A stretch of 64,000 bases of DNA. It comes from Alphaproteobacteria bacterium (GTDB lineage: Bacteria; Pseudomonadota; Alphaproteobacteria; UBA7887). The stretch is from NCBI GenBank assembly GCA_965216755.1, contig CBDCGL010000011.1, positions 2,848,001 through 2,912,000 on the forward strand, in the 5' to 3' direction. Below the pieces are notes generated by a model. That model was not told the origin of the DNA, did not search any database, and saw only the letters and a program-made list of their open reading frames with translations. The position numbers and the translations under genes were made by a program. The stretch's first letter is position 1. Every line of letters begins with the position of its first letter. This document shows, one piece after another, positions 1 through 64,000 of the stretch.

Positions 1-1030
1 TATCGTCGGTCCGCAAGCCACCATCCAAGACCGTCGCCACCGCCTTTTCAACCAAAGCCGCATCCTCGGGCAGGTCGAACGAATAGCGAAGCATCATGGC
101 GTACGACATCAGCATCGCGATCGGATTTGCCTTGCCCTGGCCGGCAATATCCGGCGCACTGCCGTGGACCGGCTCATACAAGGCGCGGCGACGGCCGGTC
201 GCATCCTCGGCGCCCAGCGACGCCGACGGTAACATGCCCAGCGAGCCGGTCAACATCGCCGCCACATCCGACAAGATATCGCCGAACAAATTGCCGGTCA
301 CCACCACGTCGAACTGTTTCGGCGCGCGCAGAAGCTGCATCGCCGCATTATCTGCATACATATGGTACAGCGGTATGTCAGCAAACTCGCGGTCGTGAAG
401 CGCCTGCATATCCTCGCGCCACATCAGCCCGCTTTCCATGACATTGGCCTTTTCAACTGAATGGACAAAGCCATTGCGTTTTTGCGCCAGCTCGAACGCG
501 ACGCGACCGACACGCTCGACTTCCTTGGTCGTATAGACTTCCGTATTGACGCCGCGCCGTGACCCGTCCGACCGGGTTTCGACACCACGCGGTTCGCCGA
601 AATAAATGCCGCCGGTCAGCTCACGCAAGATTATGATATCGAGGCCGCGGACCAACTCGGTCTTTAGGCTCGAGGCTTCGGCCAAGGCGTCGAAGACGAT
701 CGCCGGACGCAGATTTGCGAACAGGTCCATATCTTTGCGCAAACGCAACAAGCCCCGTTCCGGCTTGACCGCGAAGTCAAGATCATCCCATTTTGGCCCG
801 CCAACCGCGCCGAACAAGACAGCGTCGGCCTGCATCGCATCGTCCATGGTTTCGTCGGTGATCGGCGTACCGTATTTGTCATAGGCGATACCGCCGACCA
901 GGCCCTCCGTGACGTCAAACGTGACAGCCCGGCGCTTGTCGAACCACTCGATGACGCGGCGCACTTCGCCCATAACCTCGGGGCCGATCCCGTCGCCGGG
1001 CAACATCAACAAACGCTTATTACTGGCCAT
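1..1030 (-). CDS. leuB: 3-isopropylmalate dehydrogenase (partial, 3' end runs off the window)
   Basis: Hand translation from ATG at 1030 gives [20 protein letters not shown]; later [31 protein letters not shown] and [10 protein letters not shown] at the window edge. Lies downstream of leuCD. Absent from the ORF track because it has no stop in the window. Confidence 0.96.
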
Positions 1031-1072
1031 CCGTCACCCTCCCTTGTCAATCTGCGGCTGCATCCGACGCGC

Positions 1073-1684
1073 TCATCCGAACAACCACGGTTCCGCGCCG
1101 CGTTGCCTCTGCTCATAGCTGTCGATGTCCGTCGACTGCGCCATGGTGATGCCGATATCGTCCAAACCATTCAAAAGGCAATGTTTCCGAAACGGATCGA
1201 TGTCGAAGTTATAGACATCACCGTCGGGTGTCGTGATTTCTTGCGACTCCAAATCCACCGTAATGCGGGCATTGGCGCCACGGGCCGCCACCGCCATCAA
1301 GGCCTCGACCTGTTCCTCTGGCAAGGCGACCAACAAGATGCCGTTCTTGCCGGCATTGTTATAGAAGATATCGGCGAAACTGGGCGCGATCACGCAACGA
1401 ATGCCGAAGTCCAGCAGCGCCCATGGCGCGTGCTCGCGACTCGACCCGCAGCCGAAATTTCGCCCCGCGATCAGGATTTCGGCGCCGCGATAGGCCGACT
1501 TGTTCAGCACGAAGTCTGGCTTTTCCGCCCCGTCTGGCGTGAATCGTTCGTCATGGAACAAATGCTGGCCCAGGCCCGTGCGTTTGATTGTTTTCAAGAA
1601 CTGCTTGGGGATGATCCGGTCGGTATCGATATTGATCGCGCGCATCGGTGCGGCGATTCCGGTGAGCGTGCGAAACGGTTCCAT
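1073..1684 (-). CDS. leuD: 3-isopropylmalate dehydratase small subunit
   Basis: [29 protein letters not shown] and LLNGLDDIG motifs; start moved to MEPFRT. Confidence 0.97.
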
Positions 1685-1717
1685 TGCAAAGCCCTTTGAC
1701 ACCTGAAGAATGTCGTT

Positions 1718-3127
1718 TTACGAAAGAAGGTCGCGAACGTCGGTCAAATGACCGGCCACCGCGGCGGCGGCCGCCATCGCCGGACTTACCAGGTGCGTGC
1801 GACCGCCACGACCCTGCCGGCCCTCGAAATTCCGATTTGACGTCGATGCACAGCGCTGCCCCGGCTCCAGCCGATCGGCGTTCATGGCCAGGCACATCGA
1901 GCAGCCAGGCTCGCGCCATTCGAAACCGGCTTCGACAAAGATCCGATCAAGCCCTTCTTCTTCGGCCTGGTGCTTGATCAAGCCCGAGCCCGGCACCACC
2001 ATGGCGCCGACGCCGTCGGCAACCTTACGGCCCCTAGCGACCGCGGCGGCCTCGCGCAGGTCTTCGATCCGGCTGTTGGTACACGAGCCGATGAACACGC
2101 GATCAACGTCGACTTCGGCCAAGGGCGTACCCGGCTTCAGGGCCATATAATCCAGCGCGCGTTGCATGGCATCGCGGCGTCCCTCATCACTTTCCGCGCC
2201 AGGGTCCGGCACCTGCCCCGTGATCGGCAATACATCCTGCGGGCTGGTGCCCCAGGTCACGTGCGGCACCAGCGCGGCCGCATCAAGCGTCACCTCACGG
2301 TCATAGCCGGCGCCCTGATCAGACGGCAGCGCCCGCCACGCCGTCACCGCCGCTTCCCACGTCGCCCCCTTGGGCGCCATGGGGCGACCCTTCAGAAACG
2401 CGAAAGTCTTTTCGTCGGGCGCGATCAAGCCGGCACGCGCACCGGCCTCGATCGACATATTGCACACTGTCATGCGCCCTTCCATCGACAGGGATTCGAT
2501 CGCCGGTCCGGCATATTCGATGACATGCCCCGTGGCCCCCGCGGTGCCGATCTTGCCGATAATCGACAGGATCACGTCCTTCGCGGTGACCCCGATCGGC
2601 AGACTGCCGCCAACCGCGACGCGCATCGACAGAGGCCGCTTCTGCAGCAGCGTCTGCGTGGCCAAGACATGCTCGACCTCGCTGGTGCCAATGCCAAACG
2701 CCAGGGCGCCGAAGGCGCCGTGGGTCGAGGTGTGGCTGTCGCCGCAAACAATCGTCGTGCCCGGCAAGGTGAACCCCTGTTCCGGGCCGATGACATGAAC
2801 AATGCCCTGGCGGATGTCGGTCACCGGCAAGTAAGGCACATCGAACAGCCGACAGTTTTCCTCCAATGTCTCGACTTGGATGCGGGCCGTCTCATCTTCG
2901 ATGCCCGCGGCCCTATTCAAGGTCGGGATATTGTGGTCGGCGACAGCGAGCGTCGCATCGGGCCGACGAACCGGGCGACCGGCCAGGCGCAGGCCTTCGA
3001 AGGCTTGCGGGCTGGTGACTTCATGGACCAGATGGCGATCGATATACAGGATGCACACACCATCGTCGCGAACATGCACGACGTGGCTGTCCCAAATCTT
3101 GTCGAATAATGTCCGAGGCTCGGCCAT
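1718..3127 (-). CDS. leuC: 3-isopropylmalate dehydratase large subunit
   Basis: [38 protein letters not shown] and [12 protein letters not shown] aconitase-family motifs. Confidence 0.98.
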
Positions 3128-3255
3128 TACCGTCGTCTCCCTTCGCTACATGGCCTGTCGTCCGCGACCACGTCCCGCGGTGCAGCACCCGGATATCCGA
3201 GGCCGCGATCGACGCCTTGACGCGACACCGCGCGTGCGCCGGTTGGAATCAGTTT

Positions 3256-3648
3256 TTATTTCGATGCGCGGGCAGACTTCGCCCCACGATCCTCACGCTT
3301 TTCACGAATGCGTGCCGCCTTCCCTGTACGGCCCCGCAAATAATAGAGCTTGGCACGCCGCACGACACCACGCCGCACCACCTTGATACTCTCGATCAGC
3401 GGTGAGTAGAGCGGAAATACACGCTCGACACCTTCGCCATAGCTGATCTTGCGCAACGTGAACGTGGAATTGACGCTGCGGTTCGAACGCGCGATGCACA
3501 CCCCCTCGAACGCTTGCAGGCGTTCGCGTGTGCCTTCGACGACGCGCACATTGACCCGCAATGTGTCACCCGGGGCGAAATCCGGCACCGAACGTGCGGC
3601 CGTTAGTTTCTCGATTTGCTCTTTTTCCAGCTGCTCGATGATATTCAT
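3256..3648 (-). CDS. rplS: 50S ribosomal protein L19
   Basis: [25 protein letters not shown] and RRAKLYYLR motifs; follows trmD. Confidence 0.98.
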
Positions 3649-3676
3649 GACCACAATCCTCGTTCACGCCTGCCCG

Positions 3677-4441
3677 TCACCGGTCATCGCCTTGGCGCCG
3701 CAATCGGCGCGCCCATAAATCCGGTCGTCGCACACGTGTTGTGCGCGCGGCCTGGTCTCGCCGCCATGCGGCGATCTGGCCATGGTGCCCGGACAACAAT
3801 ATGTCCGGCACGGCTTGGCCCTCCCAAACGCGCGGCCGCGTATAGTGCGGATATTCGAGCAAGTCGCCCTCAAAGCTCTCTTGCGCCAATACCGCCGCAT
3901 CACCAACGACACCGGGAAGCAATCGCACACAGGCATCGACAAGCATCAATGCCGCGATCTCTCCACCCGATAAAACCACGTCGGCAACGCTGACTTCCTC
4001 CAAGCCGCGCGCGTCGATCACACGTTGATCGATGCCCTCGAAATGCCCGCATAGGACCATCACGTCGTCGCACGCCGCCAGGTGGCGTATGCGTGCTTGA
4101 TCCAGTGGCGCGCCCCGTGGCGTCAAACATAGCCGGGCCCACTGCCGACCCGCCGTCTTGACATCGGATTCGCCAAAACCTGGCGCGACTGAATCAATAG
4201 CGCGTGCAACGACGTCCGGCCGCAGCACCATACCTGGCCCGCCGCCGAACGGAGCGTCGTCAACAGACCGGTGTTTATCGCGCGCAAAGTCGCGAATGTC
4301 TACTGTTTCCAAGCACCACAATCCGGTTTTGAGGGCCTGACCGGCAAGGCTGAATGCCAGCGGTCCGGGAAACATCTGCGGATACAGCGTCAAAATGTGC
4401 GCGGTCCAGGGCCGACCAACGGTCGCCGCATCATTGCTCAT
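3677..4441 (-). CDS. trmD: tRNA (guanine-37-N1)-methyltransferase
   Basis: [33 protein letters not shown] and LEYPHYTRP motifs; start MSNDAA overlaps the rimM stop. Confidence 0.97.
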
Positions 4442-4958
4442 TGCGCAACCCCGGCGGCGGATCGACCACAATCCGTCCAGCCACAAGATCAACCACCGGA
4501 ACCACCTCGCGGGTGAACGGCACCATAAAATCGGCGCCATCGTCGGCCGCGATTTCGATCAGATCGCCGGCGCCAAAATTATGCAATCCGCCGACTTGCC
4601 CGACCCGGGCGCCGTCGGGCAGGGTCACGGCAAGACCGATCAAGTCGGCGTGGTAGAACTCATTGTCGTCGGTGTTCGGCAATGCCGCACGGTCAACGTA
4701 CAGGCGCTGGCCTTTGAGCGCCGATGCCGCATCGCGACTGTCGATCCCGTCGATCGTGGCAATGACCACCGTATTGCGTACAGTCTTGATGTTGAGTCGG
4801 ACCGGCGTACCACCTTGATCGGTGATGTCGCTCATCTGCGCCAAGCTCTCTGCGCTGTCGGCAAATACCTTCAATCGCAGCGCGCCGCGAACACCATGCG
4901 CCCCAGCAACCACGGCGACGCAAAGCCGTCGCGGCGACACGGCCCCAGGCGCCGTCAA
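4431..4958 (-). CDS. rimM: ribosome maturation factor RimM
   Basis: [31 protein letters not shown] and [12 protein letters not shown] motifs; between rpsP and trmD. The TTG start at 4958 is an estimate. Confidence 0.95.
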
Positions 4959-4977
4959 CGGCGTATCGGGTCTGCAG

Positions 4978-5382
4978 CTAGCCTTCGGCGCTGGCGCTTT
5001 CGGCTTCACCGCTATCGCTCGCTTCAGCGGCTTCGGCCTGGGCCGCCGCAGCCGCCTCGCGCTGGGCGTCGAGCCGTGCCTGCGCCTTGGCCTTTGGCTT
5101 GCCCTTGTTTGGATTGTTGCGCGACTTGCGCGTGTACAGATCGGCCTGGTTTAGAAACCGCGCCACCCGGTCAGAAGGCGTCGCGCCATGGTCAAGCCAA
5201 TGTTTCACCCGCTCTGACTTGAGCGTGACGCGATCCGGATTGTCTTTCGGCAACAGCGGGTCATAGGTGCCAAGACGTTCCAGGAATCGACCGTCGCGAG
5301 GACTCCGCTTGTCGGCGACAACAATCCGATAAAATGGCCGTTTCTTGGCACCGGCGCGCGCCAAGCGAATTCTCAAACCCAT
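4978..5382 (-). CDS. rpsP: 30S ribosomal protein S16
   Basis: [38 protein letters not shown]. Confidence 0.98.
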
Positions 5383-5452
5383 TCACACTCTCCTCAAACC
5401 CAACTTCGCGCACAAAACTCGCATCACGGCCAGGCTGTCCGTGTCCGGTTTC

Positions 5453-6817
5453 CTAGTGCATCGAGAAACCTGGCGGCACGACCCCCGGCAAGCCGTGGCG
5501 CATCATGCCCTTGCGGCCCAGCTTCTTGGCCCGTTTCATCATTAACGCCATGTCTTTATACTGTTTCAGCAAGCGATTGACATCCTGCACGGTGGTCCCC
5601 GAACCTGCCGCGATACGTCGTTTACGCGAACCATTCAACAGTTTCACATTGCGCCGCTCGGCCCGGGTCATCGAACTGATGATCGCCTGCTGTCGCGCCA
5701 GGGCACGATCGTCGACCTTGGTCGCGGCCAGCTGCTTTTTGACCTTGGCGACCCCCGGCAGCATGCTCATCATGCCCTCCATACCGCCCATCTTGCGCAA
5801 TTGAGCAAGTTGCGAGGCCAAATCGTCCAAATCGAAGCTGCCCTTTTCCACCTTGGCGGCAAGCTTCTCCGCCTCTGCGCGATCGATCGTTTCGGCCGCT
5901 TTTTCGACCAGTGAGACAACATCGCCCATACCCAATATGCGCGAAGCGATACGTTCGGGATGGAAATCCTCCAACGCGTCGATTTTTTCGCCGGTGCCGA
6001 TCAACTTGATCGGACGCTGCGTCACCGCACGCATGCTGAGCGCCGCACCGCCGCGGCCGTCCCCGTCCATGCGCGACAACACGATACCGGTGACACCGAT
6101 CCGTTCGTCGAAGGTCTTGGCGATATTGACCGCGTCTTGACCGGTTAGGGCATCGGCAACCAACAGTGTTTCAGCCGGATGGGCGACGTCGCGCACGGCG
6201 ACAAGCTCCGCCATCAGTGCTTCGTCAACATGAAGCCGGCCGGCGGTGTCCAACAAAACCACGTCGTAGCCGGCCAACCGCCCTGCCTGCATCGCCCGTT
6301 CGGCGATCGCCAAAGGTTGCTCGCCGGCGACCACGGGCAAGGTGTCGATATCGGCCTGCTCGCCAAGTACAGCCAGCTGTTCCTGCGCGGCCGGCCGCCT
6401 GACGTCGAGCGATGCCATCAGTACTTTCTTCTTGTCGCGGCGGACCAGCCGGGCCGCGATCTTGGCGGTGGTCGTCGTTTTGCCCGACCCCTGCAGCCCG
6501 ACCATCATCACCGCGACCGGTGGCGCGGCCGCAAGATCCAGCCCGGTGCCTTCACCACCCAACATGTCGACCAAGTGATCGTTGACGACCTTGATCACCA
6601 TTTGCGCCGGCGTCACGCTGCGCAGCACTTCGGTGCCCAAGGCGCGCTCTTTGACACCGCCGACAAAGGTCTTGACCACGGGCAAGGCGACATCGGCTTC
6701 CAGCAAGGCCACGCGTACTTCGCGCAGGGCACTATTGACGTCGGCTTCGCTGAGCGCGCCACGCTTCTTTAGGCGATCGAAAATGTCGCCGAGGCGACCC
6801 GAAAGGGACTCGAACAT
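5453..6817 (-). CDS. ffh: signal recognition particle protein Ffh
   Basis: MFESLS start, GLQGSGKTTT, DTAGR and a Met-rich M domain (SRKRRIAAGSG). Confidence 0.98.
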   Translation of the reverse strand: MFESLSGRLGDIFDRLKKRGALSEADVNSALREVRVALLEADVALPVVKTFVGGVKERALGTEVLRSVTPAQMVIKVVNDHLVDMLGGEGTGLDLAAAPPVAVMMVGLQGSGKTTTTAKIAARLVRRDKKKVLMASLDVRRPAAQEQLAVLGEQADIDTLPVVAGEQPLAIAERAMQAGRLAGYDVVLLDTAGRLHVDEALMAELVAVRDVAHPAETLLVADALTGQDAVNIAKTFDERIGVTGIVLSRMDGDGRGGAALSMRAVTQRPIKLIGTGEKIDALEDFHPERIASRILGMGDVVSLVEKAAETIDRAEAEKLAAKVEKGSFDLDDLASQLAQLRKMGGMEGMMSMLPGVAKVKKQLAATKVDDRALARQQAIISSMTRAERRNVKLLNGSRKRRIAAGSGTTVQDVNRLLKQYKDMALMMKRAKKLGRKGMMRHGLPGVVPPGFSMH

Positions 6818-7008
6818 GCGTTTCCGCCAAGTGAAGGTCGATAGCCCAAGCACGGCACGCACGGGCTCTCGCGGCATCAAGCCAACGCGCACGGCTTTGG
6901 GAAGGTGGGCACATAGCGCCAATAGCCGGCCAAAGTCAAGGTCGCGGCGGCCGTCGCGATGCCTGATTTCGTTGGACGCAACAGCCGGCACGACCATATA
7001 ACCCGAAT

Positions 7009-7857
7009 ATGAGGCACGCCCCGACCATAACGGTGCCGTTCACGAAGATGCACGGCCTCGGCAATGATTTCGTGATCTTTGACGCGCGCGCAACGCCGAT
7101 GCGCCTGGATGACGGCCAAGCGCGCGGCTTGGCCGACCGGCATACCGGCATCGGTTGCGACCAGATCATCGTGATCGAGCCGGCAGCCACCGACGGCGCC
7201 GACGCCTTTATGCGCATTTACAACGCCGATGGCGGCGAGGTCGAGGCTTGCGGCAATGCGGCACGCTGTGTCGCCGACCTGCTGATGGCGGAAAGCGGCC
7301 GCAGCCAAGTGACTTTGGTCACCAGCAGCGGCACGGTGGTCGGTACGCGCGCCGTCGACGGCCTGGTCGCCATGGATATGGGCGAAGCCCGCTGTGATTG
7401 GGCGGATATTCCACTGGCAGCAGCACAGGACACGGCCCATGTGCAGCTGGCGGTCGATGGCCTCGAAGATCCGGTTGCGGTGAATATCGGCAATCCGCAC
7501 GCGGTGTTTTTCGTCAACGACGCCGACCGCGTGCCGCTGGCGACGGTCGGCCCACGGATCGAACATCACGCGCTTTTTCCGGAGCGCACCAATGTTGAGA
7601 TCGTGGCCGTGGCGGCACGCGATCATCTGCGCATGCGGGTTTGGGAGCGCGGCGTCGGCATTACCAAAGCCTGCGGCACCGGCGCCTGCGCCGCCCTCGT
7701 GGCCGCGCATCGTCGTGGCCTGGCCGAGCGGCGCGCGATCGTGACACTCGACGGCGGTCCGCTCGAGATTTTCTGGCGCGACGACAATCACGTCATCATG
7801 ACCGGACCGGCGGCGACGGCTTTTGTCGGCGCGGTGACCGTGACCCAGCAAGTTTGA
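7009..7857 (+). CDS. dapF: diaminopimelate epimerase
   Basis: FTKMHGLGNDF, EACGNAARC, GNPHAV and ERGVGITKACGTGAC motifs. Confidence 0.97.
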   Translation: MRHAPTITVPFTKMHGLGNDFVIFDARATPMRLDDGQARGLADRHTGIGCDQIIVIEPAATDGADAFMRIYNADGGEVEACGNAARCVADLLMAESGRSQVTLVTSSGTVVGTRAVDGLVAMDMGEARCDWADIPLAAAQDTAHVQLAVDGLEDPVAVNIGNPHAVFFVNDADRVPLATVGPRIEHHALFPERTNVEIVAVAARDHLRMRVWERGVGITKACGTGACAALVAAHRRGLAERRAIVTLDGGPLEIFWRDDNHVIMTGPAATAFVGAVTVTQQV

Positions 7858-7860
7858 GCG

Positions 7861-9108
7861 ATGGCCGCGCTTGACGTGATCACCTTCGGCTGTCGGCTCA
7901 ACAGCTATGAGTCGGAGATCATGCGCGATCATGCGCGACACAGGCCATCTCGCGCGCCGACCGTGATCGTCAATACCTGCGCCGTGACCGCGGAGGCCGA
8001 ACGCCAAGCGCGACAAGCCATACGGCGCGCCCGTCGCGCGCGACCTGAAGCCCGCATCGTGGTCACCGGTTGCGCGGCCCAAATCAATCCCGATCGCTTC
8101 GCCGCCATGCCCGAGGTCGACCAAGTGCTCGGCAATCAAGAAAAGTTGGCACCCTTGGCGTTCGCCGAACCCGCGCCGACGCGTGTGCTGGTCAACGACA
8201 TTATGGCCGTCACGGAAACAGCCGCGCATCTTGTGCCGGGCTTCGATGGCCGCGCGCGCGCTTTTGTCCAAGTCCAGAATGGCTGCGACCATCGCTGCAC
8301 ATTTTGTGTGATCCCTTATGGCCGCGGTCCAAGCCGCAGCGTGCCCTTGGGCGCGATTGTCGCGGAGACACGCAAACTGGTCGCTGACGGCTATAAGGAA
8401 ATCGTGCTGACCGGCGTCGACATCACCTCTTACGGGGGTGACTTGCCTGGGAAACCAGGGCTTGGCCAATTGGTGCGGCGGCTGCTGAAGGCGGTGCCAG
8501 ATCTGCCGCAATTGCGGCTCAGCTCTTTAGATCCGGCGGCCATCTCGGCCGACCTGATTGACGCTTTTGCAGCGCAGCCGCGGCTGATGCCACACATTCA
8601 TATGAGCGTTCAATCGGGCGATGATCTGATCCTCAAACGCATGAAGCGGCGTCACAGCCGTGCCGATGTCATCGCGTTGTGCGCGCGCCTACGCGAAGCC
8701 CGACCCGCGATCGTTTTTGGCGCCGATATCATCGCCGGTTTTCCAACCGAGAGCGACGCCATGTTCAGCCAAACGGAAGATTTGCTGGCCCGTTGCGGCT
8801 TCATCCATCTGCATGTCTTCCCCTACTCGCCGCGCCCAGATACAGCGGCCGCGCGCATGCCGCAGGTTGCACGCGCGCTCGCCCGTCGGCGTGCGACATG
8901 CCTGCGCGCGTTCGCTGAAACGGCATTGGCGCGCCATGCCCGGGCCCAGATCGGCCAAACCACGCGTGTCTTGGTGGAGAAGGATCGGCGCGCGCGAACA
9001 CGCGACTACCTGCCCGTGCAGCTTGTCGCCCCCCGGCAGGACGGCAGCTTGGTTGACGCCCATATTGTCGACGCCGTGCCGGACCACCTCATTGCAATCC
9101 CTCTGTAA
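7861..9108 (+). CDS. mtaB: tRNA t6A methylthiotransferase (radical SAM)
   Basis: TFGCRLN, NTCAVT and GCDHRCTFC (CxxxCxxC) motifs; conserved dapF-mtaB-ftsY synteny. Confidence 0.93.
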   Translation: MAALDVITFGCRLNSYESEIMRDHARHRPSRAPTVIVNTCAVTAEAERQARQAIRRARRARPEARIVVTGCAAQINPDRFAAMPEVDQVLGNQEKLAPLAFAEPAPTRVLVNDIMAVTETAAHLVPGFDGRARAFVQVQNGCDHRCTFCVIPYGRGPSRSVPLGAIVAETRKLVADGYKEIVLTGVDITSYGGDLPGKPGLGQLVRRLLKAVPDLPQLRLSSLDPAAISADLIDAFAAQPRLMPHIHMSVQSGDDLILKRMKRRHSRADVIALCARLREARPAIVFGADIIAGFPTESDAMFSQTEDLLARCGFIHLHVFPYSPRPDTAAARMPQVARALARRRATCLRAFAETALARHARAQIGQTTRVLVEKDRRARTRDYLPVQLVAPRQDGSLVDAHIVDAVPDHLIAIPL

Positions 9109-9118
9109 GCGAAATCAC

Positions 9119-10084
9119 GTGAGCGAGACCACCGCACCCCCTGAGAAAACCGGCTGGCTCGGCCGCTTGCGCCGCGGGCTGAGCCGCTCTGCGCAAGCCA
9201 TCACCGGCGGCATCGACAACATCTTCGCCAAACGCCGACTCGACGACGACGCGCTTGAAGCCTTGGAAGAACTTCTGATCACCGCCGATTTGGGCGCGAG
9301 CACCGCCGCGAAATTGACCGACGGCTTGTCAGAGGTAAAATTTGACAAAGATGTTTCGCCTGCCGCCGTTCGTGCGCGCTTGGCCACTGATATTGCCGCC
9401 ATCCTGGAGCCGGTCGCGCAGCCGCTGTCGATTGATCCAGCGCACCGTCCGCACGTGATCTTGGTGGTCGGCGTCAACGGCACCGGCAAGACAACGACCA
9501 TCGGCAAGCTCGCTCATCAATTTCGCAATCAGGGCCGCTCCGTGACGCTCGTCGCCGGCGATACTTTTCGCGCCGCGGCCGTTGAGCAACTGAAAACCTG
9601 GGGCGCGCGTGCCGGCTGCGCGGTTGTTGCCGGTCAACAGGAAGCCGACGCGGCCGGTTTGGCCTATGGCGCCCTAGAGACGGCCCGCGCCGAAGGGACC
9701 GACATCTTATTGATCGACACCGCCGGGCGCCTTCAAAACAAAGCGAACCTGATGGCCGAATTGGAGAAGATCAACCGCGTGTTGGGCAAATTGGACCCCA
9801 ACGCGCCGCACAGTGTTTTGCTGGTGCTCGATTCGACCACCGGCCAGAACGCCCACAGCCAAGTCGAAATATTCCGCAACATGGTCGGCGTGACCGGACT
9901 GGTGGTGACCAAGCTCGACGGATCGGCGCGCGGCGGCGTGGTGGTGGCGCTGGCCGATCGGTTTGGCCTGCCCGTTCATGCGGTCGGCGTTGGCGAAGGC
10001 ATTGACGATTTGCGACCGTTTTCGGCCACGGCGTTTGCCGCCGACTTGGTCGGCTTGGAGACCGCAGACGAGGTGGGCGTCTAG
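9119..10084 (+). CDS. ftsY: SRP receptor FtsY
   Basis: GVNGTGKTTTIGK, DTFRAAA, DTAGRL and TKLDGSARGG motifs; GTG start at 9119 inferred. Confidence 0.97.
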   Translation: MSETTAPPEKTGWLGRLRRGLSRSAQAITGGIDNIFAKRRLDDDALEALEELLITADLGASTAAKLTDGLSEVKFDKDVSPAAVRARLATDIAAILEPVAQPLSIDPAHRPHVILVVGVNGTGKTTTIGKLAHQFRNQGRSVTLVAGDTFRAAAVEQLKTWGARAGCAVVAGQQEADAAGLAYGALETARAEGTDILLIDTAGRLQNKANLMAELEKINRVLGKLDPNAPHSVLLVLDSTTGQNAHSQVEIFRNMVGVTGLVVTKLDGSARGGVVVALADRFGLPVHAVGVGEGIDDLRPFSATAFAADLVGLETADEVGV

Positions 10085-10086
10085 CC

Positions 10087-10635
10087 GTGGCCGCAATCAT
10101 CAAGCTGCTGCTCGAAGTTGGCCCGTTGGTGGTGTTCTTTTTTGCCAATGCGCGCTACGGCATCATGACGGCGACCGCGGCGTTCATGATCGCGACCGCC
10201 ATCGCCGTACCGGCGGCGTGGTTCCTACAGCGTCGCGTGCCGGTGATGCCGCTGGTTTCCGGTGTGTTCGTACTGGGATTTGGCGGCCTGACCCTGGCGC
10301 TTGACGACGAAACGTTCATCAAACTCAAGCCCACCATCGTCAATCTGCTGTTCGCCGCGATCTTGTTCGGCGGCTTGCTGTTTCGCACCCCGTTGCTTAA
10401 ACCATTGTTTGGCCCCGTATTCCAATTGTCCGATGAGGGGTGGCGGACTTTGACCATTCGCTGGGGTTTGTTTTTTGTTGTCTTGGCGGCATTGAACGAG
10501 TTGGTCTGGCGCACCCAGACAACCGAGTTTTGGATCCAATTCAAGCTGTTCGGGATTATCCCGCTGACCTTGCTTTTTTCCATGAGCCAAGTGCCGCTGA
10601 TTAACCGGCATCGCACCGATGAAGACCCGGCTTGA
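10087..10635 (+). CDS. yciB: inner membrane septation protein A (YciB/IspZ)
   Basis: FIKLKPTIVN, LNELVWR and WIQFKLFG motifs; hydrophobic; follows ftsY. Confidence 0.92.
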   Translation: MAAIIKLLLEVGPLVVFFFANARYGIMTATAAFMIATAIAVPAAWFLQRRVPVMPLVSGVFVLGFGGLTLALDDETFIKLKPTIVNLLFAAILFGGLLFRTPLLKPLFGPVFQLSDEGWRTLTIRWGLFFVVLAALNELVWRTQTTEFWIQFKLFGIIPLTLLFSMSQVPLINRHRTDEDPA

Positions 10636-11029
10636 CCAGATCGGATTCGGCTGGCCCGTCGGCGCGCGGTTGGCGCAAGCGCTGCTGGCGGCTGTCGCGG
10701 TTATGGGAGCCACCCAAACCCTGGCTGATGAGCCGGCCGAAATCGTCGCTGGCAAGCGGATTTTCTCGGTGCATTGTGCGTCGTGCCATGGTCTCAACGG
10801 CACCGGTGGCGCCGGCCCGAACCTGACCGACGAAGCCAGCATTTTCGGCAATGGCTATTACGATATTTTCGATGTCGTCTTGAACGGCGTCAAAGACAAG
10901 CCGATGGAGTCATGGCGCGATCGGCTGACGGTTGCCGAGATCGAGCAGGTGACCGCCTATATCGTCAGTCTGCACGGGTCGCGGCCGGGCGCCAAACCAG
11001 CGACCAATCCGCTGCGCTATCGCATGTGA
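10619..11029 (+). CDS. periplasmic monoheme c-type cytochrome (CcoP/c6-like domain)
   Basis: Signal peptide, CASCH heme motif, GPNLTD and a distal Met (KPMESW). Confidence 0.85.
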   Translation: MKTRLDQIGFGWPVGARLAQALLAAVAVMGATQTLADEPAEIVAGKRIFSVHCASCHGLNGTGGAGPNLTDEASIFGNGYYDIFDVVLNGVKDKPMESWRDRLTVAEIEQVTAYIVSLHGSRPGAKPATNPLRYRM

Positions 11030-11042
11030 TTACCGCGGTCGG

Positions 11043-11615
11043 CTAAAGACCGCCTTGCGAGAAATTACCGCGCGCCCCGGGCGGATTGCTGTGCGTCGTG
11101 AGATCGCCGGTGGTGCGCGCCTCGCGATCGTGTTCCAACGCCCAGCGCACGGTGGGAAAGGCGAGATCGTCCCACGGCACTTGGTCCCACGTCAGCAAAG
11201 CGACCTCCAAGCTCTCGACGCCCGGCGCCGTGTTTGGCGAGACCAGATCGGCGGCGTAGATGAGCTGCACTTGGCTGATGCGCGGCACACTATAGACCGC
11301 CAACAAATGGTTGATGTCGATTTCGGCGTTGGCTTCTTCGCGAGCCTCGCGCATAGCGGCTTCGGGTGCGGTCTCGCCGAGTTCCATATAGCCGGCGGGG
11401 ATCGTCCAATAGCCGCGCCGTGGCTCGATCGCCCGCCGGCACATCAATATCCGGTCTTGCCATCGGCACACCGAGCCGGCAACCACCAAGGGATTGCGAT
11501 AGTGGACAAAGCCGCATTCGGGGCACACGCGACGCGGCCGATTATCGCCATCGGGCACCATTTCCACGCGCGGACCATGGCCAGGCGGCGTGGGTGGTTT
11601 TTCTGTCGCGGCCAT
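11043..11615 (-). CDS. Nudix hydrolase with N-terminal zinc ribbon
   Basis: CPECGFVHYRNP and Nudix box GYMELGETAPEAAMREAREE. Confidence 0.92.
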   Translation of the reverse strand: MAATEKPPTPPGHGPRVEMVPDGDNRPRRVCPECGFVHYRNPLVVAGSVCRWQDRILMCRRAIEPRRGYWTIPAGYMELGETAPEAAMREAREEANAEIDINHLLAVYSVPRISQVQLIYAADLVSPNTAPGVESLEVALLTWDQVPWDDLAFPTVRWALEHDREARTTGDLTTHSNPPGARGNFSQGGL

Positions 11616-11622
11616 AGCCCCA

Positions 11623-12495
11623 CTATGGCGCGGAGGGGCGCTCCGGTCCAGCCGCCTCGGCGTTGTCTCGCTCGACGATCGCGGCCGCCATGGGCGGATT
11701 GACGAACGGCATCGCCAGCATATGCCACAACCACTGAAGGCGTGGCTCGCGAATTTCCTTCAAGCCGATGGTCATGCCCAAATGGCCCGCCGCGGGCTGC
11801 GCGCGGTATGTGCCGAACAACCTGTCCCACCAGGGGAAGTTGAAACCGAAATTGCTGTTGGTTTCGGCCACCACGACCGAATGATGAACGCGGTGCATAT
11901 CGGGCGTGACAAGGAACAACCGCAATATTCGATCGACGTTGACCGGAATACGAACATTGCCGTGATTGAACATGGCGGTGGCGTTGAGCACCACTTCGAA
12001 AATCACCACGGCCACGGCGGGTGCGCCGATCACCATGACGGCAGCGATCTTCACCAACATCGACAACACGATCTCAATCGGGTGAAAGCGCGCGCCCGTG
12101 GTCAAGTCAATGTCTTGATCGGCGTGATGCATCATATGCAACCGCCACAAGGCGGGCACCGCGTGGAACATCACATGCTGCAAATAGATCACCATGTCGA
12201 GGGCCAAAACGGCCAGCGGTATCGCAATCCACGCCGGCCAGCCGAGCCAGTGCAGCACACCCCAGCCCTGCTCTTCCGCAACGCGCGCCATACCCACCGC
12301 GGCGATCACGAAGATCAGCCGCACAACGACCGTGTTGAGGACGACGATGGCAATGTTGTTCAGCCAACGCACACCCTTCGACACCGTCAAGGGCCGGCGC
12401 GGGATCACCCATTCGGCGACCGCGACGGCGACGAATATGCCGATGAAAGCGACCAGGCGGATCACCGGTTCGTTGGCGAGAATGAATGTTTCCAT
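11623..12495 (-). CDS. sterol desaturase / fatty acid hydroxylase family membrane protein
   Basis: His boxes HVMFH, HMMHH, FNHGN and HRVHH; TM helices; NFGFNFPWWDRLFGTY. Confidence 0.9.
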   Translation of the reverse strand: METFILANEPVIRLVAFIGIFVAVAVAEWVIPRRPLTVSKGVRWLNNIAIVVLNTVVVRLIFVIAAVGMARVAEEQGWGVLHWLGWPAWIAIPLAVLALDMVIYLQHVMFHAVPALWRLHMMHHADQDIDLTTGARFHPIEIVLSMLVKIAAVMVIGAPAVAVVIFEVVLNATAMFNHGNVRIPVNVDRILRLFLVTPDMHRVHHSVVVAETNSNFGFNFPWWDRLFGTYRAQPAAGHLGMTIGLKEIREPRLQWLWHMLAMPFVNPPMAAAIVERDNAEAAGPERPSAP

Positions 12496-12608
12496 GGCAG
12501 CCGCGATCGTGATGATTGGAGGCGCCTGATATGTAAGCCCTGCGGGCGATAATGAGAAGGTGCGTCACCAGCAATTGATCGAAGACGGCGTTGATCGCGA
12601 GGGGCCAC

Positions 12609-13253
12609 CTATCGTGATTGCGCGACCAGAATTCCCTGTGTGCCGGCTGGGGGTGGCGGCGTAACGACGCATGGCGGCGGCCTCAAATCATCGCGACACA
12701 GGGCGATGGGCCAAGCATCCGTGACACCCGCCGCGGCAAGCTGCCGAGAAAACCATGTTTCGCGACCGCCGATCGGCCCCGCCACCAAACGCACCGGCGA
12801 CGAAGGCCCGTGATCGGTGACGGAAATCGCCGTCGGCAAGCCCAACAATGAACGGCCGATATGGTAGGCATCGGCCGGCGCCTCAAACGTTCCCACAACG
12901 AAATATTCATCAGTGGCGGTTGGGCCACCCGGCGCAGGCAGCGACCGCGCGGATGTCCGATAAATCCCAGATACCGCACTGCCCGAGGGATCGTCGGTGC
13001 GGGCCGCCCATGTCGCACTACTGAGGCCATAGGGATTGTATTGACAGATCGCTTCGTCCTCGAGATAGCGGTGGACTTCGCAATCCTGTCCGGACACCGC
13101 CGACAAAACGTGGTCCGACGGGCCTTTGCCGGTGGTGATGAGGGTGGCCGAGCTGATCGCGGCCTGGGTCACGGGCGCCACGCAGCCGCCCAGAAACAGG
13201 GCAGCCATTACCAATACCGCATGTAAGGTTTTATGCGCAGCGCCACCATCCAT
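12609..13253 (-). CDS. hypothetical lipoprotein with possible degenerate SPOR-like C-terminal domain
   Basis: Lipobox LGGC; TGKGPSDHVLSAVSGQDC segment; C-terminal VGTF...RLVAGP...AAAGVTDAW resembles SPOR domains. Confidence 0.6.
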   Translation of the reverse strand: MDGGAAHKTLHAVLVMAALFLGGCVAPVTQAAISSATLITTGKGPSDHVLSAVSGQDCEVHRYLEDEAICQYNPYGLSSATWAARTDDPSGSAVSGIYRTSARSLPAPGGPTATDEYFVVGTFEAPADAYHIGRSLLGLPTAISVTDHGPSSPVRLVAGPIGGRETWFSRQLAAAGVTDAWPIALCRDDLRPPPCVVTPPPPAGTQGILVAQSR

Positions 13254-13334
13254 GGCGATCCATATAGAACGGGTCGCCCGAAATGGCGAGTGACCGGCGC
13301 CACGCCGCGTGGGCGTCGCGCTGTTACAATTTCG

Positions 13335-13366
13335 AGACTTAGAGCGTCAAAAGACTTAGAGCGTCA
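13335..13366. repeat. 15-bp direct repeat AGACTTAGAGCGTCA x2 (period 17) over the TerB-family stop codon
   Basis: Exact copies at 13335-13349 and 13352-13366. Confidence 0.9.
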
Positions 13367-13760
13367 TATGGCGGGCGCGGGCGCCGCGTTCGATGCCGGC
13401 GGCCGCCAGCCGATCGACGTCCAGCGCATGGCGCAGCAATTCCAGCAAGCGCGCTTCCTCTTGGCCAACATGGCCATCCGCCGCGGCGACGTCACAGGCC
13501 ACGGCATAGGCGGTTTCGGCAAGCTTGGCCGGCAAGCCAGAAACGATGCGATCGAGCACTTGATCGAGCCCGTCGTCGGTCGCCAAAGCTTCCGCGCAGG
13601 CGACGACTTCGTCGCTAAATCGGTCCGAATCATAATCACCGAAAATCGGCAAAAAACGGATCAACTCGGCGATACGGGACATCTCGTTGTCGGTCATGTC
13701 GCCGTCCGCGGCCGACATAATCACCATGGTGTGAATCAAAGCGGAGTGATGATCGAGCAT
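13356..13760 (-). CDS. TerB-family (tellurite resistance B-like) protein
   Basis: MSAADGDMTDNE...AYAVACDVAAADG...EARLLELLR pattern typical of TerB-like proteins. Confidence 0.85.
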   Translation of the reverse strand: MLDHHSALIHTMVIMSAADGDMTDNEMSRIAELIRFLPIFGDYDSDRFSDEVVACAEALATDDGLDQVLDRIVSGLPAKLAETAYAVACDVAAADGHVGQEEARLLELLRHALDVDRLAAAGIERGARARHMTL

Positions 13761-13850
13761 GTCATTCTCACTGCAAATCGTTGACGGCGGCGGGCGGCAT
13801 TTATGGCAGTTTCGGGCGCGCCGTCAACCGAGCAACTGGAAACGATGGGA

Positions 13851-16616
13851 TCAGGCGCGCGCCGCCATATGGTCGGCGACAAAGGTCCGGGTGATTTCGA
13901 CCGCTTCGGCGAGGCCGACCCGATGCGGGGCAACCCGATCCGGAAAGGCGCCGAACAGGCGTGTCGGGGTTGCCGGATCGAGCATCACAAAAACGCCAAA
14001 ATCATCGGCCCGACGCACAAGTCGGCCGAATGCCTGGCGTAGTTTGAATCGCACCAGCATGTCGTCATAGGCGCGGCCGCCCAAAGCCGCCCGACGGGCG
14101 CGGTGCAAGATATCGGGGCGCGGCCATGGCACGCGATCGAATACGATCAGGCGCAGCGCCTCGCCCGGCACGTCGACGCCGTCGCGCAATGCATCGGTGC
14201 CGAGCAGGCAGGTGCTGGGTTCGGCGCGAAAAACATCAACCAACGTGCCGGGATCCAAACCGTCGACATGTTGCGCCATGACCGTCAGGCCAGCGGCGTC
14301 GAGCGGCACTGCGATTCGCTCATAGGCCGCACGCAGGCGACGAATGGCCGTAAACAGGCCGAGCGCGCCGCCGTTCGCGGCACCGAACAAGACCCGATAC
14401 GCGGCGGCGACCTGGTCCGGATCGTTGCGATTGACATCCGTGACAACCATCACGCGTGTCGCCGCCGCATAGTCGAACGGCGATGGCAGCGCGGCGCGGA
14501 TTGCGGGGCGGGCCAAATGGCGCGTCCCCACGCGGATCTCGGCGGCGCGCCAATCGTGTTCCGGATCGCCGGTGCCGTCGCGCAGGGTCGCCGAGGTAAC
14601 CACCACGCCGTGGGCGTGACTGAGCACCGCTTCGGCAAACGGCACCGTCGGGTCGACCCAATGCCGGTGCAAGCCAACGTCGCGCTGACGACCGACGCGG
14701 TCGATGGAGAACCAGTCGCTGTACGCGTCATCCGGATCAGCATCCAGAGCCTTCAACATGTGCCGCCAGGGCTCGACCAAATGGACACGACGACGCCACA
14801 GTGACCGGGCGACGGCTTCGATGCGCACCCGGGTCGCGCTATCCAGATTGTCGGCTTCGTTGTCGAGCCGCGACAACAGCAGCGACTCAAGCTTGGCCAT
14901 TGGCGTGGCCAAACCGTTTAGACTTGAGGCCAGGCGTTGGGCGGCCGGGATCAGTCCGTCAATTGGCGGCCGGGTCTCTGTTTCGATCGCGTACGCGCCA
15001 TCGTCGTCGGCGCGCGCGCTGGCCTGTTGATGAACCGCGCACAGGAATGCTTCGGCCGTCCCACGCGGCTGGCGTTCGTTGACCCGCGACCACCAACCAT
15101 CTGCCGGCAATGCCCGCGCGGCGGACAGTACTTGCGCCAGCATATCGGCGGCGTCTTGATCGTCCAGCAATCCGTCGAGCCGGCGTTTCAGACCGCGCGC
15201 CCGCCCCCGGCGCCCCCCTTCCATACCCAAAAGCCAGCGCCGCAATTCATGCGCTTCAATACCGGTCAGATGCCCGGAGAACGCCGAATCGGCGGCGGCG
15301 AACACGTGATGGCCTTCATCGAATACATAGCGCGTCGGCTTGAAGGTTTCGTCATGGCCGGTCGCGGCATGAACCATCACCAGAGCATGATTGGCGATGA
15401 CGATATCGGCCTGGCGGGCGCGACGCACCGCCCGTTCGACGAAGCATTTGCGATAGTGCGGGCAGGCCGAATGGATGCATTCGCCGCGCTGATCGGCCAA
15501 ACCAAAGGTGCGCCGCCGACCCAACAGATCGACCAGCCAGGCGGGAAAGTCGCCGCCGACCATATCGCCGTCTTGCGTCGCGCCGACCCAACGGGCCATC
15601 AAGCCCAAGGCGATACCGTCGGGCTGGGCGCTGGTCGCCAGACGGCCAACCGCTTCCTCGAAATTCAGCAGACAGAGATAGTTCTCGCGCCCCTTGCGCA
15701 CCACCACCCGTCGCGCTTTTTCCGCCGGATCGGAAAACAAACGGTCCAATTCGCGATTGATTTGTCGTTGTAGATTCTTGGTATAGGTCGACAGCCACAC
15801 CGCGCCACCGTTTTTCTGCGCCCAAATACTGGCCGGCGCGATGTAGCCCAGGGTTTTGCCAACACCCGTGCCGGCTTCCGCCAACACCACATGCGGTTCC
15901 CCAGCTGCATCGGCGGGCGCAAAAGCGAAACTTACCGCAGACGCGTAGTCGGCCTGTTCCGGCCGCGGCTCGGCGTCGGCGCCCAGCAGGTCGGCCAACC
16001 GCCGGCGCGCCTCATCGGGGGAAACGTCAAAATGGCTGGGCGCGCTTTCCGGCGGTTGGTCAGTCCATTCGTCGAGACGCGCCCAAGGATCCAAACCGCC
16101 CTTATCCGCGGGCACGCCCAACGCCCGCAGGACAAGGCTGGCCCACGGCCAACCATGTTCAGCCAGGCGCGCGGCAACCGCCGCCGTTGCGGCCCGACTC
16201 GGATAGTGCGGCGTGGCCAGTTCACCGATCAGCGCCGCGGCGGCGGCACCCATAGCCTGGACCTGGTCCTCTAGAGTGACAGGCAAATTCAACCCCGTCG
16301 TCGCCGCCAGGCCGCGCACGGTCGGCAAACAAAAGGACGCCGGGCGAACAAACGCAAGTAACTCCAAAACGTCATAGGCGGGAAAGGGGTCGATTCCCAA
16401 GCGCCGTGCCAATGCGCTGCCGTGACATACGATCGGAGTCGCTTGCGCGATCCAGCCACGCGCCGCGCGCGGCGATATCAGTTGCAGCTCGCCATCGGGC
16501 GACAGGGTAGCCACGCCGCGCGGCCCGGCGACCACCAGCGGCGTGGCTGGCAGTGTCACCGAACGGTCAGACGGACAAGAACTCGAATTGGCGTCTTCCG
16601 GGGGGTCGGCATCCAT
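13851..16616 (-). CDS. DinG/YoaA-family ATP-dependent DNA helicase
   Basis: EAGTGVGKT, RKGRENYLC, Fe-S cysteines (CIHSACPHYRKC), FDEGHH, TSATL and QAFGRLVR motifs; start MDADPP is an estimate. Confidence 0.93.
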   Translation of the reverse strand: MDADPPEDANSSSCPSDRSVTLPATPLVVAGPRGVATLSPDGELQLISPRAARGWIAQATPIVCHGSALARRLGIDPFPAYDVLELLAFVRPASFCLPTVRGLAATTGLNLPVTLEDQVQAMGAAAAALIGELATPHYPSRAATAAVAARLAEHGWPWASLVLRALGVPADKGGLDPWARLDEWTDQPPESAPSHFDVSPDEARRRLADLLGADAEPRPEQADYASAVSFAFAPADAAGEPHVVLAEAGTGVGKTLGYIAPASIWAQKNGGAVWLSTYTKNLQRQINRELDRLFSDPAEKARRVVVRKGRENYLCLLNFEEAVGRLATSAQPDGIALGLMARWVGATQDGDMVGGDFPAWLVDLLGRRRTFGLADQRGECIHSACPHYRKCFVERAVRRARQADIVIANHALVMVHAATGHDETFKPTRYVFDEGHHVFAAADSAFSGHLTGIEAHELRRWLLGMEGGRRGRARGLKRRLDGLLDDQDAADMLAQVLSAARALPADGWWSRVNERQPRGTAEAFLCAVHQQASARADDDGAYAIETETRPPIDGLIPAAQRLASSLNGLATPMAKLESLLLSRLDNEADNLDSATRVRIEAVARSLWRRRVHLVEPWRHMLKALDADPDDAYSDWFSIDRVGRQRDVGLHRHWVDPTVPFAEAVLSHAHGVVVTSATLRDGTGDPEHDWRAAEIRVGTRHLARPAIRAALPSPFDYAAATRVMVVTDVNRNDPDQVAAAYRVLFGAANGGALGLFTAIRRLRAAYERIAVPLDAAGLTVMAQHVDGLDPGTLVDVFRAEPSTCLLGTDALRDGVDVPGEALRLIVFDRVPWPRPDILHRARRAALGGRAYDDMLVRFKLRQAFGRLVRRADDFGVFVMLDPATPTRLFGAFPDRVAPHRVGLAEAVEITRTFVADHMAARA

Positions 16617-16738
16617 GGCCGGAGTATAAGGGGCGGGCCGGCTCCAGACCACGTTCCATGGATTGACGCCGCCGCCGCCCGCACCTAGGGTCGCGGCGCA
16701 GACGATGTGGCGAGAAACACAGCGAGAGGCAAACCCAT

Positions 16739-18331
16739 ATGGCGGATTTGCGCGGCCTGGGCATGGACAGCAAGGCCTGGCCATTTGTCGAGGCACGGCG
16801 GATTCTGAACCATATCGGCGGCACGACGCCGGCGAAAGGTTATGTACTTTTTGAAACCGGCTATGGACCGTCGGGCCTACCCCACATCGGCACGTTCGGC
16901 GAAGTGGCGCGGACCACCATGGTGCGCCACGCCTTTCATACCTTGAGCGATATTCCGACCCATCTGATCGCGTTCTCCGACGACATGGATGGCCTGCGCA
17001 AGGTGCCAGACAACATACCCAACCAGGACCTTGTCGGCGCCCATTTGGGCAAGCCGCTGACCGCCATACCGGATCCGTTTGGCACCCACGACAGCTTCGG
17101 TGCGCACAACAATGCCCGCTTGCGCGCGTTCCTGGATGCGTTTGGCTTCGATTATGAGTTCAAAAGCGCGACCGACTGTTACAAATCGGGCGACTTCGAC
17201 GATACGCTGCGGGCGGTGTTGCAGCACTATGACGCGGTGACCAACGTCATCCTGCCGACGCTCGGACCCGAACGGCGCACCACCTATTCACCGTTTCTGC
17301 CGGTGAGCCCGGCAACCGGACAAGTGCTGCAAGTCCCGCTCATCGCGCGTGACCCGGACGCAGGCACGATCACCTTTGAGGACGTCGACGGACGCACGGT
17401 CGAAACACCGGTCACGGGCGGCCATTGTAAGCTGCAATGGAAAGCCGATTGGGCGATGCGCTGGGTGGCGTTGAACGTGGACTACGAGATGTCCGGCAAG
17501 GACCTGATCCCGTCCGTCGAATTGTCGAGCAAGATTTGTCGCGTGCTTGGCGGGCGGCCGCCCGAGAACCTGACCTATGAGCTGTTTCTCGACGAAACCG
17601 GTCAGAAGATTTCGAAATCCAAAGGCAATGGCCTGACCATCGACGAATGGCTGCGCTATGGCTCGCGCGAAAGCCTGTCGCTGTACATGTTTATGAGCCC
17701 GCGCAAAGCCAAACGGCTATATTTCGACGTGATCCCGCGCCATGTCGACGACTACCTCACGCATTTGGGCAAATATCCCGACCAGGACCCCGACGCCCAG
17801 TTGGCCAATCCAGTGTGGCATATCCACAGCGGCCAGCCGCCGGTGCAAGCGGTGCCGCTCAGCTTTAGTATCTTGCTGAACCTGGCCAGCGTCTGTAACA
17901 CCGAGGACAAGGCCGTGTTGTGGGGCTTCATCAGCCGCTATGCGCCAGACGCCACGCCGGCGACCAATCCCATGCTCGATGAATTGGTCGGCTATGCAAT
18001 CGCCTACTATCAAGATTTCGTCAAACCGACCAAGCACTATCGACCGCCGGCGGACGATGAACATGCGGCGCTGCGTGATCTGGCAAAGACTTTGACCGGC
18101 CTGCCGAAAGATGCCGACGCTGCAGCGATCCAAACCGAGGTGTACGAAGTCGGCAAACGCCACGGGTTCGCCGAATTGCGGCAATGGTTCAAGGCATTGT
18201 ATGAAATCCTGCTGGGACAAGACCAAGGCCCGCGCATGGGGTCGTTTATCGCCCTGTATGGCCGGGCGGAAACCGTTGCCTTGATCGATCGCGTACTCGC
18301 CGGAGAGGCCATCGGCGCGGAATCGGAATAG
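16739..18331 (+). CDS. lysS: class I lysyl-tRNA synthetase
   Basis: [21 protein letters not shown] (HIGH-like), KISKSKGN (KMSKS-like) and GPRMGSF motifs. Confidence 0.96.
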
Positions 18332-18348
18332 CCTCGGGCGGCGCCACA

Positions 18349-19287
18349 ATGGCATATGCCAACATGGACGGCGGCTCGGGCCGCGCCGGCATCGCCAAGA
18401 TATTGCGATGGAAACTGGGTTGGCACGGTGAACGTCGCGCGGTTTCGCCACGCCGCGGCGTGCCCGTGTCGGCCATCGACAATGACGGCGTCGCATTACG
18501 CCCGGCGACCCGTGATGCGTTGACCTGGATCGGCCACGCCACGTTTCTGGTGCAACTTGGCGGCCGCTCGATTTTGATCGATCCGGTGCTGTCGCCGTCG
18601 ATCGCCGGTTTTATCCCGCGCAATGTCGCGCCGGGTCTTGACTGGTCGGCCTTGCCCAAAATCGATGCGGTGTTGATCACCCACAATCATCGCGATCACA
18701 TGGACGCGGCGACCCTGCGCAAGCTTGGGCCAGGGCCAATTTATGTCGTGCCACGCGGGCTCGGTGGCTGGTTTGGCCGCGCCGGCCTGGACCGCGTGGT
18801 CGAGATGGCCTGGTGGCAGCAGGAGGCGATCGCCGGCTTGGAGGTGACCTTTGTGCCCGCCCAACATTGGAGCCGGCGCGGGGTGTTTGACACCAACACC
18901 AGCTGGTGGGGCGGCTATGTCATCGGCCATGACGGCCTTCGTGTTTATCACTCGGGCGATACCGGATGGTTCAGCGGTTTCGCCGAGATCGGCGGCCGGT
19001 GCGGGCCGATTGACGCCGCCATGCTGCCGATCGGTGCCTACGCACCGCGCTGGTTCATGCGCCCGCAACACATCGATCCCGAGGAAGCGGTCGCCGCGTT
19101 CGAAGCGCTGGGCGCGGCTCGCTTTGTCGCCATGCATTGGGGCACGTTCAAGCTCACCGACGAGGATCTTTCCGAGCCACCCCAATGGCTGCGCCACGTG
19201 TGGGCGCGCGAAAATCTGCCCGAAGGACCGCTAGCAATCCCCGCGATCGGCGAAACCATTTGGTTAAACCGGACGACAGGCAGGTAA
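18349..19287 (+). CDS. MBL-fold metallohydrolase (NAPE-PLD/RomA-like)
   Basis: TWIGHAT, THNHRDH, PAQHWSRR, HSGDTG, LPIGAY and MHWGTF motifs. Confidence 0.9.
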   Translation: MAYANMDGGSGRAGIAKILRWKLGWHGERRAVSPRRGVPVSAIDNDGVALRPATRDALTWIGHATFLVQLGGRSILIDPVLSPSIAGFIPRNVAPGLDWSALPKIDAVLITHNHRDHMDAATLRKLGPGPIYVVPRGLGGWFGRAGLDRVVEMAWWQQEAIAGLEVTFVPAQHWSRRGVFDTNTSWWGGYVIGHDGLRVYHSGDTGWFSGFAEIGGRCGPIDAAMLPIGAYAPRWFMRPQHIDPEEAVAAFEALGAARFVAMHWGTFKLTDEDLSEPPQWLRHVWARENLPEGPLAIPAIGETIWLNRTTGR

Positions 19288-19374
19288 CCGACCACTATTC
19301 GTCCCGCTCGTCAAAAGGGTGCAAACCTTTCAAGATAGTTCCTGGCCATTCGCCACACGTTGAAGAGGGCCGCC

Positions 19375-20649
19375 ATGAATCATGTCGTTGTGCGCCTTGC
19401 GTTGCTGTTGACCCTGGGTTGGGCGACGGATGGTCCGGTCATGGCCCAGGAACCACGGATCGCCTTGGTGATCGGCAATTCGGGTTATGTCGCCATTCCG
19501 GCGCTCGCCAATCCGAAGAACGACGCCGCGTTGATCGGCGGCGCCTTGCGCGATGTCGGTTTTGACGTGGCCCTGATCACCGATGCCGACCGCGCCACCA
19601 TGGCGCGCGAGATCGCGGCGTTCGGCCGACGCTTGGAAAGTGCCGGACGTGGCGCCGTTGGTCTGTTTTATTTCGCCGGCCACGGGGTCGAAGCGGCCGG
19701 TATCAACTATCTTTTGCCGATCGGCGGCGCCATTCAAACCGAAGCCGACCTTTATGGCGAGGCCATCAGCGCCTCGTGGGTGCTCGGGCAGATGGAATAC
19801 GCCGCCAACGACCTGAACATCATCGTGTTGGACGCCTGCCGCAACAATCCGTTCAAGCGCTCATTCCGCGCCGTCAGCAATGGCTTGGCGCGCATGGACG
19901 CGCCGCGCGGCTCGTTGCTCGCCTATGCGGCCGCGCCGGGTCAGCTGGCCGAAGACGGTCTGGGAGCCAATTCAACCTATTCCTTGGCGCTGGCCAATGC
20001 GATCGCCACGCCGGGGTTGAAACTGGAGGATGTGTTCAAGCAGGTGCGGGTCAAGGTGGAAACGGTGACGCAGATCGGCCAGACACCCTGGGAAGAAAGC
20101 TCGTTGCGGGGCGATTTCTATTTCATCGCGCCAGAGGTCAATATCACGATCAACCCGACGCCACCGCCGGCCGGCCCCAGTGACGACGCGCTCTATTGGC
20201 AATCGATCAAGGATAGCGACGACCCGGCGCTTTACGCGCTTTATCTAGAGCAGTTCCCCGATGGCACATTCGCCGATTTGGCGCGCTACAAGCTCGACAA
20301 CCTCCGCCCCACGGCCGACGAAAAGGCCGCGCCGTCGCCACCGCGCGCAGGTCCCGTCACTGTTGCCCAGACCAGCCGCTATCTCGGCCAAGACGACGCA
20401 GGCGACGGCCGCTGGGCGTGGGAAATCCATCTAGAGGACACGGCCGCCAGTCTCGACCAGGTCCGAAACGTCACATATTACTTGCACCCGACCTTTCCCA
20501 ATCCGCGCCGGCAAGTCAGCGACCGCGCAAGCGGATTTCAGCTTGAAACCAGCGGTTGGGGCACGTTTATGGTCGAGTTGGATATTCAGTTTGCCGATGG
20601 GCGGGTTGAACGGCGCCATCACCAATTGGTATTCGACACCGAGCGGTAA
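19375..20649 (+). CDS. secreted caspase-family (C14) peptidase with C-terminal prokaryotic YEATS domain
   Basis: Signal peptide; RIALVIGNSGY, FYFAGHG (His) and IVLDACRNNP (Cys); C-terminal VTYYLHPTFPNP...TSGWGTF. Confidence 0.88.
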   Translation: MNHVVVRLALLLTLGWATDGPVMAQEPRIALVIGNSGYVAIPALANPKNDAALIGGALRDVGFDVALITDADRATMAREIAAFGRRLESAGRGAVGLFYFAGHGVEAAGINYLLPIGGAIQTEADLYGEAISASWVLGQMEYAANDLNIIVLDACRNNPFKRSFRAVSNGLARMDAPRGSLLAYAAAPGQLAEDGLGANSTYSLALANAIATPGLKLEDVFKQVRVKVETVTQIGQTPWEESSLRGDFYFIAPEVNITINPTPPPAGPSDDALYWQSIKDSDDPALYALYLEQFPDGTFADLARYKLDNLRPTADEKAAPSPPRAGPVTVAQTSRYLGQDDAGDGRWAWEIHLEDTAASLDQVRNVTYYLHPTFPNPRRQVSDRASGFQLETSGWGTFMVELDIQFADGRVERRHHQLVFDTER

Positions 20650-20661
20650 CCACGACCGGCG

Positions 20662-21219
20662 TCAGTAATCGCCTTTTTTGCCAACGCCGATGAAATTGAA
20701 CGTGCCGGTATAGACGATCGGGTCCCACCACGACGCAACGCCGGTCTCTTCATCGGTGTGGCGCATGAAATGTTCGCCCGCCGGCGGCCGGATCTCGAAC
20801 GACACCTCGTAGGTGCCGGGTCCGTCGAGCGCGACATTGACGCCGTAATGTGGCCCGTCGGACGCGACCATGGGATGCAGCATGCCCGATGTGGTCCAAT
20901 CGCTGCCCTCCCTGCGCAAGGCAAAGCCAATGGAAAGATAAGGAATCCAGTCGCCGGCTCCGAACCCGTTGGGGTTACCGTCGAGCGCGTGAATATCGGC
21001 TTCGAGATGAATATCGGTCGCGGTGGCGTCTTGGGCGGCCATCGCCGGTTCCATTTCCACCGGCTGCAAATAAATGCCGGCGATCTCCATGCCAGCGACC
21101 TCGACCGGGTCACCAGCCGGGAATTCGTCGGCGACGGCCGCGCCGCCAAAGGTGACCGCCGCGAGGGCGGCCGCCGGCCACCGGTTAAGCACCATCATCT
21201 TGCGCATTTTTGTTTTCAT
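20662..21219 (-). CDS. periplasmic Fe2+/Cu-binding protein, P19/Tp34/FtrA family
   Basis: YLQPVEMEP, IHLEADIHA, NGFGAGDWIPYL, PMVASDGPHYG and RHTDEETGV motifs; signal peptide. Start is an estimate. Confidence 0.92.
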   Translation of the reverse strand: MKTKMRKMMVLNRWPAAALAAVTFGGAAVADEFPAGDPVEVAGMEIAGIYLQPVEMEPAMAAQDATATDIHLEADIHALDGNPNGFGAGDWIPYLSIGFALRREGSDWTTSGMLHPMVASDGPHYGVNVALDGPGTYEVSFEIRPPAGEHFMRHTDEETGVASWWDPIVYTGTFNFIGVGKKGDY

Positions 21220-21269
21220 ACCATTCATAGCCGTGATTGCTAAATCGATAGCCGTGTAACCAAACATGC

Positions 21270-22730
21270 TCAGGTCGCCAGGATCGCCGGATACCAGGCT
21301 AGGCCTACCAAGAGGCTGCCCAGCACACCGGGCAGCAAAGGCATCCAGCGGCGATTCTTGGCCACGTCTTGACGGGCGAGCAGTTGGCTGGCGAGCCGCG
21401 CACTCCAGGCGCCGCTCAGCACCAGCAAGCCGACCTTGAGCGCGCGAATGGCATCATCGCCAAGGCCCAGCGCGGCGAGGCCAGAAAACAGGTCGCCACC
21501 GAGACCGAGCAGCAACGACACCATGGCGATGGGCAGAAACTGATAGCCGAGTTCAACAAAGCGTTGGCGCGCACCACCGCTGCCGCCGGCGCGACCCGAC
21601 AACCACGCGGCCAGTGCCGTGACACCGCCAAGCACGACAACCGCGGCGACCGTCCAGGCAAGCATATAACCGGTGATCAAGAAGAAATCGAACCAGCGAA
21701 ACACCTCGCGCGCCTCGGGATAGACCGCCATCAACCAAATCGGCCCAGCCTCACCGAGCCAGTACCAGCCGCGTTCGATGATCCAATTGCCGAGGGCCAT
21801 GCGCAGGCTTTGGTAGGACTCAAGAACCAGCCACATAAATCCGCCTAGGGCCGTGCCGGTGCCAATGAACAGAAACAGCACTTCCGCCAGATTGGCGTTG
21901 TGGTCGCGGACATTGGCGACCTCGGTGCCGGGCGCACGCAGTTTCAGATACAAACCGCCCTTGGCTTGCGGGCTTACGCAGCGGAAACATTCGATGCAGT
22001 GGCGCGACTCGGTCTTACGATCCAGGTCGATCATGGTCGGGCAGGCGGTGCGTTCAGTCCATGCATCGCCGCCAGACCGTGGCCGCTTCGGATGAAAATC
22101 GACGGCGCCGATGCGCGAGTACACACCGAGCAACAGGCCGATCGGGCACATGTGGCGACACCATGCACGCTTGCTGCGCCCGTAAAGCAAGCCAAGCCCC
22201 ACCGCGGCGACCAACACCGCGCCAAAGACAATGGCCATAGCCGGGGCGTGATCACGGGCCCCGGCGGTCTGTGCCCATATTGTGACGATAACGAAGCTGA
22301 CAATCGGCGTCCCCGGCCATTGCACCCAAGCCGGAATGGCGCGCCGCAAGCCGCGTGCGTTGGCCCACTCGGACGCCGCGCCCATGGGGCATAGCAGCCC
22401 ACACCAGCTGCGGCCGGTGACAATCACCGACAGAAACACCAACGGGAACCACACCGTCCACATGGCGACATTAGCGAACACAGCGATATGGTCCAGTGGG
22501 CCGTCGCCGCTGGCCGGCGTTTCAAACGCCAGCGGGACAAACAGCAGCCCCATAAACAGGGCGAACATGCCGATGTGGACCAGCGTCAGCCAATCCCGGT
22601 AGGCGACAAAGAACCTTTCGATCCGCGCCGCCAAGCCCGGCCACAAGCCATCCCGTCGAAGGGCCGTCGGCAAACGACCCACCTTCGCAACAGGCTGTAC
22701 AGCAATGGTTCTTGCGGCTTCCGCGGCCAC
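21270..22730 (-). CDS. membrane polyferredoxin, FtrD/NapH-like 4Fe-4S protein
   Basis: GRSWCGLLCPMG, WCRHMCPIG, CPT and CIECFRC motifs; multiple TM helices; adjacent to the P19 gene. Confidence 0.88.
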   Translation of the reverse strand: MAAEAARTIAVQPVAKVGRLPTALRRDGLWPGLAARIERFFVAYRDWLTLVHIGMFALFMGLLFVPLAFETPASGDGPLDHIAVFANVAMWTVWFPLVFLSVIVTGRSWCGLLCPMGAASEWANARGLRRAIPAWVQWPGTPIVSFVIVTIWAQTAGARDHAPAMAIVFGAVLVAAVGLGLLYGRSKRAWCRHMCPIGLLLGVYSRIGAVDFHPKRPRSGGDAWTERTACPTMIDLDRKTESRHCIECFRCVSPQAKGGLYLKLRAPGTEVANVRDHNANLAEVLFLFIGTGTALGGFMWLVLESYQSLRMALGNWIIERGWYWLGEAGPIWLMAVYPEAREVFRWFDFFLITGYMLAWTVAAVVVLGGVTALAAWLSGRAGGSGGARQRFVELGYQFLPIAMVSLLLGLGGDLFSGLAALGLGDDAIRALKVGLLVLSGAWSARLASQLLARQDVAKNRRWMPLLPGVLGSLLVGLAWYPAILAT

Positions 22731-22766
22731 CGACTTCGCTCCTCACCCGCCTTGTCGACGTGCTAC

Positions 22767-22781
22767 TGATAACCATTCGCA
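22767..22781. promoter_or_regulatory. Fur-box-like operator
   Basis: TGATAACCATTCGCA matches the 7-1-7 consensus TGATAATnATTATCA at 11 of 14 positions, about 40 bp upstream of the iron-uptake genes. Confidence 0.7.
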
Positions 22782-22956
22782 TCTTTTCTACGACTGAGTC
22801 AAGCATCCCTGCCATGACGCAGGTTAAGGCGAACCGGATGAAGTTCGCGTTTGGCGGCTCCGTTGGCGACCCGATTTCACCGCCAGATCATCAAATACAC
22901 ATGATCAAGTGGTCAAGAAACATAGGTGCGCAATATGTAGCGTATTTAGTAAACTG

Positions 22957-23844
22957 TCACCAAAATTCCCGAAATTCAGCGGGCCGAAAGCCGAACGCGT
23001 CGGCGTCACGCACGAAATAACACGGGCTGGGTGATACAAAATGGGCCGGCGCCATCAGCGTGTCGGTATCGGCATAGCGTTCAATCAACCCGCGCCGAGT
23101 CTCAGCCGACAGCGCTTTGTCTTCGCACGCCACGCATGACCAGTCGGGCCGTTTGAGCTGGATCGGATGGTGGATGCTGTCGCCCAACAGCACCGCCGAT
23201 TGGTTTCCGGAACGCAAGTGAACAACCATGTTGCCAGGCGTATGACCCGGCGCCGGTTCCAGCCAGATACCGTCTTCGATCTGATGGTCGCCGTCGACAA
23301 ACACGGCCCGCCCCGCCTCGACCACCGGCAGCACGCTGTCGGCAAACGCGACTTGCCGCGGGCCGGTCGGATCGTCGCGATATCTCTGTTCCCAAAAGGC
23401 GTATTCCTGCCGGCCGATGATGTATTTGGCATTGGCAAAGGTGGGCATCCAGCGTCCGTCAACGCGGCGGGTATTCCAGCCAATGTGATCGGCATGCAGG
23501 TGGGTGCACATGACGAAGTCGATGCGGTCCGGCGCGACGCCCATGGCGGCCAAATCGTCAAGATACGTGCCCTGGCGTCGATGCCAAGCCGGCCTGTTGG
23601 GCCGTTCCTTGTCATTGCCGATGCAGCTGTCGATCATGATCGTGTGCCGGCCGGTGCGCACGATATATGATTGAAAACAAAACATCAGTTTGCCTGTCGC
23701 CGGATCAAGATGGTGCGGTTTAAGCCATCCGGCATGGGCGTCCAGCACATCGGACTCGGCGTCTGGAAAGAACCGGTTGGGATCCATGAACGGCTCTTCC
23801 AATTCGATCAGCGAACTGAGCGTGAAATCGTTGATGCGGTACAT
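22957..23844 (-). CDS. MBL-fold metallohydrolase (lactonase/YtnP-like)
   Basis: THLHADHIGWN, PGHTPG, GDSIHHP and PAHF motifs. Confidence 0.9.
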   Translation of the reverse strand: MYRINDFTLSSLIELEEPFMDPNRFFPDAESDVLDAHAGWLKPHHLDPATGKLMFCFQSYIVRTGRHTIMIDSCIGNDKERPNRPAWHRRQGTYLDDLAAMGVAPDRIDFVMCTHLHADHIGWNTRRVDGRWMPTFANAKYIIGRQEYAFWEQRYRDDPTGPRQVAFADSVLPVVEAGRAVFVDGDHQIEDGIWLEPAPGHTPGNMVVHLRSGNQSAVLLGDSIHHPIQLKRPDWSCVACEDKALSAETRRGLIERYADTDTLMAPAHFVSPSPCYFVRDADAFGFRPAEFREFW

Positions 23845-23898
23845 GCGCCCTGGCCCGCCCCCCTAGTCTGGGACGCTTGTTAACATCTGAGGTTCCAA

Positions 23899-24053
23899 AT
23901 GTTCATTGGTTTCCAGTAATGAACATATCCGTTCATTAGCGCCCTGTACGACTTAACGTGCTCGAATTGCGATGATTAGGTTGCGATGGGGAGCGAAACA
24001 TGCTGCCAATTAAAATTTAAGGGCCTATCTTTTCATTAGTATTCGCCAATGAA
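23899..24053. promoter_or_regulatory. two copies of the palindrome TTCATT-N10-AATGAA (candidate operator)
   Basis: Copies at 23902-23923 (extends to ATGTTCATT/AATGAACAT) and 24032-24053, plus an extra half-site at 23932-23937, in AT-rich DNA upstream of the Fic gene. Confidence 0.6.
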
Positions 24054-24065
24054 CGGATCCTTACA

Positions 24066-25253
24066 TTGAACGCACCGGGCTCACACAACTTCGACGCACG
24101 CCGGGGACGGTATGAGATTACCGCGATCGGTGGGGAAAAAGTGCGGGCGTTCGTGCCACCGCCATTGCCGCCCAGCCCGCCCATCGACCTTAATCCATTT
24201 GCACAGCTGATCGAGCAGGCAAATCGCGCACTCGGACGGCTAGAGGGGGTCGCCGCCACCCTCCCCGATGCGCAGCTATTCTTGTACATGTACGTCCGCA
24301 AGGAAGCCTTGCTTTCGTCCCAGATTGAGGGCACGCAGTCATCGCTTTCCGATTTATTGCTGTTTGAGACGTTACATGAGCCCGAATCCGCGTCGCACGA
24401 TGTCGTCGATGTTTCAAGATATGTCGCGGCTATGAATTACGGCCTCGCACGGCTGGAGAACAATTTACCACTCTCGCTGCGGCTCCTTCGGGAGGTCCAT
24501 GGCGTCCTTCTCTCCGAAGGCCGAGGCAGCGAAAAAACGCCCGGCGAATTTCGGCGTAGCCAAAATTGGATCGGTGGCAGCCGGCCGAGTGCGGCACTCT
24601 ATGTGCCACCGCCTCATCACCTCGTGATTGAATGCCTCGGCGACTTAGAGCGCTTCATGCACGCAGACACCGCACCGATGCCCTTGTTGGTCAAAGCTGG
24701 ATTGGTCCACGTGCAATTCGAATCGATACATCCTTTCTTGGATGGGAATGGTCGTCTCGGCCGTTTGCTCATCACGTTGATGCTGTGCGCGGAGGGCGTC
24801 CTCTCAGACCCTCTGTTGTATCTGAGTCTTTATTTCAAAACCCACCGCGACCGCTACTATGCGTTGTTGCAAAGGGTCCGTGAGCACGGCGATTGGGAAA
24901 GCTGGGTCGAGTTTTTTCTCACGGGGGTCAGAGACACATCTAATCAGGCCGCCGACACGGCGCGACGCATCCTGGGACTTTTTGCCCATCATCGCGATTT
25001 GATCCAAACGTTGGGACGACCGGCGCCCTCCGCACTCCGCGCGCATGACTACTTGCAGAAAAGCCCGCTGACCACGATTCCGAACATGGTTCGAGACCTC
25101 GGCATCACACATCCGACAGCAACCCGTTCGCTTGAAAACCTCCAAGAACTTGGCATTGTTCGTGAGATTTCGGGTCGCTCGCGGTTTCGCATTTACGCCT
25201 ATACCGAGTATCTCGCCATTCTCAACGAAGGGGCCGAACCACTACCTAGGTAG
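24066..25253 (+). CDS. Fic-family protein (N-terminal inhibitory motif, C-terminal HTH)
   Basis: HPFLDGNGRLGR Fic motif, SSQIEG inhibitory motif and C-terminal winged-HTH-like segment (LGITHPTATRSLENLQELGIV); TTG start. Confidence 0.93.
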   Translation: MNAPGSHNFDARRGRYEITAIGGEKVRAFVPPPLPPSPPIDLNPFAQLIEQANRALGRLEGVAATLPDAQLFLYMYVRKEALLSSQIEGTQSSLSDLLLFETLHEPESASHDVVDVSRYVAAMNYGLARLENNLPLSLRLLREVHGVLLSEGRGSEKTPGEFRRSQNWIGGSRPSAALYVPPPHHLVIECLGDLERFMHADTAPMPLLVKAGLVHVQFESIHPFLDGNGRLGRLLITLMLCAEGVLSDPLLYLSLYFKTHRDRYYALLQRVREHGDWESWVEFFLTGVRDTSNQAADTARRILGLFAHHRDLIQTLGRPAPSALRAHDYLQKSPLTTIPNMVRDLGITHPTATRSLENLQELGIVREISGRSRFRIYAYTEYLAILNEGAEPLPR

Positions 25254-25265
25254 CATATCGTCAAC

Positions 25266-25886
25266 TCATTGCAGCGCGCGGGCGAAATATTGGCGGATAT
25301 TGGCCTCCATGGCACGGTCGAAGTCCTTGATCAAGGCTTCCACCAACTCGAACATGACCTTCTCGCGCTCGTGCAGATTCAATCCCTCGGGATAGGTTCG
25401 GCCGCGTTTGACCGTGGTTTCGACCGAAGCCCGCCCGATACCGCGGGTGTCGATCAGGGCGATGGTGACCGCCATGGTCGCGTCGAACCGGCCCGCCTGT
25501 TCGGTGGTAAAGGCGCTGCGAAAATCCTCGTTCGTGGCCAAGCGTTCTTCGACGATGGCGGCATCGGTGATGGTCATCCGCACGGCACCGGTATCGCCGA
25601 CCGGCCGAATCCGATCCTCCGCCCATTGCCGGAGCGCCGCCTCAGGCGAAAGTGGCGCCAGATGTTCGACATGCGGATCTCTTAGCGGCGGCTGATATTC
25701 CGTGATGACTTCAAGGCCGCGGCTATCCAGCTCGAACGGCGCCACATGGGTGAAACGCACGTCCGGATAGACCTGATCCGGCGGCAGATCCGCGCAACCG
25801 GCGACAACCGATAGCGCCGCCACCATGGCAGCAACCAGGCCAAGCCGTCCGTCAACTCGATCGCGCGCCGGCAATCGATCCCTCAT
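25266..25886 (-). CDS. hypothetical lipoprotein
   Basis: Lipobox VAGC followed by a soluble domain (PHVEHLAP...WAEDR); directly downstream of hslO. Start uncertain. Confidence 0.7.
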   Translation of the reverse strand: MRDRLPARDRVDGRLGLVAAMVAALSVVAGCADLPPDQVYPDVRFTHVAPFELDSRGLEVITEYQPPLRDPHVEHLAPLSPEAALRQWAEDRIRPVGDTGAVRMTITDAAIVEERLATNEDFRSAFTTEQAGRFDATMAVTIALIDTRGIGRASVETTVKRGRTYPEGLNLHEREKVMFELVEALIKDFDRAMEANIRQYFARALQ

Positions 25887-26766
25887 CAAATGCATAAACC
25901 GCATTGCAGAACTCACAGGTGACAGTAATTTGCCCATCAATCGACAGCTCAGCAACCTCGGCGGCGGGCAAGGATTCCAAGATCGTGCGCGCGCGCTGGT
26001 CCGAACACGGACAGGAAAAGCGCACCTCGTCGGGCCGAAATATTGCCAGGTTGCCGGCGCCGAACAGTCGATCCAACAAAGTGACAGGGCTGAGCGACGG
26101 CGACGTCAGTTCGTCGGTCTTGACGGTTTCAACAAAGTGAACGGCGTGCTCCCAGGAATCGTCGTCCCACGCCGGCGGCCGCTCGGCGCCGCCCGTGTCC
26201 GGCTGTTGTTGGATCAACACGCACCCGGCCCGCCAACCCGCTTCGTTACCGTTCGCGGCCCGACTCACGCCGACCCGAAGCGACGCGCGAATCTGCTCGG
26301 ATTGACGAAAATAGGCCGCCATCGCGTCGTCGAGATTGTTGCCTTCCAAGCCAACGATGCCCTGATAGCGCTCTGAATCGGCGCCTTGATCGACGGTCAT
26401 GGCCATGTGCCCGTCGCCAACCAAAGCCCACGGCGTTGTCACCCGGTCGTGGGCCGCGACCTGGGCGGCATCGAAACTGGCGGTCCCGCGCATTCCGCCG
26501 CCGGTACGGTAATCGGCAACCAGCATGCGCACCGGCCCATTGCCCTGCACCTGGGCGATAAAACGCCCGTCGAATTTGAGTGTTGCCGCCAACGCCGCCG
26601 TCACGGTCACCAATTCACCCAGCAACACGGACACCGGATGGGGATAGTCATGTTGACGAAGAATCTGATCGATCGAAGTCCCAAGCCGCACAACGCGTCC
26701 AACCAGATTCAAGCTGTCAACCTTGAACCGGTAAATCAGATCGTCGGCGAGTGCAAAAGACGCCAT
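25852..26766 (-). CDS. hslO: Hsp33 redox-regulated chaperone
   Basis: GRVVRL, YQGIVGL, YFRQSEQI and CPC...CEFC zinc motif. Confidence 0.94.
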   Translation of the reverse strand: MASFALADDLIYRFKVDSLNLVGRVVRLGTSIDQILRQHDYPHPVSVLLGELVTVTAALAATLKFDGRFIAQVQGNGPVRMLVADYRTGGGMRGTASFDAAQVAAHDRVTTPWALVGDGHMAMTVDQGADSERYQGIVGLEGNNLDDAMAAYFRQSEQIRASLRVGVSRAANGNEAGWRAGCVLIQQQPDTGGAERPPAWDDDSWEHAVHFVETVKTDELTSPSLSPVTLLDRLFGAGNLAIFRPDEVRFSCPCSDQRARTILESLPAAEVAELSIDGQITVTCEFCNAVYAFDEGSIAGARSS

Positions 26767-26825
26767 GATCGAAAGGTCGTCGCTCCGGCGCCTGGCTTCA
26801 AGATCCTTGTTGGTCGGGCGGCGAC

Positions 26826-27758
26826 TCAAGGCACCCACTGTTGGGGCACCCGGTCAAGACACCAGGATAGAATCGACTTCTGCGACGGCAGCCGATTGGC
26901 GGCCTCGTCCCAAACCGCGGATTGGGGGCCGTCGATGACATCGGCCGTGACTTCTTCGCCGCGATGCGCCGGCAAGCAATGCAGAAAAATGGCATCTGAC
27001 TTCGCCCGCGCCATCAAGGCCGCGTCGACCTGAAAAGGCGTCAATTGCCGCCGCGCGTCGTCAGACTCGGGATCGCCCATCGACACCCAGGTGTCGGTCA
27101 CGACGCAATCGGCGCCCAGCACGGCGTTGGCCGGATCGTCCAGGACGGCGATATCGGCGCCCTGAGCACGCGCCCAATCGAGCGCGTCCGCGGCCGGTTG
27201 ACGCTCTGTCGGACACGCCAGACGTAGCGCGAAATCAAGCTGCGCCGCCGCATGGATCCACGAATTGGCGACGTTGTTGCCATCGCCACACCAGGCTACC
27301 GTTTGTCCGGCGATCGGGCCGCGATGTTCCTCGACGGTCATAACGTCGGCCATCAACTGGCAGGGATGGCTGGCATCGGTCAGGCCGTTGATCACCGGCA
27401 CGGTTGCGTATTTTGCAAACTCGATCAATGTCGCGTGACGATTGGCACGCACTAATATGGCGTCGACATAGTTGGACAAGACACGCGCCGTGTCCGGCAC
27501 GGTTTCGCCCCGCCCGAGCTGGGTTTCACTGGGCGTGAGCGTGATCGCATGGCCACCGAGGTGGATCATCGCCACCTCGAACGAGGTGCGGGTCCGTGTC
27601 GATGGTTTCTCGAAGATCATCGCCAACGCCCGCCCGCCCAGCAAAGTTGCGTTGGCGGCGCGACCAGCGGCCTTTATTTGCTTGGCGCGCTCCAAGATCT
27701 CGCGCACGGTGGCGCCGGTCAGCAGATGCAAGTCGAGAAATTGGCGCTCAGTGCTCAT
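26826..27758 (-). CDS. argF: ornithine carbamoyltransferase
   Basis: FEKPSTRTR, HPCQ, TDTWVSMG and FLHCLPAHRGEE motifs. Confidence 0.97.
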   Translation of the reverse strand: MSTERQFLDLHLLTGATVREILERAKQIKAAGRAANATLLGGRALAMIFEKPSTRTRTSFEVAMIHLGGHAITLTPSETQLGRGETVPDTARVLSNYVDAILVRANRHATLIEFAKYATVPVINGLTDASHPCQLMADVMTVEEHRGPIAGQTVAWCGDGNNVANSWIHAAAQLDFALRLACPTERQPAADALDWARAQGADIAVLDDPANAVLGADCVVTDTWVSMGDPESDDARRQLTPFQVDAALMARAKSDAIFLHCLPAHRGEEVTADVIDGPQSAVWDEAANRLPSQKSILSWCLDRVPQQWVP

Positions 27759-28924
27759 GGCGCGACGGCGCGGCACGCATCGTCCAGCGCCGTTGTCGCT
27801 TCTTCAATATGCTCGGGTCCGATGATCAATGGCGGCAAGAAGCGCATTTGATTGCCGCCCGCCGCCACGGTCAAAACATGGCGGGCGCGCATGGCATCGA
27901 CCAAAGCAGCGTTGGGCACCACGCACTTCATGCCCACCATCATGCCACGACCCTCGACGCTTTCGATGACACTGGGATGCGCGGCGGCGACCGCGCGGGT
28001 GCGTTCATGCAAGATCGCGGCATTGCGTTGCACCGATTCCAAGGCGCCATCCGCGAGCAGGATATCGAGCATGGCGTTGCCGCAGGCCGCGGCCAAGGCG
28101 TTGCCGCCGAAGGTCGAACCATGGGTGCCCGGCACCATGCCGGCCGCGGCCTTTTCGGTGGCCAATACAGCGCCCATCGGAAAGCCGCCGCCCAGGCCCT
28201 TGGCCAAGGCCATGATGTCGGGAGCGACACCATCCCATTGATGGGCAAACAGTTTGCCGGTACGGCCAATACCGCATTGCACTTCGTCGTAAATCAACAT
28301 CAAGCCAAATTCATCGGCGATCGCGCGCAGATCGCGCAGGAAACCGTCCGGTGCCGGCCGCACGCCACCTTCGCCCTGTACCGGCTCGACCAAAATCGCC
28401 GCGGTCTGGTCGCCGATCGCGGCGCGGACCTCGTTGGTATTGCCAAACGCGACATGATCGAAGCCGTCGACCGTCGGCCCAAATCCCTCGCGCGCCTTCG
28501 GATTGTCGCCGGCCGCGATCGTTGCCAAAGTCCGGCCGTGAAAGGCGCCCGAAAACGCGATCACCCGGTAGCGCTCGGGCGCGCCGTTGTGGAAATGATA
28601 GCGGCGCGCAGTTTTGATCGCGCCTTCCATGGCTTCGGCGCCAGAATTGCAGAAAAACACCCGCTCGGCGAAACAGTTGTCGGCCAAACGTTGGGCCAGG
28701 CGTTCCTGACCCGGGATGCGGTACAAGTTGGAAGTGTGCCACAGCTTCGCCGCTTGCTCATTGAGCGCGGCAACCATCTGCGGATGACCGTGACCGACTG
28801 AGGTGACGGCGATACCGCCGACAAAATCCAAATAGCGCTCGCCGTCGGGTGTAAACAGATATGGGCCATCGCCGGAATCGAACGCAATGTCGAGCCGCGC
28901 GTATGTGGGCATGACCGCTGACAT
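27755..28924 (-). CDS. argD: acetylornithine aminotransferase
   Basis: NSGAEA, FHGRT, EPVQGEGG, DEVQCGIGRTG, AKGLGGG and HGSTFGGN motifs; coupled to argF. Confidence 0.95.
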   Translation of the reverse strand: MSAVMPTYARLDIAFDSGDGPYLFTPDGERYLDFVGGIAVTSVGHGHPQMVAALNEQAAKLWHTSNLYRIPGQERLAQRLADNCFAERVFFCNSGAEAMEGAIKTARRYHFHNGAPERYRVIAFSGAFHGRTLATIAAGDNPKAREGFGPTVDGFDHVAFGNTNEVRAAIGDQTAAILVEPVQGEGGVRPAPDGFLRDLRAIADEFGLMLIYDEVQCGIGRTGKLFAHQWDGVAPDIMALAKGLGGGFPMGAVLATEKAAAGMVPGTHGSTFGGNALAAACGNAMLDILLADGALESVQRNAAILHERTRAVAAAHPSVIESVEGRGMMVGMKCVVPNAALVDAMRARHVLTVAAGGNQMRFLPPLIIGPEHIEEATTALDDACRAVAP

Positions 28925-29032
28925 GAATGCTTCTCCCGCGATCGGGCCGCCACAACGGGGACGGCCCTGGGCGCCGGTTCCCTGTGTCCAACAAAATCCG
29001 GAACCGCCGCCACAGTCAATAAGAAGCGCGCG

Positions 29033-29061
29033 AGTATCGGGTCCGGGGCAAGCCTTGTCAA
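29033..29061 (-). promoter_or_regulatory. sigma70-like promoter of argD-argF-hslO
   Basis: Minus strand reads TTGACA-N17-GATACT, about 110 bp upstream of the argD ATG. Confidence 0.65.
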
Positions 29062-29099
29062 CGACCGCGGCGTCCACGCCGCGCGGCGCCATTTCCGTG

Positions 29100-29972
29100 T
29101 CAATCCTTGAGCTTATATCCCGTCGCAATCATGCGCTGACAGGCCCCCCACAGCGCGGCGTTCAAGGCCAGCATGACAATGACGCCGACCACGACCGAAC
29201 CGTCACTGCGGCCGATAAAGCCATAGCGAAAGCCATCGATCATGTAAAAAAACGGGTTGAACTGGCTGACCGTGTGCCAGATGCCTGGCAAGCGTTCAAC
29301 CGAATAGAAGGTGCCTGATAGAAACGCCAAGGGGGTAATGACAAAATTGGTGATCGCCGCGGTCTGATCGAACTTCTCCGCCCAAATCCCAGTCATTAGA
29401 CCGATGGTCGACAGCATCACCGACGCAGCCGCCGCGAAAAATACGATCGCGCCGATGTCCGCCAGCCGCATGGGCACAAAGAAAGACACCGCGCCGCCGA
29501 CCGCGAGACCGACCAGAACACCACGCGTGGCGCCGCCCATCACCCACCCGAACATCAGTTCCGCTGGGCTCAGGGGTGGCATCAAGACGTCCACGATACT
29601 GCCCTGAACTTTGCCGATGCTGATGGTCGAGGATGTGTTGGCGAAGCTGTTTTGCACCATCGCCATCATGATCAAACCGGGGGCCAGGAATTGGGTAAAC
29701 GGAACCTCGCCGACCATCCGTGTCGCGCCGCCCAGCGCCAATGAGAAAATCGTCAAAAACAGCAGCGTGGTCACGGTCGGCGCCAATACGGTCTGTGACG
29801 CCACCTTCATGAACCGTTGGACTTCCTTGACATACAGCGTCCACACGCCGCGCCAATTGACGATGCCGAATTGGCGTGGTTGCGGAATGCCGCGCGGCGG
29901 CACGCGCGTCAAGGTTTCGCTGGCGGCCATGAGGCGTTCGCCACCGGCGGAGGTCCGTTCTGGTGCGTTCAT
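29100..29972 (-). CDS. ABC-2 type transporter permease (YadH-like)
   Basis: KEVQRF, FLAPGLIMM, PLAFLSGTFY and NPFFYMIDGFRYGF motifs. Start uncertain (29972 or 29930). Confidence 0.9.
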   Translation of the reverse strand: MNAPERTSAGGERLMAASETLTRVPPRGIPQPRQFGIVNWRGVWTLYVKEVQRFMKVASQTVLAPTVTTLLFLTIFSLALGGATRMVGEVPFTQFLAPGLIMMAMVQNSFANTSSTISIGKVQGSIVDVLMPPLSPAELMFGWVMGGATRGVLVGLAVGGAVSFFVPMRLADIGAIVFFAAAASVMLSTIGLMTGIWAEKFDQTAAITNFVITPLAFLSGTFYSVERLPGIWHTVSQFNPFFYMIDGFRYGFIGRSDGSVVVGVIVMLALNAALWGACQRMIATGYKLKD

Positions 29973-30099
29973 GACCGGCGCAGCCTGCCGCAATCGAACG
30001 ATTGTGTCGAGACGGCAGTTGCCAGCCGCTTTAAAATGTGCCGCCAAACGCCCATAACTGACCGTGAGATAGGATTGAACGGATTAGGAACGACGCCAA

Positions 30100-30444
30100 A
30101 TGGTGACCATTTATCACAATCCGCGCTGCAGCAAATCTCGGCAGACTCTGGCCTTGTTGCAGGATCGCAATATCGACCCGGAAATCATCGAATATCTCAA
30201 GACGCCGCCAAGCAAAGCCGAGCTGAAAAAGATTCTCGCCATGCTCAACCTGAAACCGCGCGATCTGATGCGAATCAAAGAACAGGCCTACAAGGACAAT
30301 AACCTGGCCGACCCGTCGCTGAGCGACGACGCTTTGATCAGCGCCATGGTAGAAAATCCGGTGTTGATCGAACGCCCCGTGGTGGTCACCAACGGCAAAG
30401 CGGCGGTGGGTCGCCCGCCCGAGGCCGTGTTGGAAATCTTATAA
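30100..30444 (+). CDS. arsC: ArsC-family arsenate reductase (glutaredoxin type)
   Basis: TIYHNPRCSKSR, LIERPVV and GRPPE motifs; no ars operon around it. Confidence 0.88.
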   Translation: MVTIYHNPRCSKSRQTLALLQDRNIDPEIIEYLKTPPSKAELKKILAMLNLKPRDLMRIKEQAYKDNNLADPSLSDDALISAMVENPVLIERPVVVTNGKAAVGRPPEAVLEIL

Positions 30445-30449
30445 CCCGC

Positions 30450-31133
30450 ATGCGGCGCCTCTGGGTTCCATTTGCCATTGCCGGGGCTATTGCTGTCGTC
30501 GCGCTTTTCGCCTTCTCGCGTCTGAACCCGGGCGCGCTCAATGACGGCGACAATGTTACCCGGTTGATTTGGGCCGCGGGCGTGTTGGTGTTGATCGGCC
30601 CCTTCGCATTCTCCGGTGGCCTGTCACGAACATTGCGCCAACTTGCGCAATGGGCGGTGGTCTTGGCGGCGCTGACCATCGGCTATCAAATCTGGCAGGA
30701 TGGTGGATTTTCCTGGGCGGGCCTGCGCGCCGCGTTCAGCCCACAGCTGGACAGCGCGGACCAAGCCGGCATTGCCCAGTTTCGCGCCAACAGTTTGGGC
30801 GAGTTTGTCGTCGAAGGAGATATCAACGGCACCCGCGTCATGTTCTTGGTCGATACCGGCGCGAGCGACCTGGTGTTGGCGCCGCGCGATGCCGAGCGCG
30901 TTGGCTTTGATCTGGCCACACTCGACTATCCGCGGGTCTACGACACCGCCAGTGGCACGGTCCGGGCCGCGCCGGTCCGTTTGGACCAGGTCAGTGTGGG
31001 CGGCGTCGCGGTCGACAATGTGCGCGCGGCCGTGTCGAGCTTCAATATGGACACGTCACTACTCGGCATGAGTTTCATCAACCGCTTGTCGGGGTTCGAA
31101 TTGCGCAATGGCGTGCTGACCCTGCACCAATAG
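30450..31133 (+). CDS. membrane-anchored clan AA (retropepsin-like, TIGR02281) aspartic protease
   Basis: N-terminal TM helices, FLVDTGAS and SLLGMSF motifs. Confidence 0.9.
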   Translation: MRRLWVPFAIAGAIAVVALFAFSRLNPGALNDGDNVTRLIWAAGVLVLIGPFAFSGGLSRTLRQLAQWAVVLAALTIGYQIWQDGGFSWAGLRAAFSPQLDSADQAGIAQFRANSLGEFVVEGDINGTRVMFLVDTGASDLVLAPRDAERVGFDLATLDYPRVYDTASGTVRAAPVRLDQVSVGGVAVDNVRAAVSSFNMDTSLLGMSFINRLSGFELRNGVLTLHQ

Positions 31134-31139
31134 CGCCGT

Positions 31140-32771
31140 TTAAAGGCCGCGCGCGCGTTCGCGCAATACGAACTTCTGAATCTTGCCGGTCGACGTCTTC
31201 GGCAATGATCCGAAGACGACGGTTTTTGGCGCTTTGAAATGGGCCATATTGTCGCGACAAAAGGCAATCATCTGCGCCGCGCTGACGTCGCCGGCATCGG
31301 GTTTCAGCTCGACGAATGCGCACGGCGTTTCCCCCCATTTGTCATCGGGCCGCGCGACGACCGCCACCTGCATGACCGCCGGATGGGTGTACAGCACGTC
31401 CTCGACCTCAATCGACGAGATGTTCTCACCGCCTGAGATAATGATGTCCTTGGATCGGTCCTTTAGCTGGATGTAACCGTCCGCGTGCATGACGCCCAAG
31501 TCGCCGGTGTGGAACCAGCCGCCAGCGAATGCCTCGTCGGTCGCCGATGCGTTTTTTAGATAGCCTTTCATAATCACGTTGCCGCGCATCATGACCTCGC
31601 CGATCGTGCTGCCGTCGGCCGGAGTCGGCGTCATCGAGTCCGGATCCATCACGCTTAAGCCTTCCAGCACGGGATAGCGCACGCCTTGCCGCGCCTTGAG
31701 CGCGGCCTGCTGATCGGCGGGCAGATCATTCCAATCCCGGTTCCACGCGCACACCACCGCGGGTCCGTAACACTCGGTCAGGCCATAGGCGTGGGTGACA
31801 TGAAAGCCGCGCTCTTCAATCGCCGCCAAAACTGGCGGTGGCGGCGGCGATGCCGCGGTCATTACCTCGACCTTCTGGGTCACTTTCGCTGCCAAGGAAT
31901 CGTCGGCATTGATCAGCAGGTTGAGCACGATCGGCGCGCCGCAGAAGTGGGTCACCTGATGGTCGGCGATGGCATCGAAGATGGCCTCGGCGCGCACTTG
32001 ACGCAGACATACATGCGTGCCGGCGACGGCGGCGATGGTCCATGGAAAACACCAGCCGTTGCAGTGAAACATCGGCAGGGTCCACAGATAGACCGCGTGA
32101 TGGGGCAGGCTCCACGCCAAGATATTGCCTATGGCGGTGAGAAACGCGCCGCGATGGTGGTAGACCACGCCCTTGGGATTACCGGTCGTGCCAGAGGTAT
32201 AGTTGAGCGCGATAGCGTCCCATTCGTCGGCCGGTCCGTCACTGGCGAAGTCGGCGTCACCGGACGCCAGAAAGGCTTCATATTCAAGCGCGCCAAGACG
32301 TTCGCCAGGACCGTCATAGGTCACGTCATCATAGTCGATAAGCTCCGGCGGATTATCGAGGCCGGCGCGCGCCTCGCGCATGATCGGCGCGAATTCGCGA
32401 TCCGAGATCACCAGCTTGGCTTCGCCATGTTTCAAAATGAACCCGATCGTCGCCGCGTCGAGGCGCGTATTGAGCGCATTCAATACGGCGCCCGCCATGG
32501 GCACAGCATAGTGCGCTTCCAACAAGGGCGGCGTGTTTTGGGCCATCACCGCAACCGTGTCGCCGGGGCCGATACCGCGCTTTCGCAGCGCGCTGGCAAA
32601 GCGCTGGCAGCGTTCCCCAAAATTGCGATAGTCCATGTGCTGTGCGCCATGGATCCAGGCGGTGTGGTTGGGATAGACGGCCACCGCGCGCGACAAAAAG
32701 CTCAGCGGGGTCATCGGCTGATGGTTGGCGGCGACTTTGTCCAAGCCTGAGGCATAGGGATTTGGGCTCAT
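31140..32771 (-). CDS. acyl-CoA synthetase (AMP-forming)
   Basis: YTSGTTGNPKG, YGLTE, FHTGDL, DRSKDIIISGGENI and PKTSTGKIQK motifs. Confidence 0.94.
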   Translation of the reverse strand: MSPNPYASGLDKVAANHQPMTPLSFLSRAVAVYPNHTAWIHGAQHMDYRNFGERCQRFASALRKRGIGPGDTVAVMAQNTPPLLEAHYAVPMAGAVLNALNTRLDAATIGFILKHGEAKLVISDREFAPIMREARAGLDNPPELIDYDDVTYDGPGERLGALEYEAFLASGDADFASDGPADEWDAIALNYTSGTTGNPKGVVYHHRGAFLTAIGNILAWSLPHHAVYLWTLPMFHCNGWCFPWTIAAVAGTHVCLRQVRAEAIFDAIADHQVTHFCGAPIVLNLLINADDSLAAKVTQKVEVMTAASPPPPPVLAAIEERGFHVTHAYGLTECYGPAVVCAWNRDWNDLPADQQAALKARQGVRYPVLEGLSVMDPDSMTPTPADGSTIGEVMMRGNVIMKGYLKNASATDEAFAGGWFHTGDLGVMHADGYIQLKDRSKDIIISGGENISSIEVEDVLYTHPAVMQVAVVARPDDKWGETPCAFVELKPDAGDVSAAQMIAFCRDNMAHFKAPKTVVFGSLPKTSTGKIQKFVLRERARGL

Positions 32772-32790
32772 CGTCAAACGTCCTCGATCG

Positions 32791-33660
32791 TCAAGACTCA
32801 GCAAATCCATAGAGCCGCGCCGGGTTGTCAACTAAAATGGCCCGCACCTGCGCCGAATCCGACGTGTAGTCCGCCAGCGCGTCGAGCAAATCGCCATCGT
32901 TCGGCATCGGCCCCGTCACCGCCGGATGCGGCCAATCGGTGCCCCACACCACCCCGTCGGGTGCCGCAGCGATCAATGCCTGGGCAAACGGGACAGCGTC
33001 GGCATAGGGCGGCCCAGCAACTGAGACCCGATAGTTTCCCGACAATTTGGCCCAACATCGGCCCGCAGCCATCATGCCCAACAGTGCTTGGAACCCCGGG
33101 TCGTCAAGCCCCCGGTCGGTCGGCATATGCCCCATATGGTCGACGACCACATCGACCGGCAGCGCAGACAATTTACCCGCCAGGTCCGGCAGAGTTCGCA
33201 AGTCCATCAGAAATTGCAAGTGCCAGCCGCGCGCCGCCAAGCGCGGGGCGAGACGATCCATGGTCGCGAGCGGCAAACCGGCGCCGAACAACAGGTTGAG
33301 GCGCACGCCGCGCATGCCCACCTCATGCATGGCATCGAGGTCGCGATCGCTGACCTCAGGATCGACCACAGCAATACCGCGCGCCGCGCCCCCCAGCGCC
33401 ACCATGGCATCCAGCGTCGCGCGATTGTCGGTACCATAGACACTCGGCTGCACGATGACGGCGCGATCGATGCCCAGGGTCGCCAAAACGTGGCGATAGG
33501 ATTCGAGCGATGCTTCGGGCGGGGTGTAGCTGCGCCCCCCGGCAAAAGGGTAGCGCGCCGCAGGACCAAAGATATGGGCATGGCAATCGCACGCGTGCGG
33601 CGGCGTTTTCAGTTTCGGGGTTCGCGGCCGCGGATCGGGCGCTTGGCAAAGGTCGGTCAT
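32791..33660 (-). CDS. amidohydrolase_2 family lactonase (LigI/2-pyrone-4,6-dicarboxylate hydrolase-like)
   Basis: CDCHAH, VQPSVYGTDN, VDHMG and WGTDWPHP motifs. Confidence 0.88.
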   Translation of the reverse strand: MTDLCQAPDPRPRTPKLKTPPHACDCHAHIFGPAARYPFAGGRSYTPPEASLESYRHVLATLGIDRAVIVQPSVYGTDNRATLDAMVALGGAARGIAVVDPEVSDRDLDAMHEVGMRGVRLNLLFGAGLPLATMDRLAPRLAARGWHLQFLMDLRTLPDLAGKLSALPVDVVVDHMGHMPTDRGLDDPGFQALLGMMAAGRCWAKLSGNYRVSVAGPPYADAVPFAQALIAAAPDGVVWGTDWPHPAVTGPMPNDGDLLDALADYTSDSAQVRAILVDNPARLYGFAES

Positions 33661-33814
33661 GATCGTGGCTCGGTCCGGGTGACGTGGTCGTGTCCTTTCG
33701 GGCTGAAATGCCCTCAACCCGCGCCATGTTATATCAAGATCCAGAGCGGTCGTGTTTTTGTGAAGGGCGGTCGACCTGGTTTACCGCACGCGACCCGAGG
33801 GGAATGACACGACA

Positions 33815-35095
33815 ATGCCGATGACGAAAAAGATGGCTTGGCCGGATGTCGGTCACGATCTACGGGTATTCGTGGGTTATCTGGCGCGCCGCGCGCTGGC
33901 GGTCCAGGTGCCGCGTGTCGCCGCCGCGCTGACATATACCTCGCTTCTGGCGCTGGTCCCGACCGCGACAATTGTTCTCGCCATGATGGCGATGTTTCCG
34001 GCCTTCGCCGGCGTGCGTGAGCAATTCAACAGTTTCGCCTTCGACAATCTGCTACCCAATGCCGGTGATGATTTGCGCGCCGCGTTTGACAGCTTTGTCG
34101 CCAATGCCGGTGAACTGACGGCGGTCGGTCTGCTGTTTCTGATTGTCGCCTCGATCATGTTGCTGTCGACGGTCGAGGGCACCATGAACACGATATTTCG
34201 GGTCCGCCAACGGCGCGCGCTGATCGCGCGCCTTCTCGTCTATTGGGCGTTCCTGACCGTTGGCCCACTGGTGTTGGCGTCGAGCTTGTCGCTCTACTCC
34301 TATTTGATCGCGTCGGCGCAATGGGGCAACGACAGTGCGTTGCGCGGCTTTGGCGGATTTCTGGTTTCGTTGGCGCCAACCGCGCTGATCGTGCTCGGTT
34401 TGGTGTTTTTGTATCTGGTGATGCCGAACCGCCGAGTGCCGCCGCGCCATGCGTTGATAGGCGGCCTGGTGGCCGGCCTGTTGTTTGCTGCCCTGAGACG
34501 CGGTTTTGCACTCTATTTGATCTATTTCCCTACCTATGAAGCGATTTATGGTGCCCTTTCGGCCGTGCCGATCCTGCTCGTATGGATGTACCTGTCGTGG
34601 CTGGTTGTGCTGTTCGGCGCCGTGCTTGCGGCCGCGTGTAGCGAATGGCGCACCGAAGGCCGCGCGGAACGGCCCGGTGAACCGGCCAGTCAATTCTCTT
34701 TGGGGGTTTGTCTACTGGCGCTTCTCGCGGACAAGCAGCGGCGCGGCGAAACCGGATCGGTGCGCAGTCTGGCGCGCGATGCCGGCCGCGCGGTCGGCGC
34801 GGTCGAGTCGACGCTGGTGCGGCTGCGCAAAGCCGGTTTTGTCGAAAGCACCGCCAAACGGCGCTGGTTGCTGTCTCGACACCCCGACGACATCCGCATT
34901 TACGATCTCTTCGACGTGTTCGGCCTACAACCACGCGAACCGGCGCTGGCCGGCGACGCGCCATGGCAAGCCCGGTTGCGCGCCGCCTTGGGCGCCGCAG
35001 CCGAGAACAACCGGCAGACCTTGGCCCTGTCGCTGGCGGAGCTTGTCGTCGATCCGCCGCCCGGCCCGCGAGTGGTGCCGCGCGAAGCCGGCTAG
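33815..35095 (+). CDS. YihY/BrkB-family membrane protein with C-terminal Rrf2-like HTH
   Basis: AAALTYTSLLALVP and YEAIYGALSAVPILLVWMYLSW motifs; C-terminal winged-helix-like segment. Confidence 0.88.
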   Translation: MPMTKKMAWPDVGHDLRVFVGYLARRALAVQVPRVAAALTYTSLLALVPTATIVLAMMAMFPAFAGVREQFNSFAFDNLLPNAGDDLRAAFDSFVANAGELTAVGLLFLIVASIMLLSTVEGTMNTIFRVRQRRALIARLLVYWAFLTVGPLVLASSLSLYSYLIASAQWGNDSALRGFGGFLVSLAPTALIVLGLVFLYLVMPNRRVPPRHALIGGLVAGLLFAALRRGFALYLIYFPTYEAIYGALSAVPILLVWMYLSWLVVLFGAVLAAACSEWRTEGRAERPGEPASQFSLGVCLLALLADKQRRGETGSVRSLARDAGRAVGAVESTLVRLRKAGFVESTAKRRWLLSRHPDDIRIYDLFDVFGLQPREPALAGDAPWQARLRAALGAAAENNRQTLALSLAELVVDPPPGPRVVPREAG

Positions 35096-35110
35096 CGCGG
35101 CGACAGCGCC

Positions 35111-37315
35111 ATGAGCGCCGCGGCCCCGCACACGCCGGCACCGGCCAGCGACGACATTGCCACTGCCTGGCAACTCTATCAGGGTGGGAGAGCACAGCAC
35201 GCCCTGCGCCTTTGTGCCGCGGTCTTGGCTCGCGCCCCCAACGACAAGGACGCGTTGCAGTTGCGCGCGGTTATCGCACTCGACGAAAACGACTTGGCAC
35301 GCGCCCACGAGGCCGCGGCGCGCTTGGTGGCCATCGCGCCGGACGACGCCACGGCGCACAACACGCGCGGTTTGGTCTTGCATCGCACCGGCGACCACGT
35401 TGGCGCCATCGCCGCCTTCGAAACCGCTTGCGCCCGCGATCCACGCCATGCCCAGGCCGCCAACAATTTGGGGGCCGCATTGCTGGAGCAAGGCCATTGT
35501 GTCGACGCTCAAACCCATTTCGAGCGCGCTTTGGCGGGCAAGCCCGACTTTGTTCAAGCCCAGGCCAATCTGGGCACCGCCTTGCTCGGCCAAAATCGCC
35601 ATGCGCACGCGGCACAGGCGCTAGAAACGGCCGCGCGCGGCTTGCCGCAATCAAGTCGGGTCCACAGCGACCTGATCCGCGCGCTGTTCGGCACCGGCGA
35701 CATCGCGGGCGCGGTTGCCGCTTACGGCCGCAGCCAAGCGACGCTGCCCGACGACGCGCGCTGTGCGACGGCACTTGTTGACGGCTTGCGGAGAATCGAC
35801 GCGCGCCAGCTGGGTCCGGCCGGTCTTCCACTCTTACGCCATGTCTTGACCCTGCCGACGGTGCGCCACCAGGCCATTGAACCATTGGCCCGTGCACTGC
35901 TCAGCGCAACACCGTGCTTTGCCGCCACGCTGGCGGACCCGAACGCCGCGCCGATCCCCGACTTGGTCAGCGAGCCGGTATTTGTCGGCCTACTGACACA
36001 CAGCGTCGTGACCGATGACAACTTCGAACGGCTTATCGTGCAGCTGCGGCGTCGATTGGCAACGGCCGCGTTCGACGGTACCGCCTGGTCGGTGGACGAA
36101 CTCAAACTCGCCTGCGCCGTGGCGTTGCAAGCTTTTCACACCGACTATGCCGGCGATCTGGGCGCCGGCGAAGTCGAGATTTCAGAGACCAGCCGGGTAG
36201 CCGCCGAATCCGCGCTACGCGAATTGGCGCCACGGGCGGCGCTGCCCGCCGCCGTTTGGGCAGCCCTGTATCGGCCGCTTCATCGGTTGGCTGGCGCCGA
36301 GGCTCTTGACACACTCGGCGCGAACGACCTGCCGGTCGCCGTCACCGAGCTGTTGGATCAGACCTTGCGCGCCCCCTTGCAGGAACGCGAAATCGCGGCC
36401 AACTTGTCCACCTTCGCGCCCATCGACGACGCCATGTCGCGGCGGGTGAAAGACCAGTATGAACACAATCCCTACCCGCGCTGGCTGACATTGCCGACGC
36501 CGATGGTTGACCGGCCATCGGCGCATATGCGCGCCGCCCTGCCCGGTTTCCAGCCGCCTGCCTTCATCGACGGCCCGCTATCGGCCCTGATCGCCGGCTG
36601 CGGCACCGGCCAAGACGGTTTGTTTTTGGCCCGCTTGTTTCGCCAAGCCCAATTCATCGCCATCGATCTGAGTCGGGCCAGTCTGGCCTATGCCCACCGC
36701 CAGGCCAAACGACGCGGCATCGCCAATATCGCCTTCTTCGAGGGCGATATCCTTGACGCCGCCGCGATGGGTCAGACATTCGATGTGATCAGCTGTAGCG
36801 GCGTGTTGCACCACATGGATGCCCCCGATGCCGGTTTGCGGGCGTTGGTCGGCGTGCTACGGCCGCGTGGCCTGATTCATATCGCGCTTTACAGCCGCCG
36901 CGCGCGCCACGCGGTGACCGCTGCGCGCGCCCATATCATGGCCCAAAACCTGGCCACCGACACCGCGTCGTTACGCGCGTTTCGCGCTTATGTGCGGGTC
37001 CTGCCCGCCGATCATGGTTTGGCCTGGCTGACCCGCTGCGCCGATTTTTATTATTTGAGCGGTCTGCGCGATTTGGTCTTCCACGCGTGCGAACATCAAT
37101 ATGACTGGCCGGAAGTCGCCGCCCTGGTCAAATCGGTCGGCCTGGAGCCCATCGGCGCAGTCATTGAGCCCAAGTTTGCCGCCCGCTACGCCACCTTTGC
37201 ACCACACGATCGCAACCGTTGCGATTTTGGCGCCCTTGACCGATTCGAAAGAACCCACAGCGACGCCTTCGCAACCATGTTCAGCCTGTGGTGCCGAAAG
37301 CCCGTACCGCTCTAG
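35111..37315 (+). CDS. TPR-repeat protein with class I SAM-dependent methyltransferase domain
   Basis: N-terminal TPRs (AHNTRG, AANNLG, AQANLG); [22 protein letters not shown] and SGVLHH motifs. Confidence 0.88.
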
Positions 37316-37436
37316 AAACAAACCAGCACCGCCCCGCGCGCATTCGCGCCACAACGCTTGTTGTGCTACCGTTCGCGGTGTCATGGCAAGCGTGGCCATT
37401 GCAAGTGGCATTAGTACAAAAGATGGGGTGGGCGGA

Positions 37437-37880
37437 ATGCTGAAGGAATTCAAAGAATTCGCCATGCGCGGCAATGTCGTCGACATGGCGGTCGGTATCA
37501 TTATCGGGGCGGCGTTCGGCAAGATTGTCAGCTCGCTGGTCAACGACATCATCATGCCGCCAATCGGCACCTTGCTGGGCGGTGTCGATTTCAGCGATTT
37601 GTTTATCAACTTGACGGGCGGCGACTACGGGTCTTTGGCCGAGGCCCAGGAAGCCGGCGCCGCGACGATCAATTACGGCATATTTATCAACACCGTGCTC
37701 GATTTCGTTATCGTCGCCTTCGCGATTTTCATCGTGATCAAGCAGATGAACCGGCTCAAGCGCGAAGAACCGAAGGCGCCTGCCGAAGCGACCACCAAGG
37801 ACTGCCCGCATTGTCTGTCAACGATTCCGATCAAGGCGACGCGCTGCGCCCATTGCACGGCTGAGTTGGGCAACGCCTAG
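37437..37880 (+). CDS. mscL: large-conductance mechanosensitive channel with C-terminal Cys4 extension
   Basis: [27 protein letters not shown] start; C-terminal CPHC...RCAHC. Confidence 0.96.
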
Positions 37881-37927
37881 ACGCCGCGCGGGCGCGCCGG
37901 CCAACGCTGGCGCTGTTCGAAGTGGCT

Positions 37928-39277
37928 TTAAAGCGGTAGCGTCGCCGTGGCGCGCAAACCGCCGTCGGCGTGATTTTGCAGGCAAACGTCGCCACCATGG
38001 CCACGAAACACCGACCGTGCGACGGCCAGCCCCAAGCCGGCACCCGCATGGTCGGCCGTGCCCGCCGTATTGAGGCGATAGAACGGCTCGAAGACACGGT
38101 CGAGTTCCGCCGCGGCAATGCCCGGACCGGCGTCATCGACCGTGATCACCGCGTGGCCATCAACCTCAAACAAAGAGACTTTGGCCTCGACCCCATACTT
38201 GACCGCATTCGCGACCAAATTGCTGATACCGCGTTTCAAAGCCAACGGGCGCGCACGTACCGGCTTCGAAACACCGCCCCGGCAAACGACATGACCACCG
38301 GCGTCGGCGGCGTCATTGCAGACACTCTCAACCAGGGCCGTCAAGTCGACCGGTTGCGGCCGTTCGGTGCTGGCTTCGTCGCGCACGAATGCAAGCGCGC
38401 CGTCGATCATGCGTTCCATGTCGTCGAGGTCGGCCAGCATCTTGTTTTGCTGTACCGCGTCATCGACGAATTCAGCGCGCAGGCGCAGGCGGGTGATCGG
38501 CGTACGCAAGTCATGAGAGATCGCACCCAGCATCTGGGTGCGGTCATCGATGAAACGCCTCAGGCGCGCCTGCATGTCGTTGAACGCGCCCGCCACCGAT
38601 CTAATCTCGGCCGGACCGGTGCGATCGACTTCTGGCGCGTGCAAATCGCGTCCCAAGCGCTGCGCCGCCTCAGCCAGCGTCGTCAGCGGGCGCGTCAGCC
38701 AGCGGCCGGCCCACACGGCAAGCACGGCGATCCCCGCCACCATCACGGCCATTTCCAAAACCATGCGCACCACCATGGAACGGTCGGCGCCGCCAAGCGA
38801 CGCCAGCATGACGATTTGCTGACCATCGGACAAGGTGACGGCCGCGCGGACCGTGTCACTGTCGTTTTCGCATGGTGGCGATGTCCGGCTGGGACGGTCG
38901 GAATGCAGCACGCATAGCGACTGCGCAACCACGGTAACGTCAGTGGGCCCGGCAACGACCGCATCGACCTGATCGCCGATCAGGCGCGCCCGCCAATCGT
39001 TCGCGCCAGCGTGTCCGATTGCGGGGTCCGCACCGACCAAAAACCCCGGGCCGCTCAGCCGGGCCATGATCTGATCGCGCGCCGGTGCCGGCACGGCCAT
39101 CAAAGCTTCACGAGCCGCAATAATTTGTGCGGCAATGGTCTGGCCGCCAAACAACGACAATCGATGACTGCGATCACCATAGTGAATGGCCATGCTGAGC
39201 CCATGGGAAAGCCCCAACCCCAAGACCAACACCAGAACCGCCCGGCCAAACAGGCTTTGGGGGACAATGTGGCTCAT
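37928..39277 (-). CDS. HAMP-domain sensor histidine kinase (EnvZ/CpxA-like)
   Basis: Two TM helices, HAMP domain, ISHDLRTP H-box, NLVANAVKY, DAGPGI and GLGLAV. Confidence 0.94.
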   Translation of the reverse strand: MSHIVPQSLFGRAVLVLVLGLGLSHGLSMAIHYGDRSHRLSLFGGQTIAAQIIAAREALMAVPAPARDQIMARLSGPGFLVGADPAIGHAGANDWRARLIGDQVDAVVAGPTDVTVVAQSLCVLHSDRPSRTSPPCENDSDTVRAAVTLSDGQQIVMLASLGGADRSMVVRMVLEMAVMVAGIAVLAVWAGRWLTRPLTTLAEAAQRLGRDLHAPEVDRTGPAEIRSVAGAFNDMQARLRRFIDDRTQMLGAISHDLRTPITRLRLRAEFVDDAVQQNKMLADLDDMERMIDGALAFVRDEASTERPQPVDLTALVESVCNDAADAGGHVVCRGGVSKPVRARPLALKRGISNLVANAVKYGVEAKVSLFEVDGHAVITVDDAGPGIAAAELDRVFEPFYRLNTAGTADHAGAGLGLAVARSVFRGHGGDVCLQNHADGGLRATATLPL

Positions 39278-39993
39278 GCCCGTTCCACGGCCGCCGCGAA
39301 AATATAGCCGCCACCGCGCACGGTCTTGACCAATTGGGGCGCCTTGGTATCGGCCTCAATCCGCCGTCGCAAGCGCCCCACTTGCACATCAATGCTGCGA
39401 TCGAAGGGCGTCGCGTCGCGGCCACGGGTCAGATCCAGCAGTTGCTCGCGACTGAGCACACGCTGCGGATGCTCGACAAAAGTCGCCAAAAGGTCGAACT
39501 CGCCAGCGGTCAATGGCACGTTGACTTGGTCCGGGGAATAGAGTTCGCGGCTCGCCAGATCCAGCGTCCAACCGGCAAACCGCAGCCGCGCCGGGCCGCG
39601 ATCGGTCGCTCGGCGGGGCAGAGTATGAGCGCGCCGCAACACCGTCTTGATCCGCGCCAACAATTCACGCGGATTGAACGGCTTGGCCAGATAGTCGTCG
39701 GCCCCCATTTCGAGACCGACAATGCGATCGGTATCGTCACCGCGCGCCGTCAACATGATCACCGGCAAATCCGACCGTGCCCGCACGTCGCGTGTGATTT
39801 CAAGGCCGTCCTTGCCCGGCAACATAATGTCCAGCACGACCAAATCGACTCGCTGTCGGTCGCACACCCGGCGCATTTCGGCCCCATCGGCGGCGGTCAC
39901 GACGTCATAACCATGCTCGGTTAGATATTGAGCCAACAAGTCGCGAATATCGCGATCGTCGTCGACGACCAAAAGGCGGTTTCTCGGTTTCAA
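39274..39993 (-). CDS. OmpR-family response regulator
   Basis: LVVDDD, LDIMLPG, GADDYLAKPF and winged helix DRSIDVQVGRLRR...TVRGGGY; TTG start is an estimate. Confidence 0.95.
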   Translation of the reverse strand: MKPRNRLLVVDDDRDIRDLLAQYLTEHGYDVVTAADGAEMRRVCDRQRVDLVVLDIMLPGKDGLEITRDVRARSDLPVIMLTARGDDTDRIVGLEMGADDYLAKPFNPRELLARIKTVLRRAHTLPRRATDRGPARLRFAGWTLDLASRELYSPDQVNVPLTAGEFDLLATFVEHPQRVLSREQLLDLTRGRDATPFDRSIDVQVGRLRRRIEADTKAPQLVKTVRGGGYIFAAAVERA

Positions 39994-40086
39994 GTCTCGC
40001 TGGTTCAAGAATTCGCGCCTCCGCAGTTTGCCGACCGCCACCTTATCGCTCCGGCTCGCCGCCGCGCGATCAAATTGGTGAGGTAT

Positions 40087-40102
40087 TGTAACGCAATGTA
40101 AC
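40087..40102. promoter_or_regulatory. direct repeat TGTAAC-N4-TGTAAC, candidate OmpR/CpxR-type binding site
   Basis: 10-bp periodic repeat in the AT-rich divergent promoter between the response regulator and the multicopper oxidase. Confidence 0.6.
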
Positions 40103-40232
40103 AAATCCACATCGAGCAACAATCAGTTACCGGCCTGGTCCCGATTGTCACATTTTTTGCGCCGGGCGACATGGTCGTGTTACCCGGGCGTGATCGGCTG
40201 CCGGCGTCGACGATTTGCGATGCGGAGGCAGC

Positions 40233-41480
40233 ATGGACACTTCCCCGAAAAAACCAACCGTTGCCGCGGCGGACGCGCGGCCGAGCCGGCGTGCGTTCTT
40301 GACCGCGGCCGCGGCGAGCGCGGGTGGCGCGGCGGCGGCCGTGACAACGCCAACCGCCGCCCCGGCCCAAAGCTATGGCGGCGGTCACGGGTCGATGATG
40401 TTTCTGCCGGGTCACAGCATGATCGGCGCCACATCATCGCCGCCGGGCGCGCCCGCCGATGATGCGGTGAACTATCGGGAGTTCGACATCAGCTTCGACA
40501 TCATGGAACACGAGCTGGTGCCGCGCGTGACGTTTCCAGTGTTTGCGTTCAACGGCCAAGTGCCGGGGCCGGTTTTCCGAGTCAACGAATATGACTGGGT
40601 CAAGGTGAACGCGACCAACAAAACCGAAGTGATGCATACCATTCATTGGCACGGTATTGATTTGATCTACACAATGGACGGTGTGCCCATGGTCACGCAA
40701 GACCCGATCCATCCCGAAGAAACCTTTGTGTATCGATTTCAGGCGCGCCCTGCCGGCACACGATTCTACCACTGCCACTGGTCGACGCCGATGCACATGA
40801 TGTCGGCGCTACACGGCGCGTTCATCATCGATTCACCAGACGATCCGATTCGCGAAGCCTTCCCATATCAACGCGACTATGTGCTGGTGCTGGAGAGCTT
40901 CGACACGGTGTTCTCACGCAATCACATGAATGCAGCATTGGCCGGCATGAAACGTGTCAACAAACTGATGGCGATGGGCCAGTTGGACCCGGCCACGCAT
41001 GGCTTTTTTCGCGACTATGGCGAATTTGTCGCCGCCATCGATGCCGGATTTCGCCCGCCCTATGGCGCCGGTAACGCGGAACGGGTGCGGCCCGACCCCA
41101 ACTTTTTCGCCATCAACGGAAAATCCTATCCCGCGACTGAGAAAATCGGCATTCGCAAGGGTGAATATATTCGCGTGCGCCTGATCAATGGCGGCGTTTT
41201 GACGCACCATATGCACCTGCACGGCCATCAGTTCTGGCAAGTCGCCGAAGACGGCAACACCCTGCCCCAGCCGATTCGGCTCAACACCATCGCCGTGGGT
41301 CCCGGCAAGACCCATGACATCATCATCTACGGCGACAATCCGGGCTATTGGACCTTTCACGATCATGACGTGCGGCGGGTGACCAACAATGGCGTCTATC
41401 CCGGCGGCATGTTGACCGTGCTGGTCTATGAAGACCTCGACAATCCGCCCTATGTGCCATCGATTGCAATCAATGAGTAG
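40233..41480 (+). CDS. Tat-exported two-domain multicopper oxidase
   Basis: SRRAFL Tat motif; HTIHWHG, YHCHWSTPMH, HHMHLHGH and FHDH copper motifs. Confidence 0.92.
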   Translation: MDTSPKKPTVAAADARPSRRAFLTAAAASAGGAAAAVTTPTAAPAQSYGGGHGSMMFLPGHSMIGATSSPPGAPADDAVNYREFDISFDIMEHELVPRVTFPVFAFNGQVPGPVFRVNEYDWVKVNATNKTEVMHTIHWHGIDLIYTMDGVPMVTQDPIHPEETFVYRFQARPAGTRFYHCHWSTPMHMMSALHGAFIIDSPDDPIREAFPYQRDYVLVLESFDTVFSRNHMNAALAGMKRVNKLMAMGQLDPATHGFFRDYGEFVAAIDAGFRPPYGAGNAERVRPDPNFFAINGKSYPATEKIGIRKGEYIRVRLINGGVLTHHMHLHGHQFWQVAEDGNTLPQPIRLNTIAVGPGKTHDIIIYGDNPGYWTFHDHDVRRVTNNGVYPGGMLTVLVYEDLDNPPYVPSIAINE

Positions 41481-41484
41481 ACTT

Positions 41485-42735
41485 ATGAATATTCAACATG
41501 TCAAATCATTGGCACTGGCCGGCGCCGTGCTGACAAGCGCAGGCGGCGCACTCGCGCTAGAGGTCGATCCGCCCGTACTGCCGGAAATCAATATCGGCGG
41601 GCGCGCGGTCGCGACAGTCAACATGTTCAACAAGGATCAAATTGCCGGTGGCGACGACGACGGCACGGAATTTGAAATTGCCGATTCCAGCTTGCTGCTG
41701 GGCTTTGCCAAGCACCTCTACAACGACGTCGACTTCGGTTTCGCCAATATCGGCATCAAGTTGCCGGAAGACGACAGCGACCTGCGCGACGACATCTTCA
41801 TCCATGAGCTGAATTTGGGGGTGGGAGCGCCATCTTGGGAAGCCAAACTTGGGCGCAGCCGTCTGCCCAACACGCTGATCCAGTTTCCGACCGTTCGCGA
41901 CGACGATCTCCTGGACTACACCCATGTGCTTAACGGGTCGTCCAACGCGGAAGCCGAGGAAGACGTGATCTATGGCGGCTTGCTGGCGGGCCGCTATTTT
42001 TTGACCGACTCGCGCGTGGCGCTGTCAGCTGCTCTGACCGCACGCACCGAAACACGCGCGACAGCATTGTCCGACACAGACCGGCAAGCGCGCTTCAATC
42101 TGAACGGACTGAGCGTTGGCGCCGCCTATGACGTGCCCGAAGACCTGAAATTCGATCGCGGTTTGCGCTTTGCCGGCATCACCGTGGATGCGCAGCGCGT
42201 CGAGAACACCAACGGCATCGGCAAAACCAACATTGCCGCGCTGATCGCGGGCGCGACCTATAATCTGAGTGAAAACCCCGAGCAAAGCTGGGCGGTCGAC
42301 GCGCAGGCGATTTACAGTTTCGGCGACAGCGTGCCGTCTTTGGCCGGGCATCTATTTCGCGCCCGGGCCGAAAGCGTCGCCGTGGTGGGCGCCGTGCGCT
42401 ATGCCAGTCGGCCGTTCCTGCAAACTCGTTGGCAAGCGGCACTGACCGTGGCCTATAAAGACTACACGGATTTCGACGACGCGGGATCGTTCGCGCTGGC
42501 CCCCAGTTTCGCCTGGCGGCTGGGCAGTGGTGTCGAACTGGTCGCCCAATATCGCTATCGCGTCAATGGCGACCGGCTGGCCGCCGATACCGGGCTTGAC
42601 AGCGACCACACGATCTTGATCGGCGGCACCTTTGCGTTTGACTATACTTTGAACGAATCGGTGAGCCAACGCGGTTCCATTTTGAGCTTGGAACACGACA
42701 TGCTCGATATTGGACCGATTGGAGGAGGACATTGA
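41485..42735 (+). CDS. putative outer-membrane beta-barrel protein
   Basis: Sec signal peptide, many alternating amphipathic strands (FAWRLGSGVELVAQYRY, ILIGGTFAFDY) and Asp-rich loops. Confidence 0.6.
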   Translation: MNIQHVKSLALAGAVLTSAGGALALEVDPPVLPEINIGGRAVATVNMFNKDQIAGGDDDGTEFEIADSSLLLGFAKHLYNDVDFGFANIGIKLPEDDSDLRDDIFIHELNLGVGAPSWEAKLGRSRLPNTLIQFPTVRDDDLLDYTHVLNGSSNAEAEEDVIYGGLLAGRYFLTDSRVALSAALTARTETRATALSDTDRQARFNLNGLSVGAAYDVPEDLKFDRGLRFAGITVDAQRVENTNGIGKTNIAALIAGATYNLSENPEQSWAVDAQAIYSFGDSVPSLAGHLFRARAESVAVVGAVRYASRPFLQTRWQAALTVAYKDYTDFDDAGSFALAPSFAWRLGSGVELVAQYRYRVNGDRLAADTGLDSDHTILIGGTFAFDYTLNESVSQRGSILSLEHDMLDIGPIGGGH

Positions 42736-43367
42736 TGAACTTGCATTGGATCATGGCCGCGGCCGTGAGTGGCGGTGTTCTGGCGGCCGTGATGCTCGCC
42801 CAGACAAGCCGGGCGGACGACCAAGACATGGATCACGGCGAGCATGGCGGCATGCACGAAATGGCGGACGACGCGGTGACGGCGGTCGGGGTGCTGCATC
42901 ATGTCGACGTGGACGGGCGGATGGTCAATCTGACCCACGAGCCGATCGCCGATATCGGCTGGCCGCAAATGACCATGGACATGGCGGTCTCCGACAAAGT
43001 TGATCTGAACATGCTGGGCGCCGACACGAAAGTTGATTTCACCCTGACCAAAGGACCAGACGGGATCTATATGATCGATACCATGCGGCCCGCCGGCGAT
43101 CACATGATGGACGGTGACGACATGGGTGCCCATCACGGTGACGAAGGTGCCGCCATCACGCCAACGGAATCCTGGGCTTACACGGGGCGTGAAGCGGTTG
43201 CCGCGCGTGATGACGCCCATTGGGAAATGGTTCCCGGCAATGCCGGTGGCCAGGAATGGGTTGCAGCCGGCGTGCTGGATGGCAGCGCGCGGTGTGCCGC
43301 ATTGGCCGACAATCCGGCGGTGATGGTTGACCGCGCCACGCAGCAAATGTGTGCGGCGAACAATTAA
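42732..43367 (+). CDS. CusF-like periplasmic Cu(I)/Ag(I)-binding protein with His/Met-rich linkers and an extra C-terminal domain
   Basis: VNLTHEPIADIGWPQMTMD (CusF H-W-MxM site); MDHGEHGGMHEM. Confidence 0.88.
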   Translation: MMNLHWIMAAAVSGGVLAAVMLAQTSRADDQDMDHGEHGGMHEMADDAVTAVGVLHHVDVDGRMVNLTHEPIADIGWPQMTMDMAVSDKVDLNMLGADTKVDFTLTKGPDGIYMIDTMRPAGDHMMDGDDMGAHHGDEGAAITPTESWAYTGREAVAARDDAHWEMVPGNAGGQEWVAAGVLDGSARCAALADNPAVMVDRATQQMCAANN

Positions 43368-43452
43368 AGATCTGTTGCCTCTTTTGAAGTTCCGACATCA
43401 AATTACGTGATGAGCAAGAGTGCACAACCGGAACCGAAGGGAGAACAGGAAC

Positions 43453-44076
43453 ATGAAAGCAAGCCATCTATTGCGCGGTATTTTGGTCAGCGCCTGGTCC
43501 ATGACCGGTTTCGGGATCGCCTTGGCCCAGGACTCGACCGACAGCGCGCAATCCGGTGCGGGCGACATGCCGATGGCGCACCACGGCGGTGCAGACAGCC
43601 GATCGAAAGCAACCGGCGGGATGCAAATGCAGGGTGGTGGTGGCCACATGATGAGGGGCGACAGTCCGGGCGGCATGATGGCGCATCACCAAGCCATGAT
43701 GGGCAGTGGTGCCCCGACGGTTGTGATCAACATCTATCCCGGCGGCGGCGTGTCCATGCAACAGATGCCGATGGCGGGGCGACACGGTGGCAGCGGCCCC
43801 ATGGGGGGCATGATGGGTCAAATGGGCCATGGCCGCATGATGAGCCACGGCGGAATGATGGAAGAGAGCGCGCAGCACGATCCCGTCACGGTCGATAGCG
43901 TTCGTGAACGGTTGACGGCGCGTCTCGGTGCGATGCCACAACACGGCCATCACGTCGGCGAGATCACCGCGTTGGACGATGATTTGATCAACGCCGAAAT
44001 TGTCGACGATGACGGTGCCGTCGTGCGGCGGATCATTTTTAACCGCCATACCGGCGAATCGATGCGGGTGCGCTGA
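43453..44076 (+). CDS. secreted Met/Gly/His-rich protein with PepSY-like C-terminal domain
   Basis: Signal peptide; GGMQMQGGGGHMM and MGGMMGQMGHGRMMSHGGMM tracts; C-terminal EIVDDDGAVVRRIIFNRHTG. Confidence 0.75.
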   Translation: MKASHLLRGILVSAWSMTGFGIALAQDSTDSAQSGAGDMPMAHHGGADSRSKATGGMQMQGGGGHMMRGDSPGGMMAHHQAMMGSGAPTVVINIYPGGGVSMQQMPMAGRHGGSGPMGGMMGQMGHGRMMSHGGMMEESAQHDPVTVDSVRERLTARLGAMPQHGHHVGEITALDDDLINAEIVDDDGAVVRRIIFNRHTGESMRVR

Positions 44077-44098
44077 TTGCCTGGCAGGGTCGTTTGAC

Positions 44099-44359
44099 AT
44101 GGCTGATGGGACGGACCCGGTCTTTTGGCATATGCCCCCAGGTTGGGGATGGGGCATGACGGCGATGCATGGCTTCGGTTGGTTGTTCTTTTTGCTGATC
44201 GTCGTCGTGCTGGTATTGATGGTCGCCCGCGCAGCCGGCGGCCCCAGCCCGCTAGGCGGGACCAAGACCAAGTCGGCGCGAGACATTTTGGACGCGCGTT
44301 ACGCCGCCGGTGAGATCGATCGATCTGAGTATCTCGAGAAAAAGAAAGATCTCACCTGA
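44099..44359 (+). CDS. SHOCT-domain small membrane protein
   Basis: One TM helix followed by ARDILDARYAAGEIDRSEYLEKKKDL. Confidence 0.85.
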   Translation: MADGTDPVFWHMPPGWGWGMTAMHGFGWLFFLLIVVVLVLMVARAAGGPSPLGGTKTKSARDILDARYAAGEIDRSEYLEKKKDLT

Positions 44360-44403
44360 AGCAGCCATGCCGCGCCAAGGCCAGTCCGGCGCCGACAGAA
44401 GGG

Positions 44404-45123
44404 GTGTTTGATATGTTCAACAAAACCGCCATCGTCCTTGCGCTTACCGCCGTGCCACTATGTGCGGCGGCGATAGCCCATGCACACAGCGTCGAGAAGG
44501 GCAGCGTGCAAGTCATCCATCCGTGGGCCGATCCGGCCACCACCGGCGACAGCCGCGCCTATCCGACGCTGTCCAATGAAGGCATGCAGCCGTTGGTGCT
44601 GACCGGTGCCGAGTCGCCCCTGTTTGACCATATCGATATTATCGTTGGCGGCATGACCGTTGCGCAGCTCACCATTCCAGCTGAAGATGTCGTCAACTTG
44701 GATTCAGCGGACAGTCATTTGCGCCTGGTCGGCGTGCAATCGCCCCTGCAAGAAGGCGGTCATTTTCCCATGACCCTGAATTTTGAAAACCATGAACCGG
44801 TGGCGGTGGATGTGGTGATTGGCGAATTAACAGCTATGCCCACGGCCGTGCCGGCTGATCAAGCAGCGGTCAACCTGACCCACGCGCCCATCGCAGCGAT
44901 CGGCTGGCCGCAAATGACCATGGATTTGCCGCTGCTAAAGTCCGCCGATGCGACTGGGTTGGCCGCCGGTGACAAAGTCTACTTCGAACTGGAAATGGGT
45001 GCGGACGGTTTTTATGCGATTTCGCGCATCGTGCCGTGGGACCAGCGGCCGGCAGCCGACGCCGATGACGCCATCTCTGGAACGGGTGTCGTCAACGGCT
45101 TGACGCCCCAGTCTGGATCCTAG
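44404..45123 (+). CDS. PCu(A)C-like domain fused to a CusF-like domain
   Basis: HAHS...IHPWA...AY.TLSNEG...LTGAESP...HLRLVG...HFPMTLNF (PCuAC fold), then VNLTHAPIAAIGWPQMTMD. Confidence 0.82.
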   Translation: MFDMFNKTAIVLALTAVPLCAAAIAHAHSVEKGSVQVIHPWADPATTGDSRAYPTLSNEGMQPLVLTGAESPLFDHIDIIVGGMTVAQLTIPAEDVVNLDSADSHLRLVGVQSPLQEGGHFPMTLNFENHEPVAVDVVIGELTAMPTAVPADQAAVNLTHAPIAAIGWPQMTMDLPLLKSADATGLAAGDKVYFELEMGADGFYAISRIVPWDQRPAADADDAISGTGVVNGLTPQSGS

Positions 45124-46259
45124 GCCGTGGCGGGAACCTGGGCGGTGTCGCTTTGCTTGGTCAGTTGCGCCAGCAAGTAGTCCACATCGTCGGCTTCGAT
45201 CTCGCCGTTATAGCGCGTCAAAATCGCTTCCAGCAGGCAGCGCTCATAGTGGGCACGGTCATACATGCCGAGGTCGATATCGGTGCTGTCCAAATAGTCG
45301 ATCGCGGTTTCGATCGCCGGCAACATGGCGCGTGGCAAGCGCGCCGCCAAGCATAACCCGCGCAGACCGCGCCGGCCGGCATCATGAGCCAGCTTTTGCG
45401 CGTTTTCGACCGGAATGCCGGCACGCTGCGCCGTGCTGACTTCGAAGAAACAAACGTCCGCCATGCACAAAGCACGCAATATGATGGAGGGTGTCAGACG
45501 GTCGTGATCATGAAGTTGCTTCACTAAGCGTTGCACTTCGGCCAATTCCGCATCGAGCGACAGCAAGCCAATCGTCGCCCGTTCGCGTGCCTGCAAGATC
45601 AGGTCGGTGGCCATGTCGCGGCCGATTTCATGGTGCACAACCAAATGGTCGCGCAAATGATCGGCAACCATCACCACAAGCCGTTCGGCGACCGTGACCG
45701 GCAGCGTGGTGCGATGGACCATACGATCCTTGACCTGGTCGTTTTCGCCATATTGGTCGAGCACACGCTGCATGGCGGGCTCGCTGATCTCAGCGCCGTC
45801 ATTGCCGACCAAAGTCGCCACTGCGGTATCGTCGCCGCTGTCGATCAGGACATCGGCCACCGCCGCCGACACTTGCCCGCGCCGGGCGATGGCTGTGCGC
45901 TTGGAGGAGCCTTGGTCCTGAACCAAGGCGATCAAGTCTGCGTCGGTCAGAGCCTGCGAAAATTCCAGCACCGGCAGCGCCACCGCGTCGACATCGCGGG
46001 CCAAAGCGACCGCCACATCATGGGGCATGTCCGCGCTGGTTTTAAGATGTTCGGAGAGGGTGCGGCGGACCCGCTCGGCCGTATCGCGCACCATGACCCG
46101 AAAGATGTCCTCGGCAATACGACGTTCCGAATCGCTGAGCCCGCCGGCGGAAAATGCCGTCGCGAGCTTTTCCGCCGTCGATTCGCGGTTTTGCGGCGAA
46201 TTCTCGTGCAGCAAGCGGTTTACATCATCATGGCTAAGGGGCACTGTCATCTGCGTCAC
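45120..46259 (-). CDS. DUF2336-family protein (SpbR-like)
   Basis: Helical repeat pattern LARDVDAVALPVLEFSQALTDADL...AIARR...LVGNDGAEIS typical of DUF2336. Confidence 0.85.
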   Translation of the reverse strand: MTQMTVPLSHDDVNRLLHENSPQNRESTAEKLATAFSAGGLSDSERRIAEDIFRVMVRDTAERVRRTLSEHLKTSADMPHDVAVALARDVDAVALPVLEFSQALTDADLIALVQDQGSSKRTAIARRGQVSAAVADVLIDSGDDTAVATLVGNDGAEISEPAMQRVLDQYGENDQVKDRMVHRTTLPVTVAERLVVMVADHLRDHLVVHHEIGRDMATDLILQARERATIGLLSLDAELAEVQRLVKQLHDHDRLTPSIILRALCMADVCFFEVSTAQRAGIPVENAQKLAHDAGRRGLRGLCLAARLPRAMLPAIETAIDYLDSTDIDLGMYDRAHYERCLLEAILTRYNGEIEADDVDYLLAQLTKQSDTAQVPATA

Positions 46260-46344
46260 GTCAGTTGATTGGGCCGCCGCCGGCGCATGAGTCAGCGTCC
46301 GGACAAAACATCTTCCGATACCCGATGCACGCTAGGTGGCGGCG

Positions 46345-46360
46345 GTTAACAGCTTGTTAA
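46345..46360 (-). promoter_or_regulatory. CtrA binding site
   Basis: Minus strand reads TTAA-CAAGCTG-TTAAC, a perfect TTAA-N7-TTAAC, upstream of the DUF2336 gene; GANTC site at 46289-46293. Confidence 0.75.
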
Positions 46361-46437
46361 TCTGCAGCCGGCACGAGATGCTTAACCGGCGAAAGCGTGA
46401 CGACGCGCACAAAAGACCATGGAAAGGCGGCCCGCCC

Positions 46438-47268
46438 ATGCAAAACTTTGTTGTTTATCAGTCTCTTTGGGCCATGGAGCGGCGGCGCCCGGACGGCCTG
46501 GAATGGTCGTTGGACGAGAAATTGACGATGATCCGCGATGCTGGGTTCGATGGCGCCGGCGTGCGTTTTGCCGACTACGACTATGCCAAGCAGGTCACCG
46601 ATTTTCTGCGCGCCCACGACATGACCTGGCAAGCGCAATGTTATCCGCAGTCGGTCGACGACCTGAAGCCGATCATTGAACATGTCCAGGAGCTGGGCGC
46701 CGATCACATCAATCTGCAACCCAATGTGCGGCCGTATACGCTCGAAGAATGCATTCCCTATCTCGATGGCTGGCAGCGATTGGCGGCGGATGCGGGGCTT
46801 GCGCTCCATATCGAAACCCATCGCGACCGCATGACCACAGATTTGTATTTCACCCTGCATTTGCTCGACTGTTTTCCGGATCTCAAGCTGACCGGGGATC
46901 TATCCCACTATGTGGTCGGCCGCGAGTTCGCCTGGCCGATCGACGAGACCAACCAGGCCCTGATGCTACGGATCATTGACAATTGCTGGGGCTTTCATGG
47001 CCGCGTGGCCAGCCGTGAACAAGTACAGATCCAGATCGAATTCGCCCAGCATCAGGATTGGGTCGATCTGTTCATGGGCTGGTGGGACTACGGCATCCGT
47101 TCTTGGCGGCGGCGCGCGCCCGACGACGCGACGCTGACCTTCTTATGTGAGCTTGGCCCGCCCGAATATGCCATCACCGGCGCCGACGGCTATGAGCTGT
47201 CGGATCGCTGGCATGAAGCACAAATCCTGAAAGACCGTGTGCGCGCGCTGTGGGCGGCTTCGGGTTAG
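46438..47268 (+). CDS. xylose isomerase-like TIM-barrel protein (sugar phosphate isomerase/epimerase family)
   Basis: IETHRDR, GDLSHY, FHGRVA and CELGPPEY motifs. Confidence 0.82.
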   Translation: MQNFVVYQSLWAMERRRPDGLEWSLDEKLTMIRDAGFDGAGVRFADYDYAKQVTDFLRAHDMTWQAQCYPQSVDDLKPIIEHVQELGADHINLQPNVRPYTLEECIPYLDGWQRLAADAGLALHIETHRDRMTTDLYFTLHLLDCFPDLKLTGDLSHYVVGREFAWPIDETNQALMLRIIDNCWGFHGRVASREQVQIQIEFAQHQDWVDLFMGWWDYGIRSWRRRAPDDATLTFLCELGPPEYAITGADGYELSDRWHEAQILKDRVRALWAASG

Positions 47269-47278
47269 CGAGATCAAG

Positions 47279-47327
47279 CTTCGATCGAACAGAATCGTTT
47301 GAACGAAGATAAGTTGATCGATATCAA
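47279..47327. other. imperfect hairpin plus FNR-consensus palindrome between convergent genes
   Basis: CTTCGATCGAAC-N6-GTTTGAACGAAG stem; TTGATCGATATCAA at 47314-47327. Confidence 0.45.
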
Positions 47328-47371
47328 AAGGATGGAGCATGACACGCGATCGTAGGCGAGCGTGAAACGCG

Positions 47372-47914
47372 CTAGCAACGCGGATATTTCTTCATGCCCG
47401 GCGGCAGAATTGCGCCACAGCTATAGGCGTCGTGGATAAAGGCCCCCGTCAAACTCGTTTCGGTGAAGTCGAGCCCCTGAATATGGGCGCCGACCAAATT
47501 CACGTCGGTCATGTCAGCACCCGCGATCACGGCGCCAACCAATATAGCGTTGGCCAGGGTCGCGCGGACCAAGCTGGCGGCGGTCAGATCTGCGCCGGTC
47601 AAGTCGGCGCCAAACAAATTGGCACCATCAAGACGCACCCCCGAAAGGTCTGCGCCGACCAAGCGCGCCCCTTGAAGCTTCGCTTTGGACAGGTCGGCAC
47701 CGGCAAGTTTGGCACCGGTCAAATCGGCGTGAGACAGCCGCGCACCGGCTAGATCGCACGCCGTGCAATGCACGGGCTGTTGCGCGGCCAGCGCCCGCGT
47801 CACGCGCTCTGTGTCGGGCGCGTCGGCGCCGGCCGGCGCACCGCCTGAAGCAATGAACAGCAGCACCAGGCCGAACACGGCACGTCGTTGCGAACTTTTG
47901 CGACACGTGTCCAT
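47372..47914 (-). CDS. secreted pentapeptide-repeat protein
   Basis: Signal-like hydrophobic stretch, CTACDL, then A(D/N)LxG repeats (ADLTGAKLAGADLSKAKL...). Start is an estimate. Confidence 0.88.
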   Translation of the reverse strand: MDTCRKSSQRRAVFGLVLLFIASGGAPAGADAPDTERVTRALAAQQPVHCTACDLAGARLSHADLTGAKLAGADLSKAKLQGARLVGADLSGVRLDGANLFGADLTGADLTAASLVRATLANAILVGAVIAGADMTDVNLVGAHIQGLDFTETSLTGAFIHDAYSCGAILPPGMKKYPRC

Positions 47915-47960
47915 CGCCCAGTATTGTACATGGACCACGAACACCACGCGGGAGGACACG

Positions 47961-49037
47961 ATGAAACGACGTTCCTTCTTGGCCGGCACGGCCGCCGCGA
48001 CCGCCGGAGCGCTCGCCGCACCGGCGATCGCCCAAGGCTTGACCCAATGGAAGATGCTTACCCTGTGGCCACGCGGCTTTCCCGGCCTCGGCACCAGCTC
48101 GGCGCGATTGGCCGCGGCCGTAAACACCATGTCGGACGGTCGCCTGACGATCAAAATCTACAGTGCCGGCGAGCTGGTCCCGGCTTACGAAACTTTCGAC
48201 GCCGTACGCGGAGGCACGGCCGAATGCGCCCATGAGGCGCCCTATATCTGGACCGGCAAACACCCCGCCATGGCCTTTTTCTGTTCGGTACCGGGCGGGC
48301 TCGCGCCGCAAGAACACAATGCCTGGATTTACCATGGCGGCGGCCAAGCCCTATGGGACGAGCTTTATGGCGCCTTTGGTCTGCGATCTTTCCTGGCTGG
48401 CAACAGCAGCGCCAATATGGGTGGCTGGTACCGCAAACCCATCGACAGCGTCGACGACTTTAGGGGCCTCAAAATGCGCATCCCGGGGTTGGGCGCCGAG
48501 GTTTTGACGCGGCTGGGGGCCACCACCGTCAACCTGTCAGGCGGCGAAATCGTGCCGGCGCTGCAAACCGGCACGATCGACGCGGCGGAATGGATCGCGC
48601 CCTATGCCGACCTGGCGTTCGGGTTTCACAAGGTCGCGGACTATTACTATGGACCCGGGGTGCACGAACCGGGCCCCGCCGCCGCGTTCACGGTCAATCT
48701 GGCCGCCTACCAGGCGTTGCCGCCCGACTTGCAGGCGATCTTGCGCCAAGCGGCGGCCGCCGAGGTCGGGCAAATGCATGCCGAGATGCTGGCCGGCAAC
48801 GCCGTGGCCTTGGAAACGCTGATTGCGCGCCATGGGGTCGACGTGCGCCATTTCTCAGACGACATCATTCGCCGTCTGCACCAGGTGTCCGCCGACGTGG
48901 TCGCCGACGTCGCGCAGGAAGATGATCTGGCCCGGCGGATCGGCGCGAATTGGTCCAGTTTCCGCAAAAAAGCCATGGCGTTTGCCCCCTATAGCGGCCA
49001 TGGCTACATCGTCGGACGCGCCTTGGCCACATCGTAA
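47961..49037 (+). CDS. TRAP transporter substrate-binding protein (DctP/TakP-like, Tat signal)
   Basis: MKRRSFL start; SDGRLTIKIYSAGELV, MGGWYRKPI, GLKMRIPGLG and GTIDAAEW motifs. Confidence 0.92.
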   Translation: MKRRSFLAGTAAATAGALAAPAIAQGLTQWKMLTLWPRGFPGLGTSSARLAAAVNTMSDGRLTIKIYSAGELVPAYETFDAVRGGTAECAHEAPYIWTGKHPAMAFFCSVPGGLAPQEHNAWIYHGGGQALWDELYGAFGLRSFLAGNSSANMGGWYRKPIDSVDDFRGLKMRIPGLGAEVLTRLGATTVNLSGGEIVPALQTGTIDAAEWIAPYADLAFGFHKVADYYYGPGVHEPGPAAAFTVNLAAYQALPPDLQAILRQAAAAEVGQMHAEMLAGNAVALETLIARHGVDVRHFSDDIIRRLHQVSADVVADVAQEDDLARRIGANWSSFRKKAMAFAPYSGHGYIVGRALATS

Positions 49038-49059
49038 CCAACAGCATCACGGAGCCTCC

Positions 49060-50073
49060 ATGCCGGTAGACGCGCAATGGCTCGCCCAGGTTGAGGAAAC
49101 CCCGCTGGATCCTGACCTGCCAACCATCGACCCGCACCATCATTTGTGGGACCGGCCGGGCGACCGTTATATGCTCGACGAATTGTTGGGCGACACCAAT
49201 GCCGGCCACAATATCGTCGCGACCGTGTTCGTCGAATGCATGTCGATGTATCGCGCACGCGGACGGCGAGCCCTGCGGCCGATCGGCGAAACGGAATTCG
49301 TCAACGGCATCGCCGCGCAAAGCGCCAGTGGCATCTATGGCGACAGTCGTATTTGCGACGGCATCGTCGGCTTTGCCGATCTGACGCTTGGCGCCGCGGT
49401 CGACGAGGTTCTTGACGCACATTTGACCGCCGCGCCGGCCCGGTTTCGCGGCATTCGCCACGCGGCCGGTTGGGACGCCGATGAGCGAGTGCGCAACTCG
49501 CACACAAAACCGATCGCCGGCCTGTTCAAGACCGACAGCTTTCGCGCCGGTTTCCAACGATTGGCGCGCTATGGGTTGAGCTTCGAGGCCTGGCTCTATC
49601 ACCACCAAATTGGTGATGTGGTCGACTTGGCGACGCGCCACCCGGACACGACGATCATACTCAATCATTTTGGCGGCCCGCTGGGCATTGGCCCCTATGA
49701 AGGCCAGCGTGCGGCGATTGTCGATCGCTGGCGGCACGACATCGAACAACTCGCCGCGTGTCCGAACGTGTTTGCCAAACTGGGCGGACTCAACATGCCG
49801 ATCAACGGCTTCGATTGGCACAAACAATCGCAGCCGCCGACGTCCGACATGCTTGTCATGGCAACGCAGGACTATTATCACCACACCATTGCGTGCTTCG
49901 GTCCGAACCGGTGCATGTTCGAAAGCAATTTTCCGGTCGACAAGCAATCCTGCAGCTATGTCGTGTTGTGGAACGCGTTCAAGAAAATCGCCGCCCGGCA
50001 TTCGGCGGCCGATAAAACGGCGATGTTCCATGACACGGCCGCGCGGGTTTACCGCTTGACCGCCGAAACCTGA
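49060..50073 (+). CDS. amidohydrolase_2 family protein
   Basis: IDPHHHLWD, ILNHFGGP and CMFESNFPVDK motifs. Confidence 0.9.
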   Translation: MPVDAQWLAQVEETPLDPDLPTIDPHHHLWDRPGDRYMLDELLGDTNAGHNIVATVFVECMSMYRARGRRALRPIGETEFVNGIAAQSASGIYGDSRICDGIVGFADLTLGAAVDEVLDAHLTAAPARFRGIRHAAGWDADERVRNSHTKPIAGLFKTDSFRAGFQRLARYGLSFEAWLYHHQIGDVVDLATRHPDTTIILNHFGGPLGIGPYEGQRAAIVDRWRHDIEQLAACPNVFAKLGGLNMPINGFDWHKQSQPPTSDMLVMATQDYYHHTIACFGPNRCMFESNFPVDKQSCSYVVLWNAFKKIAARHSAADKTAMFHDTAARVYRLTAET

Positions 50074-50098
50074 TCGATCGCAAAACGGGGGCACATGG

Positions 50099-50848
50099 AT
50101 GGACTGGGTCGCGAACCCTGAGATATGGGCAAGCCTGCTGAGCCTGACCTTGCTGGAAGTGGTACTGGGCATCGACAATCTGGTGTTTTTGTCGGTCGCC
50201 ACCAGTCGCTTGCCGGATGCGCAACGCCAAGTGGCGCAACGTATCGGCCTATTGCTCGCGCTCGGCATGCGTATCGCCCTGCTGGCCAGCATCGTCTGGC
50301 TGACCGGGCTGACGGCCAATGCGTTCGTCATCTTCGGCCACGAAGTTTCGTGGCGCGATCTGATTTTGCTGGGCGGTGGTCTGTTCTTGCTCGCCAAAGG
50401 GACTTCTGAGATCCACGCGGCGGTCGAAGGTGACGGCCATGGCGAAGGCCGCAAGGGGCAAGCAAGTTTCGCCATGGTCATTGCCCAAATCGTCGTTCTT
50501 GATTTGGTGTTCTCGCTTGACTCCGTGATCACCGCGGTCGGCATGACGCGCTTTCTGCCGGTCATGATCGCGGCGGTGACCATCGCCATCGCCGTGATGA
50601 TGTTCGCCGCCCAACCGGTCAGCGATTTTGTTCACCGCCACCCAACCACCAAGATGTTGGCGCTGAGTTTTCTGTTGCTGGTGGGTGTGGCGCTGATTGC
50701 CGACGGCCTGCATTTCCACATTCCACGCGGCTATCTGTATTTCGCCATCGCCTTCTCGATGTTGGTGGAGGTGCTCAATCTGCTCGCCGCCGGGCGCCGG
50801 AAACGGCGGCGGGAAGCCGCAAGCGGTGCGCCGCCGGCCAATTTGTAA
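50099..50848 (+). CDS. TerC-family membrane protein
   Basis: LEVVLGIDNLVF and DLVFSLDSVITAVG motifs. Confidence 0.93.
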   Translation: MDWVANPEIWASLLSLTLLEVVLGIDNLVFLSVATSRLPDAQRQVAQRIGLLLALGMRIALLASIVWLTGLTANAFVIFGHEVSWRDLILLGGGLFLLAKGTSEIHAAVEGDGHGEGRKGQASFAMVIAQIVVLDLVFSLDSVITAVGMTRFLPVMIAAVTIAIAVMMFAAQPVSDFVHRHPTTKMLALSFLLLVGVALIADGLHFHIPRGYLYFAIAFSMLVEVLNLLAAGRRKRRREAASGAPPANL

Positions 50849-50920
50849 TCGGGAGTCGCGCGGCGAAAATGTAAACATGGGTTATAGGCCGGGCGCGCCG
50901 GGGCGTGCACAGTGACGCAC

Positions 50921-51481
50921 ATGCATCAGATTCGCATTCACGGCCGGGGTGGACAAGGGGTCGTGTCAGCCGCGGAAATGTTGTCGATCGCGGCGTTCGC
51001 AGACGGCGAACATGCCCAGGCCATACCCAGCTTCGGATCGGAACGCATGGGCGCACCGGTGGCCGCGTATGTGCGCATTGACGATCGCGAAATCGAGCTC
51101 CGTGAACCGGTTTTGGAACCGGATATTCTGATCGTCCAAGATCCGACCTTGTTTGCCGCGATCGACGTGTTCGCCGGCTTGCGCGACGACGGCTATGTGC
51201 TCGTCAACAGCATGAAGAGCGCCGAAGAACTGGGCCTGGCCGAAATGGTCGCGAAATTGCCGGCGCGCCATTTCGCCGTGGTGCCCGGGACCAACTTGGC
51301 GATGGAGTTCATCAATCGACCGACGCCGAACACTGTCATGCTCGGCGCCTTTACCGCGCTCACCGATGTGGTCCGCTTGGAGTCGGTGTTTCAGGCTATC
51401 CGGCAGAAATTCCCGGGCGAAATTGGTGAAAGGAATGTGGCGGCGGCGCAAGCCGCGCACGACGCCACGCGTCTTTCATAA
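50921..51481 (+). CDS. 2-oxoacid:acceptor oxidoreductase gamma subunit
   Basis: IRIHGRGGQG, FGSERMGAPV and PNTVMLGA motifs. Confidence 0.93.
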   Translation: MHQIRIHGRGGQGVVSAAEMLSIAAFADGEHAQAIPSFGSERMGAPVAAYVRIDDREIELREPVLEPDILIVQDPTLFAAIDVFAGLRDDGYVLVNSMKSAEELGLAEMVAKLPARHFAVVPGTNLAMEFINRPTPNTVMLGAFTALTDVVRLESVFQAIRQKFPGEIGERNVAAAQAAHDATRLS

Positions 51482-51509
51482 CCCATGTTGTGCTGAGGAC
51501 GCTGCGTTC

Positions 51510-52766
51510 ATGTTGAAACAAATCGAGGGCGCCCACGCCGTTGCCGAAGCCGTCGCCTGCTGTCGGCCCGAAGTGATCGCGGCGTATCCGATCACGCCGC
51601 AAACACACATCGTCGAGACCCTGGGCACCATGGTGCGCAAGGGTGAGATCGGCCGCTGCGAGTTCCTCAATGTCGAATCCGAATTCGGCGCGATGAGCGT
51701 GTGCATCGGCGCATCGGCCACCGGGGCGCGCACCTATACCGCCACCGCCAGCCAGGGCATGCTGTTCATGATGGAAGCGGTCTACAACGCCTCCGGCATG
51801 GGGCTGCCGATCGTTATGACCGTCGGCAACCGTGCCATCGGTGCGCCGATCAACATTTGGAACGACTGGAGCGATTCGATGGCGGCGCGCGACGCCGGTT
51901 GGATCCAATTGTTCGTGGAAAGTAACCAGCAAGCCGCCGATGTCCATGTGCAGGCGTTTCGCCTGGCCGAAGAAGTGAGTCTGCCGGTAATGGTGTGCAT
52001 GGATGGTTTCATCTTGACCCATGCCTATGAGCGGGTCGACGTGCCGGAACCGGCAGACGTCGATCGTTTTCTGCCGCCGTTCCAGCCGCGCCAAGTGCTT
52101 GACCCGGCGGCGCCGTTGTCGATGGGGGCCATGGTCGGCCCCGAGGCGTTCACCGAGGTCCGCTTTCTCGCCCATTTCAAGCAACTCGAGGCTTTGGCAC
52201 TGATTCCGGAGCATGCCGCCGCCTTCAAAGAGATTTTCGGCCGCGATTCGGGCGGATTGATCAAGAGCCACGACGCCGAAGGGGCGGAGACCGTGGTCAT
52301 TACCATGGGCTCGGTGATCGGCACGATCAAAGAGGTGCTGCGCGACATGCGCGCCGACGGCGTATCCATCGGCGCAGTCACAATTCGCAGTTTTCGCCCG
52401 TTCCCCAGCGCCGCCTTGCGCGCCGCCGTCGCAAACGCCAAACGGGTGATCGTGTTTGAAAAGAGCTTGGCGGTCGGCATTGGCGGCATTCTGGCGACCG
52501 ACGTCCGGACCGCGCTCCACAATCAACCGATCGCCATCCACTCGGCCATCGGCGGCCTTGGCGGTCGGTCGATCACGCGCGAGAATCTGCGCCGTATGTT
52601 CGACAAGGGCGTCAGTGATCAAATGGAAGACCCGCATTTTCACGATGTCCGCATGGATGTCATCCAGCGCCAGTTGGCCCGCGAACGCGACGAGCGGCGG
52701 TCCGGCGCGGCAGCTGAAAACATCCTGCAGGATTTGGGTGTCGTGGCGGCGGCCAAGGCAAACTAG
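51510..52766 (+). CDS. 2-oxoacid:acceptor oxidoreductase alpha subunit
   Basis: AYPITPQT, VESEFGAMS, TATASQG and NRAIGAPINI motifs. Confidence 0.94.
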   Translation: MLKQIEGAHAVAEAVACCRPEVIAAYPITPQTHIVETLGTMVRKGEIGRCEFLNVESEFGAMSVCIGASATGARTYTATASQGMLFMMEAVYNASGMGLPIVMTVGNRAIGAPINIWNDWSDSMAARDAGWIQLFVESNQQAADVHVQAFRLAEEVSLPVMVCMDGFILTHAYERVDVPEPADVDRFLPPFQPRQVLDPAAPLSMGAMVGPEAFTEVRFLAHFKQLEALALIPEHAAAFKEIFGRDSGGLIKSHDAEGAETVVITMGSVIGTIKEVLRDMRADGVSIGAVTIRSFRPFPSAALRAAVANAKRVIVFEKSLAVGIGGILATDVRTALHNQPIAIHSAIGGLGGRSITRENLRRMFDKGVSDQMEDPHFHDVRMDVIQRQLARERDERRSGAAAENILQDLGVVAAAKAN

Positions 52767-52781
52767 CAAGGCGTGGCACCA

Positions 52782-53801
52782 ATGGCGCATCACCCGGAAA
52801 GCACGCAAAAAATCAAATTTTACCAAACCGGAACGTTCACGGTTGGCAACCGGTTGCTGATCTCTCAGCATCGGGCGGTGCAAGCCAGCCGCGACCGGTC
52901 GAACTCGCTCGACTCCGGGCACCGGGCATGTCAGGGCTGCGGCGAGGCGCTGGGGGCGCGCTATGCCATCGATGCGGCCATGCGCGCAACCGACAACCAA
53001 CTGATCGCGGTCAACGCCACCGGTTGTTTGGAAGTGTTCACGACACCCTATCCGGAAACCGCTTGGTCGGTGCCGTGGATCCATTCCTTGTTCGGCAACG
53101 CCGCGGCGGTCGGCGCCGGCGTCGCGGCCGCGCTGCGGGCGAAGGGCCGCACCGAGACCCGGGTCGTCGCACAAGGCGGGGACGGCGGCACTTTTGATAT
53201 TGGCATGGGCTGCCTTTCCGGCATGTTCGACCGCAACGATGACGTGCTTTATATTTGTTACAATAATGAAGCTTACATGAACACGGGCGTGCAGCGATCA
53301 AGCGCCACGCCTGGCGGTGCGCGCACCAACACGACCATGCCGGTCGGCCAGGAACCGGGTAACCCATTCCATTCCGGCAAGAGCGTGCCGCTGATTGCCA
53401 TGGCACATAATATACCGTATGTCGCGACGGCATCGGTCCATGACCTTCACGACCTGGAGCATAAGGTCGAAAAAGCGATGGCGATTCATGGTGCCCGATA
53501 CGTCGAAGTGTTTGTGCCATGCCCGTTGGGCTGGGGATCGCAACCGGCCGAGACCATCCATATCGCCCGCTTGGCCGTGGAGACTGGTATCTATCCTTTG
53601 TTCGAAGCGGAGCATGGCGAGGTGACCCATGTTACGAAAATCCGATCACGGCAACCGGTGGCAGCCTACCTGAAACCGCAACGTCGATTCGCGCATGTTT
53701 TCAAGCCAGAAAATGCCGACGAATTGGCGGCGCTGCAAGCCATCGCCGACGCCAACATGCGCAAATTCGGCCTCCTGCCGTCTGAGGACTCGGCGCCATG
53801 A
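52782..53801 (+). CDS. 2-oxoacid:acceptor oxidoreductase beta (TPP-binding) subunit
   Basis: GHRACQGCG, TGCLEV, GGDGGTFDIG, NEAYMNTGVQRS and PCPLGW motifs. Confidence 0.94.
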   Translation: MAHHPESTQKIKFYQTGTFTVGNRLLISQHRAVQASRDRSNSLDSGHRACQGCGEALGARYAIDAAMRATDNQLIAVNATGCLEVFTTPYPETAWSVPWIHSLFGNAAAVGAGVAAALRAKGRTETRVVAQGGDGGTFDIGMGCLSGMFDRNDDVLYICYNNEAYMNTGVQRSSATPGGARTNTTMPVGQEPGNPFHSGKSVPLIAMAHNIPYVATASVHDLHDLEHKVEKAMAIHGARYVEVFVPCPLGWGSQPAETIHIARLAVETGIYPLFEAEHGEVTHVTKIRSRQPVAAYLKPQRRFAHVFKPENADELAALQAIADANMRKFGLLPSEDSAP

Positions 53802-55453
53802 CGACGGAGAACCGGCCGCAATCTGCGTCGAAACCGTTCGCTATCACCCTTGATGCCGGATCGAGCTTGCTCAACAAAACCGGTAGCTGGCGCACGGAGC
53901 GGCCGGTCTATGTGGATCGCCTGCCGCCGTGCAATCACGCTTGCCCCGCCGGTGAGAATATCCAAGCCTGGCTTTTTCATGCCGAGGAGGGTGATTATCT
54001 GGGCGCGTGGCAAGAAATCATGCGCAACAACCCACTGCCCGCGATCATGGGTCGCGCTTGCTACCATCCCTGCCAAACCGCCTGCAACCGTGTCCAGCTT
54101 GATAGCGCGGTCAATATCCACGCTGTTGAACGTTTTCTGGGTGATCTAGCGATTGAATCGGGTTGGTCGGTCACGGCCGACGGCGCCCCCAGCGGCAAGC
54201 AAGTGCTGGTCATAGGGGCCGGCCCGAGTGGGCTATCGGCCGCCTATCACCTGGCCCGCGCCGGCCATACAGTGACAATTCGCGAAGCCGGGCCGGTGGC
54301 CGGTGGCATGATGCGCTTCGGCATTCCCAAATATCGCTTGCCACGCGACATCGTCGACGCCGAAGTCGCGCGCATAGTGGCGCTCGGTGTCACGTTGAGC
54401 TTGAACGACAAAGTCGACGATATTCCGGCCGCCATGTCCGAGGGCGGCTTTGATGCCTGTTTCGTCGCCATTGGCGCCCATCTCGCCAAACGCGTCGATA
54501 TCCCAACCCCGGACGCGGGGCGGATCTTGGATGCCGCCACCGTGTTGCGCCAGATCGAAACCGGCGATGCACCGCCGCAGCTCGGCCGCCGCGTGGTGGT
54601 CTATGGCGGCGGCAATACCGCCATGGACATGGCGCGCACCGCCAAACGACTGGGCGCCGACGAAACGGTGATCGTCTATCGCCGCACCCGCGCCCAAATG
54701 CCCGCTCATGATTTCGAGGTCGACGAGGCGATCGAGGAAGGCGTGGTGATGAATTGGCTGACCACCATTAAAGAAGCGGGCGACGAAGGCTTTGTGGTCG
54801 AAAAGATGGCGCTTGACGATGATGGCTGGCCGCAGCCGACCGGCGAGTTTGAAACTATCGAAGCCGATACTTTGGTGCTGGCGCTGGGGCAGAACGTCGA
54901 TACCACGATTCTGCGGAATTTGCCCGGCGTGACCATCGACGACGGTGTCGTTCAGGTTGGCCCCGACATGATGACCGGCTATGCGGGCGTGTTTGCCGGC
55001 GGCGACATGGTCCCGTCGGAGCGCACGGTCACGGTCGCGGTCGGCCACGGCAAAAAGGCGGCCCGCCATATCGATGCCTATTTGCGTGGAACGCGCCACG
55101 CGCCACCACCAAAGCACGAGCTGGTCGGTTTCGAACAGCTCAATCCCTGGTACTACTCCGATGCCGCCGCGACCGAACAGCCGATGCTTGATGCCATCCG
55201 CCGGCAAACCACGTTCGAAGAGGTTCAGGGCGGACTCACGGAACGTAACGCGTTGTTCGAAGCCCGTCGTTGCCTGTCGTGCGGCAATTGCTTTGAATGT
55301 GACAATTGCTATGGCATGTGCCCAGACAACGCCATTACCAAGCTCGGCCCCGGCAAGCGCTTTGCGTTCAAATACGATTTCTGCAAGGGCTGTGGAATCT
55401 GTGCCGTCGAATGCCCTTGCGGCGCGATTAAGATGGTACCGGAAGACATCTAA
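53798..55453 (+). CDS. GltD/DsrL-like FAD/NAD(P)-dependent Fe-S oxidoreductase merged with the oxidoreductase delta (2x4Fe-4S) subunit
   Basis: KTGSWRTERP; PCNHACP and GRACYHPCQTAC; GAGPSG; GGGNTAMD...YRR; C-terminal CFECDNCYGMCP and YDFCKGCGICAVECP. Confidence 0.9.
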   Translation: MTTENRPQSASKPFAITLDAGSSLLNKTGSWRTERPVYVDRLPPCNHACPAGENIQAWLFHAEEGDYLGAWQEIMRNNPLPAIMGRACYHPCQTACNRVQLDSAVNIHAVERFLGDLAIESGWSVTADGAPSGKQVLVIGAGPSGLSAAYHLARAGHTVTIREAGPVAGGMMRFGIPKYRLPRDIVDAEVARIVALGVTLSLNDKVDDIPAAMSEGGFDACFVAIGAHLAKRVDIPTPDAGRILDAATVLRQIETGDAPPQLGRRVVVYGGGNTAMDMARTAKRLGADETVIVYRRTRAQMPAHDFEVDEAIEEGVVMNWLTTIKEAGDEGFVVEKMALDDDGWPQPTGEFETIEADTLVLALGQNVDTTILRNLPGVTIDDGVVQVGPDMMTGYAGVFAGGDMVPSERTVTVAVGHGKKAARHIDAYLRGTRHAPPPKHELVGFEQLNPWYYSDAAATEQPMLDAIRRQTTFEEVQGGLTERNALFEARRCLSCGNCFECDNCYGMCPDNAITKLGPGKRFAFKYDFCKGCGICAVECPCGAIKMVPEDI

Positions 55454-55474
55454 GCGCGCGTACTGCGAAAGGAA

Positions 55475-56191
55475 GTGAAAGTGTCGCCGTCTTTGAACGA
55501 TATTGAAAGCGCGATCCGTGCCGCAGGCTTGACCCCGCGCGGCGCGTTCTATCCCACGGCCGATGACCAAGTACCCGATTTGGCCGACGACCAACCCGCG
55601 CGCACTGTGATCCTGGTTGGCAATGCCGGACCCGCGATGTGGCAAGCCTTTTCGGCGGCGCCCCAATCCGCGCAACATCCGCTCGATCAGTGGTGCGACA
55701 CCGTCATTTCCGATCTGGCGATCGATCTCGGTGCCGAGGCTCTGTTTCCCTTTACGCGCCCGCCGATGCCGTTTCAGCGCTGGGCACGTCGTGCCGAGCC
55801 ATGCTATTCGTCGCCGCTCGGCATTTTGGTTCATCCGCGCCATGGTCTGTGGCACGCATATCGTGGCGCCTTGGCGTTTGCCGCCATTATAGACGTACCG
55901 CAGCCGCGCACGGCCGAGAACCCATGCCACAGTTGCGCTGACAAGCCATGCCTCGACACCTGCCCCGTCGACGCGTTTGATGGAAATGGGTATGACGTGC
56001 CGGCATGTGTCGCCCACGTCGAAACCCGCGCCGGCGCCGATTGTATGACCTATGGCTGCCGGGCCCGGCGCGCTTGTCCGGTCGGCCGAGAGTCGGTTTA
56101 TGACCCGGCCCAAGCCGCGTTTCACATGCGCGCTTTTTTGCGCGCCCGCCAGGCGGCGCGGCGCGCCGAGAATACGGCCAAAGGCGCCTAA
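55475..56191 (+). CDS. CblC/QueG-like Fe-S protein, putative cobalamin processing or reduction
   Basis: HPLDQW, PFQRWA, HPRHGLWHAYRGAL, CHSCADKPCLDTCP and C..RRACP motifs. The start coordinate is taken from the ORF track and may be off by one base. Confidence 0.65.
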   Translation: MKVSPSLNDIESAIRAAGLTPRGAFYPTADDQVPDLADDQPARTVILVGNAGPAMWQAFSAAPQSAQHPLDQWCDTVISDLAIDLGAEALFPFTRPPMPFQRWARRAEPCYSSPLGILVHPRHGLWHAYRGALAFAAIIDVPQPRTAENPCHSCADKPCLDTCPVDAFDGNGYDVPACVAHVETRAGADCMTYGCRARRACPVGRESVYDPAQAAFHMRAFLRARQAARRAENTAKGA

Positions 56192-56311
56192 CCTGCGTTA
56201 ATGCCTTGTTCGGCGAATCGGCAGTTCTTAAGTGTGGCATAGACCGTTTGGGCGGATCGACAACGCGCTGGCGTAACGGGTCCGAGGTGACGACTAACGG
56301 GGATCGCGGCG

Positions 56312-56950
56312 ATGTCTGTCGATGATATCTACGATGCAGTGTTGGCCTATGACGAAGAGCGGGTCGCCGACCTGGTCAAGGCGGAGCTTGACGCGGGTAC
56401 CGCAGTGAAGGAAATCCTCGACAGCGGCATGGTCGCCGCGCTCGACGATATCGGCGAACAATTCAGCGATGGCACGTTGTTCGTGCCCGAAATGCTGATG
56501 GCCGCCGAAGCCGTGCAAGCCGGGATGGATCTGCTACGCCCGATTCTGGCCCGCACCGGTGCCAAACCGATCGGCACGGTCGTGATCGGCACTGCCAAGG
56601 GCGACCTGCACGACATTGGCAAGAATCTCGTCGGCATGCTGCTTGAGGGCGCCGGCTTCCGGGTGATCGACCTCGGAACCGATGTTGACGTCGAAGACTT
56701 CATAACGACCGCCCAAGGGAACGAGGCGGACATCATTGCCGTATCCGGCTTGTTGACGACCTCGATGGCGGAAATGGAACGCGCCGCGGCAGCCATCCTT
56801 GACGCCAATCGGACGCGCAATTTGAACGTCAAGGTCATGGTCGGTGGGCCGCCGGTGAACAATGACTTCGCAACGCGGATTGGCGCTCATGGCTATGGCG
56901 ACGATGCGCCTGCCGCCGTCGATATGGCAAGGTCTTTGGTTGAGACATAA
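56312..56950 (+). CDS. stand-alone cobalamin-binding (corrinoid) protein, cap + Rossmann domain
   Basis: LFVPEML cap; GDLHDIGKNLV (DxHxxG), SGL and VGG motifs. Confidence 0.95.
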   Translation: MSVDDIYDAVLAYDEERVADLVKAELDAGTAVKEILDSGMVAALDDIGEQFSDGTLFVPEMLMAAEAVQAGMDLLRPILARTGAKPIGTVVIGTAKGDLHDIGKNLVGMLLEGAGFRVIDLGTDVDVEDFITTAQGNEADIIAVSGLLTTSMAEMERAAAAILDANRTRNLNVKVMVGGPPVNNDFATRIGAHGYGDDAPAAVDMARSLVET

Positions 56951-56990
56951 AGCGCGCTGAGGTGAGCATGGCGCCACAAGGAATGCGATC

Positions 56991-58148
56991 ATGAGCTGGA
57001 CACATCGGGAACGACTGCTGGCCGCCCTCAATCACGAACAACCCGATCGAGTACCGATCGATTTCGGCAGCGCCGGGCCGACCAGCATCACATTGGATGC
57101 GTACGAAAATCTAAAGGGATTGCTGGGCGTCAGCGCCGAAACCGCGGTGATGTCAAAAATGGCGTCGGTGGCGTGGCCGGATGAATCGATCTTGCAACGC
57201 TTTGCGGTCGACACGCGCGGGGTGCAGCCGGCAGGCTATGGTGGTGGCCGCGAAAAAAATATCGACGAGAACACATTCCTCGACGCGTTCGGCGTCACAT
57301 GGAAACGGACGATCGGCACCGAGGACGTCCATTTCCTGCACGTCGACGGGCCTTTTCACGGCGGCAAGCCTTCGATCGATGCGGTCGAGGCCTTTGACTG
57401 GCCCGATCCCGACAACCCGACGCTGATGGACGGTGTGCGTGAACGCGTGGCGGAAATCAAAGGCTATGGCCAGAACCACGCGCTGGTCCTGCATTTGCCG
57501 GGCGGAGTCATTCACCGCGGCTACGCCATGCGCGGATTTGAGCCTTATCTGAAAGATCTGTACAAGAACCGCGAATTCGTGACCCGGCTTATGGATAAGC
57601 TTGCGGATTTCTGGGTTGGTGTGGCGGAAAATATGATGCGCGCCGTCGGCCCCGAGAATGTCGATGTCGCGTTTTTCGGCGAAGATCTCGGCACCCAAGA
57701 CGGCTGCATGTTCGACCCGGCCATGTATGCGGAACTGATCAAGCCGCGTCACCGGCGGATGGTCGAAACCATCAAAAGCCAGACAGACGCAAAGGTCTGT
57801 TTTCACTGCTGTGGGTCTGCCTACCATTTCATCGACCATTTGATTGATATCGGCGTCGACGCACTGAACCCGGTCCAGGTCAGCGCCAAGGACATGGAGC
57901 CCGAGCGGCTCAAAGAAGCGTTCGGCGACCGTATCGCGTTTTGGGGTGGCATCAACTCGCAGCGGATTCTGCCTTACGGCACACCGGAAGACGTGCGTGC
58001 GGAAACGCAGCATATTATTGACACTCTCGGCGCCGGTGGCGGCTATGTGCTCAACAGCGTTCATAATATCCAGCCGGAAGTGCCACCGGAGAACGTCGTC
58101 GCCATGTTTGATGCCGGCCGCGATCACACTTATCAGCGGGCCGCATGA
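56991..58148 (+). CDS. URO-D/MtaA-CmuA family protein, putative corrinoid methyltransferase
   Basis: PDRVPIDFG, GEDLGTQ, FHCCG, LNPVQ, FWGGI and GGGYVLNSVHNIQ motifs. Confidence 0.85.
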   Translation: MSWTHRERLLAALNHEQPDRVPIDFGSAGPTSITLDAYENLKGLLGVSAETAVMSKMASVAWPDESILQRFAVDTRGVQPAGYGGGREKNIDENTFLDAFGVTWKRTIGTEDVHFLHVDGPFHGGKPSIDAVEAFDWPDPDNPTLMDGVRERVAEIKGYGQNHALVLHLPGGVIHRGYAMRGFEPYLKDLYKNREFVTRLMDKLADFWVGVAENMMRAVGPENVDVAFFGEDLGTQDGCMFDPAMYAELIKPRHRRMVETIKSQTDAKVCFHCCGSAYHFIDHLIDIGVDALNPVQVSAKDMEPERLKEAFGDRIAFWGGINSQRILPYGTPEDVRAETQHIIDTLGAGGGYVLNSVHNIQPEVPPENVVAMFDAGRDHTYQRAA

Positions 58149-58768
58149 CAACGGACAACGGCGGCCCCCGGCCGCGCACGTTGCTGATCAGCTGCGGTGC
58201 TTTGGCCCGCGAAATTGTCATTCTGGTGCGCGAGAACAGGTGGGACAATATGCGGGTACAGTGTCTGCCCGCCCATTTGCACAACACACCGGAGAAGATT
58301 CCGGATTTGGTGCGCGGCCTGATTCAGCAAGCTCGCAAAAACTATGACCAGGTTCTGGTGCTGTACGGCGATTGTGGTACCGGCGGCAAGCTGGATGCGG
58401 TGCTCGATGAAGAACGAGTTGAGCGAATCTATGGCACCCATTGCTACGAGGCCTACGCGGGCCAACACGCGTACGAAGCGTTGATGCGCGCTGAGCCCGG
58501 CAGCTTTTTTTTAACCGATTTTCTCGCGCGCCATTTCGAGCGCCTGATCGTGCGGGGCATGGCGCTGGATCGCTTTCCGAAGCTGCGCGATGTTTACTTC
58601 GGCAACTATAAGAAGGTGGTCTATCTGGCCCAGACAGACGATGAGGCACTGACGGAAAAGGCGCAAGCGGCCGCCGCGACCCTGGACCTCGCATTTGAGC
58701 GGCGCTTCACGGGCCTTGGCGACTATGAGAGGTTCCTTACCGCACGCCAAAACCATGCACCCGATTGA
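58145..58768 (+). CDS. DUF1638-family protein (cobalamin reactivation-associated)
   Basis: ISCGALARE, CLPAHLHNTP, YGDCGTGG, HCYE and FFLTDFL motifs. Confidence 0.88.
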   Translation: MTTDNGGPRPRTLLISCGALAREIVILVRENRWDNMRVQCLPAHLHNTPEKIPDLVRGLIQQARKNYDQVLVLYGDCGTGGKLDAVLDEERVERIYGTHCYEAYAGQHAYEALMRAEPGSFFLTDFLARHFERLIVRGMALDRFPKLRDVYFGNYKKVVYLAQTDDEALTEKAQAAAATLDLAFERRFTGLGDYERFLTARQNHAPD

Positions 58769-58811
58769 CAGGATGGCGACACCGGAACGCGCGCAAACGG
58801 GCCCCTAGCAA

Positions 58812-60797
58812 ATGCCGAAGATGGACCGAGCCTCCGATGACGCCTTGATCGTCTTCACGCCTTCGGGCCGGCGGGGTCGTTTTCCGGTCGGCACCGGCGT
58901 GCTGGACGCGGCGCGCGGGCTCGGTGTTGACATCGATTCGGTATGTGGCGGGCGCGGCCTGTGTGGTCACTGCCAGATCGCGGTCAGCGCTGGTGCCTTT
59001 CCGAAATTCGGATTGACGTCGGCCGCGGAACACCTGTCGCCCAAGGGCGACGTCGAAACGACGTTCGCGGATAGAAACGGGCTAGCCCCTGAACGGCGCT
59101 TGGCATGCGTTGCGGCGGCACTTGCCGATGTTGTGATCGACGTGCCGCAGGAAAGCCAAGTCCATAAGCAGGTGGTGCGCAAGCGGGCCGAAGCGCGCGC
59201 GATCGACATCGACCCCGTGATGCGTCTGCACTTTGTTACGCTGAAACCGCCGCGCCTCGACGACCAGGCGAGCGACAGGGCGCGGCTGGAAAACGCGCTC
59301 GCGGCAGACTGGGGGCTGACCGACCTTGATTGGGACCTCTCGGCCCTACACGCCCTATCTGCCGCTTTGCGTGAGGACAACTGGCAAGCGACCGTCTTGG
59401 TGCGCAACAGCCGGCAGGTCGTCGGTGTGTTGCCGGGGCTTCGTGACCGGCTGTTCGGTCTGGCGATCGATGTCGGCACGACCACCATCGCCGTTCATTT
59501 GTGCGATCTGGCTTCCGGTAGCGTCGAAGCGGCGATCGGCGCCATGAACCCGCAAATCCGGTTCGGCGAAGATGTGATGAGCCGGATCTCGTTTGTTCAG
59601 CTCAATCCGGATCAAGCAGCCGCGCCGACATCGATCGTGCGCGACGCCATCAATCAGCTCGCTAAACAAGCGGCGACGGCCGCCGGCGTTACGCCGGCGG
59701 ATATCGTCGAAGCGACCTTTGTTGGCAACCCGACCATGCATCACTTGCTGTTGGGGCTCAATCCGTTGCAGCTGGGCAGCGTGCCGTTTCCGTTGGTGAC
59801 CGATTCGGCGGTGACGGTGTCTGCGCATGCTCTCGATCTGGATCTTCATCCGGGCGCGCGCTGCTATGTGCTGCCCTGCATCGCTGGCCATGTAGGCGCC
59901 GATACCGCCGGTGTCATCCTGTCCGAGGCACCGCACCAATCGGATGCGTTGATGCTGACTGTCGATATCGGCACCAATGCGGAAATCGTGTTGGGCGACA
60001 AACGCGGCCTGGTCGCCTGTTCCTGTCCGACCGGGCCGGCTTTCGAAGGCGCGCAAATCAGTTGCGGACAAAGGGCCGCACCCGGCGCCATCGAACGCGT
60101 ACGGATTGATCGTGACACGCTGGTGCCGCGCTTCAAGGTCATTGGCTGCGACTTGTGGTCCGACGACCCGGCGTTCGCCGAGGCGGTCGCGACGCTTGGC
60201 GTCACCGGCATCTGTGGCTCCGGCATAGTCGAAGCCGTCGCCGAGATGGTTCTGGCCGGCATTGTCGCGCCGAGCGGCCTGGTCGACGGTCGGGGGCGGC
60301 AAGATCACCCGCACATCGTCCCGACCGGCCGCAGCTTCGCCTATCGCCTGCACGACGGCCCGCCGGCAATGCTGATCACCCAGCATGACGTGCGCGCCAT
60401 CCAGCTCGCCAAAGCCGCCCTGCAGGCCAGCATTCGCCTGCTGATGGAGCAGATCGGCGCGACGGTGGTCGACCGCATCGTGCTGACCGGCGCATTCGGC
60501 ACCTATATCGATCCGTTCCACGCCATGGTGCTGGGAATGATCCCTGAGTGCGATCCGACGCGGGTTGATGCAGCTGGCAACGCAGCCGGCACCGGTGCCC
60601 GCATCGCGCTGCTCAATCGCGCGGCACGCGGCGAGATCGAAACCCTGGCCCGGGCGGTGGAAAAAGTCGAAACCGCCGCCGCGCCACAATTTCAGGACTA
60701 TTTCGTGGCCGCCATGGCCTTTGCCCCAACGGTCGTGGCGGTGGAACGCGACAATGCAGGCGCGGAATCGCCGGCGCCAGCATCCATGAGGACGTAA
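58812..60797 (+). CDS. ASKHA-type ATP-dependent corrinoid reductive activator (RACE/RACo, DUF4445) with N-terminal 2Fe-2S domain
   Basis: CGGRGLCGHC...RLAC; IDVGTTT, NPQIRFGEDVMSR, GHVGAD, DIGTNAE, GPAFEG and GICGSG motifs. Confidence 0.92.
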   Translation: MPKMDRASDDALIVFTPSGRRGRFPVGTGVLDAARGLGVDIDSVCGGRGLCGHCQIAVSAGAFPKFGLTSAAEHLSPKGDVETTFADRNGLAPERRLACVAAALADVVIDVPQESQVHKQVVRKRAEARAIDIDPVMRLHFVTLKPPRLDDQASDRARLENALAADWGLTDLDWDLSALHALSAALREDNWQATVLVRNSRQVVGVLPGLRDRLFGLAIDVGTTTIAVHLCDLASGSVEAAIGAMNPQIRFGEDVMSRISFVQLNPDQAAAPTSIVRDAINQLAKQAATAAGVTPADIVEATFVGNPTMHHLLLGLNPLQLGSVPFPLVTDSAVTVSAHALDLDLHPGARCYVLPCIAGHVGADTAGVILSEAPHQSDALMLTVDIGTNAEIVLGDKRGLVACSCPTGPAFEGAQISCGQRAAPGAIERVRIDRDTLVPRFKVIGCDLWSDDPAFAEAVATLGVTGICGSGIVEAVAEMVLAGIVAPSGLVDGRGRQDHPHIVPTGRSFAYRLHDGPPAMLITQHDVRAIQLAKAALQASIRLLMEQIGATVVDRIVLTGAFGTYIDPFHAMVLGMIPECDPTRVDAAGNAAGTGARIALLNRAARGEIETLARAVEKVETAAAPQFQDYFVAAMAFAPTVVAVERDNAGAESPAPASMRT

Positions 60798-60800
60798 GCG

Positions 60801-61940
60801 ATGACGACGATTACCGGCAAGGACCGCGTGCTTGCCGCCCTGGATCACCAGCAAGCCGATCGGATCCCCATCGACTTTGGCGGCACCTATGCGACGACGA
60901 TCTATTACACCGCCTACGAACGTCTCAAAAAAATACTCAACCTAGACCACGAAACCGTAATCCTGTCCAAGATCAGACGGTTGGCGATTCCAGACGAGTC
61001 AATCCTCGATCGCTTTGATGTCGATACACGTTACTTGGCGCTGGGTGTCTACGAAGGCGATCAAAAGGATCTCGACCAAGACACGTATTTGGACGAGTGG
61101 GGCACGACGTGGCGGACCACCGGCGACGGCCATTATCTGTACGTTGACGGCCCGTTCTTCGGCACCAAACGGCCCCATATCGAAGAATTGGACAACCATG
61201 ACTGGCCTGATCCTGACAATCCCGGCTATTGCCGCGGGCTGGCCGATCGCGCAGCCGCGCTGCGGGCACGCAGCGACAGCGCGATCATCCTCAACCTGCC
61301 ACCAGGGATCGTCCACCAAACCCAGTTCGTGCGCGGCTTCGCCGATTCCCTGAAAGACCTTTATCGCAACCGCGACTTCGCCGCGCGCCTGATGACCATA
61401 ATCGCCGACCTTTGGATCCGCATTGCCGAAAACGCCCTTGAGGCGGTGGGCAACAATGTCGACATCGTGTTTTTCGGCGATGACTTAGCGACACAGCAAG
61501 CCCCGTTATTTAGCCCGGACATATATCGCGAGCTGATTAAACCCCATCATCGGCGCATGGTCGCGGCGCTAAAGGCGCATGATGTGGCGGTCATTTATCA
61601 CAGTTGCGGTGCGGTCTCGTCGCTCATCCAGGACTTAATCGACATTGACATCGATGCCATCAATCCGGTTCAAGTCGGCGCCAAACATATGGATCCAGGG
61701 GCGTTGAAGGACGCTTTCGGCGATCGGGTGACTTTTTGGGGCGGCATCGATACCCAAGGCGTGTTGCCGTTCGGCAGCACGAACGACGTCCGTGCCGAGG
61801 TCGATCGCATGATCGATTGCCTGGGTGCCGGCGGCGGTTACGTGCTCAACAGTGTCCACAACATCCAAGACGACGTGCCGGCCGAGAACATTGTCGCGAT
61901 GTTCGACGAAGCCCGCACATATCGCCCTCGTTGGGCGTGA
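60801..61940 (+). CDS. second URO-D/MtaA-CmuA family protein
   Basis: DRIPIDFG, GDDLATQ, YHSCG, FWGGID and GGGYVLNSVHNIQ motifs; evident paralog of 56991-58148. Confidence 0.85.
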   Translation: MTTITGKDRVLAALDHQQADRIPIDFGGTYATTIYYTAYERLKKILNLDHETVILSKIRRLAIPDESILDRFDVDTRYLALGVYEGDQKDLDQDTYLDEWGTTWRTTGDGHYLYVDGPFFGTKRPHIEELDNHDWPDPDNPGYCRGLADRAAALRARSDSAIILNLPPGIVHQTQFVRGFADSLKDLYRNRDFAARLMTIIADLWIRIAENALEAVGNNVDIVFFGDDLATQQAPLFSPDIYRELIKPHHRRMVAALKAHDVAVIYHSCGAVSSLIQDLIDIDIDAINPVQVGAKHMDPGALKDAFGDRVTFWGGIDTQGVLPFGSTNDVRAEVDRMIDCLGAGGGYVLNSVHNIQDDVPAENIVAMFDEARTYRPRWA

Positions 61941-61970
61941 CCGGCAACGGTCGCTGCGAGAGAGGTGGAC

Positions 61971-62984
61971 ATGACGAATTGCTTGCAGGCCTTATTGGCA
62001 ACCAAGTCGGTGATCATCGCCGACGGCGCCATGGGCACCAGTCTTATGGCGTTGGGGTTCGATTCGCGCGGCGCGACCGAGCTGTGGAACCGTGACCATC
62101 CCGACCAGGTCCGCGCGGTACACGCCGAGTTTCTGGCCGCCGGATCCGATATTATCCTCACCAACAGTTTTGGTGCTAATCGTATGCGCCTCGGGTCGCA
62201 TGGCGCCGCCGATCAAGTTGCGGCCTTGAATGGTGCGGCCGCGGCCCTGGCGCGCGAAGCCGCAGACATATCGGATCGGCCCGTTTTGGTCGCCGGGTCA
62301 ATCGGGCCGACGGGAAAGTTGCCCCGGCCTTACGGCCCCCTCTCCGACGAGGAGGCCTACGATGTTTTCACCGAGCAAGCGGCGGCCCTGGTTGCGGGCG
62401 GCGTCGACCTCCTCTGGCTGGAAACCTTCGCTGCTATCGAGGAGCTGGGGGCCGCGCTCGCCGCAGCGGCGCAAACCGGCATGCCGGTGGTCGCCACCAT
62501 GACATTTGACACCCATGGCCGCACCATGATGGGGGTTACACCGGCAAAGGCACGGCACGCAATCCACGACCAACCCGCGCCGCCAGCCGCGTTTGGCGCC
62601 AATTGCGGTATCGGTCCGGCACCACTTGTCGATAGCCTGCTGGGATTGGCCGCCGCCTCCGGTCCCGACGATGCGATCGTCGCCAAAAGCAACTGCGGCG
62701 TCCCCACCTATCGCGATGGCACGGTCGTCTATGACGGTACGCCGGCAGTCATGGGCCGGTATGCCTGCCTGGCCCGCGATGCCGGAGCGCGCGTGATCGG
62801 GGGGTGCTGTGGCACTACGCCAGAACATATTCAGGCAATGGTTGACGCGTTGGCGGCGGAGCCACGCGCGGCAGCGCCGGACCGCGCCAAGATCGAAATG
62901 GAACTCGGCCCACTGCCGGCGCCGCCGGCCACCGCCCGGCGCGCGCGGGGCGCCCGGCACCGACGCTCGACAAGCGGCTCCTGA
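61971..62984 (+). CDS. homocysteine S-methyltransferase domain protein (Bmt / MetH N-terminal module)
   Basis: ADGAMGT, LTNSFGAN, GSIGPTG, GRTMMG, GANCG and IGGCCGTTPEHI (Zn ligands). Confidence 0.93.
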   Translation: MTNCLQALLATKSVIIADGAMGTSLMALGFDSRGATELWNRDHPDQVRAVHAEFLAAGSDIILTNSFGANRMRLGSHGAADQVAALNGAAAALAREAADISDRPVLVAGSIGPTGKLPRPYGPLSDEEAYDVFTEQAAALVAGGVDLLWLETFAAIEELGAALAAAAQTGMPVVATMTFDTHGRTMMGVTPAKARHAIHDQPAPPAAFGANCGIGPAPLVDSLLGLAAASGPDDAIVAKSNCGVPTYRDGTVVYDGTPAVMGRYACLARDAGARVIGGCCGTTPEHIQAMVDALAAEPRAAAPDRAKIEMELGPLPAPPATARRARGARHRRSTSGS

Positions 62985-62992
62985 CCCGCGCC

Positions 62993-63021
62993 TTGCCGTT
63001 GCCGAACAGCCGCCGTATAAG
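62993..63021 (+). promoter_or_regulatory. sigma70-like promoter of ilvD
   Basis: TTGCCG-N17-TATAAG about 55 bp upstream of the ilvD ATG. Confidence 0.5.
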
Positions 63022-63074
63022 CGGTGGGATCGGATTCCATCCGTGCTGTTATCCAGGAAAAGAGGGTTTCACTT

Positions 63075-64000
63075 ATGCCGGCATATCGGTCTCATCGCAC
63101 AACCCAGGGCGACACCCAGGCCGCCGCGCGCGCGCTGTGGCGCGCGACCGGTACGGCGGAAGCCGACCTGGCCAAGCCGATCGTCGCCATCGCCAATTCG
63201 TTCACGCAATTCGTGCCCGGACACGTGCATCTGAAGGATTTAGGCCAGCTGGTCGCGAAAGAAGTGCAAGCCGCCGGCGCTGTCGCGAAGGAATTCAATA
63301 CCATTGCCGTCGATGACGGCATCGCCATGGGTCATGACGGCATGTTGTACAGCCTGCCGTCGCGTGAGCTGATCGCCGACGCCGTCGAATATATGGTGGA
63401 GGCCCACTGTGCCGACGCGTTGGTCTGCATTTCCAATTGCGACAAGATCACGCCCGGCATGCTGATGGCCGCCATGCGTTTGAACATTCCGACTATTTTC
63501 GTGTCCGGCGGCCCAATGGAAGCCGGCAAGGCGGTGATCGGCCAGGAAGAACAGAAGCTCGACGCGGTTTCAGCGCTGGTCGCCGGTGGCGATCCCAACA
63601 TGGCGGCCGACACGCGTACGGAGATCGAGCGCATCGCCTGCCCCACCTGCGGCTCGTGCGCCGGCATGTTTACCGCCAATTCGATGAATTGCTTGGCCGA
63701 GGCACTTGGGCTGGCATTGCCCGGCAACGGCACCCTGGTCGCCACCCATGCCCATCGGCGCGCGCTGTTCGTGCAAGCCGGCCAGCGCATCGTCGATCTG
63801 CTACGCAGCTACTACGATCAAGACGACAGCAGCGTGCTGCCGCGTCATATCGCCACACGGCAAGCGTTTAAGAACGCCATGACCATGGACATTGCCATGG
63901 GCGGATCCACCAACACCGTACTGCATTTGTTGGCGGCGGCATTCGAGGGTGAAATCGATTTCACCATGGCCGACATTGACCGCATGTCGCGCGAAGTCCC
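63075..64000 (+). CDS. ilvD: dihydroxy-acid dehydratase (partial, runs off the window)
   Basis: Hand translation: MPAYRS...[57 protein letters not shown] and GGSTNTVLH. Confidence 0.95.

Follow-up and report, generated by a model that had tools for sequence, protein, structure and literature searches.

A caspase-type protease with a predicted signal peptide and a C-terminal pYEATS domain in an alphaproteobacterial genome

The gene described here encodes a caspase-family (Peptidase_C14) cysteine protease that carries a prokaryotic YEATS (pYEATS) domain with a complete acyl-amide pocket at its C-terminus, a position that is filled by other domains or left empty in its closest relatives. It is located in a window of 64,000 nucleotides of alphaproteobacterial DNA (assembly GCA_965216755.1, contig CBDCGL010000011.1). 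C14 and pYEATS are both catalogued domain families, and the gene represents an uncharacterised combination of the two. The protein is predicted to leave the cytoplasm by the Sec pathway and to cleave after Arg or Lys, and its pYEATS domain may direct it to an acylated target.

The gene and its genomic surroundings

The sequence motifs quoted in a preliminary description of this DNA are all found in one reading frame of the forward strand (19375..20649), and the parts of the protein follow each other in the order signal peptide, Peptidase_C14, Pro-rich linker 1, three-helix module, linker 2 and pYEATS (Table 1). The ATG at 19375 is the better candidate for the start codon, given the AAGAGGG located 6 nt on its 5' side; a TTG at 19360 is less convincing because the AAGAGGG would then fall within the gene. 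A scan around the gene revealed no promoter-like sites and two terminator-like sites, a number that equals the mean for shuffled sequence, and both are on the opposite strand within the gene. The GC content ranges from 0.555 to 0.68 across the gene without a clear break at the domain junction, and the profile is thus neutral with regard to a recent graft.

The gene has no conserved partners. It is flanked by genes for a class I LysRS, an MBL hydrolase and a P19-type iron-uptake pair, and Pfam annotation of 18 ORFs between 8660 and 31133 returned only housekeeping genes, one Fic protein and one retropepsin-like protein. Genes for STAND or other regulatory NTPases, TIR or EAD proteins, diversity-generating retroelements and toxin-antitoxin systems were not detected within this interval. 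The upstream MBL hydrolase was used for a synteny comparison and had a match in 2 of 22 genomes of the same family (44-45% identity), too few to provide a conserved locus for comparison. None of the 60 relatives searched contains an ortholog of the gene, which suggests a dispensable or niche role.

Table 1. Features of the gene and its product (positions are those of the window)
Feature	Residues	Positions	Strand	Basis or remark
Whole gene (P0001)		19375..20649	+	single open frame, 424 codons plus stop, 424-aa protein
Shine-Dalgarno-like AAGAGGG		19362..19368	+	read from sequence; 6 nt upstream of ATG
Predicted Sec signal peptide MNHVVVRLALLLTLGWATDGPVMA, followed by QE	1-24	19375..19446	+	Kyte-Doolittle 10-mer 2.44 plus A-x-A heuristic
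Peptidase_C14 (caspase-like) domain	28-249	19456..20121	+	Pfam PF00656
S1-pocket acidic residue	D50	19522-19524	+	paired with MALT1 D365
Catalytic His	H103	19681-19683	+	paired with MALT1 H415 in alignment
S1-pocket acidic residue	D153	19831-19833	+	paired with MALT1 D462
Catalytic Cys	C155	19837-19839	+	paired with MALT1 C464 in alignment
Pro-rich linker 1	250-269	20122..20181	+	pLDDT 57-77; residues 263-265 below 50
Three-helix module (WQSIKDSDDPALYALYLEQFPDG...)	270-310	20182..20304	+	helices 270-278, 284-293, 300-310; pLDDT 94-96
Pro/Ala-rich linker 2	311-328	20305..20358	+	pLDDT below 50 at residues 317-326
pYEATS beta-sandwich	329-419	20359..20631	+	Pfam match 348-418 = 20416-20628
Pocket residue	H371	20485-20487	+	aligned to Taf14 H59
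Pocket residues	T373, F374	20491-20496	+	aligned to Taf14 T61, F62
Pocket residues	W395, G396	20557-20562	+	aligned to Taf14 W81, G82
Pocket residue	F398	20566-20568	+	aligned to Taf14 F84

The caspase domain

The catalytic domain matches the 233-position profile PF00656 with 110.5 bits (cut-off 21.4, E 1.4e-31). Its catalytic His/Cys dyad had been proposed to be intact from the motifs AGHG (residues 101-104) and DACR (residues 153-156), and this holds, since both residues are in register with the dyad of MALT1. In an alignment of 56 family members, H103 and D153 are invariant, while C155, D50 and D194 are conserved in at least 90%. The AlphaFold2 model has a pLDDT above 90 across the domain. 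MALT1 was retrieved by phmmer against PDB sequences (4.5e-10) and was also the best Foldseek match of the full-length model (E 8e-18; TMt 0.79 for the caspase-only chain 3v4o_A), with caspases 6, 7, 9 and 11 matched at E ~1e-10.

In MALT1, the P1 Arg is anchored by D365, D462 and E500, as described in PMC4626109. The correspondence of D50 and D153 to the first two of these residues predicts cleavage after a P1 Arg or Lys, and D194 is likely the third acidic residue of the S1 pocket. By sequence and model, the domain belongs to the caspase/paracaspase-type cysteine proteases of clan CD, and the enzyme most likely cuts after Arg or Lys.

Signal peptide, linkers and the variable C-terminal slot

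The predicted signal peptide comprises an n-region (MNHVVVR), an h-region (LALLLTLGWA) and a c-region (TDGPVMA), with V-M-A preceding Q25, and the full-length model contains a helix at residues 2-17. Here and throughout, signal peptides were called by hydrophobicity combined with the A-x-A heuristic and not by SignalP. By this heuristic, a hydrophobic leader ending in A-x-A directly precedes the caspase domain in 108 of the 119 nearest homologs, which makes the earlier suggestion of a signal peptide and export plausible. The leader-then-caspase layout is also found in four of the five paralogs of the genome; in the fifth, L006, the caspase domain is at the C-terminal end. The protein is thus predicted to be periplasmic or surface-exposed.

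At least 7,900 proteins, mostly alphaproteobacterial, make up the family of this protease, and their common scaffold runs from a predicted signal peptide through C14 and the helical module to a C-terminal domain that varies. The last position of this scaffold is a variable slot, which holds pYEATS here. According to precomputed Pfam annotation of the 119 nearest homologs, the slot contains SH3_3 in 14 proteins, PG_binding_1 in 13, ankyrin repeats in 13, FGE-sulfatase in nine and Sel1 in five, and pYEATS in none of the 119. The slots of the five genomic paralogs contain SH3_3, SH3_3 plus PDZ, no domain, SH3_3 plus Lcl_C, and Sel1 plus a coiled coil. SH3_3, PG_binding_1 and Sel1 are typical cell-envelope domains, which also favours export.

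Two linkers frame the helical module, and the first includes the sequence NPTPPPAGP (residues 260-268). The module itself, previously recognised by the string YWQSIK...YLEQFPDG (residues 274-297), is indeed modelled as three confidently placed helices. Of the 119 nearest homologs, 104 contain its motif, which is also found in four of the five genomic paralogs but in none of 119 shuffled sequences, and no Pfam family matched the module at E<=1. A protein-language-model look-up gave only unnamed clusters, with one weak lead (0.79), a cluster with YfiO in 10% of its members, which is not relied on.

The pYEATS domain and its pocket

The C-terminal domain exceeds the cut-offs of both Pfam profiles, with 67.7 bits for pYEATS (PF20305; cut-off 26.9, E 8.4e-19) and 50.8 bits for the eukaryotic-type YEATS (PF03366; cut-off 22), and phmmer against PDB sequences retrieved the Taf14 YEATS domain at 6.6e-6. 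These matches, like those of the caspase domain, far exceed what chance would give. They bear out the assignment to the YEATS family that the preliminary description had based on the LHxSF and GW/YGxF motifs, here LHxT/SF and GWGxF, which are located in VTYYLHPTFPNP (residues 366-377) and SGWGTF (residues 393-398). When the last 105 residues were modelled separately with AlphaFold2, a seven-strand sandwich was obtained with a pLDDT of 93 and a pTM of 0.82. In a Foldseek search of the PDB with this model, all matches listed were eukaryotic YEATS domains, and Taf14 reached a TM of up to 0.77 with an rmsd of 2.4 A. The proposed YEATS beta-sandwich is therefore also recovered by structure prediction. 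The same domain reaches a pLDDT of only 39-73 within the full-length model, because this model was built on a caspase-family alignment in which only five rows reach the pYEATS domain. A joint alignment of caspases and short pYEATS proteins was dropped, as the short proteins were misaligned (7-20% identity versus 32-59% in a 40-row pYEATS alignment).

In Taf14, the acyl-lysine is placed between W81 and F62, with hydrogen bonds to the hydroxyl of T61 and the backbone of W81 and a water bridge to G82 (PMC6212594). Compared with Taf14, the acyl-amide pocket of the window protein is complete and includes the aromatic sandwich (F374/W395), the hydroxyl residue (T373) and the WG pair (W395-G396). The pocket positions are kept across 206 pYEATS domains; for example, the Trp is present in 82 of 101 leader-bearing and in 103 of 105 leaderless domains. 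On this basis, the window domain plausibly binds an acylated ligand, and retention of the full aromatic sandwich together with the hydrogen-bonding residues suggests an N-acyl-amide as the ligand class.

Against this reading, we know of no ligand for any pYEATS domain, nor of an established periplasmic source of acyl-lysine. The literature searched contained no functional study of, or binding data for, any prokaryotic YEATS domain, in agreement with the earlier remark that these domains are functionally uncharacterised. A single passage of the ParA preprint lists pYEATS as a ligand-binding domain or sensor of conflict systems, and neither PMC7159879 nor PMC8195603 mentions it.

Distribution and partners of pYEATS

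Of 400 other genomes in the class of the host, three contain pYEATS, and in none of the 400 is it fused to C14. An exhaustive search of representatives with the C-terminal region yielded 1,501 pYEATS representatives, and the following figures refer to the best 149 of them. Among these, nine are fused to papain C1, three to matrixin M10 and one to C14, whereas 45 are TIR fusions, one is a patatin fusion and one is combined with LRR, CSD and EAD11. A hydrophobic N-terminus is present in 12 of the 13 peptidase fusions versus none of the 45 TIR fusions. The close pYEATS representatives thus fall into two sets, one with hydrophobic N-termini that includes the peptidase fusions, the other leaderless and TIR-fused. 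Where the genome with a close pYEATS domain has a name, it belongs to an environmental lineage, for example Nitrosomonas, Nitrospira, Anaerolineales, Desulfobacterales, Nitrososphaera or Leptospira idonii.

The fusion of C14 and pYEATS, for which a census had been proposed earlier, also exists elsewhere and is rare. The few examples are P0148 among the best 149 of the 1,501 representatives and three further signal-bearing proteins of 549 aa from Desulfobacterota (L040, L051 and L052); the latter come from a locus search with the pattern YxLHPTFPN, taken from a 12-row alignment, and other spellings are outside this sample. These three loci share no neighbours. In addition, one table of a Baltic Sea survey (PMC4933709) lists an architecture of 'Metacaspase' with 'YEATS' once. 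The window caspase is 62-64% identical to relatives that lack pYEATS, and its identity to the caspase domains of the other C14-pYEATS proteins is much lower (~25-30%), so the fusion arose or was rebuilt more than once. A different link to peptidases is seen at L041 and L043, where tandem pYEATS genes share an operon with genes for a TonB-dependent receptor and two M16 peptidases.

Proposed function and alternative explanations

The combined data are consistent with a Sec-exported, Arg/Lys-specific caspase-type protease that is aimed by an acyl-amide-binding pYEATS module, a reading to which we assign an even chance. The signal peptide would be cleaved after VMA24, with the C14 domain beginning at once, and the mature protein would resemble beads on a string, in which C14, a flexible Pro-rich linker, the three-helix module, a second linker and the C-terminal binding domain follow each other. 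The pYEATS domain would bind an N-acyl-amide group (acyl-lysine or a similar structure) of a macromolecule in the envelope or outside the cell and thereby tether or aim the protease at the acylated target; it may target the protease rather than activate or inhibit it.

The ligand could also be derived from an invader rather than from housekeeping, because the pYEATS domains of leaderless TIR, patatin and EAD11 proteins are treated as immune sensors in a passage of the ParA preprint. The protein would then be an envelope immune module, in which pYEATS senses a periplasmic invader molecule and switches on the caspase, which in turn cleaves host or invader proteins and perhaps kills the cell. We regard this explanation as unlikely. 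The same passage names pYEATS a sensor of conflict systems, TIR is the partner in 45 of the 149 close domains, which also include the patatin and LRR/CSD/EAD11 proteins, and caspases are described as usual conflict-system effectors in PMC8195603. Furthermore, the fusion is sporadic, as is often the case for defence genes, a weak PADLOC caspase match was obtained (E 1.9e-8), and a stand-alone pYEATS of a same-class genome follows a two-TM protein with weak SLATT matches (E about 2e-4). However, the NCBIfam model of conflict-type caspases, caspase_w_EACC1, scored 45.1 bits and thus below its cut-off of 140, none of the defence-related genes listed above adjoins the gene, the other three C14-pYEATS loci have no neighbour in common, and the slot of the caspase family is mostly filled by wall-binding domains.

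The composition of the slot also bears on a somewhat less probable explanation, in which pYEATS binds no external ligand and acts like the Ig3 regulator of MALT1 by packing on the caspase, or serves as a mere spacer or oligomerisation domain. A caspase is followed by a beta-sandwich in both architectures, and MALT1 caspase-Ig3 chains are the best matches of the full-length model over 428-447 aligned columns, but the rmsd of these alignments is about 22 A and the domain arrangement is therefore not matched. Moreover, two low-confidence linkers and the helical module separate the caspase from pYEATS, relatives fill the slot with unrelated binding domains, and the strict conservation of the pocket in 206 domains would be unexpected if nothing bound there. 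It is far less probable that the protein is a secreted factor that recognises acylated lysines in proteins of a eukaryotic host or prey, such as histones, and cleaves these proteins. The eukaryotic link made in the preliminary description, which finds no support here, took up the resemblance of the pocket, almost the same as in yeast Taf14, and the predicted signal peptide, yet a Sec leader alone leads only to the periplasm, and no secretion-system or host-interaction genes were found in the 18 ORFs between 8660 and 31133. Two further points speak against this link. The bacteria and archaea known by name to carry close pYEATS domains are free-living and environmental, and the same pocket occurs in presumably cytoplasmic TIR fusions, so it does not represent a host-specific adaptation.

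Implications

To our knowledge, the only function described for YEATS domains is the reading of histone acylation in the nucleus. An exported YEATS domain with the same pocket, wired to several protease classes, would make the reading of acyl-amides older and broader than chromatin, and would indicate that the bacterial envelope or environment contains a new acylated ligand. If the reading of an aimed protease is extended, extracytoplasmic YEATS readers of bacteria and archaea might generally recognise an acyl-amide mark and pass the molecule that bears it to a peptidase, either tethered or co-encoded, a generalisation that we consider unlikely. Candidate marks would be lysines of secreted proteins that bear fatty-acyl or short-chain acyl groups, or an envelope component that is acylated, and candidate peptidases are caspase C14, papain C1, matrixin M10 and the M16 pairs. 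If this proves true, the gene would encode a reader-protease, the first case in which acylation reading is coupled directly to proteolysis, and this in the periplasm, serving either the turnover of marked proteins or as an immune sensor at the level of the envelope.

The gene is a convenient test case, because it combines a single open frame with a clear catalytic dyad and a small, well-folding reader domain, and the paralogs of the same genome provide natural controls with a shared scaffold and other C-terminal domains. It is valuable for the experiment that it allows and does not itself demonstrate a new principle.

Comparison with known systems

The closest relatives are the 'caspase family proteins' P0002-P0120 and the paralogs of the genome, which share the predicted signal peptide, the three-helix module, the C14 domain (43-64% identity), the His/Cys dyad and the S1-pocket acidic residues, but contain SH3_3, PG_binding_1, ankyrin, FGE-sulfatase, Sel1, PDZ, Lcl_C or nothing in the position of pYEATS. 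The domain order of the window protein and a hydrophobic N-terminus are found in P0148 (429 aa, from a metagenome), L040, L051 and L052. The pYEATS domain of P0148 is 62% identical to that of the window protein, but P0148 lacks the helical module, which is present in L051, while L040 contains an additional PEGA domain; the caspase domains of all these proteins are only distantly related to the window caspase.

The commonest pYEATS architecture, pYEATS-TIR_2 (PF20305 with PF13676), has a domain of the same family with the same pocket residues. It differs in the lack of a signal peptide (0 of 45), in its TIR effector in place of a peptidase, in the usually N-terminal position of pYEATS and in its presumably cytoplasmic location. 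MALT1 paracaspase is the best sequence and structure match to the catalytic domain, including the dyad and both S1 aspartates, and likewise has a beta-sandwich C-terminal to its caspase. This sandwich is Ig3 and not YEATS and packs directly on the caspase, in contrast to the two flexible linkers of the window protein. MALT1 is cytoplasmic and is activated within the CBM signalling complex. Finally, the eukaryotic YEATS domains of Taf14, GAS41/YEATS4, YEATS2 and AF9/ENL share the fold, LHPTF and GWGxF, the W/F sandwich, the Thr hydroxyl and the WG motif with the window domain. They belong to nuclear chromatin proteins that read histone acylation, whereas the window domain, at 24-26% overall identity, is linked to a protease and predicted to be exported.

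Gene structure and protease domain

The window gene is a single unbroken frame encoding a leader, a caspase domain, a three-helix module and a pYEATS domain. The account with the most support is an exported, Arg/Lys-specific caspase-type protease, in which the C-terminal pYEATS would be the scaffold's binding module. The ATG at 19375 was taken as the start because AAGAGGG precedes it by 6 nt, giving 424 aa; an in-frame TTG stands five codons earlier, at 19360. The sequence strings quoted in the preliminary description were all found in place in the protein. Compared with the NCBIfam model of conflict-type caspases, the protein scores 45 bits, below the threshold of 140, and PADLOC returned a weak, partial caspase match.

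Among PDB sequences, the MALT1 paracaspase is the top phmmer match (E 4.5e-10). It is also the best structural match of the full-length model (E 8e-18), with animal caspases ranking behind, and its caspase-only chain aligns to this model with a TMt of 0.79. The phmmer alignment pairs H103 and C155 with MALT1 H415 and C464, and D50 and D153 with D365 and D462. According to an excerpt of PMC4626109, D365 and D462 of MALT1 hold the P1 arginine together with E500. Across the 56 rows of a family alignment, H103 and D153 never vary, and conservation reaches at least 90% at C155, D50 and D194. We infer that the window caspase is probably an active enzyme, which would cut after Arg or Lys.

Coordinates of the window gene, its domains and neighbours, and of related loci
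Feature	Location	Position	Strand	Remarks
Window gene	window	19375..20649	+	424 aa
Peptidase_C14	window protein	aa 28-249		Pfam E 1.4e-31, 110.5 bits, curated cut-off 21.4
pYEATS PF20305	window protein	aa 348-418		Pfam E 8.4e-19, 67.7 bits, curated cut-off 26.9
YEATS PF03366 (eukaryotic-type)	window protein	aa 346-421		Pfam E 1.7e-13, above curated cut-off
P19-type Fe2+ transport protein (PF10634), then 486-aa Fer4_5 membrane protein	window	20662-22730	-	downstream, convergent
Fic/DOC-family protein with Fic_N	window	24066-25253	+	~3.4 kb downstream of window gene
Retropepsin-like aspartyl protease ORF	window	30450-31133	+	227 aa; gag-asp_proteas, E 2.4e-25
C14 paralog L002	G000:C11, outside window	near 597878
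C14 paralog L003	G000:C11, outside window	near 768165
C14 paralog L004	G000:C11, outside window	near 2577255
C14 paralog L005	G000:C11, outside window	near 2729806
C14 paralog L006	G000:C11, outside window	near 4147268
Tandem-pYEATS operon	L041	243-6941
Tandem-pYEATS operon	L043	241-6941
Small membrane protein	L041	2934-3599
Small membrane protein	L043	2910-3590
Small membrane protein	L079	800-1411
Small membrane protein	L011, L013, L025			just upstream of pYEATS
WD40-pYEATS	L045	2543-4312
WD40-pYEATS	L058	3086-4246

A scaffold with an exchangeable last domain

Of 8,000 candidates scored in the full-length search, 7,907 had E <= 1e-3. The best 119 homologs (query excluded) share 43-64% identity with the query across 54-97% of its length, and the aligned span comprises the caspase and the helical stretch after it. 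By precomputed Pfam assignments, none of these 119 carries pYEATS. Their last position, the slot, holds SH3_3 (14), PG_binding_1 (PF01471; 13), ankyrin repeats (PF12796; 13), FGE-sulfatase (9), Sel1 (5) or, in single cases, PDZ, Lcl_C, FecR, OpuAC and others; many lack any additional domain. In the model, the helical stretch (WQSIKDSDDPALYALYLEQFPDG...) folds into three helices (pLDDT 94-96) flanked by two low-confidence Pro-rich linkers, and the Pfam scan of the window protein assigned it no family. Its motif recurs in 104 of the 119 homologs and in four of the five genomic paralogs, but in none of 119 shuffled controls.

The genome encodes six C14 genes and a single pYEATS, that of the window gene. 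Four of the paralogs repeat the leader, caspase and helical module of the window protein and differ in the last domain (SH3_3; SH3_3 with PDZ; none; SH3_3 with Lcl_C), and the fifth has Sel1 repeats and a coiled coil ahead of the caspase. Since the genomic paralogs have other domains or none, the window gene is the family member with pYEATS in the slot.

The N-terminus reads MNHVVVR-LALLLTLGWA-TDGPVMA, followed by QEPRIALVIGN; it contains a hydrophobic 10-mer (Kyte-Doolittle 2.44), and V-M-A stands immediately before the first strand of the caspase domain. This layout is found in 108 of the 119 nearest homologs, for example MRSIHAVLSALCLMLLVSHGAQA followed by EERVALVIGN, and can also be read in four of the five paralog frames; the exception is L006, where the locus start truncates the frame and the caspase domain sits at its C-terminal end. 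Because the leader pattern is family-wide and the partner domains are of envelope type, export of the window protein is likely, as judged by a heuristic of hydrophobicity and cleavage motif.

Fold and pocket of the pYEATS domain

AlphaFold2, supplied with a 40-row alignment, folded the C-terminal 105 aa into a seven-strand sandwich (pLDDT 93, pTM 0.82). The PDB matches listed by Foldseek are all YEATS domains (GAS41, Taf14, AF9, ENL and Yaf9), the closest among them being Taf14 (TM 0.77, rmsd 2.4 A), so the YEATS assignment made in the preliminary description survives the refuting condition set there, a C-terminal region that fails to model as a YEATS sandwich. Counting along the phmmer alignment with Taf14 (E 4.8e-7) pairs window H371, T373, F374, W395, G396 and F398 with Taf14 H59, T61, F62, W81, G82 and F84, respectively. 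In Taf14, as an excerpt of PMC6212594 describes, W81 and F62 sandwich the acyl-lysine, whose amide forms hydrogen bonds with the hydroxyl of T61 and the backbone of W81, while a water bridge reaches G82. The same source describes the WG motif as shared by every YEATS domain but AF9 and ENL. As modelled and aligned, the C-terminal domain is a predicted YEATS fold with an intact pocket.

Distribution of pYEATS and repeated assembly with caspases

pYEATS was found in none of 60 relatives (22 from the same family) and in 3 of 400 further genomes from its class. One of the three ORFs encodes a metallophosphatase with a weak pYEATS, another a 286-aa protein and the third a stand-alone domain of 121 aa; C14 is absent from all of them. 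An exhaustive search, with the last 105 aa as query, retrieved 1,501 cluster representatives at E <= 1e-3, and pYEATS is present in all of the best 149, on which architectures were counted and leaders scored.

Partners of pYEATS among the best 149 of 1,501 representatives (leader: hydrophobic 10-mer within the first 40 aa)
Architecture	Count	Leader-positive
pYEATS only (many tandem pairs)	85	42/85
TIR_2	45	0/45
Papain C1	9	9/9
Matrixin M10	3	2/3
C14 (P0148)	1	1/1
DUF7910	1	1/1
TPR	2	0/5 with the three rows below
TIG	1
LRR with CSD and EAD11	1
Patatin	1

On a FastTree of 206 pYEATS domains, which has few supported branches and in which the leader classes are not clean clades, the leader label changes 20 times, compared with a mean of 69 after shuffling; none of 500 shuffles came so low. 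Leader-bearing and leaderless domains alike retain the pocket residues. One metagenomic protein of 981 aa, P0218, combines LRR repeats, a cold-shock domain, pYEATS and a C-terminal EAD11 adaptor domain, an architecture that links pYEATS to adaptor-based conflict systems.

Scanning 185,579 species genomes for the pattern YxLHPTFPN yielded 69 loci in many bacterial phyla and some archaea. Among the 29 longest ORFs (L017 and L066 dropped for internal stops), three are C14-pYEATS proteins (L040, L051 and L052; all Desulfobacterota, 549 aa), two WD40-pYEATS, one papain-pYEATS (Leptospira idonii) and seven TIR fusions. The WD40 proteins, from Thermodesulfobacteriota MAGs, join a leader-bearing beta-propeller to a C-terminal pYEATS; with predicted export, this is a further exported architecture for the domain.

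Relatives without pYEATS have caspases 62-64% identical to that of the window protein. In contrast, P0148, whose pYEATS is the closest to that of the window protein among the best 149 of 1,501 representatives (62% identity), has a caspase about 30% identical overall and no helical module, and in L051 the caspase is 25% and the pYEATS 38% identical. Since the window caspase is closer to pYEATS-less relatives than to P0148 or L051, the caspase-pYEATS pairing, judged by these identities, was put together or rebuilt more than once.

Genomic context and competing explanations

Among 16 leader-bearing loci with 91 neighbour ORFs, no partner is common to the three C14-pYEATS genes. In L041 and L043, tandem pYEATS, two M16 peptidases and a TonB-dependent receptor are encoded in one operon, and in L049 a subtilase lies near the pYEATS gene. 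The L041/L043 operon is conserved between a Pseudomonadota MAG and a Thiomargarita MAG, and also encodes DUF302 and an unknown membrane protein of 222-227 aa. A small membrane protein gene precedes leader-bearing tandem or single pYEATS genes in six loci (L011, L013, L025, L041, L043 and L079); the proteins are 38-53% identical among the first three and 80% between L041 and L043, and that of L079 has weak SLATT-family matches (E about 2e-4).

The window gene is flanked upstream by FtsY, IspA, a NUDIX hydrolase, a fatty-acid hydroxylase, a DinG-like helicase, class I LysRS and an MBL hydrolase. Downstream, 12 bp separate its stop codon from that of the iron-transport pair; another MBL hydrolase, the Fic protein, Hsp33 and arginine-biosynthesis genes lie farther on, and no link was seen between the Fic protein and the window gene. 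The GC profile has no break at the domain junction.

The strongest rival explanation is an immune sensor-effector acting at the envelope. pYEATS elsewhere accompanies TIR, patatin and EAD11 domains, and an excerpt of a 2026 preprint describes it as a conflict-system sensor; however, partners are missing at the window gene, with no NTPase, TIR, adaptor domain or retroelement among its flanks, and the siblings carry wall-binding domains. A regulator resembling MALT1 Ig3, acting internally and without an external ligand, is possible, but it leaves the conserved pocket unexplained. The eukaryotic host or prey invoked in the preliminary description finds nothing in its favour beyond the YEATS fold. 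For an exported protease with a binding module, pYEATS would most likely recognize an acyl-amide group and thereby aim the enzyme at its target.

Both domains are already catalogued as Pfam families. The literature searched, which did not include the paper first defining pYEATS, contained no experimental work on any prokaryotic YEATS domain. One table entry of a 2016 survey (PMC4933709) reads 'Metacaspase|YEATS', and the 2026 preprint lists pYEATS as a sensor domain. What makes the window gene of interest is that the idea of an acyl-amide reader coupled to proteolysis and working outside the cytoplasm could be tested with it.
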